This document shows, one piece after another, positions 1-64,000 of a stretch of DNA of 64,000 nucleotides (position 1 is its first letter; the number at the start of each line of letters is the position of its first letter). The notes under the pieces are model-generated. The model saw only the letters and a program-made list of their open reading frames with translations, was not told where the DNA came from and searched no databases. The translations under genes were made by a program, and so were the position numbers. Source of the DNA: Mobula birostris. Its lineage: Eukaryota. Location: the NCBI RefSeq assembly GCF_030028105.1, contig NC_092389.1:22245180-22309179 (forward strand), in the 5' to 3' direction.

Positions 1-38
1 TGCCTGAATTTTAAGGTCTAGTTTGCCAGACTGGATAC

Positions 39-135
39 CTTAATCTCTTTGGGGTAAAATAGAAGCATAGAGCTTTGCTTTCTTCATGTTTAATTGGAGG
101 CTTGAGGATTGGATTATTTGGCTTGGAAACCTCAT
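39..135 (-). CDS. Candidate internal exon of an unidentified minus-strand host gene (xEVSKPNNPILKPPIKHEESKALCFYFTPKRLx)
   Basis: Minus strand reads tattgtaattttcag|ATGAGG...GATTAAG|gtatcc. It is 97 nt and only one frame (phase 1 to phase 2) is open across it. The sequence is not repeat-like. Protein not recognised. Confidence 0.55.
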
Positions 136-1988
136 CTGAAAATTACAATAAAACAAACTGCCATCCAGAGGTGGTTTCCCTGAAGATAAATCTCTCCACG
201 ATTTCCAATGGCCTTCCTTCATCATTCCAAAATCATAATCCCAGAACTCTTTCTCCAAGAGACCTACACACATCACCACCAGATGGTTGCTCAACAAGGG
301 AAAATAAAATGGAAGTAATGAGCTTCAGGGAAGTAATAGTTGTGTGATTCTGTGAAATCTGTAACTGACAAGCAATCCAGTTAAAGTGAAAGGCTCTTAC
401 TTTACACATCATTTTCCCCAAATTATTAACAAAGGTTTAAAAAAACCAATACGTTATGGATGAACGTATCTGTGCTATATAGCTCGACGATTAATTATAG
501 TTTAACTAAATAATACCTATCAGTATTTGAAGGAAGTTTTACATACAAAGTTCACATAATGCTATCTAGTACATAATAATGCAGTTCCGCCCACCTTCTA
601 TAGTATTGACCTGAGCAGTACAGTATTTTCAGTAGAAGTACATGGATAATGTATAAAGAAAAGAATCAAACAGACTGAAATATATATACTCAAAAGAGAC
701 TCCACTAGTTAGTAATTCATAATGTTTTCAATCCCAAGAATATCTTGCTCTGAACTCTCAGTCACAGAAGGAACTGTGTCTCAACATCTCAAAAAGTGCG
801 GACATTTATTGCCACTATTATCACAAAATATTACGCTAAGCTCACAGCAACCTCATTTTGTTATGCAAACAATTTGAATCCACATCATCAGTAATAATTA
901 AATCAGCTTCCATAGTGTTATATTAGCTAATAACACAAAAGCTTTTTAAACATTTCATGTGTCATCTTTCGGCAGCTAATGAGAATGCCGACCTTGAAAT
1001 TACTGCTCATTTCACGGTCAATCCAGAGCTGGGGTTAATGCAATTCCCATAACAAGGAATACGTTTTTTGTTAATATCTCCAAGTACCTACATCCTGTAA
1101 AATCCAAACAAATATCAACATTCATTCCCACTGTGTCTGTGATATGCCTGATTCAAAACAGCAGGTGTATAGATGGGACTATTATGTTATCTTTTCAGTC
1201 ATGCTTTATACCAAGGTTTATTTAGTAAAAGAGCTAGAAACAAATGAAAATAAAAGCCATTGTTCAGAACAGATCCCTCCAGGATAGTGAATGAAATAGT
1301 TCATTAGAATGTTCATTAAAGCCATTTTACTCCCATATGCAGTCAAGAGGCTTCATCTAATATATTTATGTTACTTAGCTGAATAGACAGCAATTTTTTC
1401 ATAGCTTCAATAATCTGCCCACAACTGAATGGTTCCTTATCTACCTTGACCATACAAAATGGTGCTAATAGAATCCTAAAACTTATTTCTAAGCACTTGG
1501 CAAACCTGCATCCGAGAGGAAAACCCAGGAGTATTAACAACAGAATTAGTGCACATTTAACTATCAAATTATCAAATGCTAACTTGCTCAAAAGCTACCC
1601 ATTGTGTGCTGCCTCTCCAGAAGAACGCTGCTCCTCACCATTTCTCCAGGGCCCCGCACCTTTATTTATTTATTTATAGCGCTGATCCAGTTGCGCTTTA
1701 AATGCCACAGTTGAATCCTTCACAACCATGTTAAATCATATGCTCTTATGGGCACAATGGTAGCAGAGTAGTTAAATTACTGGGCTGATAATCTGGGTGA
1801 GCAACTCAGAGATGAGTGTCAAATCCCATGATGACAGTTGGAATTTTTTTTTAAAAAGTTCATCAATATTGATAAGCAGTGATGTTACAGTCTCCACTTA
1901 CATAGTTAGTGCAGCACCATCAGTGCTCATTGAGTTTTACACTATCCAAGACAAAGCAGTTATCTTGACTAGAATCACATTCGCTATC

Positions 1989-2230
1989 TTAGACCCAAGA
2001 GACTCTGTACATGCTGGAAATCTTGAGCAACACACACAAAACACTGGAAGTACTCAGCAGGTCAGTCAGCATCTATGGAGGGAAATAAACAACCAACATT
2101 TTAGGCCAAAACCATTCAGGATATGATCAAGTCCTGAAGTTGTGTCTTGGCCCAGAACATCAACTGCTCATTTCCCTCCATAAACTCTGCCTGACCTGCT
2201 GAGCTCCTCCAGTATTTTGTTGTGTTGCCT
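1989..2230. mobile_element. Short self-inverted Penelope-like (pLTR) insertion
   Basis: Two oppositely oriented copies of the repeat end, with degenerate hammerhead cores in the centre. 10-bp TSD attcgctatc at 1979-1988 and 2231-2240. Confidence 0.75.
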
Positions 2231-2454
2231 ATTCGCTATCATACTTATCCCTCTTGTCGCGCACTGTCATAAAACTAATGGATTCCAACGAGAGTTCCAT
2301 CTGATTCATCAATTCTCTTTAATGAAGAGTGACAATTATTTTCAGTTGGTGTGGCTAACATGCAATTTCCATACTCGATTTACAGCTCCTCCAGATCAAC
2401 TGCAAAAGGGTGATGCCCTCACCCCTCTCTCTCTCTCCCTGTCACCTTTATCAG

Positions 2455-3070
2455 CATAACACACAAAATGCCAGAGGACCTCAGCAAGTCATCTATGGAG
2501 GTGAATAAACAGTTGACATTTTGGGCTGAGACCCTTCATCAGGACTAGAAATGAAGAGGGAAAAAGCCAGAATAAGAAGCTAGAAGGAGAGGAACTACAA
2601 GCGGGCAGGTGATAGGTGAGACCAGGTGAGGTGGGGGAGGGTGAAGTGAGAAGCTGGAAGGTGATAGATGCAAGAGGTAAAGGGCTGATGAAGAAAAAAA
2701 AACCTGAAATGAGGGGAAAGTGGACTATGGGAGCAAGGGAGCAATTACCATAAGGGGGGGGGGTGAAATTACCATAAGTTCGAGAAATTGATGTTCATGC
2801 CATCAGGTTGGAGGCTACCCAATGGAATATAAGGTGTTGCTCCTCTAACCTGAGTGTAGCCTCATCATAACAGTAGAGAAGGCCGAGGACTGACATATCA
2901 GAATGGGAATGTGAAAAATGGGAAGTATCAGCACTCTTGGTCACCGCCTTGTCCCATTTTTCTCCTTTCTTTTCCCTGCAACTTAATTTCCTAACTTTGG
3001 TCAGAGCCATTACCTCTGTTCATCTCTCCCTACATGCTGTCTGATTTGCTCAGCATTACCATAATTTTCT
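2455..3070 (-). mobile_element. Penelope-like element 3' fragment (GIY-YIG endonuclease C-terminus plus pLTR)
   Basis: ORF 2795-3010 encodes HSHSDMSVLGLLYCYDEATLRLEEQHLIF, PLE endonuclease C-terminus-like. It is followed by a pyrimidine-rich tract and a decayed hammerhead at about 2510-2546. Confidence 0.75.
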
Positions 3071-3447
3071 ATTTTAATTGCAGAGCTGTAGCACCACTCA
3101 AAATCATACAACAAAGTATCAATGGAATGCTTACCTTTAGAAAAAATAACTTAATACATACATGTATGAAATAATCACATGATTAAACTAAAAATCTGCC
3201 ATCTGCTACCACATAGGTTTGTGAGGAATGGCGTAATATTATTCCATTGATCCAGAAATCATCTCCTTCACTGGGTAGGCTCCAGAAGGTTTCAATTGGC
3301 TTCAATACCACATGGATAGATAAAGTAAAAATAGTGAAAGTCACCAAGATCACTATTCCTTGTGTTTAGCCAATATTTACCACCAGGACTATGAGAAAGG
3401 GAAAGCAGCAGAGCTGCAATACCATTATCCATTTCATGAAATTTTGA

Positions 3448-3668
3448 GTGGCATGGTAACGTAACAGGTAGCTAACACTATTACAGTGTCAGCAACCCAG
3501 GTTCAATTCCTCCACTGTCTGTAAGGGGTTTACACGTTCACCATAGTGACTGTGTGGGTTTCCTCCAACATACCAAAGGTGTGCAGGTTAGTAGGTTAAT
3601 TGGTCACATAATTGGCCGGCGTGGGCTCAGTGAACAAGAGGGTCCTGTTACTGTGCTGTATGTCTAAT
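3448..3668 (+). mobile_element. tRNA-derived SINE (V-SINE/HE1-like)
   Basis: B-box-like ggttcaattcc, core gtctgtaaggggtttacacgttc...gtgggtttcctcc, and a CR1-like 3' tail. Confidence 0.65.
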
Positions 3669-3811
3669 ACACACATCTCCCCATTCTGTATATGCTGACT
3701 CTTCAAACTATAATCTTCCCCAAACCCACCAGTAATATTCACTGGAATCTCAACACACAAACTGCTCTCCAGCTTGGTGCTCTACCAGCCAGGAACCTCC
3801 ACTCTGAGCAA

Positions 3812-4170
3812 CGTATAAGATGATGAGAGAAGCATTGATCGTGTGGATAGCCAGAGGCTTTTTCTCAGGGCAGAAGCGGCTAAGACGAGGGGGCATAGTT
3901 TTAAGGTGCTTGGAAGTAGGTACAAGGGGGATGTCAGAGGTATGTTTTCCACACAGAGAGTGGTGAGTGTGTGGAATGCTCTGCCAGCAAAGCTGGTAGA
4001 GGCAGACACAAAAAAAAGTGTCTTTTAAGAGACTCTTAGATAGGTACATGGAGCTTAGAAAAATAGAGGCCTATGTGGTAGGGAAATTCTAGGCTGTTTT
4101 TAGACTAGGTTACATAGTTGGCACAACATTGTGGGCTGAGGGGCCTGTAATGTGCTGTAGGTTTCTATAT
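3812..4170 (+). mobile_element. CR1 LINE 3' fragment
   Basis: Encodes TRGHSFKV...FSTQRVVSVWNALP, the CR1 ORF2 C-terminus, followed by the CR1 3' UTR. Confidence 0.85.
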
Positions 4171-5489
4171 TTCACCCCTATCTCTGTCTCTCAAATACAT
4201 TGGGAGGTGAGAGAGGGAAATCACAAGTGTTGACTCATACCGTATCTCAAGATCCCATGGAATCATTTATGAAGATATCCAAGTCATCTCCTAATTCTAA
4301 AGTAACTGCTTATTACTGTCGGAAAAAAAAACTTCTCTGCATAAATGTTCATGTTTTAAAGAAAAATGACAAGCCATTACATATTTACGTGGCCCCAACT
4401 ATTCACTCGATAGATTATGTACAACCAAAGACAGATTCTGCAATAGAAGTATTTAAGAAACTCTCACTCACCTCTCACCCTCCTATATATTATTGATGAG
4501 TCTTACTGTATTCACTGCAGAGTTAATGAATTCTCATCTTAAATTCTAATCCTATGTATTAACATAGTTATGAAGTTCATAGCAACAATGCAATATTACT
4601 GTGGAATCCAGTCATTCATGACTTAAGCACAATAGGTTTTTGTCTGTAAAACATCAAATTTCAATTTGATTAGCAAGTTCATTTTGATCTTGGAGAGAAG
4701 TTGCTTTTATTACACTGCTGTTCAGTGGACTGCAACACATCAAGTTTAAACTCTGTGTTGAGCATATAAATTAACAAGGGCAAGCTGCTAGGGTGTTGAA
4801 TATCTAACCTTCCAACTATCAGCTTCAAACCTATTAGACAAGTTAAAGAAAGGCCTCTAGGGAGTGTAGGAATGAATCAGTCGAAACCGAAATCTTGTTA
4901 TTTTCCACATTCGTAGAAAATATAATGTCAGTTAAAAAAAAAACAAGCAACTTTTCTCTGTTGCGCCACACTGGACCTTGCTGGCTTATCGCCTGCAGTT
5001 CTGACCTGAAAATTAATTTGGAAGGCTAAATTAGTGTACTGAGTAGAGACATTGCACTGGGGAACTACCTCTTGGATTCAGCACCTGGCACACTATGTAA
5101 AATCCCATTGACTTCAAGGAAGACTGTAGGGCATGAATTTAAGAGAAAACAGAAAGAAAGGAACTTTTCTTTCTCATTCTATCTGACATTATTTTCCTAT
5201 ACTGGCCTTCACTAGAACAGGATTTGGAAACAGGAGCAAGGAGGTCTTGCTGTAAGGATTGGAGGAAAGGGGCTTACTTTGCCGTTGCTGCTTGTGTCGT
5301 TCTGCTGAATATTGTAAGCATGCTATGTGACTCTGGAATTTGTGGCGACACTTGCAGGCTGCTGCTAGCACGTCCTATGGTGAATTGGTTGTTAATGCAA
5401 ACAATATTTCACTGTATTTTTTAATGTACATATAAGTTAATCTGAATATGAAGAGACAGGAGCAAGGTTCTCCACATCTGGAAATGGTA

Positions 5490-6621
5490 CAGTGCTGTGC
5501 AAAAGTCTTTAGGCATATACGTATTTTATATGCCCCAGACTTTTGCGCAGTGCTGTAGTAATTTTATGTGTAGCACGTTATAAGGTTTCACTGCTAAGGC
5601 TAATGTAATGGCTTCTATGCAATGTTTCACTGCTAATGTAATGGTTTCTCTGTAACAGCAATGTTTGGGTTATGAATAGAGATAATGGGGCTTTGGAATG
5701 CATGTTATCCAATGGGAGAAATGTTGTTCTTTCTTGTGAGTCTGGAAGAGAGATTTTCACGGTCTTTCATCAGGGAGCAATGGAGAGAGAGGACGCCAAT
5801 GGAGAGATGGAAGACCACCAGACGGAGTGGACTGAGGAGCGAGGGCCTGAGGGCCGACTACGCTTTGAGGTCGACAGGAACAAATGAACAAGCAGTGAGC
5901 TCCAATGATGCGCAACAGACTTTTTCCTTAAAATGGGCCCTTTTACTTTTTATTTTCTTTACTAACCCTCTATCCAGATTATGATTTATAAAGTTCAATC
6001 ATTTAATTGCATATGGTGTACTGTCTGATATTTTGTGGTGCAGATTTGTAACCAGGCAACACATCATGCTGCATCCACACAAACGAGATTTCTCAGTTTG
6101 GCGGGGCCAGAAATTGTTTTCCCCCAGAGGAACCGTTCTGGCCAAGCCTGAGGGTAGGGTTACATATATATTGTACTCTACTGTTGGCACAAAAAAAATC
6201 AAATTTCATGACGTGTGAGTGATGATAAACCTGATTCTGATATGAGTCTCTGTTGTAGACTGAGAGCGGGAAGAGGGCAGAGAGATGGGAATCGTGGTTG
6301 GAAAAAGGGGAAGGGAGAAGAAAGCACTGGAGAGACATTCTATAATAATCAATAAACCAATTGGTTGGAATCAAATGACCTTGCTTGGTGTCTCAGGGTT
6401 GGGGGTGTCTGCACCTGCGCCACCTCCTGCCCCGGTACTCGTCTCTGCCACGTGTCCCACACCACCCCCCCACCCCATGGCGCTACACCCTCACCACTTC
6501 CCAACATCCTTTGCTCCTGCTAGGTTTACAAATTTGCTCTCCGCTTCACATTGACAAATGCAGTACTGTGCAAAAGTCTAAGGCACCCTAGCCATATGTA
6601 TGTGACTTCTGCACAGTACTG
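5490..6621. mobile_element. Non-autonomous Tc1/mariner-type element (MITE) interrupted by a solo LTR
   Basis: TA|cagtgctgtgcaaaagtc...gcacagtactg|TA termini. The same family occurs reversed at about 19514-19990. Confidence 0.7.
5569..6164 (+). mobile_element. Solo LTR nested in the MITE
   Basis: TGTAGC...GTTACA termini with a 4-bp TSD tatg/tata (1 mismatch). The host MITE sequence rejoins across it. Confidence 0.7.
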
Positions 6622-7312
6622 TACATATGCACGTGGAGAGGCTGTGGGGGTGAACATGCGAGAGCCAGCATAAACATTTCCCAGAGGAGAAAATTATGAT
6701 TGTGTCAATGACAATAAGAATGGAGAGAACAAGTGAATTATTTGCAATTATCTTAAGAAATGATGCTGCAAATTACTAACCACCTTATCCAATAAACCTA
6801 GAAACTTGCATTAAAAATGCTAATATTTTCAAGAAAGAAAAACAAGTGATTCGATCAATTATGAAGGGAGAATATGTTTGGAATACGTACACTTCAGACA
6901 TATGTCTGGTGGAAACAAGAACAGATGTCTGTGTTATTGAGATGAAAATACTCAATGGCTCTAAATTTTCTAAAGCAGCAGGAACAAATTGATTTGATGA
7001 TCATTTCCCAACAAAATCTTTTTTCAGAGGAGATTACAACCAATCAGTGCATGCAACGAAATTCTGTAACAGAACTCACTCAGTACATTTAATGTTAGTA
7101 AAATCTTTGTGACAAGTGAATGCACCGATTTATTTCAATATACTGAATATTTTTTTTTTGTTTGGGATCCAATCTGACTCATTATTTTGATCTGAATCTC
7201 ACTCTGTTCATGAAGTGGCATCTTCATTGTTCTACTCAGACTAAGATGTACATAGAAAACTACAAAAAAATGTCAATAAGCACAGAGTCCAATATCACAA
7301 AATACTGAGTTA

Positions 7313-8931
7313 AAGTGGTATGCAAAAGTTTGGGCACCCCAGTCAAAATTTCTGTTACTGTGAATAGCTAAGCAAGTAAAAGATAGCCTGATTTCCAAAA
7401 GGCATAAAGTTAAAGATGACACATTTCTTTAATATCTTAAGCAAGATTTTTTTAAATTTCTATCTTTCACAGTTGCAAAATATCAGAAAAGGTACAGGGC
7501 CCGAAGCAAAAGTTTGGGCACCCTGCATGGTCAGTACTTAGTAACACCTCCTTTGGCAAGTATCACAGCTTGTAAATGCTTTCTGTAGCCAGCTAATAGT
7601 CTTTCAATTCTTGTTTGGGGGATTTTCGCCCATTCTTCCTTGCAAAAGGCTCCAAGTTCTGTGAGATTCTTGGGCCGTCTTGCATGCACTGCTCTTTTGA
7701 GATTTATCCACAGATTTTCGATGATGTTTAGGTTGGGGGACTGTGAGGGCCATGGCAAAACCTTCAGCTTGCATCTCTTGAGGTAGTCCATTGTGGATTT
7801 TGAGGTGTGCTTCGGATTATTATCCTGTTGTAGAAGCCATCCTCTTTTCATTTTCAGCTTATTTTTTTTTTTTTTACAGATGGTGTGATGTGTGCTTCCA
7901 GAATTTGCTGGTATTTAATTGAATTCATTCTTCCCTCTACCAGTGAAATGTTCCCCGCGTCACTGGCTGCAACACAAGCCCAAAGCATGATCAACCCACC
8001 CCCATGCTTAACAGTTGGAGAGGTGTTCTTTTCGTGAAATTCTGCACCCTTTTTGCTCCAAACATACCTTTGCTTATTGTGGCCAAAAAGTTCTATTTTA
8101 ACTTCATCAGTCCACAGGACTTGTTTCCAAAATGCATCAGGCTTGTTTAGATGTTCCTTTGCAAACTTCTGACGCTGAATTTTGTGGGGAGGATGCAGGA
8201 AAGATTTTATTCTGATGACTCTTCCATGAAGGTCATATTTGTGCAGGTGTCGCTGCACACTAGAACAGTGCACCGCCACTCCAGAGTCTGCTAAATCTTC
8301 CTGAAGGTCTTTTGCAGTCAAACGGGAGCTTTGATTTGCCTTTCTAGCAATCCTACGAGAGGTTCTCTCAGAAAGTTTTCTTGGTCTTACAGACCTCAAC
8401 TTGACCTCCACTGTTCTTGTTAAGTGCCATTTCTTAATTAGATTATGAACTGAGGAAACAGCTACCTGAAAACACTTTGCTATCTTCTTCTAGCCTTCTC
8501 CTGCTTTGTGGGCATCATTTATTTTAATTTTCAGAGTGCTAGACAGCTGCTTAGAGGAGCCCATGGCTGCTGATTGTTGGGACAAGGTTTGAGGAGTCAG
8601 GGTATTTATAAAGCTTTGAAATTTGCATCACCTGGCCTTTCCTAATGATGACTGTGAATAAGCCAAAGCCCTAACAAGCTAATTAAGGTCTGAGACCTTG
8701 GTAAAAGTTATCTGAGCTCAAATCTCTTGGGGTGCCCAAACTTTTACATGGTGCTCCTTTCCTTTTTTTCCACTCTAAAATTGTACAAAACAAAAATAAT
8801 ACACTAATCTTGCTTAAAATGTTGAAAAGAATGTTTCATCTTTAACTTTGACTTTTGGAGATCAGTTCATCTTCTACTCACTTAACTATTCACAGTAACA
8901 GAAATTTTGACCAAACTTTTGCATGGCACTG
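7313..8931 (-). mobile_element. Near full-length Tc1 (DD34E) transposon with IR/DR termini
   Basis: TA flanks at 7311-7312 and 8932-8933. Inverted repeats of about 210 bp, with the internal direct repeat caaaagtttgggcaccc (about 7323 and 7507; reverse copy about 8730). Confidence 0.92.
7531..8564 (-). pseudogene. Tc1 transposase pseudogene
   Basis: ATG at 8562-8564 (MGSSKQLS...). Motifs WTDEVKIELFG, TVKHGGG, QQDNNPKH, WPSQSPNLNIIENLW and KGGVTKY*. In-frame stops and a frameshift at the poly-T run near 7862-7875. Confidence 0.92.
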
Positions 8932-9261
8932 TATATTGCATACGTTATTCTCACAGGAAAGTGTTTCAATATTGGAAATATAAGTGCCATATTGAAACTC
9001 ACACGAAGATTTTATTTGAAATATCAACTTCATATATTATGTAAAATTATGGAGTATAATTTTTAAAGATGTGTTAACCAGTTTCACAGTAGTACAAAGG
9101 TATAATAACTAATGAGTGAATGTCACCAATTAAATTTTGAGCTTAATTTTTTTCATGAAAATCAGAATCATAACTTCCAAGATTAGACAGAGGTTGATGA
9201 AAATCAAAGGAACCATCCAGAAAATATCCAAGGAACTTCAAAGACAACATGTCTAAAAATC

Positions 9262-10070
9262 AAAAAACTGCAGAAGCTGGAGTTCTGAAATAAAAAGAGT
9301 AAATGCTAGAAAATATCGCAGTCAGCCAGCTTCCATCTGAGGAAAAAAAAAATATTCAGGTCAAAGACCCTTTGATCAATATTTCCTATCTTTATTGTAC
9401 ATTTATTATGTAAAGGAAATACAGAAATTGCTGGACACACTCTGCAGGTGAGGAAGAATCATTAGGGGAGCGATTGTGTTAATGTCTCTATTTGCTGTCC
9501 TTCCACTGGCCACTTATGGAAATGCAGAGACTGGGAAAGGAGTAAGGAAGAAAAAAAGATGGGGGGGGAGTGAAAGAAAAGAAAGGGAGGAGAGTAGTGA
9601 AAGCATGAAGGGTAGGAGGAATACAGAGAGCAGAAGGTGAAAGTGGGAGATAATAGGACACTTAAAAAGAACAAATAAAATGTCAAATATGGGGTTGTAA
9701 ATAATTACAGTAGGCAGATTGAGGAAGGAAATGCAGTCAGAAGAAACTACTAACTGTGGTGTGAAATTATTATATCACTTTCAGCTTTGGACTGGCAATT
9801 TTTGTGTTAGAACCTGTTTTACCTCTGCTTTTTTGTAGAGTTGGATTATAAGACATTACAGTCAAAGAAGTTTAATATTATCTCAATTACTCCATTATTT
9901 CACCCTATCAGAGGAATTCCCTTTACTCCACCATCATCCTCCCCCAACTTCTCTGCAGCTAGATGAACTAGTTTATCACTTTCACATTTCTGAACAAGAG
10001 TTTTGGAACTCTTTCAAAAGCTTCCACATCATCTTTGGAAAGAGAATTTTTCCAACATTTTTTGTTTTTA
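9262..10070. mobile_element. Old degraded Penelope-like pLTR copies
   Basis: Diverged aactgcagaagctgg...aatgctagaaa ends and purine-rich tracts resembling the younger PLE copies. Confidence 0.45.
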
Positions 10071-10789
10071 CCCAACATGGCAACAGCCAGTAATTGCATC
10101 ATGTGCCTCGGTCCCACAAGACTTTTGTGATAACAAATAGATAAAACATAATACTGTCCACCTTAGATCATATCAAACAGCTTCTGAATTCCTTTATTGT
10201 TATTATATATGAAGTGCAGCAATTAATTCACACAGAGCAAAGCTTGAACCCAGTTATGTTTGAATAACTGCATAACCCGCTTTGTTTTTAATGCTGCTCA
10301 AAGTACAAATGTTGACTGGAGCGTCAGTGATAGCCCACTATTATTCTAATGTGTGATATTGAACATAGTTATTAGTATAGTTTTTGTTATTTATCCTTAA
10401 AATGATCCATCAATAGAAATAAACATTGACTTTACCACCATTAGAATGTCAGAAATTACTAATTTGTAAAGAGCAGGAATTTCAATGTAACCATTTCTGA
10501 TTGATTTTTTTTGAGTGATCAGATGATAATTCAGAATAACTGTCAAGATCTGAATTATGGAGGATGCAATGGGTACAGTAACAGTAGCTAAATTTCTGGA
10601 ATTGCATCTAGAGGCATAAGCCATTAATCCAGAGACATAGCCAAGAGTATAAGGGCCCTCAGTCCAGCTCCGCTATTCAATACAATCATGGTGAATCAAT
10701 TACCTCAAGAAATTAAATAAAGTTTAGCATTTCGACAAAGAAAATCCGCCTTATAAGAAAATCTGATGTATTTATCCAGTCTGTTCTGA

Positions 10790-11114
10790 AACACGGAGCA
10801 TTGAACAGTACAATGAAGAAACAGGTCACTTACCCAAGATGGCTGTACTAACCATGTTGCCATATTAAAAACTAATCACATCTGCCTACACAGTTTCCTC
10901 TATTTCTTTCAGGTTAATTTGCGAGTCCAAATACCTCATCAATGCCACTAGTATGTCTGCATACATCACTACACCTGAAATCGTGGTGCAGACATCCTCC
11001 ACTGTCTGCATAAAAACTTGCCCTGCACATCTCCTTTAAACACCTCCCAGATGTATGTCTCTAATAATTGTCTGAACTTCTATCCGTTCTTCCCTCAGCT
11101 CCTGACAAAAACAA
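10790..11114 (-). mobile_element. Degraded CR1 3' fragment
   Basis: Reverse of the CR1 tail and C-terminal coding region (...gcacatctcctttaaac...). Confidence 0.5.
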
Positions 11115-11125
11115 TCCAAGTCTGA

Positions 11126-11333
11126 TCAAAAACAGGAGAAAATCTGCAGATACTGAAAATCCAAAGCAACACACACAAAATGCTGGAGGAATTCAGCCGG
11201 CCAGGCAGCACCTCTGGGGGGGAAAAAGTAAACAGTTGACAGTTTGAGCTGAGACTCATCAGTCCTGATGAAAGGACTTGGCCTGAAATGTTGACTGTTA
11301 CTCTTTTCCATGGTACTGCCTGGCCTGCTGAGT
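11126..11333. mobile_element. Short self-inverted Penelope-like insertion with hammerhead motif
   Basis: 11-bp TSD tccaagtctga at 11115-11125 and 11334-11344. Inverted arms, with cagtc-CTGATGA...GAAA-tgtt-gactg at 11260-11297. Confidence 0.8.
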
Positions 11334-11477
11334 TCCAAGTCTGACTAACTTCTTCTGAAAGCCAAAATGGTCAATTTGCAAGAGCTAGATGCTTGACTCT
11401 TAATTGCCCCTGAAAAATAGCAGAGTAATTTGAGCTGGACAATAAATCCCAGTCTTGCCACCAACTTTCCAACCACA

Positions 11478-12022
11478 TTCAACCAGACCACTATTGAGTG
11501 TGTCTTGACCAGCTCCAACACCATCTGGTATGGGAATTGCAAGGTATTTAACCACAAGACCCTGCAAAGGATTGTGAAGACTGCTGAGAGAATCATCGGG
11601 TTCTCTGTCTTCCTGCCCCCATCCAGCACAAGTGCCATGTTTGCAGAGCGCTCTTCATTTTCAAGGACCCTTCCTATCTGTCCCACAATCTCTTTGACCT
11701 TCTACTGTCATGCCATAAGAACAAGGATTGTTTGGCAGGGTAATAGTTTCTTCCCCCCATGCTATGAGACTTCTGAATATCCTGCTCCCACCCAGTACAC
11801 AGTATGTATGACAGCACCGGTCACATTATACCATTGATATTTAACTATATATTGAATATGCATTTCATCAACCTGTACATCTGCAGAATATTTTTTTTAT
11901 TTGTTTATATTATGATATTATTTTATGGGCTGTATGTGCTACATACTGTGTTTTCCACCTTGGTCCCAGAGGAATGTTGTCTTGTTTAGCTATATATATG
12001 CATATGGTTGAATGATAACCCT
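11478..12022 (+). mobile_element. Rex1/Babar-like LINE 3' fragment
   Basis: Encodes TTIECVLTSSNTIWYGNC...LQRIVKTAERIIG, typical of the C-terminus of this LINE group. Confidence 0.75.
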
Positions 12023-13119
12023 GAACATCCACAGCCAATGATTCAATGAATCATTTCAAAGATAAACAGTTGAATGGAAAAATGCATGCTATTTGAAAGC
12101 TGTAATAAAATGGAGAACTATACCAAAGAAATTTCACAGCAACAGTCTCCATTTATGACAGAATTCTGTCATGTTTTCTTACAAACTGAACCTGAAACAT
12201 GGACATACCTTTGCACAGAGGGGTCAAACCCAGAGGTTGAATTCAGAATTTTTTTTTTTTTTTTTTTTTTATTTTTTTGCGCGCACAGAGGATTGCAAAT
12301 TCTGGAATTCTTGCCTCAAGAAGCTAAACATACTCAACCATCAAAGGAATTCAAGGGCAAATCAAATGGAGCTGAGAATCTGGTGTTGATATTGAAGCTG
12401 AATTGGTGGAAAAGTGAAGATGTATGATCATTTCCTGCTCATATCTCCTCTCTGAGCTCAACTTCCATCACTTACCTCAGCTTCTTAAACAATTAAACAT
12501 GGACAGTTTTAAATCTTGCTTTGTGGAGGTCAGCCTGATTGCTCAAAGCTGAACTAGTTTACTGGTACAGTAATATTTGATTACCTTGTGCAAATAGCAA
12601 ACATTGTACATCATCTGCAAACAGTGATTACGGTTCTCCTTCACAGTAAATTGGAGTGGATATATAGGCCTGAACAGATGGCACAGGAACATCAAACTGA
12701 AGAGAGGAAACCGGCAGCTCATCCAGTGTTCAAAACATTGAAAATTATATCCCAGCACATATGTCTGGTCATCCATAATGAAACCATTTCCCCTTTTCTG
12801 AGGCTTTCCTCTGCTTTTATCTTTTGTTGGCACAATTCAGCTGTGCTTGGCACTGCTTACACCATTGCAAGGTCTGATCATCTGGATGGAAGCAAAATCA
12901 ATGGAAAATACTTCCAACTAGAACAAAGTCTTCTCCAGAAATAATGAAACACTTGAAATCTTGTCCTTTTCAGTGCTTTATTCTTGCACACACAAATTTA
13001 TATCTACTCTGAGTTTTGTTTGCCTCAGTAATTGATAATTACGTCTAATTGCCTGACGAAAACAACAACAATATCAATGTACAAAAATCCAAACAGCTTC
13101 AAAAACAAAAAAAAAGTTT

Positions 13120-13285
13120 TTTTAATGAGGTGAATGCATTTATCCATTCTGGTTCAGGAGCCTGATGGCTGAAGGGTTCTGAACTTGGTGTTGTGGGATC
13201 TAAGGCTCCTGTACCTCCTTCCTGATGGCAACAGTGAGAAGACAGCATGGCCTGGATGGTTGGGTCCATGATGATAGATTTCCAA
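13120..13285 (-). mobile_element. Rex1/Babar-like LINE fragment
   Basis: Encodes HPGHAVFSLLPSGRRYRSLRSHNTKFR. Confidence 0.7.
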
Positions 13286-13437
13286 CATTGAATCAAAAGA
13301 TTTTGGGTCTCTTAAAGTATGGGAAAACCCATGGAAATGCAATTGTTCAAGTGTTACTGTTGAGCCAGTCTCAAGGGTAATTAACGTTGGATGCAACTCT
13401 ACACAAAATTTCCTACCACTGCTAACTACAATAAAAC

Positions 13438-13652
13438 AGGGCAGAACTGTAGCAGTGCCAACAAACTGGGCTCAATTACACCCTTGTCTGTAAGGAATTT
13501 GCACACTCTCCCCATAAACATGCAAGTTTCTTCCGCATGCTCCGGTTTCTCCCCACATTCCAAAGATGTACAGGTTAGTAGGTTAATTGGTCACATAGAC
13601 GTCTTTGGGCCAGAAGAGCCTGTTACTGTGCTGTATCTATAAATTAATAAAA
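13438..13652 (+). mobile_element. tRNA-derived SINE (V-SINE-like)
   Basis: Core tgctccggtttctccccacattccaaagatgtacaggttagtaggttaattgg with a CR1-like tail. Confidence 0.7.
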
Positions 13653-14253
13653 TTGAATGAAATATACAAGAAAAAAAATCACAAATTTGTCCTGAAAATA
13701 GGTTCACATTTTGAAATAATGGCAAGCATCCTGTAGCTACATTTAAGGCCAGGAGTAGCCTGTGAGTAGCAAAATCTATACTTTCCACTAATTACTTCTC
13801 AAGTCTTCTTTCCATCCATCCATGAAGGTTGAAGATGGAATAGCAAGTGAATAATCTGTGGGAGTTAAACGCACAAATCAATGCGTCAAACAACTCAGTG
13901 TAATATCCAGTTTCTGATTTTTGCTCCAAACAGCCAAAGCTCCACTTTGTAATGTTATATTTACACCTTGTTTTGTGATATTTGATGGACTATATGAGCG
14001 AAGTATTTTTATTTGGCTTTTAGTTTTTGGTTCAAGCTGTAAATCTGACTGTTAGCACTGTTTATTGTATTCAGACTGTGGATTTGTGTTAGACAAAGGC
14101 ATACATATAAAGGGCAAGTCAATGGCTTGCCCTCACTCGGCCAATGCAAGTTTGGAACAGCCAGCCAAGAGGCAGTTTTTAAAAAAAATTGTTAAAACTT
14201 ATTAAATTTGCTGGTGAACGCAGCAGGCCAGGCAGCATCTCTAGGAAGAGGTG

Positions 14254-14291
14254 CAGTCAACGTTTCAGGCCAAGACCCTTCGTCAGGACTA
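14254..14291 (-). ncRNA. Minimal type I hammerhead ribozyme motif (antisense arm)
   Basis: Minus strand reads tagtc CTGACGA A gggtcttggcct GAAA CGTT gactg. Confidence 0.65.
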
Positions 14292-14802
14292 ACTGAAGGA
14301 AGAGCTAGTAAGAGATTTGAAAGTGGGAGGGGGAGGGGGAGATCCAAAATGATAGGAGAAGACAGGAGGGGGAGGGATGGAGCCAAGAGCTGGATAGGTG
14401 ATTGGCAAAGGGGATATGAGAGGATCATGGGACAGGAGGCCTAGGGAGAAAGACGGGGGGGTGGGGCGAACCCAGAGGATGGGCAAGGGGTATAGTCAGA
14501 GGGACAGAGGGAGAAAAAGGAGAGAGAGAAAGAATGTGTGTACAAAAATAAATAACGGATGGGGTACGAGGGGGAGGTGGGGCATTAGCAGAAGTTAGAG
14601 AAGTCAATGTTCATGCCATCAGGTTGGAGGTGACCCAGACGGAATATAATCCTGATCCTGTCCCATGATCCTCTCATATCCCCTTTTGCCAATCACCTGT
14701 CCAGCTCTTGGCTCCATCCCTCCCCCTCCTGTCTTCTCCGATCATTTTGGATCTCCCCCTCCCCCTTCCACTTTCAAATCTCTTACTAACTCTTCCTTCA
14801 GT

Positions 14803-14840
14803 TAGTCCTGACGAAGGGTCTCGGCTTGAAACGTCGACTG
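14803..14840 (+). ncRNA. Minimal type I hammerhead ribozyme motif in PLE pLTR
   Basis: tagtc CTGACGA A gggtctcggctt GAAA CGTC gactg: stem I agtc/gact, conserved core, stem II, and palindromic ACGT with a GUC triplet. Confidence 0.7.
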
Positions 14841-17169
14841 TACCTCTTCCCAGAGATGCTGCCTGACCTGCTGCGTTCACCAGCCACTTTGACATGTGTT
14901 GCTTGAATTTCCAGCATCTTCAGAATTCCTGTTGTTTGCGTTAAAACTTATTGTTCAACTAGCTTTGATTCTAATCTTTAATTGAACTAAACACACAATT
15001 GTTAATCTCAGTGAGGACTGAAATGCTTTCCCTTCCATCTGCCAATGTTGTAGATTTCTTTTCTCATTTTGAAATGTTCACAGAAAACCTGTCTCGGGTA
15101 AATCCAAAGCAACACTTCACATTTCAGTTGCAGGACAGTTTGCTTTCTGCTTCAGCTTAGGAGTTGAAAGGAGCCAAGCTCTAAACACTACCAATGCTAG
15201 ACTAAGGTATTTGGCAAAGCTCCAGTTCAACAGCATACCTTAATTTTGCCATCATTATTTGACCTGCTGTGGTGCATGACAGATTCCAATCCAGACCATC
15301 TCTGTTCTTGTGATACTGAGCTTGACAATTCTTTAGCCTTAGGAACACATAAATCACATTTCAGTCATTATTTGTAACAGCTTCCAATTTAGTGTTAATC
15401 ATGCCTAGCATAAAGCAGATTTTAGGTTCTGCAATAGGTCACAAACAGGAATATACACCTGGCTCCAAATAAATTGAAATTGCTCGCCATGAGGGATCTC
15501 TGCTCAGCTTGAATTAACTGTTGTACTTGTGGTTAATGATGCTCTAAAACATTTCAAAATTGCAATACCTTTTCTGAAGGAGCATCATACCTCACAGGTT
15601 CAAAATTTAGATCAAAAAGCAGCAACAAATGTCACATTTGCAAAAATACAGTTGAATAATTCAGCAAGAACTGGATTAATCCATTCAGGCAAATAATGTG
15701 GCCTTGTATATAATGAACCTGTTCAACAACTAAAAAAAAGACTTATTTGTTATTGGGGAAATTAACAAAAAAACTATAATGAAACGTGCCTCAATTTTAT
15801 GCAAATACAGTATACACCAGCTATAAAAAGACAACCAAGTACAAGATTAGACTCGAATGTAGATCCCTATACTATGATAATATAAATCTCTACATCCTGA
15901 TAATTCCTTAAAGGTCTTCACAGCCATAAGAAATTAGATTGCAGCCTATAAATTACATCACACTGGTAATTTTCAAACAGGGACCAAGGAGGACCTGACC
16001 TTCTAAAAAGAAACAATAAAGCATAGAATTCTATCATATGATGTAGTTTCTCCTGCGACCCAGCAGAGATGACCAAAAAAAAATCTCAGCCGCATTGTGG
16101 ATAGCCACTCCTGCCATCATTAGAATAAAAACATAATTACTTTAAAAATATTTATTTCTTTGATATAATTTCTACAAATAGTTAGGTCACCGTGGAATAC
16201 TTAGATTTTTTTTTAATTTGAGAAGGCATTTCATTGAATTGTGGCAGCTCAGACAATCCCTTGAACCGTGGTTGCTCATGTTTTGAAGGAAATCCCACAG
16301 ATTATTGCCGGGTTGGATGCTCTAGGAATTTGATGGAATGTCGATTTATAACAGAGATCAGAGGGTACAAGAATAAATGATGATTAGTGTGCTTGAATTG
16401 TAAAGGTATGGGAACTGTCATGGGCTCCAAATCTGGTATCACAAAATTAGGAGCCAGAGCAAAGCAGTTAGCAAGACGTCATGCTTGTCAATGAGAAACA
16501 AGGACAGAGAAAGAAATAGAACAGACTGAAACAAGTCAATGTGAATATACTATTGACTGCAATATCTAATGATTGTACTCAGGAGGAAAAGAGGAAAGAA
16601 AAGAATTAAAAATTTTTAAAAACCTACTGGAACGTATTACCATTTGCAAAGTTAAGCATCTTAACTGTTCTTTTTACGTGTCTCCAAGGAAGGAACATTA
16701 AAACAATCCTTGTTATTATTTACCAACTGTTTTTATTATAAATAACTATATACAATTTTATCTTTCATATAATATATAACAGTTGGTTATATACAGTATA
16801 CATATCTGCAGTGGAATTCCACCCATTTCTTTCTATTCACAGGAGGGTAAAATTCAAAGGTCAATGTGGAGTATACATTTTGCTATTCACAATTTGCAAG
16901 ACATCGCTTCCTCACTACAAATAGTCATTTTTTGTGCGCTGCAATAACAAAGTGCCCATTTTCTTGACATTATTTTGCCAGTGAATTCTGAACTTGTTTA
17001 CGCATTGCTTTCCTGGACATTATTGTGATTGCTGGTACACTGAGAGTCCCAATCAAGCACTCAGTGAGTCAGAATTGACCTGTGGTCCAGTAGATTTGTT
17101 GCTTGCATTATTTTATCAAGGCTGAAGGCTCAGTTCATTTGTTAACACTCCTTTTCGGATGGCTCCCAC

Positions 17170-17460
17170 TCCACTCATTTAGCTGACAACGGAGTGCAGT
17201 ATCGAAGATGTGCAACGCTGTCCAAAGTGCCTTCATGTATATAAGTTGTTAAAAAGAGGTCCAGTCAAATGAACTTGCTTTTTCCCTCCAAATTGATAAA
17301 ATGCTGGAGAGGTTTCCTGATGTTCCCACTAACACTAATCTCTTGGAAATCACAAATAAAATCCTTTAAGTCATCGCCTGGACTTTTGGAATTATCTCCT
17401 TTGCAGAATCTACTTCGTAATACATTATGTTTCAAAACAGGGTGTAAAGTACTTAAAGTG
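17170..17460 (+). mobile_element. Ancient SINE remnant (DeuSINE/SacSINE-like)
   Basis: gctgacaacggagtgcagtatcgaagatgtgcaacgctgtccaaagtgcc...gttaaaaagaggtcc resembles the Deu-domain as recalled from memory. Highly diverged. Confidence 0.4.
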
Positions 17461-17689
17461 AAGCATACAGTGTGAAGAACACTACACACATGGTAATTTT
17501 TGTGTTCCTTCTCACTCCACCTAAATAGTTATGAACAACAATTATTTAACTGTCTATCATTTTCTTAGAGCCATGCGGAAGTACAACATAGAAGTGGGCC
17601 CTTTGGCAAACCAAGTACGTATTGATCATGAGACACCCACTCTGACATTTTTCCTACCCTGACTTAAATTACACTCTCTACATCTCCCA

Positions 17690-17915
17690 TGAACTCCCCC
17701 ACACTTTACCACTCACTAACACACTGAGGGGAATTTACTGAGGCCAATTAACCACCAACCCACACATTACTTTGATGGGGAAGGAAACCAGAGGACGGCA
17801 GAAACCTACGTGTCAGAGTGAAAATGTGCAAACTTCAGGCAGTGCTGAAAGAGAATTACATCAAGGTCATTGGAGCTATGAGGCAGCAGCTGTACCAGCG
17901 ACACTACGTGCCACC
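17690..17915 (-). mobile_element. tRNA-derived SINE (V-SINE-like)
   Basis: Reverse of the SINE core (ggccaattaacc...gggaaggaaaccagagga...) and head (...actacgtgccaccc). Confidence 0.55.
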
Positions 17916-18194
17916 CTCTAGAGCACTGTTCCTCAGAAAACTACTAGTTGTGTTCAATAAGGAAATTGTTAAACTGGGAAGTTGTAATCATGACATTGGA
18001 GAAAACCACAATATAACAGAGACCAAAAACAGCAACACAAATTGAGCTCTCATAAACCTGGAAATAATTTGCCTGTGCTCATGTCATCCCTTCGGATCAA
18101 TCTGTTTATTTCCCAAAAGCACAGATGTAGAGGCACTACTTAAAGATGTGTTTTAAAATGTAGGTAAGCAAAGGCAACAAAAAAAAAAATGAAA

Positions 18195-18387
18195 GCAACA
18201 CACAAAGTTGCTGGTGAACGCAGCAGGCCAGGCAGCATCTCTAGGAAGAGGTACGGTCGACGTTTCGGGCCGAGACGTCGACTGTACATCTTCCTAGAGG
18301 TGCTGCCTGGCCTGCTGCGTTCACCAGCAACTTTGATGTGTGTTGCTTGAATTTCCAGCATCTGCAGAATTCCTCCTGTTTGCGTTT
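18195..18387. mobile_element. Palindromic minimal Penelope-like insertion
   Basis: Near-perfect inverted arms of about 70 bp meeting inside the hammerhead stem II, with the CUGANGA core absent. Flanking direct repeat aaaaaaaaatgaaa. Confidence 0.85.
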
Positions 18388-18479
18388 AAAAAAAAAATGA
18401 AATTGTGCTTTTGTTTCATGGAAGTGAGCGAATTAAGTGATTTGATTATTAGAGGGATTTCTCATCCATTACTGAAAAA

Positions 18480-19375
18480 AATTGCAGGAACTCTGAAATA
18501 TACATATCAATGTGGAAAACTCTCAGCAGGTCAGACAGTATTAGTGGAAACTGAAACAAGGTCAATGTTTTAGGATCAAGGTCTTCAAGCACAACTGGGA
18601 AAGAAAGGGAGATGAAATATTGGATGAGGATTAATCTTCTCCCTGGTCCTTTCCATCTCTACTGATCAGTCCACTAACAGTACTTTCCCATGTATCTTCG
18701 GGGATGTAACACCTAGCCTTTTACCTTGAGCTTCCCTGCCATCTAGATGAGAAAGTGATTCACTTGAACTGCATCCAGTTTTCACAAAATGGTCTCCTCT
18801 CTGCTGGACAAATTGGGTGATCTCAAGTTTCCTGTTGCCTGCCACTTTAATTCTCTATCCCAACCCCCACTCCAATTAGACAGTGACCTCAAGCCTCATA
18901 ACAAGGCCAATTTTGGGGAACAGCATCTCATCTTCTGTTTGAAATACAGGTACTGTAAACTTCCAGACTATCAAATTCAGCACATTCTGGTATTTCACTT
19001 TCTCTTTTAATATCAAAACAGGCCAGTTTTGCTGCAAGTCATCCATCTGTAACACTCAGTACTTATCTCCTTCCATTAGCACAGCCTGACCTTCTTGACA
19101 CATCCCACTGTTCTGCTTTTCACAACTTCTACTTTTCCTTGTATTTTTCTCCTCTCCTTCTCTTATTACCCTGAATTTACAGCTTTTTGCTTTTGTTCAA
19201 ACTGCTCTCATTAATCTATCAACTATCAGGCATGTTCTCTATATCCCATTCATCACTCCCTCTCCACTGTCCGTGCAATTTAAAAAGAACTTCTCTCTTT
19301 CCCATTTCTGACACAACAGTTGTCTCTTCTCACAGACGCTGCCTGACCTGCTGACCGTTTCCAGCATGTCTCAGC
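18480..19375 (+). mobile_element. Degraded Penelope-like fragment
   Basis: Diverged GIY-YIG C-terminal coding (ccactttaattc...gaacagcatctcatcttc) and pLTR end (gacgctgcctgacctgctga). Confidence 0.55.
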
Positions 19376-19513
19376 ATTATAACAGACAATACATCACAGA
19401 AATCCTCAGCATAAAATACATTTCTATTGAAAAGAATACAACACTCCTGCATTGATGTCAATTTAAAAGTAGGTATTATAAATCAAATGACTAATTTTGT
19501 TTCTCATATGATG

Positions 19514-19990
19514 CAGTGCAAAAGTCTTAGACACACTTATCTAGCTAGGGTGCTTAAGACAGTTGTACAGTTCTGTATTTGACAACGTGGAGCAGAGAGT
19601 GAGTTTATAAATCTGGTGTGAGTGAAGGATGTTGGGAATGGGGAGGATAGTGCATTGCAGGAGGGGTGTGGGACAGGTGACAGAGAAAGAGTGCCTGGAA
19701 CAGGGGATGGTGTGGGTGCCGACACATTCAGACCTAAGACACCAGGCAAGGTCATTTGATTTCAAATATTTGGTTTATAGATCACTAGAGAATGTCTCTC
19801 TAGTGCTTCCTACTCTCTCCTCTTTCTCTTCCCTTTTTCTCAACCGTGATTCCCCTCTCTCTACCCTGTTTCCCACTCTCAGTCCACAATAGAGACCCAT
19901 ATCAGAATCAGGTTCATCATCTTTCACTTCATGAATTTTTTTTTGTGTGGAAACAGTACAGTTCAAAACAAAAAATACAACAGTACTGTG
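19514..19990. mobile_element. Tc1/mariner-type MITE (same family as 5490-6621)
   Basis: gtgcaaaagtcttag terminus. The body is the reverse complement of about 6190-6600. Confidence 0.7.
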
Positions 19991-20261
19991 AAGTGTGTGT
20001 GTGTGTGTGTTCATACATACACATAGACACGTATTAGACACGTATTAAGAAATTCTATTATATTTCATATAAAAGTTTACACAAGCAGACTGACAATGTG
20101 AAAAAGAAAAACTGTGCAAGTCAAAATACTGAGAACAAAATGTAAACAGTCCTCGAAAACAAATCTGTAGATCATAGATTTCATGAAATCAGTCATGATA
20201 TTCTTTCATTATTGCCATTGCAGGATCAGATTATTATTTAAACAACATCTTCTGTTAAGTG

Positions 20262-20492
20262 CGCAAACAACAGGAATTCTGCAGATGCTGGTGTGAGTGA
20301 AGGATAATGGGAATGGGGAGGATAGTGCATTGCAGGAGGGGCATGGGACAGGTGACAGAGAAAGAGTGCCTGGAACAGGGGATGGTGAACAGGGTCCTGA
20401 CGAAGGGTCTCGGCCTGAAACGTCGACTGTACCTCTTCCTAGAGATGCTGCCTGGCCTGCTGCGTTCACCAGCAACTTTGATGGGCGTTGCT
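20262..20492. mobile_element. Penelope-like insertion containing a captured 100-bp local sequence and a hammerhead motif
   Basis: 15-bp TSD atcttctgttaagtg at 20247-20261 and 20493-20507. Segment 20288-20387 duplicates 19613-19712. Hammerhead at 20394-20429. Confidence 0.85.
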
Positions 20493-20507
20493 ATCTTCTG
20501 TTAAGTG

Positions 20508-21715
20508 TTTTTTTGAGGAAGTGACAAGTAGGGTAGACAAAAGTGAGGCAGTGGATGTCATTTACTTCGATTTTCAGAAGGCATTTGATAAGGTGCCAGA
20601 CATGAGGATGCTTAACAAGATAATATCCTATGGCATGGTAGGAAAGATACTGACATGGATAGAGGAATGGCTGACAGGCAGGAGGCAGCAAGTGGGAATA
20701 AAGGAAGCTTTTTCTTGTTGGCTGGCAGTGACCAGTGGCATTACTCAGGGGTCAGTATTGGTTTTGATTCTTTTCACATTCTTTGTCAATGATTTGGATA
20801 ATAGAATTGATGGCTTGTGCAAAGTTTGCGGATGATACAAAGAGGAGTAGGTAGTGTTGAGGAAGCAATGCGATTGCAGCAGGACTTAGTCAAATAGGAA
20901 GCATGAGCAAAGAAGTGGTAGATGGAATACAGTGTTGGGAAATGTCTGATAAATAATTTTGGTAAAAGGAACAATAGTGTAGACTATTATCTAAATTGGG
21001 AGAAGGTTCAAACATCAGAGGTGCAAAGGGACTTGGGAGTCCTTGTGTAAAACACCCAGGTGATTAATTTACAGATCGAGTCTATGGTAAAGAAGACAAA
21101 TGTAATGTTGACATTTATTTCAGGGAGAATAGAATATAAAGGCAAGAAGATAATGTTGAGCCTTTATAAAGCACTAATCAGCCAAATTTGGAATATCGTC
21201 AACAATTTCAGGCTCCATATCTCAGAAAGGATGTTTTGTCATTGGAGAGGGTCCAGAGGACGTTCACGAGGATGATTCCGGGAATGAAGAGATTAACAGA
21301 TGAGGTGCATATGGCAGCTTTGGGCCTGTACTCACCAGAATTTAGAAGAATGCATGCGGACCTAATTGAAACCTACCGACCATTGAAAGGAATAGATAGG
21401 GTGGTTATGGAGAGGATGCTTCCTGTGATGGGGGTATCCAGAACTAGAGGGCACAGCCTCAAAATTAAGGGGTGACCCTTTAGGACAGAGGTAAGGAGGA
21501 TTTTTTTTCAGCTAGACAGTCGTGAATCTGTGGAATGCTCTGCCACAGACTGCGGTGGATGCTAAGTCCGTGGGTATATTTAAGGTGGAAGTTGACCATT
21601 TCCTGATCGGTCAGGGCATCAAAAGATGTGGCGAGAAGCCAGGTACATGGGGTTGAGTGGGATCTGGGATCAGCCATGATGGGCTGAATGGCCTAATTCT
21701 GCTCCTATGTCTTAT
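20508..21715 (+). mobile_element. CR1 LINE fragment (RT to 3' end), decayed
   Basis: Encodes FFEEVT...VDVIYFDFQKAFDKVP, SGITQGSVL, (K)FADD in a shifted frame, LERVQRTFTRMIPG and TRGHSLK, then the 3' UTR. Confidence 0.92.
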
Positions 21716-22142
21716 GAGTCTTATACAGACTCCTTAGCTAATGAGTAGAGAAGTGACAAATTTGATCAGCATAATTAATTATGAAACTACTAACCACTTA
21801 TCTCCAAGTCCACAGAGTGGCCACGATAGTGCTTGATGTAGTTTGCATTCATGTAGCCCCACATACTGCTTGTGACACTGTGGGACCATTCACCTTCACA
21901 ATCACTGATTTTTGATGAAGGACAACAATTCATGAGCAACAACTAGGCCTCAGAGCCTCAGGCATTGTCCTCCAAGGACTACTGTGTTGGCCATGCTGTC
22001 AAAGATCTTTGAACTAGGACTAAATATTAAAAATGATAAATTTACCTCAGCATCTTTGTGAAAACATTGAAAACATTTGCCAACAATAGAATGAAGTCAC
22101 TTCTTGTTCAGTCAAAATTGGCAAGTCTATTCAGATAGAGTG

Positions 22143-22337
22143 TAAACAACACATACAAAATGCTGGAGGAACTCAGCAGGCCAGGCAGCATCTATGGAAA
22201 AAGGTACAGTCAGGGTTTAGACCCAAAACATCGACTGTACTCTTTTCCATAGATACTGCCTAGCCTGCTGACTTCCTCCAGCATTTTGTGTGCATTGCTT
22301 GGATTTCCACCATCTGCAGATCTTTTCTTGTTTGTGA
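22143..22337. mobile_element. Short self-inverted Penelope-like insertion
   Basis: Inverted arms. 12-bp TSD tcagatagagtg/tcagatagggtg (22131-22142, 22338-22349). Confidence 0.75.
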
Positions 22338-23404
22338 TCAGATAGGGTGCACATGGACCATTAGGGCAGTGGCATTGTATTTCACTGCGGTGTATGAAAC
22401 TTGTAAAACAATGATTGAATGAATATCTGTCAGGTTGGGTGACAGCTCTTAACAAGTGGTGTCTGTAGAGTAATGTCAGTAGAATGTTTGCTAGTGCTTT
22501 GACAGCTGGTTTCTTTCTGAATTCCAGATTCTTGCTTATGTGTGATATTTAACGCATTGTGTAAGCCCAAGGAATGCTGTGTGTTGCAGACATTGAGAGA
22601 TTAGTGAATGACTATTAAAAGATCTAGTTTATGAAACTCTGTTAATAGACGTGTTTTGTCTGAATGACAAAAAAACTAGTACTGTGACACAAACAAAGGA
22701 GCCAGATTTACAGGTGTCTTCCTCAGTAATGATTGTTTATCAATAAGTAGAAGTTGGCTTTTAAAATCTCATTACAGTGCTGCACATGAAAAATTTTCAG
22801 AACTGGCACACCATTATTTTAGCCATCGTCATCATTACAGCTCAGTTTGGCAAAATTTGACTAGAGCACTTCTTTGTCATACGTTTTGTGTTGTGAACTG
22901 TTACTGATCTGTCTAACCAAACCTGCTGTGCTGGCATGTATTTTTGATAAGTGCCATAACTGTGATCTAGTAAACTACAACATGAGCTGAGTGCTATTCT
23001 TGCTGGCTGTGGGCACGCTAGGCAGGACAAAGAAACAGACAGAAGACTCACTGATACCAAGGCTAACAACAATTCTCATGTTCTGCGATTTCTGATGAAT
23101 TATAGAAAATTAGTTTCATCATTTGACACTATGAGCAAAAGGTTAGTTTGGTATGCATTCTAATAATTGTATCAAGTGGAAGATAGCTTACAAGTATCAG
23201 TGCATGGTTTCCTTTGACCTTAAAGCACCTTCGCAGATCTCTGTTCCCACCTAAAGCTACAGTATGCTTATCATCAATGAAAGTGATATTAGCTGTCGTA
23301 AGCCAAGTTAGGAAGGGATGTGTTGTTTAGTCATGTAAACATGAAGCGAGGGTATATGCAAAATTCAGCTGTGATGCAAGATCATAAGACCAAAATACAA
23401 AAGA

Positions 23405-23985
23405 ATTGAGTGGAGCACCAACACAGAGGTTGTGCACAAGAAGGGCCAGAATTGCCTTTACTTCCTGAGGAGACTGAGGTCCTTTGGAGTATGCAAGCCT
23501 CTCCTTCACACGAGCTACAAGTCCGTTGTCACCAGAACAGTCTTCTATGTGGTGGTGTGCTGGGGCAATGGCATCAACATGGATGATGCCAACAGGCTCA
23601 ATAAACTGATTAGAAATGCTGGCTCTGCTGTAGGAGTCAAACTAGGCACATTGGAGGCCATGGTAGAACAACAGAAAAGGCTGGCAATTCTGGCCAAGGT
23701 TTCTCATCCTCTGCATGCCATCTTGGCTGAACAGAGCAGCACTTTACATAACAGACTAAGACAACTGTGTTGCTCCAAAGAGTGCTATATGAGGTCATTC
23801 TTACCCTCGGCTATTAGTCTCTATAATGTGTCGATCTATAGCCAGGGAAGTGATAACTCCCTCCTGTTAGACTGTTTGAGGCAACCTTTTTTTTATTCTT
23901 TCTTATTTCTCTTCCAATATTTATATATTTGTGCACTTGTAATGCGACTGTGACATTGTAATTAGCTGTGGGATCAACAAATTAT
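23405..23985 (+). mobile_element. Rex1/Babar-like LINE 3' fragment
   Basis: ORF 23432-23953 encodes KKGQNCLYFLRRLRSF...WGNGI...HPLH...SFLPSAISLYN. Confidence 0.85.
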
Positions 23986-23990
23986 TTAAG

Positions 23991-24320
23991 TGTAAGGGGT
24001 TTCTTCTTTTATGTTACTGCATAGGCTAATTAAAATGGCTTCTTTGTTATGTTAACTGCTGAGAAAGTGTTCTCACTAGCAGCTTTTTTGGGTTATAGAG
24101 CGAGTTGTATTCAGTTGCTAACCAATTGGGATAGATGTTATTCTTTCTCGTGTGTCTGTAAGCTATTGTGAAGCGTGAGTTTTTGGGGAGAAGGTGTGAT
24201 GGGGAGAGAGTGAGTGGATGCGATGCTGTGAGCTGGGTAATGGGGTCGGACCCCGAGCCGGAGGCTGAAGTCCAGGGTCTTCGACGAGGGGAGGAGACAA
24301 AGACAGACTCGTGTGGAGCG
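23991..24320 (+). mobile_element. LTR start truncated by an assembly gap
   Basis: Begins TGTAAG and shares aatggcttct...tgtt-actgct motifs with the solo LTR at 5569-6164. Confidence 0.5.
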
Positions 24321-24813
24321 NNNNNNNNNNNNNNNNNNNNNNNNNNNNNNNNNNNNNNNNNNNNNNNNNNNNNNNNNNNNNNNNNNNNNNNNNNNNNNNN
24401 NNNNNNNNNNNNNNNNNNNNNNNNNNNNNNNNNNNNNNNNNNNNNNNNNNNNNNNNNNNNNNNNNNNNNNNNNNNNNNNNNNNNNNNNNNNNNNNNNNNN
24501 NNNNNNNNNNNNNNNNNNNNNNNNNNNNNNNNNNNNNNNNNNNNNNNNNNNNNNNNNNNNNNNNNNNNNNNNNNNNNNNNNNNNNNNNNNNNNNNNNNNN
24601 NNNNNNNNNNNNNNNNNNNNNNNNNNNNNNNNNNNNNNNNNNNNNNNNNNNNNNNNNNNNNNNNNNNNNNNNNNNNNNNNNNNNNNNNNNNNNNNNNNNN
24701 NNNNNNNNNNNNNNNNNNNNNNNNNNNNNNNNNNNNNNNNNNNNNNNNNNNNNNNNNNNNNNNNNNNNNNNNNNNNNNNNNNNNNNNNNNNNNNNNNNNN
24801 NNNNNNNNNNNNN
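24321..24813. other. Assembly gap (N run)
   Basis: Run of N. Confidence 1.
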
Positions 24814-24948
24814 GGGGGGAGAGAGAGGGGGGGAGAGAGAGGGGGGGAGAGAGAGGGGGGGGAGAGAGGGGGGGGAGAGAGAGGGGGGGGGAGAGAGAGG
24901 GGGGGAGAGAGAGGGGGGGAGAGAGAGGGGGGGAGAGAGAGGGGGGGG
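24814..24948. repeat. G-rich simple repeat (G6-8 AGAGAGA)n
   Basis: Directly visible between two gaps. Confidence 0.95.
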
Positions 24949-25196
24949 NNNNNNNNNNNNNNNNNNNNNNNNNNNNNNNNNNNNNNNNNNNNNNNNNNNN
25001 NNNNNNNNNNNNNNNNNNNNNNNNNNNNNNNNNNNNNNNNNNNNNNNNNNNNNNNNNNNNNNNNNNNNNNNNNNNNNNNNNNNNNNNNNNNNNNNNNNNN
25101 NNNNNNNNNNNNNNNNNNNNNNNNNNNNNNNNNNNNNNNNNNNNNNNNNNNNNNNNNNNNNNNNNNNNNNNNNNNNNNNNNNNNNNNNNNNNNNNN
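24949..25196. other. Assembly gap (N run)
   Basis: Run of N. Confidence 1.
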
Positions 25197-25539
25197 GAGG
25201 GCAGGGGGGGCGAGGGTGAGACAGACAAATGGATGAGGCCGGGAGGAGAAAGGGGGAGAGACGGGGGGGGTGGGGGAGGAGAGACAGGGGGAGACGGAGG
25301 TACACACACACACACACTTACTGTAGTTATTTTTTTTATATTATGATGTATTGTATTGCACTGCTGCTGCTAAGTTAACAAGTTTCACGACATATGCCAG
25401 TGATATTAAACCCGATTCTGATTAATCTGGTGAATTTTTGCTGCGGTCTTCCATTACAAACTTCCCTCAAATAAGACTACAGCCGCACCCACTGTGGTGT
25501 TCACAATGTGCAGTCTCAACAAGTCTCCCTGTTGGAAAT

Positions 25540-25690
25540 AATTCAGAAGGTGAGTAGCTCGGTTGGTTGGTAGTTGGGTTGAATTGTTCTCTGATCTTGG
25601 CAATTTACTTGCAAACGTTTCATCACCATACGAAGAGATATCATCACTGTGCTGTTGATTGTGATGTGTCTTCCAAATGGGCTCCTTGTT
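25540..25690 (-). mobile_element. 3' end of a second Penelope-like family with a degenerate hammerhead
   Basis: Minus strand reads gcacagTGATGAtatctcttcgtatggtgatGAAACGTTtgcaagtaaattgccaag. Unrelated in sequence to the main PLE repeat. Confidence 0.55.
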
Positions 25691-26399
25691 CCCACTCTTG
25701 TACTCAAACCTTCTTGTACTAAAATCAGCATGCACCAAGTACTTAGGAAGGCAAATTGTACCCGTTTAACTCAGTGAATCAAGCAAATCATGGATTACAG
25801 TCTACAATGCACTTATTTTTCAGCCTTCATGTTGTATAGTGATACATAATGTGCTCACTTCACAGGATATAAAGCACTAGCGAGTCATGCAGTACACCAA
25901 GTACAATGTAATGTACTTATGCCAAACAATATTCAATCTTACAACAATACAACACAATAATAACAAGTGCAAAGTTATTATCATAATGAAAGACACTTCC
26001 AATTCAGAGAACAAATACATGATCACTTATGTTTCCTGTCCTCAACCTCTCCCAAATTCAGAATTGAGAAAGGCTATCGGCAATGAAACCACCTGCTCCA
26101 CAAATGACAGATATTTGTTAATCCACAAACCTCAGGTCACCAACTCTGTCACAGCAACCTGCTGCAAGAGCTGCAGAGGAAAAAAAAAACAAAAAATTAC
26201 ACCAAATGATTTGTGTTTTTTTTCCACCACAAATGTCACTTGATCCAATAAGTTTTGAGCTTCTGTTTTGATTAATTACTGGCCAATCAGTCTAACAGTG
26301 CTAGCAAAAAATATTGGAACAAAATTCTGAGGGATTGCAAAAATTATAAATTCAGAGGCAGAACTTAATCAAGGAGCAACGGAATAGCTTTATTGGATA

Positions 26400-27445
26400 T
26401 TTTGAAGAGCATCATAGAAAGAAAAGGATGATTTTTAATGTCATCTACATGGATATTGGAAGATGCTGGTTAAGCTCTTATAGCGAAGCAGCAAGTTGGA
26501 AAGCAAGTCATACTGTAAGTCATGATCATCAGGAAGAGTTAATGACTCTGATGTTACTGGACATACTGAGGATTTACAGTATAGAAAATGTGGTTGACAA
26601 TATTGGGAAAACTAGAGGCAGCAGAAAGATAACTTATTGGCCTGGTGAACAGAAAATAAAAGCAATTAATGGAATCACGACCCTTATTGGTCAAGGTATT
26701 GAATACATAAGCAGGGAAACCATACAGAAATATATAAAATATCTCCAAGCTCAAAACTAGAAAACTGGATGGTGCTTTAATACAAATATGAAAGGTACTG
26801 CACCCATACACCTGTCCCTGAGGTCTTTGGTGTAAATACATTTTGTTGGGGGTCTAAGAGTGCCCACAACACCCATTGCAACCAAACCAGCTGAGTGAAC
26901 CAAGATTTCTCACCAAAAAAGAATGTTTAGTAATACAAAATCAATATAGTGCTGACGCTGGTAGACAGAAAGAAAAATTGAAAATCTTCATCAGGTCAGG
27001 TAGCAGTTGTGGAAGGTAAACTTGATTAATATTTCATGTTGATGACCTTCTATCAGAATAGTTCTGAAGAAAGGTCATTGATTGAAACATTTAAAAAAAG
27101 AGGAAAGCTAAAGGTCAGGAACTAACAGGTGGCAGGAGATCTACAAGGATGTTGCTAGGACTGGAGAATTAAATGGATTTGGAGAGATTGGCTAAATGGG
27201 GATTGTACAGTATGTACTGGAACAAAAAACGCTCAGGAGAAGCAAGTTCAGTTGATGTTTTAAAAAAAATGGAAAATGGTGAAATAGAATGAACAGGGAG
27301 GACTTACTTCACTTAACAGGAACTAAGATAGGTAGAATACTACAGGAAAGGTCAAGATAAAGCTTTCACCCAGAGTGATGGGTGCTTGAAATTATTAGCT
27401 TGAAGGACGCAGGGAGGCAGAAACTTTGAACAAATTCAAAAAGCC
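26400..27445 (+). mobile_element. Old, heavily decayed CR1 LINE remnants
   Basis: Patchy CR1-like segments (aatgtcatctacatggat, gatctacaaggatgttgctaggactgg, ttcacccagagtgatgggtgcttg). Confidence 0.5.
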
Positions 27446-27690
27446 ATACAGTGATAAGGTTACTGTTGTGTATTTAATCTTTCCATTACTTTTAAGTTTA
27501 GGAGTTACAAAACATATCAGTGGTGACAACTACCTACCTGTTTAAGCAAAACGATATGTTATAGTGAAAAAAAAATTCAGTGAAACGATGAGATAGTCAA
27601 CTTTAAGAAAGGCAGGAAATGGACAAAATTCACAGGTTCATAAACAGTGAGTACTAGGTGATAAAAATCATAAATTAACAAAAGCAGAAA

Positions 27691-30600
27691 ATGCTGGCTA
27701 CATCGGAAAGATAGATGCATTCAATTGTAAAAGAGATGACTGGACATTGCATATGGAATGAACTGGCAGTATTTTGAAGCAAATGAAATAGCCAATGCAA
27801 AGTGAATGCCAGTTTTGCTGAGCTTACTAGGTGGAAGAGCAAACAATGTGCTAAGGAGATTAACTACTCAAACCAAACCAGCTGAAATGAGCTTTGCTGA
27901 TATTGTGAAAGTATTGCAGGAACTTTAGAACCAAAATCATTGCTGATTGCTGACACTTCAGGTTACACAAGTGGCTGAATTGAAGTGATTACCTGAGCAT
28001 GGTCAGTTCAGTGATGAGCTTCATGATGCACTAAGAGATTGTTTCATTTGTGGAATCTTACAAAAAAACATTTTAAAAAAACAGCTCCTTACTGAAGCAG
28101 AACTCACATTTAAAAGGGCAGTTGAAATCATTCTATCAATGGAAATAGCAGAGATGCAATTGAGTTACAGTCAGGAATTAAAGCAAACATGAATAAAATT
28201 GCAATGAACAAATTGTGTTACTGTTGTGGCAGTGGCTCACATCCACAAATTCAATAAAGATTTAAAGGTGCAATTTACAGACAATGCCACAGAGTAGGAC
28301 ACATACAGAGTGCATGTCAGCCAGACAAAAATATATGCACAGCACAGGGAAGAGAAAAAGACAGAGTCAAATTGCAGTTTCAAAATGAGCATTTATCTGA
28401 ATGCCACTGATGAAACATCTGATTATGATGAGAGTGACACAGGAATGAGTAGCCTTGAGATTTATTATGTGAAATCTAACAAGAGACCAGCATTATGGCT
28501 TATACCAGAAGTGAACAACCAATTAAAAGAATTGGACACTGGCTCAGCTATTTCAGTCATTACACAAAAGGAGTTTGTACAGCATTTCGGAGATACTGAA
28601 TAGAACCCTGCAGATCCAAATAAAAACTTAAACTGGAGAAAAGATAACTCCTGAGGAATGACATTCACAACAGTGAAGTACAACAATCAAAAGCCACATT
28701 GGGCTTGTATGTGGGGAAAAACAAAAGGGCCAGCATTGTGGGGTCACAACTACAGCTCGATTGGATATCCATCCGCTGTTTGCATGCCACATCCCCTGCA
28801 ATAAAGTCAACTGAAAGTGAATTAAGAAAGGTACTGGATGATGCCACAGTAGTGTTCAAGGATGGCATTAGAAAACTCAAGCATATCAAGGGTAAAATAG
28901 TGCTAAATGAAAATGCCACACCCAAATTTTACAAAGCCCATCAAGTTCCTTATACCATCTGTGATAAAGTAGCCAGTGAGCCTAATCACATGGAGGCTGA
29001 ATATATTAATTCCAAGGTTGAGTGCAGCCCAGTAGCCAAGAGCCAGGAGCCAGTAGCCAAGAAAAATAGGCCTGTCAGGATCTGTGGTAATTTTAATGTC
29101 ACCGTCAACCCAGTATTGAAAGTATATCAGTACCCTTTGCCCAGGATAGGGGATATCTTTCTAAGCTTTTCTGGAGTGAAACACTTCAGCAAAGTGGACT
29201 TACGTATAGATGGAGATGGAAGAAGAGTCCAAAGTGCTTCTCATCATAAACAATCACAAAGGGCTTTATTGCCATAATAAGCTTAAGTTTGGAGTAGATT
29301 CTGTACCTGCATTCTGGCAGAAAGTTGTCCAGGCACTCAGAGGACCAGGTGCTGCAAAGCTACCTAGACACTCAGTGTTACCTGGATGATATCGCTGTTA
29401 TAAGGATGACAAGGAATATCTCCAAAATCTCAAGGCAGTGTTAAAAAGATTAGAAGATTATGGGCTCTGAGCACGATGCAATAAGTTTGAATTCTTTAAA
29501 CCAATCATCACTTGGCTGTTACACCATTTACTCACTAGGATTACAGAAGTGAGCTGAGAAAATTCAAGCAGTGGTGGATGCCCCAAAGCCAAAGGACATG
29601 TCACAGTTGCAGTCTTTTAGGATTTGTCAACTACTATAACAGGTTCCTGCCAAACCTGGTGACTGTGCTCTGCACCTTTAACTCATTCCAATAGATCAGG
29701 AAGAAATCGCATTGGAGACAGCAGTGTGAGGTGGCTTTGCAAAAGGTAAAGATGACGTCAGACACTGTACTCACACATTATGATCCACATCGTCCAGTGA
29801 AGCTGTCTGTGATACCACATCTTATGGTAGAAGTGCAGTCACTTCACACCGTGAGAGAAGGAAGTGAATGGCCCATAGTCTTTACATCATATTCCCTTAC
29901 CGCAGCAGATAGAAATTACCTCAGATTGACAGAGGGGTCTTGAGTCTGGTTTGGGTTGTAACATGTTTCAACCAATACCTGTATAGGAGAGTGTTTACAC
30001 TCATTACTGATCATCAGCCATTTTCAATCCACAGAAGGGTGTTTCACTAACAGCAGCAGCACATATTCAGAGATGGGCTCTGTTTCTTGGAGGACACAAT
30101 TATAAGATCGAACTCAAGAGGATGACTAATCATGGAAATGCTGATTGATTGCCCCATTTATCCTTGTAAAAGGAAATATCTGAAAAACTAACAAAAGAGG
30201 ACACTCTTCTTGGCATATTCTCCTTAATGCAAATCAAAACCCTCCCCATGATGGCAGAGATGATCCAAAAGTAAAGTAAACCAAAGACCACACTCTGTCT
30301 CAGGTCTATAATCGCCATCCAAAATGGCTGGAATGTGTAGCAGAAACTCCAATACCCACCATTTTTTTCTTTTACCAGCATCAGAATGAATTTGTCCTTT
30401 AAAGAGGTTGTCTTAAGTTGTACCATCTTAGCTGACAGCTATAGAGTTGGGGAAGCTACATGTCGGTCATCTCGGCATGGTCAAAATGAAAGCGTTGGAT
30501 TGAAGCTTTGTCTGGTGTCTCAGGATAGATCGAGCCACTTACCATGCATTGTTCAGAATGCCAACATGTGTACAAGATAATAAGAGGAATGGATGGAGTG

Positions 30601-31850
30601 GATAACCAGCACCTCTTCCCCAGGGCACCACTGCTCAATACAAGAGGACAAGGCTTTAAGGTAAGGGGTGGGAAGTTCAAGGGGGATAATAGAGGAAGGT
30701 TTTTTACTCAGGGAGTGGTTGGTGCGTGGAATGCACTGCCTGAGTCAGTGGTGGAGGCAGATACACTAGAGAAGTTTAAGAGACTACTAGACAGGTATAT
30801 GGAGGAATTTAAGGTGGGGGGTTATATAGGAGGCAGGGTCTGAGGGTCAGCACAACATTGTGGGCCAAAGGGCCTGTACTGTGCTGTATTATTCTATGTT
30901 ATGTCCAGGAAATGCCAAAAGTAGCACATCTCCATCTCTGGGAATGGCTTGCATTGCCCTAGCAAAGGATTCATGGGGATTTTGCTGGACTAACCATGGG
31001 CACAAATTTTTTGGTAGTAGTGGATGCAGCTACAAAGTGGCCAGAAGTGTTCCCAATAGCTTCCACTACAGCCTTACACACTGTTGATGTGTTGAGAAGC
31101 CTCTTCTCAAGGACTGGTGTTCCAGAACACTTAGTCAGTGAGAATGGACCAGTATGCTGCAGAACATTTTCAGTTATTCTTGAAAATAAATGTAGTAAGA
31201 CAAGTCACATCTGCACCACATCACCCAGTTACAAATGCCTTGGTGGAAAGGTTTGTCCAGAGTTGAAGGAATGCACTGTGAGCAATGTCAAGAGAACACA
31301 CTACACTGACACTGAATCAGAAGCTCATCAATTTCCTTCTTGCATATCACAATGCACCACACTCCACAACTAACAACTCACCAGCTCTGCTGTTCTTAGG
31401 TCACCTCAGTGTGACCACAAGGGATCTCCTCAAACCCACTCTCAGAAGGAGCATACAGAAGACAAATTGAGGGCTCCTCAAACAAGGAGGTTGGGTGTTT
31501 CACTCCTAGACAAGCAGTCCTGGCCAGGAACTACAGAAGTGTTCAAAGGTGGGTATTTGGAAGGATTAAGGACAGAACTGAGCTACTCTTCTATACTATG
31601 GAGACTGCATCTAGTGTCATCTGGAGACAACACAACAATCAGTTAAGGAGAGCAGACTCAATTGTTAGAAAAAGAACATGTCCAGCGCTGTCAGAGCCAC
31701 TTCCTGCCATCCCAGTCATCTCCTACAACCTCCACGGAGGCGGCCCCAAAAACTGAGATAGTTTCACAGCCACAAATCTCATCTGCCAAGCATACTGACA
31801 CCCCTCATCAGGAAAGGCATTATCCCACAAGAGTAAGAAATTCTCCAGAG
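27691..31850 (+). pseudogene. Gypsy gag-pol pseudogene (Gag with two Zn knuckles, protease, RT, RNase H, integrase)
   Basis: GYIGKIDAF at the Gag start and two knuckle-like motifs at about 28215-28317. Protease LDTGSAIS; RT RICGNF/YPLP/YLDD (about 29380); integrase FLVVVDAATKWPEV...GVPEHLVSENGP. Many stops and frameshifts. Confidence 0.9.
30570..30900 (+). mobile_element. CR1 3' fragment inserted in the Gypsy integrase
   Basis: Encodes YKIIRGMDGV...TRGQGFKV...FFTQGVVGAWNALP, then the tail tattctatgt. Confidence 0.9.
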
Positions 31851-31879
31851 TTTCTAAATGTTAAAAAAAAATTACTATA

Positions 31880-32181
31880 AAGGCTAGTCAACAGTACAAA
31901 GCTAAATCAAATCAATATTTGGTGTGATCACCCTTTATATTTAAAACTGCATCAATTCTCTTAGGTACACTGTTGTGCAGTTTTATTATAAAACCAGCTG
32001 GTAGGTTGCTCCAAGTAACTTGGAGAACTTGCTCAGATCTTCTGCAAACTTTGGCTGTTTTGCTTGCTTCTGTCTCTCCAAGTAATCTCAGACAGCCTCA
32101 ATGATTTTGAGATCAGGGCACTGCAGAGGTCATACCATCTGATATCATATTTTTAAAAATCTTACATGCTTAAGACTTTTG
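31880..32181 (-). mobile_element. Tc1 transposase C-terminal fragment inside the Gypsy element
   Basis: Minus strand encodes PLQCPDLKIIEAV...SVPKRIDAVLNIKGDHTKY*, with terminal gcttaagacttttg. Confidence 0.7.
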
Positions 32182-32662
32182 ATATCTCTCTCTCTCTATT
32201 TTGAACTGGAGTTTATAGCTAAACAGGTGATAAAGTTTAAGGGAATGGGGGATTCTCAGATTCCTGTAAACAATCTGGTAAGTACTGACTATGTCTGTGA
32301 CTGCAGGGTTTTTGAATAACGTCTCACAGCTGCTTTCTTTGGAGCAAGATAAGGGTTAAAGTTCGCTGAGATCCACACAAGATGCCTTCTGGCTTTTCAC
32401 ACCTTTTGATTTTGGCAAAAGACAGTACCTGATTGAAATTAGACAGAACATTCCTTTCTTAATTAAAGCATAAATTTGACAGATGTTCTTATCTTTGTAA
32501 TTAAGTCGTGGCTCCAACAAACCAGGTAGGACATTCCTTTCTTTAATTAAGATGGCTGGAGTGTCTATCAAACTGATTGTTCTTTTGTATCAATAGTCCA
32601 TTGACTTGGCCGGAATGGTTATCAAATTGATTGTTCTTTTGTATCGGTGGCCTTATAACTTC

Positions 32663-33516
32663 TGTTACATACCCCGTAACTGGGTTGCCAAACCAGCAGA
32701 AATGGACCACTTAGTTGGAGTCTGGATTACTGGAACTAAGAAAGTTTTATTAAAGAAATAAGTAACACCGTACTCTAAACATAAGGATATAAATGCAACA
32801 GGTTAGCAATAATAAAACATACATGTACACAGAACTAGGATAATAAGATCAATCAAGCTCTATCGCAGTCTAGGGGTAAAATGATCAGACTCGGTGACAC
32901 AGTTCAGTTCAGTGTAGTTCAGTTTGCAGTAGTCGCTGTTGTGCCGTTGGGGGGGGGGGGGAGAGAGCGAATGATGACATTCAAATCGGTTTCAAACAGA
33001 CCTTTGATATTCCTCGCAGTTAGCTTTCGGGCAAGCCCTTTGTAATGTCTTCTGAGGTCACCGACTGTGATCCCTCCATTCCGGATACGATCGTTCTTCT
33101 GTGGTGAACCCGGCACCCAGGCAAGGGCGGACACACACACCAGGTTCCCGCCGATCGTACCTTTGCACCCTGTGCGTCTATGGTCAGTCCCGTGATCAGA
33201 CCTCCAAAAACTCCCACCAACTTGTGGGGGGGGGCACAACGCACTTCCAGGGTCTCGTTATCTCATGGTGTCTTGGTGCGTCCCTTGCCTTAGTGAACCT
33301 GTTCCTTTTATCCCCCTGCTGGGGTATCGCCTGTCCATCAAACTTCAAACAGTTCAGGTTCAAAGCAACCGGTCTGTCAATACTCGGAACTGTGTCTCTT
33401 TTCGTTAATCTCTCTCGTCTCTCTCTTATTAGCATTTTGAATGTTTCCCCCCATTTGTCTCTCTCTTATCTCACTTATCGGCATCAATCTTCTGATAACT
33501 TGGTCATTTGGTCACA
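32663..33516 (-). mobile_element. Young solo LTR
   Basis: TGTTAC...GTCACA termini with a perfect 4-bp TSD cttc (32659-32662, 33517-33520). CpG-rich and related to 37162-37942. Confidence 0.85.
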
Positions 33517-33748
33517 CTTCTAACAATTCTGACATCAGGCAGTGAACTAGTTGAACCGCCAGGGAGATTCTCTCCCTGATGTTGGGTCCAAGTTCACTTG
33601 TTGGCTGAACTCAAAGAAATAAACGGGTGAAAAGTAACAATCTTTTTGTACTGTCGTTATTTGATCCAGCAAATTTACGTTTACACAGGGAGGTGTGTTG
33701 TGTATTTAATATTTGAATAAATATTATAAATATGTTTGATTAAGCCTT

Positions 33749-33955
33749 ACATAGTAAGAATATAATAAGTAGGAGCAGGAGTAAGCCATCCAGCCCATCG
33801 AGCCTGCCCTGCCATTCAATAAGATCATGGCTGATCTGTCCGTAAACTCAGCTCCATCTACCTGCCTTTTCTCCATAACCCTTAATTCCCTTACTATGTA
33901 AAAACCTATCCATCTGTATCTTAAATATATTTAGTGAGGAAGCCTCAACTGCTTC
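33749..33955 (-). mobile_element. CR1 3' fragment inserted in the Gypsy 3' LTR
   Basis: Reverse CR1 tail (taggagcaggagtaagccatccagcccatcgagcctg...). The LTR rejoins across it. Confidence 0.8.
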
Positions 33956-36900
33956 CTTCTTTGTTTAAATAATTCTTTACAGGTTATATGTTAAAGTATA
34001 TGAACGTCATATGTCATCACACCACCATGTCATACGTGTGTGCCTCATTAAAAGTAAAAATGAATTTTATGTGCATTTCTTGGGCTCCCTTATTTTTCCT
34101 TAGATTAGTTTTGTGTTTTTGGAGCTACGAACCATAACATTAAACACAAAAAACTGAGCATTAGCCGAACAACAGGGGTTCCCAACCTTTTTGCGCCATA
34201 GACCAATGCCATTAAGCAAGGGGTTCACATATCTCGGATTGTGAACCTTCATCTAAACAATTTATGGCCAGCATGGAAATAATGGGTTTAAATGGCTGCC
34301 TTCTGTGCTATGAATTTCTATGATCCATAAATGGTCTTAGCTAATCATCCTATTAGAATGCAGAATATCCTCCATCTCAATGGCAGTGAGGTGATGTATA
34401 ATGAAACAAAACAATTTCATTCTCGCTTCTGTTATGTTTAAATGGCCCTTTACTACAAATTCCACAGAACTGGAATTGGTAACATTTCCAGGGTAATATA
34501 ATAGAAGTAAAAAGAGATGTGTTGCTAGATGCAGCTCAAGTAGAACTTCAATTTTCTTCTCAACATCAGCTTATAAGGTTGGAAGTTGTTATAAGCAAGT
34601 TGCTTTCTCCTGCAATCATCTGGATGGTTAATTATCGGGAAAAAAAATAAGGAAATTGCAGATTGGTTTGCCATACAATGAAAACTGGGGACAACAGGGA
34701 AAGTCCAGATCAAGAGTCTCTACCTGAAATGTCGACAGTTCATTCTCCTTGATAGATGGTCCCTGACCCTCCAAGTTCATCCAGCATCTGGTGCTGCAAT
34801 GTGAAATGCTAGTCTGGAATGCAATGTACGTAAATGTGGTGAAAGCAGAAACTCTTCACGTAAAGCAGTCACCCGTATTCATAGACTTACTGTAATAGCT
34901 CTTACACGTTACTTGTAAGAGCCATAACTGTGAGGCTATGGTCCAAGAACTGGATCGTTGGCTCTTTAGCTAACATGAGCATAATAGGCCAAATCACTGC
35001 CTTCTCTGCTGAGCTCTCTAACAATGCTGTGCTTTTTTTGTGGACGAAAGAACATCGATATTTGAAAATTCTCCATTTAATGAATCAGCAAAATAATTTC
35101 AATATCAAATACTATTCTACATGATTAACAGTGTGATTGAATTTTTATGCTTTTCTAATTAACAATAGGTCACTGGCCAGTTTTCACCTGATCTAGAGAA
35201 ATGAAGTCTCAATCAAAATAATATTTTATTACCAGACTAGCATAATTCACACATCGGCTGGGAAATGTGCCAGAGCAGCTTGCCAGCTCATCTGCCACTA
35301 ATCATCAAGCCTAAGGATTCACTGTTTCTTCAATAACACATTACACACATCCTTCACCCCTGAAATCATTAATAAATTAAACCATCAGTTTTGATCCACA
35401 GTTGATTGCAACAAGTGTCACTTATTAAAGTTAACAATCAAAAAATATTGCATACAGCAACAACCAGATAACTCAATTGCTAAGAAATCTTTGTATCACA
35501 ATAATGGCAACAATAATCATTTCTGGAACGTCCATTAAGATAGTGGCGCACTTAGATGCAACAGCTTTTACAGGGTCAATCAAAGATATTATTGCCTTTT
35601 TAAACATCTTTTTTGCAATCACAAGACCCTACTGGACATTAACTACAGGTCTGCTCCATCGGCGAGCTGCTCATTGGCATTGAAACTGTAAGAACTGGAC
35701 TTGGTGCAGACCGTGATGCTGCCTGCGACAGAGGTGTCAGCACGTAAAGGTGTGCAGTCTAACAGCGAGTGATCGTCTTAGCCTCTTTTCTTGGGATCGC
35801 AAGACCCTGTTGTACAGTGGTGGTATGGAACGTTGCAAATCCAATTCATTGGTTTATTAGCAAACGGCGGAGGTGTACAGCAGGGTAGTTGCATGGCCTC
35901 AGTCATAGTGAGGTCTCAAGCCACGGTGTTGCCTGTTTGCTGCCGCCTGGGGGGAGGCATCTCGCGTCAGGTGCTTCACTGGAATACTGAGGTGGTGTGG
36001 CGTGGTGTCCATGCTGAAGTCAGTACCACCACCACACCCCTCCCCCAGTGTTAGCTAAGCAGAAGGCAAACTGTATTGTGTTCGACTGCAAGCTTCTGCG
36101 ACATTCATGGACTTAGGGACTTGAACTATATATTTATTGAGTAACTGCATTTTACTGCAATCTTATGCAAGTCTGAAATCCTATATGCGCTTTATTGCTG
36201 TGTATGACTGTTGGTACTGTGTTTTGCATCTTGTCCCAGAGTAACAGTTTCACTTGGTTGTAATCATGGGCATTGATGCATGATTGAATGACAATTAAAC
36301 TTGAACTTCCAACCAAAAAACTGATTTATCGCATACCATTAAAACTCCATTGCATTTCCTTCACCGAGTTCCTGACCTTCAAATTGACCAAGTACTTAAC
36401 TGATTAATTAGAATGAAGGATGTGAAGCAAGTGACAGTTCCCAAATCCCCGAAGGTATTTCCATTATTGTAATGCATGTCAGAAATGTAATGGACATCTT
36501 TCCTTTATTTGCTTGGATGTAGCATCAACAATACTTAAAATGTTTGATGGCACCAAGGAAGAGCAGTCCACTTGAATGGCTTTCCATTCCACATCCTGAC
36601 CACTATCACCACCAGCCTCATCCTGCAGATGACTACTTTGTTTGGAGAGTTTCTGCCTTTGAGTTCCAGACCCATATTTCTCATTGCAACACACAAGATA
36701 CTGGAGGAACTCAGCTGGTCAGGGAGTATCTCGAGGGGAGAGACTTTCCCTTATGTCCCCATTCTTCAAAGCAATTTGCAATTCCCTAATATTTCCACCA
36801 ATTAATTTAAACCTCTGGCCTTCAATCAGACCATCACCAACCAGCTGATTCTAGAAGAAAGCAACATGCTTGTAACATCTTTCAACTTTACTATTTATCC

Positions 36901-37161
36901 AAATGCTAGAACCAAGTGTTGAAGTGATAACTTCACCAGGAGGACAGCAGAGATTTCAGAGAAACTGTCAGCACCTGCATTTTGCAGCCATTTGAGAATG
37001 CACAATCAGTGGACATCTTATCAGTGAGACCCATGTGCTATTAATGAATAACATTACTGTATACATGAATGGATCTACAAATGAATTACAAAATTGATTA
37101 ACATTTTGGTTTTAACAAAAATATTACACATATGAGCAATAATGCTCAACAACATGCAGGT

Positions 37162-37942
37162 TGTGACAGGGTCCTGAATTATCCCTATGTGAGAGAGAGA
37201 GAGAGAGAGAGAGACACACACACACAGAGACAGAGACAGAGAGAGAGACAGAGAGAGAGGTGAAGACTGCTCAGTTTTTCTGGAATTTCTGCAAGGACAC
37301 TGGCAGCTTCTAAGTTCCTACAGAGAGAGCAGGGAGAAGCTACTTGATGGACAGCTAGCATTCAGCACAACAGTATTTAAACCAGCGTAATTGCTTGTTT
37401 CACGGGACACGCAAACACACTAGGGTGTGGTGAAGTTACCACTATTCTGTTTAGGTGCCCACAAGTGTGGGACTGAGGATCGATTCTGAGGGATCGATCT
37501 GTGATTATTAGTGCATGAAAGAGCGACCCTATGGAGTCTACTAGTGTGTCTAAACCTCGCCTGGGTTGGTAGACAATTACTCGAAGACGGTGCTCTTAAG
37601 TCGGGCAAGTTTGGCTGACTTGGAAGTTTCGGAGGACAACGGGAAGATCGACAACATCAGCTCACCTGAACTAGACAGCTCTCTCTCTCCATCACTATTC
37701 AACGAATTGAACTGAACTTTACTCATCACCGTAAGACTGTATCTGTTTACCCCTAGGCTTGAAGCTTGGTTTCTATATTTCCACACTTATATACGTATAA
37801 TCTTTGTTAACCTGTTTGATATCTGAATTTATATTACTGTATTGCTTAGTTACTAATAAATAGTAATAGTTAATAGCAATACCAGACTCCAAAGTATTTT
37901 CCATTTCTACTGGTTGTTTAACCTGTCACAGGGTACGTGACA
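37162..37942 (+). mobile_element. Solo LTR containing a (GA)n/(CA)n tract
   Basis: TGTGAC...GTGACA termini. The 3' end is homologous to the reverse of the start of 32663-33516. TSD not clear. Confidence 0.7.
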
Positions 37943-38209
37943 AAATCAAAACAAAGAAGTCTTTCCTCAAAGTTTAATGGTGGTTTTTGATCTCAGTCTG
38001 ACCCAGTTGTAAGCTCCTCACAATTCATTCAAGCTCTTTACTCTCAGGACTTGATCGTCCTGATAACGTTTATGCAAAACTGAAGTTGTGTGGTTCAGCA
38101 TTGGAATTTTTAGGGTTATACGGTATTTGAGAATTATGTGTTTGTTTGGCTGCCAAAACAATGAATTACATTTTCAAGCCCTTCATCCAGAATTACAATT
38201 GATACGTAC

Positions 38210-38282
38210 TGGAGAGATCATCTTCAAGATCTATCTCCAATGATTCCTGAGACTGTTCATCCAGTGATTTACAATTGAAAAC
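38210..38282 (-). CDS. Weaker candidate exon (phase 0: VFNCKSLDEQSQESLEIDLEDDLS; phase 2: FSIVNHWMNSLRNHWR*)
   Basis: Minus strand reads atgcattgcag|GTTTTC...CTCTCCA|gtacgt. It is 73 nt, coding-like in phase 0, and lies in unique sequence. Confidence 0.35.
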
Positions 38283-40223
38283 CTGCAATGCATTTGTCAT
38301 GTTTTAGGCATCCTATGTTGTTGCTGGTTGACTTGTACAGTTTGACAATAATGATTAAATAACAGAAAACAGATCAAGTTTAACAGATCTACCACGGTAA
38401 GTTTATCAAAAAAAAAAAGAGGTCCAAAAGCCTGTTTGTAATCAATTTTGCAATAGACTGGAGAGACTTGAATGAATATAATTTCAGCACACATATACCT
38501 GACATGCATTGTTGAAATAAAGTAGGCATAAGCATACCAAAATATACACAATAACCACTAAAAAAAAGTATCAATAAACATTGCCGTATCTTTGAAACTC
38601 ACTACCAATCTCAAATGTATCATTTATATTTAAATTAAAATTCACAAGCAGTAAAACAGAATAAATCATAGTTGGAACAGGGTTTCTATACTCTAAATAT
38701 ACTTAGAGATTTAGCAATGAATCAGAAATATAGAAACTAATATACTCAGCAGATAAATTATTACACAAAAAACTATAGCATGAAAACACTGACACGTACT
38801 GCCATCAAATAGAAATGTGAGCAAATATTTGACGGAGAAAAATAAGGAGCATTAAATATTGTTGTAGTTATTAGACTCAAAAAGTGCTCCCTCTGAAAAC
38901 TACTCCAATGAATTTAATACAATATTGTCTGCTGCAGTATTCATACTTTTTCACAGCAATACTCAGTTCAACTCTGTTCAGCTATAATACTCAGCTGAAG
39001 TCAATGAAAAACGTATTTCAAAAGTGGAGTTTCAAAGTGCATACATTATACATCACAACTTCAGCAAACATAATAAAAGCTTTGTGAGCAAATGCTTTAT
39101 GCATCACCACTATAAATTAGAAGAGTCACTTTAAAGAAGGAGATGGTCCAGAATACAAAACAAGCCAAAAATAGGCTTGGTCATTTAATCTAATCTGTGC
39201 TGTGTGGATTAAAACAGAGGTGCCTGACTTTGTTATTCTATCAGCCAAATATTCTATACTAAATGCATTAATAATCTTCCAAGGTCTGGTCTTGGCAATT
39301 GTCCTGTCCATTATCCCAGGAAATTGATTTGTTGACTCCTGAAGTCATCAGCAGGGCACAAAGGAAACTACATTATAAAGATTTGTTTTTTCTGCGAGCT
39401 GTTTGGACTTTTGCAGAATGTGATTTTATAAATTGCCCTTTTTAAACCACATTAACATTTGACAAAACTATTCAAGCCACTGTTATGTTCAGCAAGATAA
39501 TTTTACAGAAATCTAGTTTCAAATTGATAAACTAGCTATACAATTTATTTTACTTGTTTCCTTAACACAGCAAGTTACACGGGTGTCATAACCCTGTTGG
39601 ATCCTGGCCTACAATTGTTCGCGTGGAAACCTCAAAAGTCAGTGCTGATGCACTATTTCACGACACAGTCAGAGCAGGATCTTGTCCCTTTCTCATGCTA
39701 CCCATCAGACACATTCACTAACCAGCTGGGATTACTGGAACCCAAATATAGTACAATTATTCTGCTTCATCACCAGGCATATAAGGAATTGCAAAGATTT
39801 TCCCCCATATAGTGTGACAATCAAACACAAACACAATCAAAAATCAGACATTTTTATCTGTGCCGCTCTCTCTCTCTCTAGAGTGACAGTTTATTTACAA
39901 AGCTACAAGTATACGGCACACTTGTTTTTCTTCAACATTATTCCCAAGATTTCTCCTGAAATCAACCCAACACATGGTTTGTGAATATATCAATCTAATT
40001 AATATAACTCGCTTCCCAATTGATTGATTATACCCATTACTTCTGATACTAAATTTTCTGGAGAATACCACAAGTAACAGCACAGATGGAAGAGGCTAAT
40101 TGGTTCATCCTACTGGTATCAGCTCTTTGCTGGAGAAATTCAAAACCAACGTCACCTCTCTGTTATGGAATCCAGTTCATTTTCTTTTTCCCCTCACTGC
40201 CACATTGGGAAAGAATGTATGCA

Positions 40224-41027
40224 CAGTTGATTCTGGTAAATTGGGCCATCAGTTAATTGGGGCAGCCACTTATTTGAGACAACTTTTAAAGAACAAAAAC
40301 TAATCAAGAAAATATCTGGGATTCCCTTTGTTTATTTGGGAAACAATACCACTTAATTGGGACAGGAGACTGTTCCTGAACAGTTTCGAACTAGCATCAG
40401 TCACGTGCACTTGTCTGGCTTTAGATATTGCACCATGCTTACAGTGAACTTTTTTTTAAAAAATGGTGTCAGTTGCATCTGTATGTGCTTAAAAGGCAGT
40501 GATTTTTGTCACTGACCGTTGGTGCGAAACAAGCAGTAAGACAATTCAGAACCATTTTGCTCACTCCAGTTTCAAGCATTCAGGGTTGGAAATGAAGGAA
40601 GCGATCAGGAGTGAAATTGAAACAATTACTTTGTCATTAAGCATTATGAAGAAATTGAAGGTATTAACAAACATCTTAAATGTTACAACAAAAATGAAGA
40701 TTTGGAAGATGCAATCTTCAAAAGTATTGAATAAATGCAGTCAATTATCTGCACTAGGTAAATGCACTGATTTATTTACAGTAAATCAAATGATCATAGC
40801 AGCACACAATTCCTCCATCAATAACTATTGGGAACTAATACAGTTTTATAGTACTGTAGTATATAATAGTGCTCGATTTTTTTTGCATTTAAATACATAG
40901 TTTGTCACTCAGTTAAAATTAGTTTGCATCTTTCATAGCCTTTTAACTATTGCCAAAAGAGCAGTTAATTGTGGCAGCCACTTGATTGGGCCAAAACATA
41001 CTGGTCCCAATTAACCAAAATCCACTG
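40224..41027 (+). mobile_element. Non-autonomous Tigger/pogo-like DNA transposon
   Basis: TIRs cagttgattctggtaaattggg / cccaattaaccaaaatccactg|TA, with a transposase C-terminal relic (WCETSSKTIQNHFAHSSF). Confidence 0.75.
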
Positions 41028-41614
41028 TACATAAACACTGAAGGGCAATTGGTGTGCTGGACCATTAAAGCAGTTGGGAGTACAAGTGCAAAATTTGCAA
41101 CAATTTGTAACATACTTTGTTACTCAGATTGTGAAATTTTCCTTCTTTATTGCAAATTAGATGCATTTTTGTATAACTTCAAACACTGCTGAAAAATAAT
41201 ATTTCAATTAACTATTTAAAAATTAACAAATGGCAGAAACAATTGCCAGAAACAATTGCCTTGCTTGCAATATTTTTTGAGAGATATTCACTTTCCAAGT
41301 CCCAAGAGGCATATTGTTAACCTTAGCATTCTAGTACAGCAGCACAACTTTTCCAAAGAATCAGAGTTGTTTTTGACAAAGTTAAATTTCTAACCAATAC
41401 TCATTGCTCAGCTTCTTGTTGCAAACAAGTAAACAATGAGGTATTCTCGGCCCAGGATTAATCAACAGAAAACAATGGGGTTATATTAATTGGCCTGCAT
41501 TAAACTGACTAAGTTATTTGCACACAGAACAGACTGATTTTGTCACATCAAACATGGTCACAGATATAGTTGATCAGTCAATATTTGGGATGTTTGTATC
41601 CTCAGTCAACTCAC

Positions 41615-41693
41615 AACATGAATTTTGGTTGTCTGGGATCTTTGTTACCAGAAGGTTTTAGACCATCTGTTGAGCTTAAGGCAGCAAAAGTAT
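41615..41693 (-). CDS. Candidate internal exon of the host gene (xTFAALSSTDGLKPSGNKDPRQPKFMx)
   Basis: Minus strand reads gtgttatttttcag|ATACTT...TTCATGTT|gtgagt, a strong acceptor and consensus donor. It is 79 nt and only the phase 1 to phase 2 frame is open. Protein not recognised. Confidence 0.7.
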
Positions 41694-41739
41694 CTGAAAA
41701 ATAACACATGCAAATTGTGTCAATTATCAGCAAAAGAGT

Positions 41740-42140
41740 ACAAGCATTTCTGAATTCATTGGCCACATCTTCATCTTCCCAAAGACTCCTCAGAATGCCA
41801 TGGAAGGCCCTTAGCACAACTGAACCCATTGACACGAAGATCTCAGTTGGGACATAGTCCTTTCCAGAGTTTTTTTTTTCCTAGAATTTAAGTGAGCAGC
41901 TTGATTGACCTCAACCACTGCATAGGGGACGTTGAGGCTGCTGGCAGTGGGCTTCAGGGGGATCTGATTAAGTGCAGCCTCATCTATGGTAGAGGGCCTT
42001 TTGAACAAGCTGCTGAAGTGCTCTCTTCACTTATTGTTAATGCTCTTTTCCCTCTGAGAAAGACTGTGCCATCTGCTGACAGAAGCAGTGTGGTGCATGG
42101 CTTGTGTGGCCCATAGATTGCTTTGATGTCACTGAAAAGC
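41740..42140 (-). mobile_element. RTE-clade LINE remnant
   Basis: Minus strand encodes FKRPSTIDEAALNQIP...EVNQA and ...GSVVLRAFHGILRSLWEDEDVANEFRNA, RTE pre-RT region-like. Confidence 0.65.
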
Positions 42141-42637
42141 ATCTTAAAAAGTAGATACCCCATCTACAGGTAGCCTTGATATACCCTACATTGAGGGTAC
42201 CCATAGATACCTATAATCAGATAGGACTCAAAATCTCCTTTTGAGTTTAGAGCTTTGCAAACAGTGAACCCAATACCATCACAATTTAAGGCTATTGAAG
42301 GACTGGAACTAACCAAATTACAATAAGGAGTTATATTATTTCCATTATATCTTTGCATAAATGCAGCAGACAAACTGACATGCTGCAGTCAGAGGAGATT
42401 TATGAGACTAATACAAGGATGAAAGGTACCTTAGTTATGTAAAGATATGCAAGCCGGAGAACTCCCCTGGAGCCTTGAAGACAATGAGGAGCCTTAATAT
42501 TGGTGTTCAAAATTATTACAGTTTTTGATAAATTAGATAAAGAGAAAATATTTCTACTGTCATGACGATAAAAAAAACCAAAGGGACCCCCAGTCCTAGT
42601 TATGATAACTGGTAAAGAGAGGAACCACAAAGTATTA

Positions 42638-43285
42638 ATACGAGAGATTCTGCAGATGCTGGAAATTTTAAGCAACATACACAAAATGCTGGAGGAATGT
42701 AGCAAGCCAGGCAGCCTCTGTAGAGGGGCATAAACAGCTGATGTTTCAGGTTGACACCCTTCATTAGGACTAGAAAGTTAAGTGGCAGAAGCCAGAATGA
42801 GGAGGAGGAAAGTAGTACAAGACGGCAGGTGACAGGTGAGGCAAGGTGAGAAGATGGGTGATGAATAAGAAGCTGGGAGATGATAGGTGGAAGAGGTAAG
42901 AAGGCTGAAGAAGCAATCTAATTGGAGAAGATAGCAGACCATTCAAGAAAGGGAAGGAGGGGGAAACCAAAGGGAAGTGATGGGCAGGTGTGAAGAAGTG
43001 GAAGGGTGAGAGGGCAAACAAAATGTGGAATGGAAAAAAAAGAGAAACTAAGAGGGGTGTAATTATCCAAAGTTAGAGAAATTGATGTTCATGTTATCAA
43101 GTTCAAGGCTACGTGGACAAATTATGAGGCATTGCTCCTCCAGCCAGAGTGTGACTTCATCATTGTGGCAGCAGAGGTGGCCATAGACAGACATGTCAGA
43201 ATGGGAATGAGAAGTTGAATTGAAATGGTTAGTCAATGGGAGAACCTGCCTCATGCGGTGGACAGAGCAAAAGTTCTTAATGTTC
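42638..43285 (-). mobile_element. Penelope-like element 3' fragment
   Basis: ORF 43063-43287 encodes NHFNSTSHSHSDMS...LEEQCLI...MNINFSNF. pLTR with a decayed hammerhead at about 42735-42772. Confidence 0.8.
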
Positions 43286-44047
43286 ACTGGGAGTAGAGTA
43301 TTTAAGTATTTTATTTTGATTAAAGAAAACAGAGCAGAATTGGAAAAGGACTTGAAAAATAATTGAGCAAAACAATAGGAAAAAGTGGGAGAGTTTCAAG
43401 TAATTGCACATCCACAGTGTTTCCATTTACTCTTCACCAGCACTTTAGAACAAATAGTTTATTTCTTCTGGGGTTTATATACTACTCCATTCCATCACAC
43501 GGTCCTCATGTTCTTCCATCCAGTCCATCGTCATCAGAAAGGCTAACGGTATTGCCAAGGAAACCCACCAAACTGACCATCCCCTTTTCACTCTACCTTC
43601 TTGAAGATGATACAGGAGGCTAAAAGCCCATGCGATCATACTTGAAAGAGATTGTTCCTCAGTCTATCAGATCTCTGATCCAATCATGTCTTGCACATCC
43701 CCTTCCCAGTGGTGCTGTCATATTCTCAAATCTTGAATTCTATTATTGTCACTTTAGCATTTCTTTTTGCACTACCCCATTTTCCCCACTTATTGCTGTA
43801 TTTATTGCAATGTACACTGCTTATTTTATGAGCTTTATGCAAGTAAGGAATTTCATTGTACCATGGTGTATAAGACCATAAACTAATCTGAATCTGACAA
43901 TTTGCTTCAAATAGAAAAGCATTTTGTTTGCTACAGTGTAAGAGCATGCTTCAGATAAATAAAACATTTCAGGATGCCTTTTGCCTCAAAACTGAGGAAA
44001 TATTGACTTACCATAGAAAAGGAAAAACAACTGCACAGACCATCGGA

Positions 44048-44050
<3 letters not shown>

Positions 44051-44112
<62 letters not shown>

Positions 44113-44128
44113 ACGTGTGTGTGTGTGT
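44051..44128. repeat. (TG)n microsatellite
   Basis: Directly visible. Confidence 0.98.
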
Positions 44129-45739
44129 ATATATATTTTCATTCATTCAGATGTACAGAAGAGAGGCCAAATTGCTCCATTCCTCACTATGAGAATTAAC
44201 CTCCACTGCATCAAATTGCACTGAGTTCATTAGTTACAGCATTTCAGTCAACTCTGCCTTCTACCTCATCCATCCTTAGGTGACACCCCCCTCCCACCCA
44301 ACACACACCATCTTCGCTGCTTTCTACCTTCACCAGCTGCCTTACTCAGCTTGTCATGACAGAATATTACAGTTCTTCTGAGGTATAGGAAAGAAGTTTT
44401 TGTTGCTTATTGTAATAACTTCATCCTCGTCGCCAAAAATATGTAGTAACTTCTACTTTGAAAAATGCACACTCGACAACTTTATGCCGAAGAAACAACT
44501 TTATCTCGAACTTCAAAACCGTTATGTATATACAGAGGCTTTCACAACCCATACGGCATGGCAGAGACACTACATACAAAGCCCACCAAAAGTAAAAACT
44601 GAAGTAAAACCTCCATTATCCTAATTAATATTAACTTACTTTTAATAATGCTCACACTAAAACACTTATGAAATTTGAAAATCATTCCCTAGTGCCTGAA
44701 ACAAACTGGACTGGGCCCATTATCCAGTACCATTTGCTTATCAATTCCTTTCCAGTTTCTATTCCTGATTTTGTTTCTATCCCACAGGTTGTTGTATGAT
44801 TGTGGATGCATAAAATGAGCAGTTTTCTCTGGGCAATTGACCCAGCATGATTAACTTTGGATTATTAATTAGGCTTTATTTTGTGACCTGAACAGACTGA
44901 TGGGCATGTGTGACAAATGATCAAAGTTGGTCCTTGTGAAGACAGTTACAGAGATAGCAGCTCCTTCGGGAATGACTCCCTATCCACTGCTATTTCTGGC
45001 AGCCTTTGCTTTCCATTACACTTTACAATCTACTCTCCGCTGTTGCTCTTGATCTTCCATCCCAAGTCATTAGTTGTTTAAACCATCAGGGTCAGTGACA
45101 ATGTTGCTCTTTGCTGTAGTTAGTGAGCATTGTACCTGAGCTCAAATTTTCCTTCTGTATTCTGGGAAAAAGAGTGATGTGGCTTCAAATCCTGACTACC
45201 ACAGACTTCATCCCGACTCTGCTTTTGTGAATGATTTCCCACCGAGTTGTTTAAATTTTAAATCAAGCAGAAAACATGGAAAATAATTAGAATCTTCAAT
45301 CTGAAACACTGGCTCTGTTTCTCTTCCCACAGCAGCTGAGTGTTCACTGAAATTTATTATTAATCTCCGCAAGCTTTTTTTTTAAAACCAGCTTTAAATA
45401 TTAACAACATTTCCCTCTTCAAAAATCTTGCTTCATCTTTTGTGCATTACCAGCTTATGGCTCTTGTTCATATTCCATGTCTGTATCTTCTCAATAAGCT
45501 TTCCATCATACCATAGTGCTGAAATAACCCCAGTTACAACTGCATGAATGTTGCAATGGTTAGATTTATCAACCATGTGTATATCAAAACGTACAATGAA
45601 ATGCATTGGTTGTGTTATCAGCACATCCTGAGGGTGTGCTGGGGGCAGTCTGCATGTGTTGAGACATATTCCAGCACCAATCCCTTGCTCTTCACAATCT
45701 GTGTGCAGCCTTCAACATAGCACTCTCTAACACCTTTTC

Positions 45740-45872
45740 CAAAGTGCTGGAGGGAAATTAACAGTCAACATTTTGAGCTAAAACTCTTCATCAGGACTGT
45801 CTGATCTGTTGAGTTTCTCCAGCATTTTGTTTGCATTGTTCAAGATTTCCAACATCTGTGGAATCTTGTCTC
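45740..45872. mobile_element. Short Penelope-like pLTR relic with minus-strand hammerhead-like motif
   Basis: Minus strand at about 45762-45799 reads cagtc CTGATGA agagttttagctc AAAA tgtt gactg. Confidence 0.65.
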
Positions 45873-48449
45873 CGAGTGTGACTACTTCCTTCATATATCC
45901 AGCTGTAAACAGGAAATTGTACTTAAAGGCTTTTACTCCACCTGTACCATGCATTTCTGAAATTTGGATCCATTAGTTAACAGAAGGTACGACTTAGTGA
46001 TCTTAATGCTACTGACCAGGATTAAGTTAAGTTTCTAGGTACATTTGCTTCCACCTTTCCTCAGCTCTTTTCCTTTGACTGTCTCCATTTTGTCAGGCCA
46101 TGTGTGACATCCAGTACAGATGAACAGAAATCTCTTCAGCTAAATATTTAAACGTAAACAATCTCCAGTCCATGCACAATATTTGCTTTCTAACCTCCAT
46201 CCCATTCCTGATTCAGACATTTAGTACGGCATTTAATAACAAGATGCTTTCTAGCCTATATATTCAGGTAATCACTATGATTACATGTTCACCTTTCAGC
46301 AACATTGCCTGAACTTGACTCACCTCATCTGCTACTAAATTTCTTGACCATGTGTTGGTGACCTACAAATGTGACTATTCCATTGCATTCAGGTCATCCA
46401 AATCTCTGCTACACATACCCTGACCCCGCAATGGCACATAGCAGTAATTGGCTTCCAGTTACACAACACTTGCACGATAAAGTTCACACTCTTGCTTTCA
46501 GAGTCTCTTCACATTCCCACATGTCCTTGTCTACATAACTGCCTCCAGCTACAAAACCCTCAGTGTATCCGTGACCTGAACTTGTGTATCCATTTGACAG
46601 GTTACATTTGCTTAACAACCAGTGACCTTGCCTTCAGCTGCTGACATTCTGAATTCTGAAATTTCTTCTAAATTTTCCCATTGTCTCAGATTGCCTTAAT
46701 CCTACATTATACTTCTCAGAACTCATTTCATTGGGGCTCTGCTTAAGATTAATTGTTATTTAATGATATTTCTCTTTCATAAGTTTTCAAAGACATTTGC
46801 ATCAAATACATCAAGAGAACAAAGAATTCTTCTATGTGTAAAAGGTTCCTGGGGTATTGAATGCCTTCTCGCAAAAAAACAACAGACACATCATTATAAA
46901 CTTATAGACAGAAATAGATTTTAGAAGAACAATTGTAAAACAGTACAGGAACATCGCAAAATAATGGGATTCTGTGAGGACCATTTTCATAGTACTGATA
47001 AAAGTTTGATGAATTGAAAAGCCACCATCCATATGGTAAAATTCCCCAAGTCTGAATCTGACTGCAAGATGTCTTAAAATAACACGAGCACTTGCAATGC
47101 TGGTTCCAACATTTGCTGAAAACATTGACTGATTAGGTTTTGAAATGGGATGTAAAACCTACTGACCACGGCATTTCTAATGCGATAAGCATATAAACAT
47201 TGCTTGCCTGGAGTGATTGATAACTTGCTAGTATCCAAGGCAGCTCAAAATCAAAGGATTATTTTGTTCCTTTCCCCACATACAAAAGGGATTACATAGT
47301 TTATTCTTAGAATAATTTTATTATGATGGTATCTAACCCACAGCATAATCATCTGACCATAAAAGGTTCTATTTTTTAAATTTCAGAACTGTTTCATCAA
47401 TACAAAAAGCACAACGAATATCACTTCCATGCTCTCACACACATAGTTTGGAGATGTCTGGGCACCAGTGCTTTTCTTGGAAGTAGCTATTAGACATTGA
47501 ACATTTTACCAAATGGAAAAGTACAGTATACAAAAAAATGATTGCCATTTTTATAGGATTGTTTATGCCCAAGTGAAATCACATGCTATTATCTCCTTGC
47601 TCAAAGAATTTCTATGGTTCGCTCATGAGCATCATATCATTGGCCCTCCTGGGTACTGTGGTTAAATACCCGGAGATGTTTTATATCAAAGAAACACTGC
47701 ACATCTTGTACTGTCAGATTGTCAGTGATTATCGCATGAGAAATCACTGTACTTCCAAGTAACTGCAGCTATCGTGTATTGTGTGTAATTTACAGCTCCC
47801 CATCAGTTACTATCACTGCATTGGGGTTCTGAATGCTACTTGGAAGCAAATCTTCTGCTTTTAAGACAGAAGGTTACCACCTTCCATCTTCATTTTCTCT
47901 GACATCTTACAGGACTGAGAATCTATAAGCCTTGTATCTGCTTCATTTCCCTCAATCTTTTGCACTCGGAGTACAAACACTTGTATCCTCAGCTCAGTCT
48001 CTCAATTGTGTCTCTCCACATTCTTTTTAAAATCGTCATTGCACAGCACTTATTGGAACTAAGCATTTTGGAAATGTTTAAGCTATGAGGATGCATTACT
48101 TGTGCTTGTTCTTCGCCTCAGTGCTCATTTAATTCAAAGAATGCAAACGCCAGTTCACTTGTTTGAGTCCTTCTATCCAACTCCCAAAAATCCAAAATTC
48201 TGAGTGACAGTGCTCAGAATATCTTGATATTCTTCACAAATCATAGGAAAATAATGTTGCTTAAATGTTCAAATACATCTATACATGAGAATGATTACTT
48301 GTTGGAGGGCATTAACTTGCCCTGGAGTAAAACTGACCTTGCCAATATTATTCATTGTGAATAAAGTTCAAAGAAATGTTCTTCATCTATTGTCATTCCG
48401 ATGGTAAAAGATTGTATTGCATCACTTGGAAGAACAAACAAATCTGTAG

Positions 48450-48660
48450 AGCAGCACAGTGTCAGAGACAGTGGAAGTGTTGCCTCACAGGTCTGAGAGA
48501 CGCATGTTTAATCCATATTCCTGGTGCAGGCTGTGAGAAGTTTGAATATTCATCCTGTGATCATGTGGGCTTCTTCCATTTCTTCCCACATTCCCAAGGT
48601 GTGCAGGTTGGTAGGTTAATGAGCAAGTATAAATTGCTCTTGGTGAGCAGCTGAGTGGTG
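48450..48660 (+). mobile_element. tRNA-derived SINE (V-SINE-like)
   Basis: SINE head plus core ttcccacattcccaaggtgtgcaggttggtaggttaat. Confidence 0.6.
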
Positions 48661-49709
48661 GACTTGTAATAGAACGTACAGCCCAGGTTGCCAGGTTGTA
48701 ATCCAATGAAGTATTACCGTGAAGGGTAAGGCAATTTGATCGGCTGGAGATGAAAAAAGCTCATAAGGATTTAATTTTCCCCTACCACAAAGATACGATA
48801 TTTTACAGAGTTTATTCATAAATTTAGAATCACAGTTTCTATGCAGTAAGAGCTCAAATTCCATTAAAACAGAAGTTGTTGAATTCCCATTACAGATGAC
48901 TCCATCCAACTGGCCAGATTTGTGATGTAACGATTAAAATGGTTTCCGCAGGCTGCGTCACTGCTCTAAAAGTGGTCACATTTGAATTCCAAAGCATAAC
49001 ACCTGTACTCATTTGATAAATATGACATGGTCACTTGTATGTGGTTAATGTTGCTCCCTATTCAATTACAGTGACATCTCCATACTGAGCAAAACCAGGC
49101 TACAAAAGTTACCACTGCAGAATATTAAAAAACTCCAAGAAGCGTGGTTTATATTGGCTCCAGCAAAACACTACAAACACCATTTCTCTCAACTAATTCA
49201 GTACATGTCATATTTCCAATAGATTTCTAATTGATGAGACATCTGAACTGCATTGTTTCAACTGCCTATGACACAGCATTCCACTTGGAAAAAAAACATC
49301 AGTTGATAAGAATACTAACTTAATATTTTATATTGTATTTGGGAAATATAACCTTGGACGACATATTACAGACACTTTACAAAGCCAGGCATGCATTATG
49401 AAGTGAATCTTATTTTTAAATTAGATTTCTGCAAAAGGTACCAGGTGGCATGTGGCGAGGATATTTTACATTTCCAAAGAAGCTAATATTAAGGCTGTGT
49501 TATGTGACTAGACAAAGTGCAGACCTGATGAGAATGCATCATATATGGTCAACAGTTTTGGCTGTGGACTAGAATAACGATGCTTTCTCTATAAATTACA
49601 TTTCAAAATGTCAAGCATGTTAGATATGAAGGTATTTAAAATGAATATAACATGCAGATTGTGACAGCTCCATTGTGATTAAATTTGCAAGATTTCATTT
49701 ACTTATTAA

Positions 49710-51400
49710 ATTTTCAGGATCTGGGTGTTGCTAGCATCCTTAATTGCTATTGAGGTGGTAGGGAACGTCTTTCTTGAACCACTGCAGCTCTTCTGATAAA
49801 GGATCACCCATAGTAGCGTTGGGAGAGGTCTCCAAGATTTATACTCACTGACAAAGGGCAAGCAATACATTTCCAAATTAGAAATGTACAAATTGTAGGG
49901 GTAGATGCCGGTAATGGCTCTCGCTAGTGCCTGTTACACTTGCCCTTTTTCTTGATGGGAGAGTTTTCAGGTTCAAGGGACAATATCAAAGTAGTGTAGA
50001 CGAATAACAGCCCTACTTTTTGTCAATGCTGCAGCTAAGGTATCAAGGTGATGGATTGGGTTATTAAAGCTTCAATCTGCAAGTGAAAAGTATTCCCTCA
50101 TATCCTCAACTTGGATCTTGTCGCTGATAGAAAGGATCTAGGGTGTCAGAGAGTGAGCGATTTGAAGGGTTCCCATTTTTTTGACCTGCTCACAAAGCCA
50201 CAGTATTTATGTGGTTAATCCAGTCAAAGCCTCATCAATGATGAGGCCTCAGGATAATGCTGATAGAGGACTCGGTGGTAATGCCTTTGGAGGTCAAGAT
50301 TTTGGGGGTTCTCTGCTTGACAATTCTGGCACAAGTGTTACTTGCCCACTTTTCAATGTTCGGCATGTCTTTCTGCTAGCAGGCATGGACTGTTTCATAA
50401 GTGAGGAACTATAAAGGGAAATGGAAATTGTGGATTAAGTAAATATCCTCACTCCTGATTTTATGGTGGAAAGATGGTGAATAATGAAGAGGATCTGAAA
50501 TTTTCCTGCAATTGTGTGCTGGGCTTCGATGGTTGAACTTCAACATCCACAACCTTTGTCCTTCTTATGAACTATGATTTCATCTACTGAAATGATTTCC
50601 CTCTAATACCTATACATTTCAGTTTCACCATTTTCCCTTGATTCCCATACTTGGTCAAATAATGACTTTGATGGCAAGGGGAATCCCTCTCACCCTGGAA
50701 GAACCCAGTGTGACAAGTAGTATCTGGAGGAAGAAAGGCATCATTGACATTTCAGGTTGAAAAACTGCACTAGGACACTTAAGGTGTTTCTAGCATCTGC
50801 AGCCTCATATCTCTGGAATCCCTCTTACCTCATCTCTGTAATTTATCTCTTTGGTTGATATTTGGATGAAGTCCATGACAACATCCAGAGCTGAGTGACC
50901 CTAACAAAATTCAAACTGGGCATTGGCAAGCACAGCATCGATCAGTAAATATTGTTCAATAGTACCATCAACAGCACATTCACAAATTCTGGATGCCGAG
51001 GGATATCAACAGGGGAAAAAAAACACATGGCGACTAAAATGATGAAGGTGGCCTGTTGAGAGAAAAATGTGTTGGGAGGCATTAAAGAACAAAATTAAGG
51101 TGACTCAGAGGGGTGGTCATAAAGCTCTTGCAGACAGGATTAAAGAACATTAAAATATTAAAAGAATAACCAAAGAGAAAGAAATGTGCATTACAGACCG
51201 AAGTGGCAATCTGTTTATGAGGCAGAAAGCATAGCTAAATTCCTGACTGAATACATGAGTACTGTTCATTGGTTTTCACAAAGAGACCTTGAATTCTCCA
51301 ATTACAACGAAGGTGTAGGCTAAAGTCAATTACAGGTGTCCATGAATAAATGGGAGGTACCCAATGCCTTGGTAGGATGAAAGGTGGGATGCAAGGTAAA
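49710..51400. mobile_element. Ancient LINE (CR1/L2-group) remnants
   Basis: Patchy similarity to LINE 3' regions (tcttcttgaaccactgcag..., cagtatttatgtggttaatccagt...). No intact ORF. Confidence 0.35.
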
Positions 51401-52857
51401 GTGTATGAACAGTTAATCAATACAGCTCAGATTTTAATTCCATCCCAAGAATTAAACTGCAATATTTAATACATTTGATGTGGCCAGTTAGACATATTTT
51501 GCATAAAAATGAGACTGTCATTCAACAGCAAAATTGTATTAGTGCTGAGTACATTACTTTTTCCAATGTAGATTTTAGGATATACAAATAGCGCTTGAAG
51601 GTGGTCAGTACTCATATCAAGGTTAGAAACTATTGGGACTAATTTCAGCCAAACACACCACTCAGGAAATAGAACAGTTGGGGTTATAAAGATCCTCAAT
51701 ACTCATCCAAATCTTATCTCCATTCAAGTCAGCTCAAAGAGGATATACGTAGAATTAAACTACCTGTACATGGCAACACTTGCCAAAAAGACTCAATAAG
51801 ATTAGCTTACAGGTGGAAAAGCAGCAAGAAATCAATGTCTTCTGGTGGAAAACTGGTACCTTTACATTTACAAATTGGATCAGCGCTCTTGTTTCATCAC
51901 CGTAAGATGAAACATAGACCAAACCAAAGTTTCCATTTCCCTGTCCAAACCCAGACGTTATAAGATTTAATTTTAGAAAAGTTTAAGCATGTCCCTTTAA
52001 AAATAGCTTAGCTTTGGATTCACCTTTCAAAGTAAGTAGTAAATGGCTTATCAGACATTTACTAAGTGGCTAATCCTTTCGTTGGTCTCACTTCCATCTT
52101 TGCCTAGCTCAGTTTTCATTATACCAAGTGAGCCAGATCTCTGGAATAGAGGTTTTCCAAGATACACAGCCTCAAATTCCTTATCACTTCTTTATAGGAA
52201 GTTATTTTCTCTGGCAAGTCAACCCAATGCATTACGCTTGATATTGTTAATCATGGAGCCATATAGCCTTCAATCTATGGCAAAGATCACTGTTTTATAC
52301 TTATCCTGTGTGAATCCTTAAGTTTTCCCATCAGCACTCCTAGATTCTACCATTAACCTACTCACTAGGGTGTTTTACAGTGTTCAGCTAACCTACAAAC
52401 CTTCATGTCTTTGGGATGAGGGAAGAAACCAGAGCGCTTGAAAGAATACTGCATGCCCACAGGAGAACATTCTAACTCTACATGATCAATATCAGAGCAA
52501 GACTGAACCCAGGTCACATGATTAACTGTGCCATTCCAGAAATGCTGTAGAGTTTCTCTAATCGAGCTCTCACTTCAGCCTGGTAAGCATTCATTCTTCT
52601 CAGATTTACTTTTAACCTTTCCTACATATAATTGAGATAGATTAGTAAAAATGATAGAAGAATTCCATCACTTCAATTAACTTCTTTATGAACTGAATCA
52701 AAGTACCACACAAACTGAAATTTCTAGTGAAGTCCAACTTGCCATTACAGATCAATATCAGCTTTTAAATCAGTTAATAATAACTTTATTAAAGCAAGCT
52801 ATTTTGAGGCTAATTACAAATACCAATCATTACTCTAATACCTTATATGTACTTGTC

Positions 52858-53522
52858 TACCATTACAAAACAAGCATGCAGCACTTCTACTCTCTTAGAA
52901 GTTTGCGCAGATTTAGCATGTCATCTAATACCTTGGCAAACTTTGTTAGATATACAGCAGGGAACTTCCTGACTGGTGACATCATGGTCTGGTGTGGAAA
53001 CACCAATACCCAAGAACTTAAAAGCCTTCAAAGAATGATGGCTGCAGCCTAGTCCATTACAGAAAAAACCCTCTCCACTAATGAGCACATCTACAAGGAG
53101 GTCTGCCACAAGAAAGCAGTATCCATCAAAGACTCCACCAGTCAGGTCATGCTCTCCTCTCATTTCTGCCATCTGAGAGGAGGTACAGGAGCCTTGGGTC
53201 TCACACCACCAGGTTCAGGAGCAGTTATTATCCTTCAATGATTAGGCTGTTAAACCAGTGTGGATAATTGCACTCACCTTAACACTGAACTCATTCCACA
53301 AACTATGGACTCACTTTCAAGGACTCAAACTCATGATCCCAGTATTATTTGTTTGTTTTTGTATTTGCACAGTGGTTATTTGTCAGTCTTTGTGTATAGT
53401 TCTTCAGTGATTCTATTGTATTTATTTGTTCTATTTTAAATGCTTGCAAGAAAATGAATCTTAAGGTAGTATCTGGTAATATATACAGTATGCATTTTGA
53501 TAATAAATTTACTTTGAACTTT
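52858..53522 (+). mobile_element. Rex1/Babar-like LINE 3' fragment
   Basis: Encodes QHFYSLRSLRRFSM...WCGNTNTQELKSLQRMM, then the tail taataaatttactttgaacttt. Confidence 0.8.
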
Positions 53523-53827
53523 GAGTGCTTGTGTCTGTTTGTGACCATGATGATTTTGGTTTGGCTAACTGCAAAGTTCTAACTCAAACAAAGATCTTCA
53601 GCCCTATCGAATACAAGTAGCTACAAGTACTCTCACAAAAGGGAGATCATACCGTAACTACCCAAACTTCAAAGACTAGTTCACTTCCCTGTTTATTCCC
53701 CACAGTGAATTTAGCTGCAAATTCCCACCATTCGAGTGGTGGGTACCCTTTCCCAAGGGGAAAATACTTCCAATCAACAAAGTAGTTTAAAACACCAGTT
53801 CATTTATTTTCAGTGATACATGCTGAA

Positions 53828-56607
53828 AGGCCAACTTATACTTCTGCATCGAATCTACGCCGCAGGTACAGCATAGCCGCGTACCCTATGCCGTAGCCTG
53901 ACGCGCACCTCCCCAAAAACGCAACTACGCGTCATGGCGACGCAGATTGCAACAACCCTGATTGGTCCGCTTGGTAGCAATGCATTTTCTCCTCCACATT
54001 TCCATATAACCATATAACAATTGCAGCACGGAAACAGGCCATCTCAGCCTTTCCAGTCCGTGCCGAACTCTTACTCTCACCTAGTCCCACCGACCTGCAC
54101 TCAGCCCATAACCCCCCATTCCTTTCCTGTCCATATAGTTGTCCAGTTTAACATTAAACAACAACATCAAACCTGCCTCAACCACTTCTGCTGGAAGCTC
54201 ATTCCACTCTCTGAGTAAAGAAGGTCCCCCTCATGTTACCCCTAAACTTTTGCCCCCTAACTCTCAACTCATGTCCTCTTGTTTGAATCTCCCCCACTCT
54301 CAATGGAAAAAAGCCGAACCACGTCAATTCTATCAATCCCCCTCATAATTTTAAATACCTCTATCAAGTCCCCCCTCAACCTTCTACATTCCAAAGAATA
54401 AAGACCCAACTTGTTCAACCTTCCTCTGTAACTTAGGTGATGAAACCCAGCAAACATTCTAGTAAACCTTCTCTGTACTCTCTCTATTTTGTTGACATCT
54501 TTCCTATAATTTGGTGACCAAAACTGTACACAATACTCCAAATTTGGCCTCACCAATGCCTTGTACAATTTCAACATTACATCCCAACTCCGAAACTCAA
54601 TGCTCTGATTTATAAAGGCCAGCATACCAAAAGCTTTCTTCACCACCCTAGCCACATAAGATTCCACCTTCAGGGAACTATGCACCATTATTCCTAGATC
54701 CCTCTGTTCTACTACATTCTTTAATGCCCTACCATTTACCATGTATGTCCTATTTTGATTAGTCCTACCTAAGTGTAGCACCTCACATTTATCAGCATTA
54801 AACTCCATCTGCCTTCTTTCAGCCCACTCTTCTAACTGGCCTAAATCTCTCTGCAAGCTTTGAAAACCTACTTCATTATCCACAACTCCACCTATCTTAG
54901 TATCATCTGCATACTTTCTCATCCAATTTACCACCCCATCATCCAGATCATTAATGTATATGACAAATCACATTGGACCCAGTACAGATCTCTGAGGCAC
55001 ACCACTAGTCACCGGCCTCCAATCTGACAAATAGTTTTCCACCACCACTCTCTGGCGTCTCCCATCCAGCCACTGCTGAATCCATTTTGCTACTTCAATA
55101 TTAATACTAACGATTGAACCTTCCTAACCAACCTTCCCTGTGGGACCTTGTCAAAGGCCTTACTGAAGTCCATATAGGCAACATCCACCGCTTTACCCTC
55201 ATCAACATTCCTAGTAACCTCTTCAAAAAATTCAATAAGATTTGTCAAACATGACCTTCCACGCACAAATCCATGTTGACTGTTCCTAATCAGACCCTGT
55301 CTATCCAGATAATTATATATACACCATCTCTAAGAATACTTTCCATCAATTTACCCACCACTGACTTCAAACTCACAGGCCGATAATTGCTAGGTTTACT
55401 CTTAGAACCCTTTTTAAACAATGGAACCACATGAGCAATACGCCAATCCTTCGGCACCATCCCCGTTTCTAATGACATTCGAAATATTTCTGTCAGAGCC
55501 CCTGCTATTTCCACACTAACTTCTCTCAATGTCCTAGGGAATATCCTGTCAGGACCCAGAGACTTATCCACTTTTATATTCCTTAAAAGCTCCAGTACTA
55601 CTACTACTTTAATCATCATAGTTTCCATAACTTCCCTACCCATTTCCCTTATCTTACACAATTCAATATCCTTCTCCTTAGTGAATACCGAAGAAAAGAA
55701 ATTGTTAAGAATCTCCCCCATCTCTTTTGGCTCCGCACATAGCCGTCCACTCTGATTCTCTAAGGGACCAATTTTATCCCTCACTATCCTTTTGCTATTT
55801 ATATAACGGTAGAAACCCTTGGGATTTATTTTCACCTTACTTGCCAAAGCAACCTCATATCTTCTTTTAGCTCATCTAAATTTCTTTCTTAAGATTCCTT
55901 TTACATTTTTTATATTCCTCGAGCACCTCATTTACTCCATGCTGCCTATATTTATTGTACCTAACAGGAACATAAAGATTCTGTACTCTCAAATTTTCAC
56001 CTTTAAATGACCTCCATTTCTCTATCACATCCTTCCCATAAAACAAATTGTCCCAATCCACTCCTTCTAAATCCTTTCGCATCTCCTCAAAGTTAACCTT
56101 TCTCTAATCAAAAATCTCAACCCTGGGTCCCGATCTATCCTTCTCCATAATTATATTGAAACTAATAGCATTGTGATCACTGGACCCGAAGTGCTCCCCA
56201 ACACAAACCTCCGTCACCTGACCTATCTCATTCCCTAACAGGAGATCCAACACTGCCCCTTCCTTCATTGGTACCTTTACGTATTGCTGCAAAAAAACTA
56301 TCTTGCACCACCTCCTCCGACGTCCTCTCTCTTTTCTGCATTGCAGTAATTTCAATAAAAGTAACTCTTGTTCAACATTTATTAGCTCCAACTCCAACAT
56401 GATGCGCTCAGTTTCAGTCACCATTGTTTGAAGTACACAAAGAAACTCAACACGAAGAAACTCAACGCAGTGGCATAGAAACCCCACCGCCAACTACCGC
56501 TTTAGCAGTGAATTGCAGAGCAACACAGACACACCAACGCGTAAGTATAAATGCTCACAATGGTGTAGGCTATGGTGTAGAGCCGACGCAGTAGTATAAA
56601 TCAACCT
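53828..56607 (-). mobile_element. PIF/Harbinger-like DNA transposon whose interior is replaced by a CR1
   Basis: TIRs aggccaacttatacttctgcatcg / cgacgcagtagtataaatcaacct|TAA. The minus-strand ORF start MVTETERIMLELELINVEQELLLLKLLQCRKERGRRRRW resembles a Harbinger transposase N-terminus. Confidence 0.65.
54002..56303 (-). mobile_element. CR1 LINE, 5'-truncated (end of endonuclease, RT, 3' tail)
   Basis: Encodes LDLLL...GSSDHNAISF, PLFKKG...NYRPVSL, KYADDTK, LVRPNLEYCVQFWSP and RRLRGDLIEVFK. The 3' tail is (ttatatgg)2. Confidence 0.95.
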
Positions 56608-59149
56608 TAAGTCCAAACAGCATTCTTAAAACACATTTCAAACTCAGAGGATTTCAATCTGAAACATTTCCAAATTACAAACCAAACCATTACTTAAGCA
56701 CAAAGCAAGTGCACACTACAGCAAATGTGACGGATTGGATCCACCAGTTTATTTAACTTATGAACTAAATCATCTGCAAAGAGCTTGTATGTGGATTCTT
56801 GCTTTATATCTGTTCCACTAGAAAGCTGTTGCAGAATTTATGATAAACCACATTATTAAGCATTCAGATACTTAGCACATCCATTGGACGAGTTAAGGAT
56901 TCTGAACATGATATCCAATTTGTTTGCCTTAAGTTGGATTCTACCAAGACCAGAATTTTAATCTGTGGGAAATAGCATTAGCACAACCACAGAAATCAAT
57001 AATTTAAACTAATCCATCAGTTTCCAGATTAAAAGAAAGCTTCAAGTTCAATCACCAGTTCAAAGACTTGCTACTCGTGTGCTAAGATTATAATGTTTTC
57101 CAAACTGCAAGGCTATCTTTTCTAGGAAACATTACCAAGTGAAGTAGACTGTAAAAAGAAGTTGGCACAGTTGAGCATGTCCATTGATTCCACTCCTTTA
57201 CAAACTAAAAGCAGCATAACATTGCATGAGAACACAAGACCAACTGTCAGTCAATGGATTCAGTCAACTGAAATCTCATTACAGTCGCACAGCTTCAAAA
57301 CCCTCACAGCTAGCCTTAGCTAATTCAAATTCTACTCAACATGTAACCTTCATAGTTGCAGAAAAAAAACATTTACAGACATTGGAAATTAGGCATGCTA
57401 CTTTTCCATTTTGGTTTCATTTTAAGTGTATAGAAGTCATATATTTCTCACAGTAGACACTCGCTCCTTCAGATTATTTTTAGACTGTTCAAGAAAAGCT
57501 GTTTAATTAGGCTCCCCCCCAACCCTTTATTTTCAAGGCACAGCATTATATGCAAATCAAAAGCAATTGAGGCAAGCCACTTCAGCTGTCAGCTCTTAAA
57601 TCAAGTTATCGAATAAACTGATAATGATCAGAAAAGTACACGAGGAAATGAACTAAAATCTGCATCTCACTGCAAAAATAGAATCATTTTGATATAATTG
57701 TCAGGACGAATCTAAGTGCATGGGAGATTGTCATCTTTGGCCCAATAATGCGCATTTTGGGAACCACAATCTTAATTTAGCTATGAAGACTTCTTTGTAA
57801 TTACTTTCCAGTCACAAAATGTGACTTATGGACAGGTTTGACCCGTGGATTATGCTATTGATAAAATAAGCTAGAAACTTGAGAGATCAAAGAAAATGAA
57901 AATAGTTCTTAAATATTTTGGAAAAATTGAAAATTCTACACCTCAAGGTGCAGTGGCAGGTTGACCACTATTCAGTGAGTGTTGGTTTGGAGATAGTGAT
58001 GTGTAAGCAGTGTTCTTATGATCCCAGCGTCAATCAAACCCTGATTTTCTTTGCTCAGACTTGGCAGCTATAACATTTGTTGCTTTGGATCAGAGTCCCA
58101 GAAGATCCCACTCTGAAACCTCTTCAGCTAACACTCTTCCTTGAGGATGTTCCTTGTGATTCACTTTTTCCAGCCAAAACTTTGGCTGATCCATTCTCCC
58201 ATCCTTGCTGCACCGTGAGAATGCATTAAGCAGATGTGGGCCAGGTCAGTACTGAGACAGGAGACAAACAACAAATCAACAAGAATCTTAGTAACATTAT
58301 ATTTTTTTGTTAGCATATGCACTATGTTGGTCAACTATCAACATATGTTTGTGGCCAGTGTCAAATTCTGTTTAATCATTAGTCCGGGACATTTATAAAA
58401 TGGAAGTCAATGGGAAATAATGCTCTCCATTATTTCAGACTCAGATGATGCTTTGAAGGGCACAGCAGTGTATTTAAAGAAATTGTGTGCTGGGGAACCA
58501 CACAAGCTTGGATGCACAAAATGACATAGCAATTTGACGAGTTTAAAACTGGTCTTTCTTAATAGACTGAATATTATTGTCTCAGTAAATTTCTCCAATC
58601 TTTCCACCCAGACCATTACCTCTTATCATTTCAAACTATTAGCATATTTGTTTTAGGCACCATAAATTGTCCCGCTTTTACTTCAGAGAAATTCTTTGCT
58701 GCAACATTGAATTTTAGCAATAGTGTCTGCGTTCTGCTCAATATACAGATGACAACTGATGAAACATAAACCACTTGAGAAATTAACTCTGCTCACTCTC
58801 ACTGTTTCTCCCCACGGGTGTTGCCTCACCTGCATTTTCAGTCTTTTGTTCCCCAATCTAACATTTCAGCTTCTTTGAGGATCTTAAAGCTCCCTATTGT
58901 GTAAAGAACTATCAGTAATCAAAGCAACAAGACATCAATAATGTAACTACAATATAGCACACATTCTGTTGAACGGAATCCTGAAATAAGGACTGAAACA
59001 CATTTGAACTGTCCCTGATATTTACACTACATTTCCATATAAAATGTTTTCTTATATACAAAAATAAAACCTTAAAACATAATCTTTACTTCACAATGCT
59101 TACCCACATGCAGGAGTTATTTGACACCAGCTGAGGCAATTACTCACAA

Positions 59150-59900
59150 GCATATCCTTTGGCCTTATTTATTGCATGTACTGCTCCCAATGCTCCCTTC
59201 TACATCAGCTAGGCAGGATGTAGGTTGGGCAACCAGCTTGCTGAACGCCTATTCTTCACCAGCTGCAGTTATCTAGAGCTCCCAGTAGCCAGCCATTTTA
59301 ATTCTCGTCCCTATTTCCACACTGGCATATCTGCCCTTTGCCCTCTATAATGTCAAGAGCAGGCTAAATGCAAACCTGAGAATAGCACCTTATGTTCTGC
59401 CTGACTAGTGTACATCCCAGCAGCATAAACATTGAATTCTCCAATTTCAGGTAAACTGCTCCCCCTTCTACCCTTTTTTCTCTGTTCCTGATCTATTAAA
59501 CACCTTTCACACCATCTCTTTGCCTTTCTCCATCCTCTCCAGCTGCCCATTACCTACCACTCCCCCACTACAACCGTCCACCCTCCCCACTTCACCTCCC
59601 CTTGATTCCATGGTTTATCTTCCTTTTGGAATCCATCATCTTCAGCCCTTTGTCACTTCCGCTGTTCTGACATTATTTGGACTCTCCTCCTTCCCCATCT
59701 ACTTATCATCTCTCCTTACCTGGATCTACCGATGCCTGCTAGCTCTTGCTCTATCTCTTTTCTCCACATTCTTAAGCTGGCCATCTCCCCTCTTTCAGTT
59801 CAGAAGGATCTTGACCCAAAGTGTTGTCTGTCCATTTCCTCCACAGATGTTGCTTGACCTGCTGAGCCCCTCCAGCATCTCGTGTCACTACAGATTCCAA
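59150..59900 (+). mobile_element. Penelope-like element 3' fragment, degraded
   Basis: GIY-YIG C-terminal relic (ccagtagccagccattttaattc...aacattgaattctccaatttc), a pyrimidine-rich tract and the pLTR end. Confidence 0.7.
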
Positions 59901-60420
59901 CAACTGCCGTTGCACTTCTCCTTACTTGACTTTGATCAAGTGTTAACACTTCTTCTCAAATTAGAAAGTTGGTACTTGGCCTATGGGATAAGTTAAGGTA
60001 GGAGATGAATACAAAAACTGGGGTGATGCATCATGTACCTTACAGTTTGGACAGAGTATGTGATCAAAAATTTATTAAAAGGGGAAGTTCTGTTCATTCT
60101 ATTTTGTACATTCACCAACAGGATTTAAAACTTAGTTCCTTAGCAACATATTCATTAATTTATTTCTAATACTGTTATTCATTGTGGAAAATGTGATTAA
60201 AAACAGCAAATCAGTCATGGAATCTAATACGTAATTGAAAGCATGCAACAGTATAATCTATTGCTACACAATCAGGAAACGAATAACCACTATAGGAATT
60301 TAGAAAACAATCCAATTCCCTTCACAGGTGTTGTTCAAACCACTTCTCCAGTAGTTTTTTTTTGTTCTAGATTCCAGCATGTGCATGCAATCTCATCTCC
60401 AGGAATGCATCGTCTCAAAA

Positions 60421-60502
60421 TGTGTATTTTAGCCCTTGTAGATGTATGCTGGAAAGTGAATGTTCACCATTCAGCATACACCTGCAAGAGCTAAAATACA
60501 CA
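60421..60502 (-). ncRNA. Isolated 82-nt hairpin (pre-miRNA-like or MITE relic)
   Basis: 31-bp inverted repeat tgtgtattttagcccttgtagatgtatgctg / cagcatacacctgcaagagctaaaatacaca, plus an inner gtgaa/ttcac stem. Confidence 0.35.
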
Positions 60503-61547
60503 CTCATTGTTGTGTAAAATCAGATCCATGGGTGTCAGAAGTGTCTCACTACCAGTAGGTAGGTTAACTATTTATTTACAGGACAAGACAGACACTGAAC
60601 ATTCAATAAACCCATCAAGTTACAAATACTTATCTGAACTGAGCTCACAAAATGACAGGACAAAATAGACAATAAATTTACACACAGTAGCAAATACTTA
60701 TCTAACATGTGCGACCGGTGGCAACTGGAGAGCAAAAAGAGGCTGCGTCCTCCCGTTGTCAGCTAAACAGAAGGTCCGGGGAGGGGCTGCCATGCTCCTT
60801 ACACTGGTTAATCCGTGCCTTGCATGGGGGAGTGGCTTTTGTAGAGTGGGTAAGTTTGACACTTACTATAACACACATGAAAATTACAGACAGTAGAATG
60901 GCTGTGGTAATTTGTCAACAGAATATTCAGCATTTATCAACCTACAAAAACTTCGGCTTCTTGATTACCAGCTAGAGCTGAAAAGATGGCTGTTAGGCGA
61001 ATGCCAAGAGGGAGAACCATGAATAAAACTAACATCTGGCTGAAGAAATTAAGATTAAAACTTGATTTTATGAAAGTTTTAGAAACATTACCCACTTATT
61101 ATAAATAATTTAAGGTGGCTTGCACTAAAAGCATTCCTGTTGGGTTTATTACTGCTGTTAAAGCAAACAAAAAAAACTAATGTAAGGTTCCCCATGGCAA
61201 CTTTTATGGGAAACCCATTGATACACTATACGAGAGGATACTTAGTCCATAAAACTCATGAAGTCAAGGAAGTGAAAATATAACGATGCAGACTGTGCAA
61301 CACAATAAAAGCCAGTTAAAGAATAGTGAATGCTTGCTTTTCAGAATGGATTGAGGCAAATGCTGTTGCTCCCAGAGTCAGTATAAAGAACAACACTCCA
61401 AACAAAGTTCTTTAATGGCATAGACAACATTGACATAATTACAAAATCAGCATGTTTCAAAACTCAGCAGTTGACTCAGGATAGTGAAAATATCAAAAGA
61501 ATAGCAAACAACTAAGGCAGCAAACTTTAAATATTACGCAAGAGGAT

Positions 61548-62200
61548 TCAGAGATCAAAGTAAATTTATAAAAGTACATATACATCACGATACACAATCC
61601 TGAGATTCATTTTCTTGCAGGTATACTCAATAAATCCAATGACCATAATGGGATCAATGAAAGACCACAAGAAAAGTCAAACTGTGCAAATACAAAAAAA
61701 AAGAAATAGAGTCCTTGAAAGTGAGTCCATAGCTTATGGGAATGATGGGGCAAGTGAAGTTCAGTGAAGTTGCCCCCTTTGGTTCAACAACTTGATGGTT
61801 GAGGGGTAATAAATGTTCCTGAACCTGGTGGCAAGTCCTAAGGCTCCTGTACTTTCTTCCTGATGACAGCAGTTAGAAGAGAGCACCACCTGGACGGTAG
61901 GGGTCCCTGATGATGAATGCTGCTTTCCCACGACGACGCTGTGTATAGATGTGCTCAATGGAGGGGAGGCCTTTACCTATGATGGACTCAGCCATATCCA
62001 CTACTTTTTGTTGAATTTTCCATTCAAGGGCATTGGTGTTTCCTTTACCAGGCTGTGATGCAGCCAGTCAATATACTCTCCACCACACACCTATAGAAGA
62101 TTGTCAATGTTTTAGATGTCATACCCAATCTTCACCAACTCCCAATGGAGGCATTACTGTACTTTCTTTGTAATTGCACTTCCATGCTGGGCTCAGGACA
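61548..62200 (-). mobile_element. Rex1/Babar-like LINE 3' fragment
   Basis: Reverse-complement relative of 52858-53522 (TRFRNIYYPSTIKLLN and the same tail). Confidence 0.75.
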
Positions 62201-64000
62201 AGAGCGAGGCAGGCGATGTCATGTGCTAGTTTGCTCTCACCCAAGGAAGGAGATATTTGCAACAATGGCTGTACGATTAAAAGCTTGCCAACTTAATTCA
62301 TGGGGTAGGGAACTAAGTATCAGACTAGATTAAGCAGACAGCCTTTTCATTATGAAGAATAAAGCTCAGCATGTGATGCAATCTCAAAGAAACACATCAT
62401 TCTGAGTGAAACATAACCTTTTTGATCAGGTGATGTGCAGTCGGTAGGTTGGTCAGGTCTGCTTGGGAAGTTAAAGCTGGCGTTTGAGGGGAGAGTGGGA
62501 AGGAAAAGAGTGCTTTCTGGTCATGATTGCGCGCGTGGAAGGATTTGAGAGAGTACCCGGGGAAAAGCTATGTGGTTACAGGGAGAACGCATGAAATCCA
62601 CAGACAGCTTGGAGCTCAGAACCAAACCTTGGTCACTGGTGCTGCGAGACAACATCTCCATGAGCTGCTCTACTACGTTGCACTAATGCAGCTTTTCACT
62701 TTGAGTCATGAAGCTGATAACGCAAGAAAATCTGCCATTCTCACAGTTTAAAGACAAGCTCAAAATCTGACTTGCATAATTTAAATGCTGAATCAAACTA
62801 TAAACTGGTTTCACCTGTTCATTCATTTCTTTGGTCTCAAGCCTTTTGATCAAGGAATAAAGGAAATTTCAGAGTCCCACCACTGATTCATGTGTTGCTA
62901 AACTGAACCTGATAAGGAGGTAAACATAATGCCCAAGCTCCATTGCTGTGTGCTGCTTGCGTGAGGTTTACTACAAAATATTTTTTAAAATCATAAAAGA
63001 GCATTTAACAGCAATATGTACAAAAGCCTCCTTTTTTCTATTATAAAATAAATGGCAAAAGTGGTACACAATTGCAATTACCTTGGCTTTCATATTTTTC
63101 AAAAAGTGATAATTATATATTGGGCTATTAAACAAAAAGCACTACTTAATTATTTTTTTTAATCAGTACCTCAACTCAAGCCTAGAAAATTTCCCCAAGA
63201 GATGTTTACTATCTTGTTTGTGATGGACAATTCCTTCAGAAGTGATCACCTGAGTTAGCTGATTCAACTCCACTTTGTGTGTAAAATAGTAGTCAAATAG
63301 TTGTATGTTTGAGAAGGTAAAACACAAATACGCTTAAATGTATCCTTAGAACTGTCCACATGTATGCATTTACATTAATGCTATTAGCTGGAACAGATTC
63401 GAGAGTCCTAGGTTCCATTACACAGAAATTAATCCAGATCAAGTTCTGCTGGAAATGAAGGGGTTCAACCTGAAACATGGATTGCCCATTTTCTTCTGCA
63501 GATGCTGACTGATCTGCTGAGTTCTTCCAGTAGTTTGTTTGTTACACTCCCAGCATCTGCAGTCTCATGAATAAAGAGTTCTCGTCTGTAAACTGACTGC
63601 TTAGCCTTTGTATTCATTACTAAGCTCTCTTTCCTGAAATGTCTTGCAACCTGCTACATATTCTCAAAAACCATAATGCTTAGTGACATCATTTTTCATT
63701 TCATTGTCATATATCATAAGGCTAACACGCACCTTAAATTAAGAAAATCTCATTATTGCATTAAATTTTTCTCAATTGTCATATACAGGTTCGCCTTTAT
63801 CCACTTTTGCTGTTAGAACTTAAACATTTGAAACTAATTTTTGTGAAGGATTACCTGATTCATCCAAAGTGCATTAAAACCAAGTTACAAAAGCGAATTG
63901 CTACTTTGAAGTAGTCCAACTCTTTCCATTATTTATTGTGCTTTTCATAATAACTGGCACAATAGTAACAGCAGCAGCTTCATCCTCACAGTTTAAAGAA

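What the first reader, a model, noticed from the sequence alone, without database searches (positions are those of the whole stretch)
14204..14939. The dominant short repeat of this genome region is a hammerhead-ribozyme-bearing Penelope-like pLTR
Seen: a ~38-nt motif recurs at least ten times in the window. The best copies are 14803-14840 (+), 14254-14291 (-), 20394-20429 (+) and 11260-11297 (+). Decayed copies lie at about 2130, 2510, 22208, 34710, 42735, 45762, 59797 and 63460. The consensus is (c/t)agtc-CTGA(T/C)GA-A-gggtctcggccc-GAAA-CGTC-gactg. The flanks pair (stem I), CUGANGA and GAAA are the hammerhead core, and gggt/gccc closes stem II. Stem III is reduced to a palindromic ACGU followed by the cleavage nucleotide. 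Longer copies link the motif to a GIY-YIG-like C-terminus. Established: Penelope-like elements carry minimal type I hammerheads that are proposed to cleave as dimers, and an extra nucleotide between A9 and G10.1 is tolerated in natural hammerheads. Inference: these introns are seeded with self-cleaving-RNA motifs on both strands, with most copies inactivated by CpG decay (cccGAAA to cccAAAA, CGTC to TGTC/CATC). PLE hammerheads are known in general. Whether this chondrichthyan family has been characterised cannot be determined here.
Basis: partly seen in the sequence, partly recalled or inferred. Interest (0 to 1): 0.85.

Follow-up and report, generated by a model that had tools for sequence, protein, structure and literature searches.

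The report
Penelope-like retroelement ends with hammerhead motif
The repeat is the 3' end of a Penelope-like retrotransposon of a ray genome that carries a minimal hammerhead-ribozyme motif, a known kind of element seen here as decayed copies.

Summary
Three pass a strict minimal-hammerhead descriptor, against 0 hits in 200 random sequences. Every stretch of the window with self-BLAST multiplicity of 4 or more belongs to this family.

Four copies continue upstream into the C-terminus of an ORF. Its homologues in Hypanus, Mobula and shark genomes carry reverse transcriptase plus GIY-YIG domains. The family is therefore an EN+ Penelope-like element, probably Neptune-like.

14204-14939 is one insertion, flanked by a 13-bp target duplication. 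It consists of two inverted 5'-truncated 3' ends. One arm has the optional 35-nt tail extension, which is the published PLE architecture.

Several things are not shown:
- Self-cleavage was not tested.
- Stem covariation shows no signal among the window copies.
- No Rfam hammerhead model matches.
- No direct pLTR pair is present in the window.

The reads were contigs only, so RNA ends could not be seen. The scan had already noted this family on other DNA of the same genome: 400 notes hold both words.

This is a new member of a known kind and of low interest. One lead remains: arm 5' ends cluster at the hammerhead's 5' edge.

The parts
14191..14203 (.). Left copy of the 13-bp target-site duplication
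   Evidence: Identical 13-mer at 14191-14203 and 14940-14952. Laid depth jumps from single-copy to repeat level at 14204.
14204..14252 (-). Tail of the longer (-) copy. It ends early and lacks the 35-nt extension.
   Evidence: Alignment to the (+) arm. In one search, loose ends at 14204 show other copies continuing into the longer tail.
14253..14291 (-). Minimal hammerhead motif of the (-) copy. The core is intact, with U at position 17.
   Evidence: Strict descriptor hit at 14259-14286(-); pattern hit.
14292..14584 (-). 3' UTR of the (-) copy
   Evidence: Lies between the stop codon and the motif. Its translation matches the read-through ends of P0020 and P0034.
14585..14649 (-). Last about 20 codons plus the stop of the PLE ORF (endonuclease C-terminus). 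14649/14650 is the inversion junction.
   Evidence: Translation; tblastn with P0034. Loose ends at 14647/14649 show other copies continuing into the ORF.
14650..14802 (+). 3' UTR part of the inverted, shorter (+) copy. It contains TACTAAC (14784-14790), a pyrimidine run, and AG just before helix I.
   Evidence: Inverted repeat 14194-14413 / 14681-14900, 92% complementary; sequence read.
14803..14841 (+). Minimal hammerhead motif of the (+) copy. Core boxes at 14808-14814 and 14828-14831; predicted cleavage after C14835.
   Evidence: The family majority is C at 14826 (98% of laid depth), and C at 14827 is seen in 37%.
14842..14939 (+). Tail in its long form, including the optional extension of about 35 nt (about 14904-14939)
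   Evidence: Two classes of 3' end among arms, at about 14902-14904 and about 14937-14939 in family coordinates. Depth falls back to single copy at 14943.
14940..14952 (.). Right copy of the target-site duplication
20392..20430 (+). Best-preserved hammerhead motif of the window. It lies in the insertion 20262-20492, which has a 15-bp target duplication.
42643..43278 (-). 5'-truncated copy: endonuclease C-terminus, 3' UTR, decayed motif (42734-42772), long tail
2464..3019 (-). 5'-truncated, frameshifted copy: endonuclease remnant, 3' UTR, decayed motif (2509-2547), tail
59128..59907 (+). Old 5'-truncated copy: endonuclease domain remnant, 3' UTR, decayed motif (59793-59831), tail
   Evidence: tblastn with P0034 residues 261-417; nhmmer.

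Best explanation
Window 14204-14939 is one retrotransposition event of an endonuclease-positive Penelope-like element (PLE). The family is probably of the Neptune type, and the host is a ray genome. The insertion consists of two inverted, 5'-truncated 3' ends joined head to head at 14649/14650 and flanked by a 13-bp target duplication.

Each arm ends in the family's conserved 3' module. That module is a 39-nt minimal type I hammerhead motif followed by a tail of about 65 nt. One arm alone also has the optional extension of about 35 nt.

The same module, mostly 100-240 bp long and often as TSD-flanked inverted pairs, is the dominant repeat of the window.

**Shown:** the sequence anatomy, the link to the PLE ORF, the single-event structure, the abundance, and the CpG decay.

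**Inferred from published work on other PLEs:**
- In active master copies the motif lies in the terminal repeat. It can self-cleave the element's RNA after GUC only weakly, as a dimer through the palindromic ACGU or with help from the element's protein.
- The two classes of 3' end reflect two internal start sites of reverse transcription.
- The inverted arms reflect priming on both cut DNA strands.

The copies in this window are neutral fossils. 3 of the 13 complete motifs keep an intact core.
For: **Motif and significance.** (0 chance hits; 22 arms, two subfamilies).

**ORF link.**
- The stop-free peptide from 43066-43260(-) finds 33 proteins at E<=1e-3. Each match lies at the protein's C-terminus.
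- P0001, P0016, P0015, P0034 and P0042 have GIY-YIG hits at E 1.5e-4 to 8e-3. P0015, P0042, P0079 and P0100 have RVT_1.
- P0020 contains the YIDD box and a C-x5-C-x2-C motif before the endonuclease.
- P0020 has 327 homologues at E<=1e-10, among 3078 candidates. The closest are from Hypanus sabinus, Mobula hypostoma and sharks, and some have precomputed PF00078 and PF01541.
- tblastn places these proteins upstream of four motif copies.

**Architecture.**
- 6 of 6 inverted pairs have 11-15 bp target duplications.
- In all 6 pairs, one arm ends at the long-tail site and the other at the short site or earlier.
- Craig et al. 2021 (PMC8557442, passages) describe exactly this: 5' truncation, an adjacent inverted 5'-truncated copy, and a 30-40 bp tail at one end.
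- Frangieh et al. 2024 (PMC11167929, main text) show two RT start sites and cleavage and extension of both strands.

**Abundance.** 89,274 and 162,895 contigs of two DNA runs lie on 14204-14942, while the flanks are at single-copy depth.

**Conservation.** Between subfamilies the motif is 72-82% identical, the upstream 120 nt 42-67%, and the tail 58-72%.

**Motif features.** They match those listed in PMC4209133 (text read).
Against: - No Rfam hammerhead model matches: not at gathering score over the whole window, nor at E<=10 on 14000-15100, nor on the 81 nt around the best copy.
- The 13 window copies show no covariation. 80.9% of cells are paired, against 81.1% in shuffles; 351 of 500 shuffles are as high.
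- All three intact copies have G-U rather than G-C at 10.1-11.1.
- Predicted minimum-energy folds of monomer and dimer do not give the hammerhead. Instead they pair GACG with CGUC.
- The motif plus tail folds no better than shuffles, with z about 0.
- Pfam does not recognise the window's own peptides. The GIY-YIG hits in homologues are all below the 22.6-bit cut-off.
- No full-length copy, no RT of this family and no direct pLTR pair is in the window.
- Published PLE minimal hammerheads cleave poorly in vitro (PMC4209133). In the anole element they were not needed for insertion in vitro, and no RNA-seq reads ended at the cut site (PMC11167929).
Confidence: 0.85

Rival explanations
1. The short copies (motif plus tail, 100-140 bp) are not random 5' truncations. 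They are a discrete short unit: either a non-autonomous derivative moved in trans by the PLE, or run-off cDNAs of an RNA whose 5' end lies at the 5' edge of the hammerhead (a transcription start or a processing site).
For: - 7 of about 14 short arms in the window begin within family positions 14804-14808: 2+, 2-, 11+, 11-, 20+, 34+ and 45-.
- 11 of the 15 best-supported joints listed by read laying have their (+) side at 14794-14810. Several are symmetrical fold-backs about 14801-14807 (824 further joints were not shown).
- 386 and 446 contigs diverge from the window just before 14804 (loose ends).
- The sequence just upstream reads TCAGTT in subfamily A and CTAGTC in subfamily B. From memory, these resemble initiator elements.
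- The preprint 10.64898/2026.07.22.740005 (abstract and section 14 read) derives retrozymes from PLE pLTRs.
Against: - Long copies carry the same module continuous with the 3' UTR and ORF.
- Other arms start elsewhere: about 14826 for both arms of insertion 18, 14911 for 20-, and 14650 for 14+.
- Helix I is self-complementary, so junction positions are ambiguous by 4-5 nt.
- The sample is small and the class was defined after looking.
- The listed joints are a selected subset.
- No tandem head-to-tail units are seen in the window.
Confidence: 0.2
2. The motif keeps hammerhead-like sequence but is not a working self-cleaver in this family. It is conserved for another reason, such as protein binding, template recognition, or overlap with the start of the ORF.
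For: - In the anole Poseidon element, hammerhead mutants did not change insertion in vitro, cleavage needed the protein, and no RNA-seq reads ended at the cut site (PMC11167929, main text).
- Cleavage of minimal PLE hammerheads in vitro is low (PMC4209133).
- Naiad PLEs thrive without the motif (PMC8557442, passages).
- There is no Rfam match and no covariation here.
Against: - All catalytic core positions are kept in the young copies.
- The motif is the best-conserved segment between subfamilies, despite five CpG sites in the inferred ancestral motif (four of them scored as CpG columns; the C11.1-G12 site survives as CG in no window copy).
- C3/G8 mutants abolished RNA cleavage in the anole element, and the double mutant partly restored it (PMC11167929).
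Confidence: 0.25
3. The hammerhead resemblance is a chance match inside an unrelated repeat.
For: The motif is short, and Rfam models do not match.
Against: - 0 descriptor hits in 200 random sequences against 3 observed.
- All the extra PLE-specific features are present: the bulged nucleotide, the palindromic 15.2-16.2 pair, and the position near the 3' end of an RT/GIY-YIG element.
Confidence: 0.02

Closest known systems
Minimal type I hammerheads (min-HHR) of metazoan Penelope-like elements (Cervera & de la Pena 2014, PMC4209133)
   Same: - CUGANGA and GAAA boxes and the GUC site.
[quoted passage not shown]
- Helix III reduced to a palindromic ACGU with no loop.
- A short helix I of 4-5 bp.
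- Many dispersed single copies, and pairs 100-700 bp apart on opposite strands.
- The sequence just upstream resembles a 3' splice site that ends at helix I, as reported for D. virilis.
   Different: - Helix II is only 4 bp with a tetraloop, whereas Schistosoma and Drosophila examples have 6-8 bp.
- The host is a cartilaginous fish. No such host is named in the text I read, and the paper's supplementary lists were not seen.
- Activity is untested.
Poseidon PLE of Anolis carolinensis (PAc; Frangieh et al. 2024, PMC11167929)
   Same: - A hammerhead about 100 nt upstream of the insertion's 3' end.
- Two discrete 3' ends 30-40 nt apart (the 'tail').
- AT-rich or simple target sites.
- Structures consistent with priming from both DNA strands.
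   Different: - The homologues here carry a Cys motif before the endonuclease, typical of Neptune/Nematis rather than Poseidon.
- In PAc the start codon sits at the start of helix II. Here the corresponding triplet is AAG, and the ORF start could not be located.
Non-LTR retrozymes of animals (tandem hammerhead repeats giving circular RNAs; PMC7229834 seen in a search listing only; preprint 10.64898/2026.07.22.740005)
   Same: Type I hammerheads with a weak helix III, related to PLE terminal repeats.
   Different: The copies here are dispersed and inverted. None is a head-to-tail tandem array.

Membership tests
PLE minimal hammerhead (min-HHR) | Core boxes CUGANGA and GAAA, with a UH cleavage site | tested here: met
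   Intact in 3 of 13 complete motifs. The others are broken, mostly at CpG sites.
PLE minimal hammerhead (min-HHR) | Helix I and helix II flanking the core, with G10.1-C11.1 | tested here: inconclusive
   Helix I is 4-5 bp and helix II 4 bp. All three intact window copies have G-U at 10.1-11.1. C at 14827 is read in 37% of laid depth across the family.
PLE minimal hammerhead (min-HHR) | [quoted passage not shown] | tested here: met
   A at 14815 and ACGU at 14831-14834. The criteria are taken from the text of PMC4209133.
PLE minimal hammerhead (min-HHR) | Compensatory changes in the helices across families | tested here: inconclusive
   No signal in 13 copies of one family. These are neutral decay products, so the test has little power here.
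PLE minimal hammerhead (min-HHR) | Self-cleavage after position 17 | not testable with these tools
   The reads were contigs only, so no molecule ends could be seen. No bench assay was possible.
Rfam hammerhead families | Match to a curated covariance model | tested here: not met
   No hammerhead hit at gathering score, nor at E<=10 on 1101 nt or on 81 nt. This is expected if the models require helix III, which I recall but did not check.
Penelope-like element, EN+ | [quoted passage not shown] | tested here: inconclusive
   The window holds only endonuclease C-terminal remnants. Homologues have RVT_1 above the cut-off, and GIY-YIG at 16.9-22.4 bits against a cut-off of 22.6. Some hits carry precomputed PF01541.
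Penelope-like element, EN+ | 5' truncation with an adjacent inverted copy, a 30-40 bp tail at one end, and a target duplication | tested here: met
   6 of 6 inverted pairs have a TSD. In each, the long tail is on one arm only.
Penelope-like element, EN+ | pLTR: direct partial-tandem repeats flanking the ORF | tested here: not met
   No direct pair around an ORF was found in the window. The module is what would form a pLTR in a tandem copy, but that is not shown here.
Neptune/Nematis clade of PLEs | Zn-finger-like CX2-5CxxC motif between RT and endonuclease | tested here: met
   C-x5-C-x2-C in P0020, P0034 and P0100, and C-x4-C-x2-C in P0001. The criterion comes from passages of PMC8557442. No tree was built, and the motif is not preserved in the window itself.
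Non-LTR retrozyme | Head-to-tail tandem units, each with a hammerhead | tested here: not met
   Arms are dispersed or inverted, and none is tandem.

The most novel reading that the evidence does not exclude
The head-to-head junctions and 5' ends of the short copies are not random. They pile up at the hammerhead.

Many arms start at the 5' edge of helix I. Because helix I is self-complementary, a common junction type can equally be read as one arm starting exactly at the predicted cleavage product (G1.1) and annealing through helix I to a second cDNA.

If genome-wide mapping confirmed a peak at G1.1, the tens of thousands of fossil insertions would be an in vivo record that hammerhead-cleaved RNA serves as template. 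That is evidence which RNA-seq failed to give in the anole study. If the peak is at the 5' edge instead, it marks a discrete RNA 5' end, either a transcription start or a splice-related end, and defines a short run-off unit.
Probability: 0.2. Interest if true: 0.6.

Novelty: new member of a known kind. Interest (0 to 1): 0.25.

Why it matters
It documents that a very abundant repeat of a ray genome is the hammerhead-bearing end of a Penelope-like element. This is useful for repeat annotation and for masking. It also warns that a 'ribozyme' call here is a sequence match in dead copies.

The family's abundance and its many TSD-flanked inverted pairs make it good material for studying how PLEs integrate: two start sites, priming on both strands, and where cDNAs end relative to the ribozyme.

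The biology itself (PLEs carry minimal hammerheads) has been known since 2014.

Tried and rejected
- **Rfam scans** gave no hammerhead hit.
- **Thermodynamic folding** did not help.
  - Folds of monomer and self-dimer gave rod-like structures, not the hammerhead. I consider this uninformative, because nearest-neighbour models do not capture the core.
  - Motif plus tail had z about 0, so there is no support for a specially stable tail hairpin.
- **Covariation** on 13 window copies gave no signal. The high pairing relative to the slid controls is circular, because the structure was derived from these sequences.
- **Pfam on the window's own stop-free peptides** found nothing.
I therefore could not see a pLTR-ORF-pLTR copy, the ORF start, or other species' motifs.
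- **Read laying** served contigs only, including the runs guessed to be RNA. Expression and cleavage ends could not be judged. One guessed-RNA run also covers the unique left flank, so it may hold DNA or pre-mRNA.
- **Splicing as the source of the 96-bp segment in insertion 20.** I rejected this because the source copy at 19617-19712 has no donor-like site at its end and the left joint shows a 4-nt microhomology. Template switching fits better.
- **Cleavage-site ends in the window.** Insertion 18 turns at the GGCC palindrome of helix II, and insertion 22 is too decayed to parse. Neither supports nor refutes the idea.
- **Literature.** Searches found no paper describing this chondrichthyan family's hammerhead. 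The 2026 preprint includes one unnamed chondrichthyan species.
The species lists of PMC4209133 and of the preprint, which may include cartilaginous fishes, were not seen.
- **Orthology of the insertion in organism B.** Its contigs reach only 25 nt into the element, fewer than the 31 needed, so this is not claimed.
Full report
**Observation**

The region 14100-15050 was read directly.
- A 28-nt core pattern occurs 4 times in the window with up to 3 mismatches, against 0.00 expected in 100 shuffles.
- My own strict descriptor required CUGANGA, an optional bulge, helix II of 3 bp or more, GAAA, a palindromic insert, UH, and helix I of 4 bp or more. It finds three copies: 14808-14835(+), 20397-20424(+) and 14259-14286(-). 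It finds none in 200 first-order Markov sequences.
- nhmmer with 14780-14939 finds 22 arms at E<=1, 17 of them at E<0.01.
- Aligned, these 17 fall into two subfamilies that differ mainly in the tail.
I found a few more: 2089-2127(-), 11229-11267(-), partial motifs in 18262-18284, and a weak one at 50695-50782.
- In a self-BLAST of the window (99 HSPs; 4458 bases with any self-hit), all 10 stretches with multiplicity of 4 or more belong to this family. 'Dominant short repeat' is therefore correct.
- The window has 39.4% G+C and a CpG observed/expected ratio of 0.25.

**What the family is**

On the strand that carries the sense motif, four copies continue upstream through a 3' UTR of about 250-300 nt into the end of an ORF. 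These are 2464-3019(-), 14204-14649(-), 42643-43278(-) and 59128-59907(+).

Pfam does not recognise the window peptides themselves. I therefore searched with a stop-free 65-residue piece, 43066-43260(-).
- It finds 33 proteins at E<=1e-3 among 1.84 billion representatives. In each case the match is at the protein's C-terminus.
- The hits are gene models from Hypanus sabinus, Leucoraja erinacea and Rhinoraja longicauda. Several are chimeras of host genes with the repeat.
- Pfam gives GIY-YIG at E 1.5e-4 to 8e-3 in P0001, P0016, P0015, P0034 and P0042. All are just under the 22.6-bit cut-off; the best is 22.4 bits.
- Pfam gives RVT_1 above its cut-off in P0015, P0042, P0079 and P0100.
- P0020 contains the YIDD box, a C-x5-C-x2-C motif, then the GIY...YIGET endonuclease.
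- P0020 has 327 homologues at E<=1e-10, among 3078 candidates. The closest are from Hypanus sabinus, Mobula hypostoma (81%), Rhincodon, Stegostoma and Chiloscyllium. More distant ones are in corals and echinoderms. Some carry precomputed PF00078 and PF01541.
- The read-through ends of P0020 and P0034 match the translated 3' UTR of the 14204-14649 copy. The same family therefore lives in myliobatiform rays.

The family is an EN+ Penelope-like element. The Cys motif before the endonuclease is the feature that Craig et al. 2021 (PMC8557442, passages read) give for Neptune/Nematis as opposed to Penelope/Poseidon. I built no tree, so 'Neptune-like' is an inference.

**Anatomy of 14204-14939**

An identical 13-mer lies at 14191-14203 and at 14940-14952. 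Laid depth jumps from single copy (about 2-11) to repeat level exactly between 14204 and 14942.

Inside it:
- The (-) copy, 14204-14649, runs from the last about 20 codons of the ORF through the 3' UTR and the motif (14253-14291) to a short tail.
- The (+) copy, 14650-14939, starts in the 3' UTR and runs through the motif (14803-14841) to the long tail.
- The shared parts are 92% complementary.
- Loose ends at 14647/14649 show that other genomic copies continue into the ORF there, which confirms the inversion junction.

Five other inverted pairs in the window are also single events:
- 1992-2230
- 11126-11333
- 18195-18387
- 20262-20492
- 22143-22337

They have target duplications of 11-15 bp. 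Counting 14204-14939, that makes 6 of 6.

Arm 3' ends fall into two classes, at about 14902-14904 and about 14937-14939 in this copy's coordinates. In all six pairs one arm has the long end and the other the short end or less.

This is the published PLE architecture: heavy 5' truncation, an adjacent inverted 5'-truncated copy, and a 30-40 bp 'tail' at one end only (PMC8557442, passages). Frangieh et al. 2024 (PMC11167929, main text read) explain the tail by two internal start sites of reverse transcription. They also show that the anole element's protein cuts and extends both DNA strands, which would give head-to-head arms. Applying that mechanism here is inference.

**The motif as a hammerhead**

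Reading 14803-14841:

| Element | Sequence | Position |
|---|---|---|
| Helix I, 5' strand | TAGTC | 14803-14807 |
| Core box | CUGACGA | 14808-14814 |
| Unpaired A | A | 14815 |
| Helix II | 4 bp closing a tetraloop | 14816-14827 |
| Core box | GAAA | 14828-14831 |
| Inner pair of the ACGU palindrome | CG | 14832-14833 |
| U16.1, C17 | UC | 14834-14835 |
| Helix I, 3' strand | GACTG | 14836-14840 |

[quoted passage not shown] They also describe pairs of motifs 100-700 bp apart on opposite strands.
- The window's three intact copies have T at 11.1, giving a G-U pair. Across the family, C is read at 14826 in 98% and at 14827 in 37% of laid depth.
- Between subfamilies the motif is better kept than its surroundings, although it is rich in CpG: 72-82% identity, against 42-67% for the upstream 120 nt and 58-72% for the tail.
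- Decay is concentrated at CpG. In the 9 well-aligned arms there are 27 departures at 8 CpG columns, against 32 at the other 31 columns. Four rows with alignment shifts were dropped.

**Results against the hammerhead reading, or uninformative**

- No Rfam hammerhead model matches at any threshold tried.
- The 13 aligned copies show no covariation. 80.9% of cells are paired against 81.1 +/- 1.2 in shuffles, and the covariation score is 0.225 against 0.258. This is expected for neutral decay within one family.
- Minimum-energy folds do not reproduce the hammerhead.
- The module is no more stable than shuffles.
- All sequencing runs offered were contigs, so neither expression nor molecule ends could be judged.
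- Published data temper the functional claim. Minimal PLE hammerheads cleave weakly and only as dimers in vitro (PMC4209133). In the anole element cleavage needed the protein, was dispensable for insertion in vitro, and left no read ends in RNA-seq (PMC11167929).

**A lead beyond the finding**

Arm 5' ends are not spread evenly.
- In the window, 7 of about 14 short arms begin within 14804-14808, at the 5' edge of helix I.
- Of the 15 best-supported joints listed by read laying, 11 have their (+) side at 14794-14810. Several are symmetrical fold-backs about 14801-14807. A further 824 joints were not shown.
- Because the two strands of helix I are complementary, a joint such as 14254 to 14804, with 4 ambiguous letters, can equally be read as one arm starting at G1.1, the predicted cleavage product.
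- Other first readers noted such cases elsewhere in this genome. I could not settle the question with the window's few, partly decayed examples.
- Just upstream of helix I lie TACTAAC, a pyrimidine run and AG (14784-14801). The same elements appear in the low-agreement consensus of contigs that diverge before 14804. This recalls the D. virilis intron that ends at helix I (PMC4209133). The same letters also resemble an initiator, which is a recollection and was not tested.

**Comparison and novelty**

PLEs are reported in all vertebrate lineages, including a cartilaginous fish (PMC4350176, passages). Minimal hammerheads are reported in fish, coelacanth, frog and reptile PLEs (PMC4209133).

A 2026 preprint (10.64898/2026.07.22.740005; abstract, passages and section 14 read) finds retrozymes and Neptune/Poseidon PLEs in one chondrichthyan species that is not named in the text I saw. 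My searches found no description of this batoid family's motif. The supplementary lists were closed.

The scan itself holds 400 notes with both words for this genome.

**Verdict:** the feature is real and correctly interpreted. It is a new member of a known kind, of low interest apart from the junction lead.

Noticed in passing
window 20292-20387 and 19617-19712: The insertion at 20262-20492 carries, between its two PLE arms, a 96-bp copy (96% identical) of DNA lying about 675 bp upstream. The left joint has a 4-nt microhomology, and 6 unexplained letters precede the hammerhead. It looks like template switching during reverse transcription.
   Followed up: partly
window 14784-14801 (also upstream of the motifs at 2548-2565 and 42773-42790, minus strand): TACTAAC, a pyrimidine run and AG lie directly before helix I. 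This looks like a 3' splice site ending at the hammerhead, as reported for D. virilis Penelope. The same letters could also serve as an initiator.
   Followed up: partly
window 18203-18335: A near-perfect hairpin insertion (66-nt arms, 94% complementary, 1 nt between them). Its turn sits on the GGCC palindrome of helix II, as expected for snap-back self-priming of a cDNA.
   Followed up: partly
window 7531-8411 (-): A Tc1/mariner-type transposase remnant, with HTH_Tnp_Tc3_2 (E 3e-15) and DDE_3 (E 2e-10) in two adjacent ORFs.
   Followed up: no
window 54269-54934 (-) and 23432-23953 (+): A weak RVT_1 hit (E 0.003) and an ALKBH8_N-like hit (E 2e-4) in ORFs. They are probably other retroelement remnants. 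tblastn with the PLE proteins did not match them.
   Followed up: no
window 24321-24813 and 24949-25196: Two runs of N. They were left untouched. The long 'ORFs' listed across them are artefacts.
   Followed up: no
proteins P0008, P0004, P0001, P0036, P0038: Annotated host proteins of rays end in, or contain, PLE endonuclease fragments. Examples are neuromedin-U receptor 1, an ATP synthase subunit C3-like isoform, and a 'mucin-2' isoform. The repeat seems to contaminate gene models.
   Followed up: no
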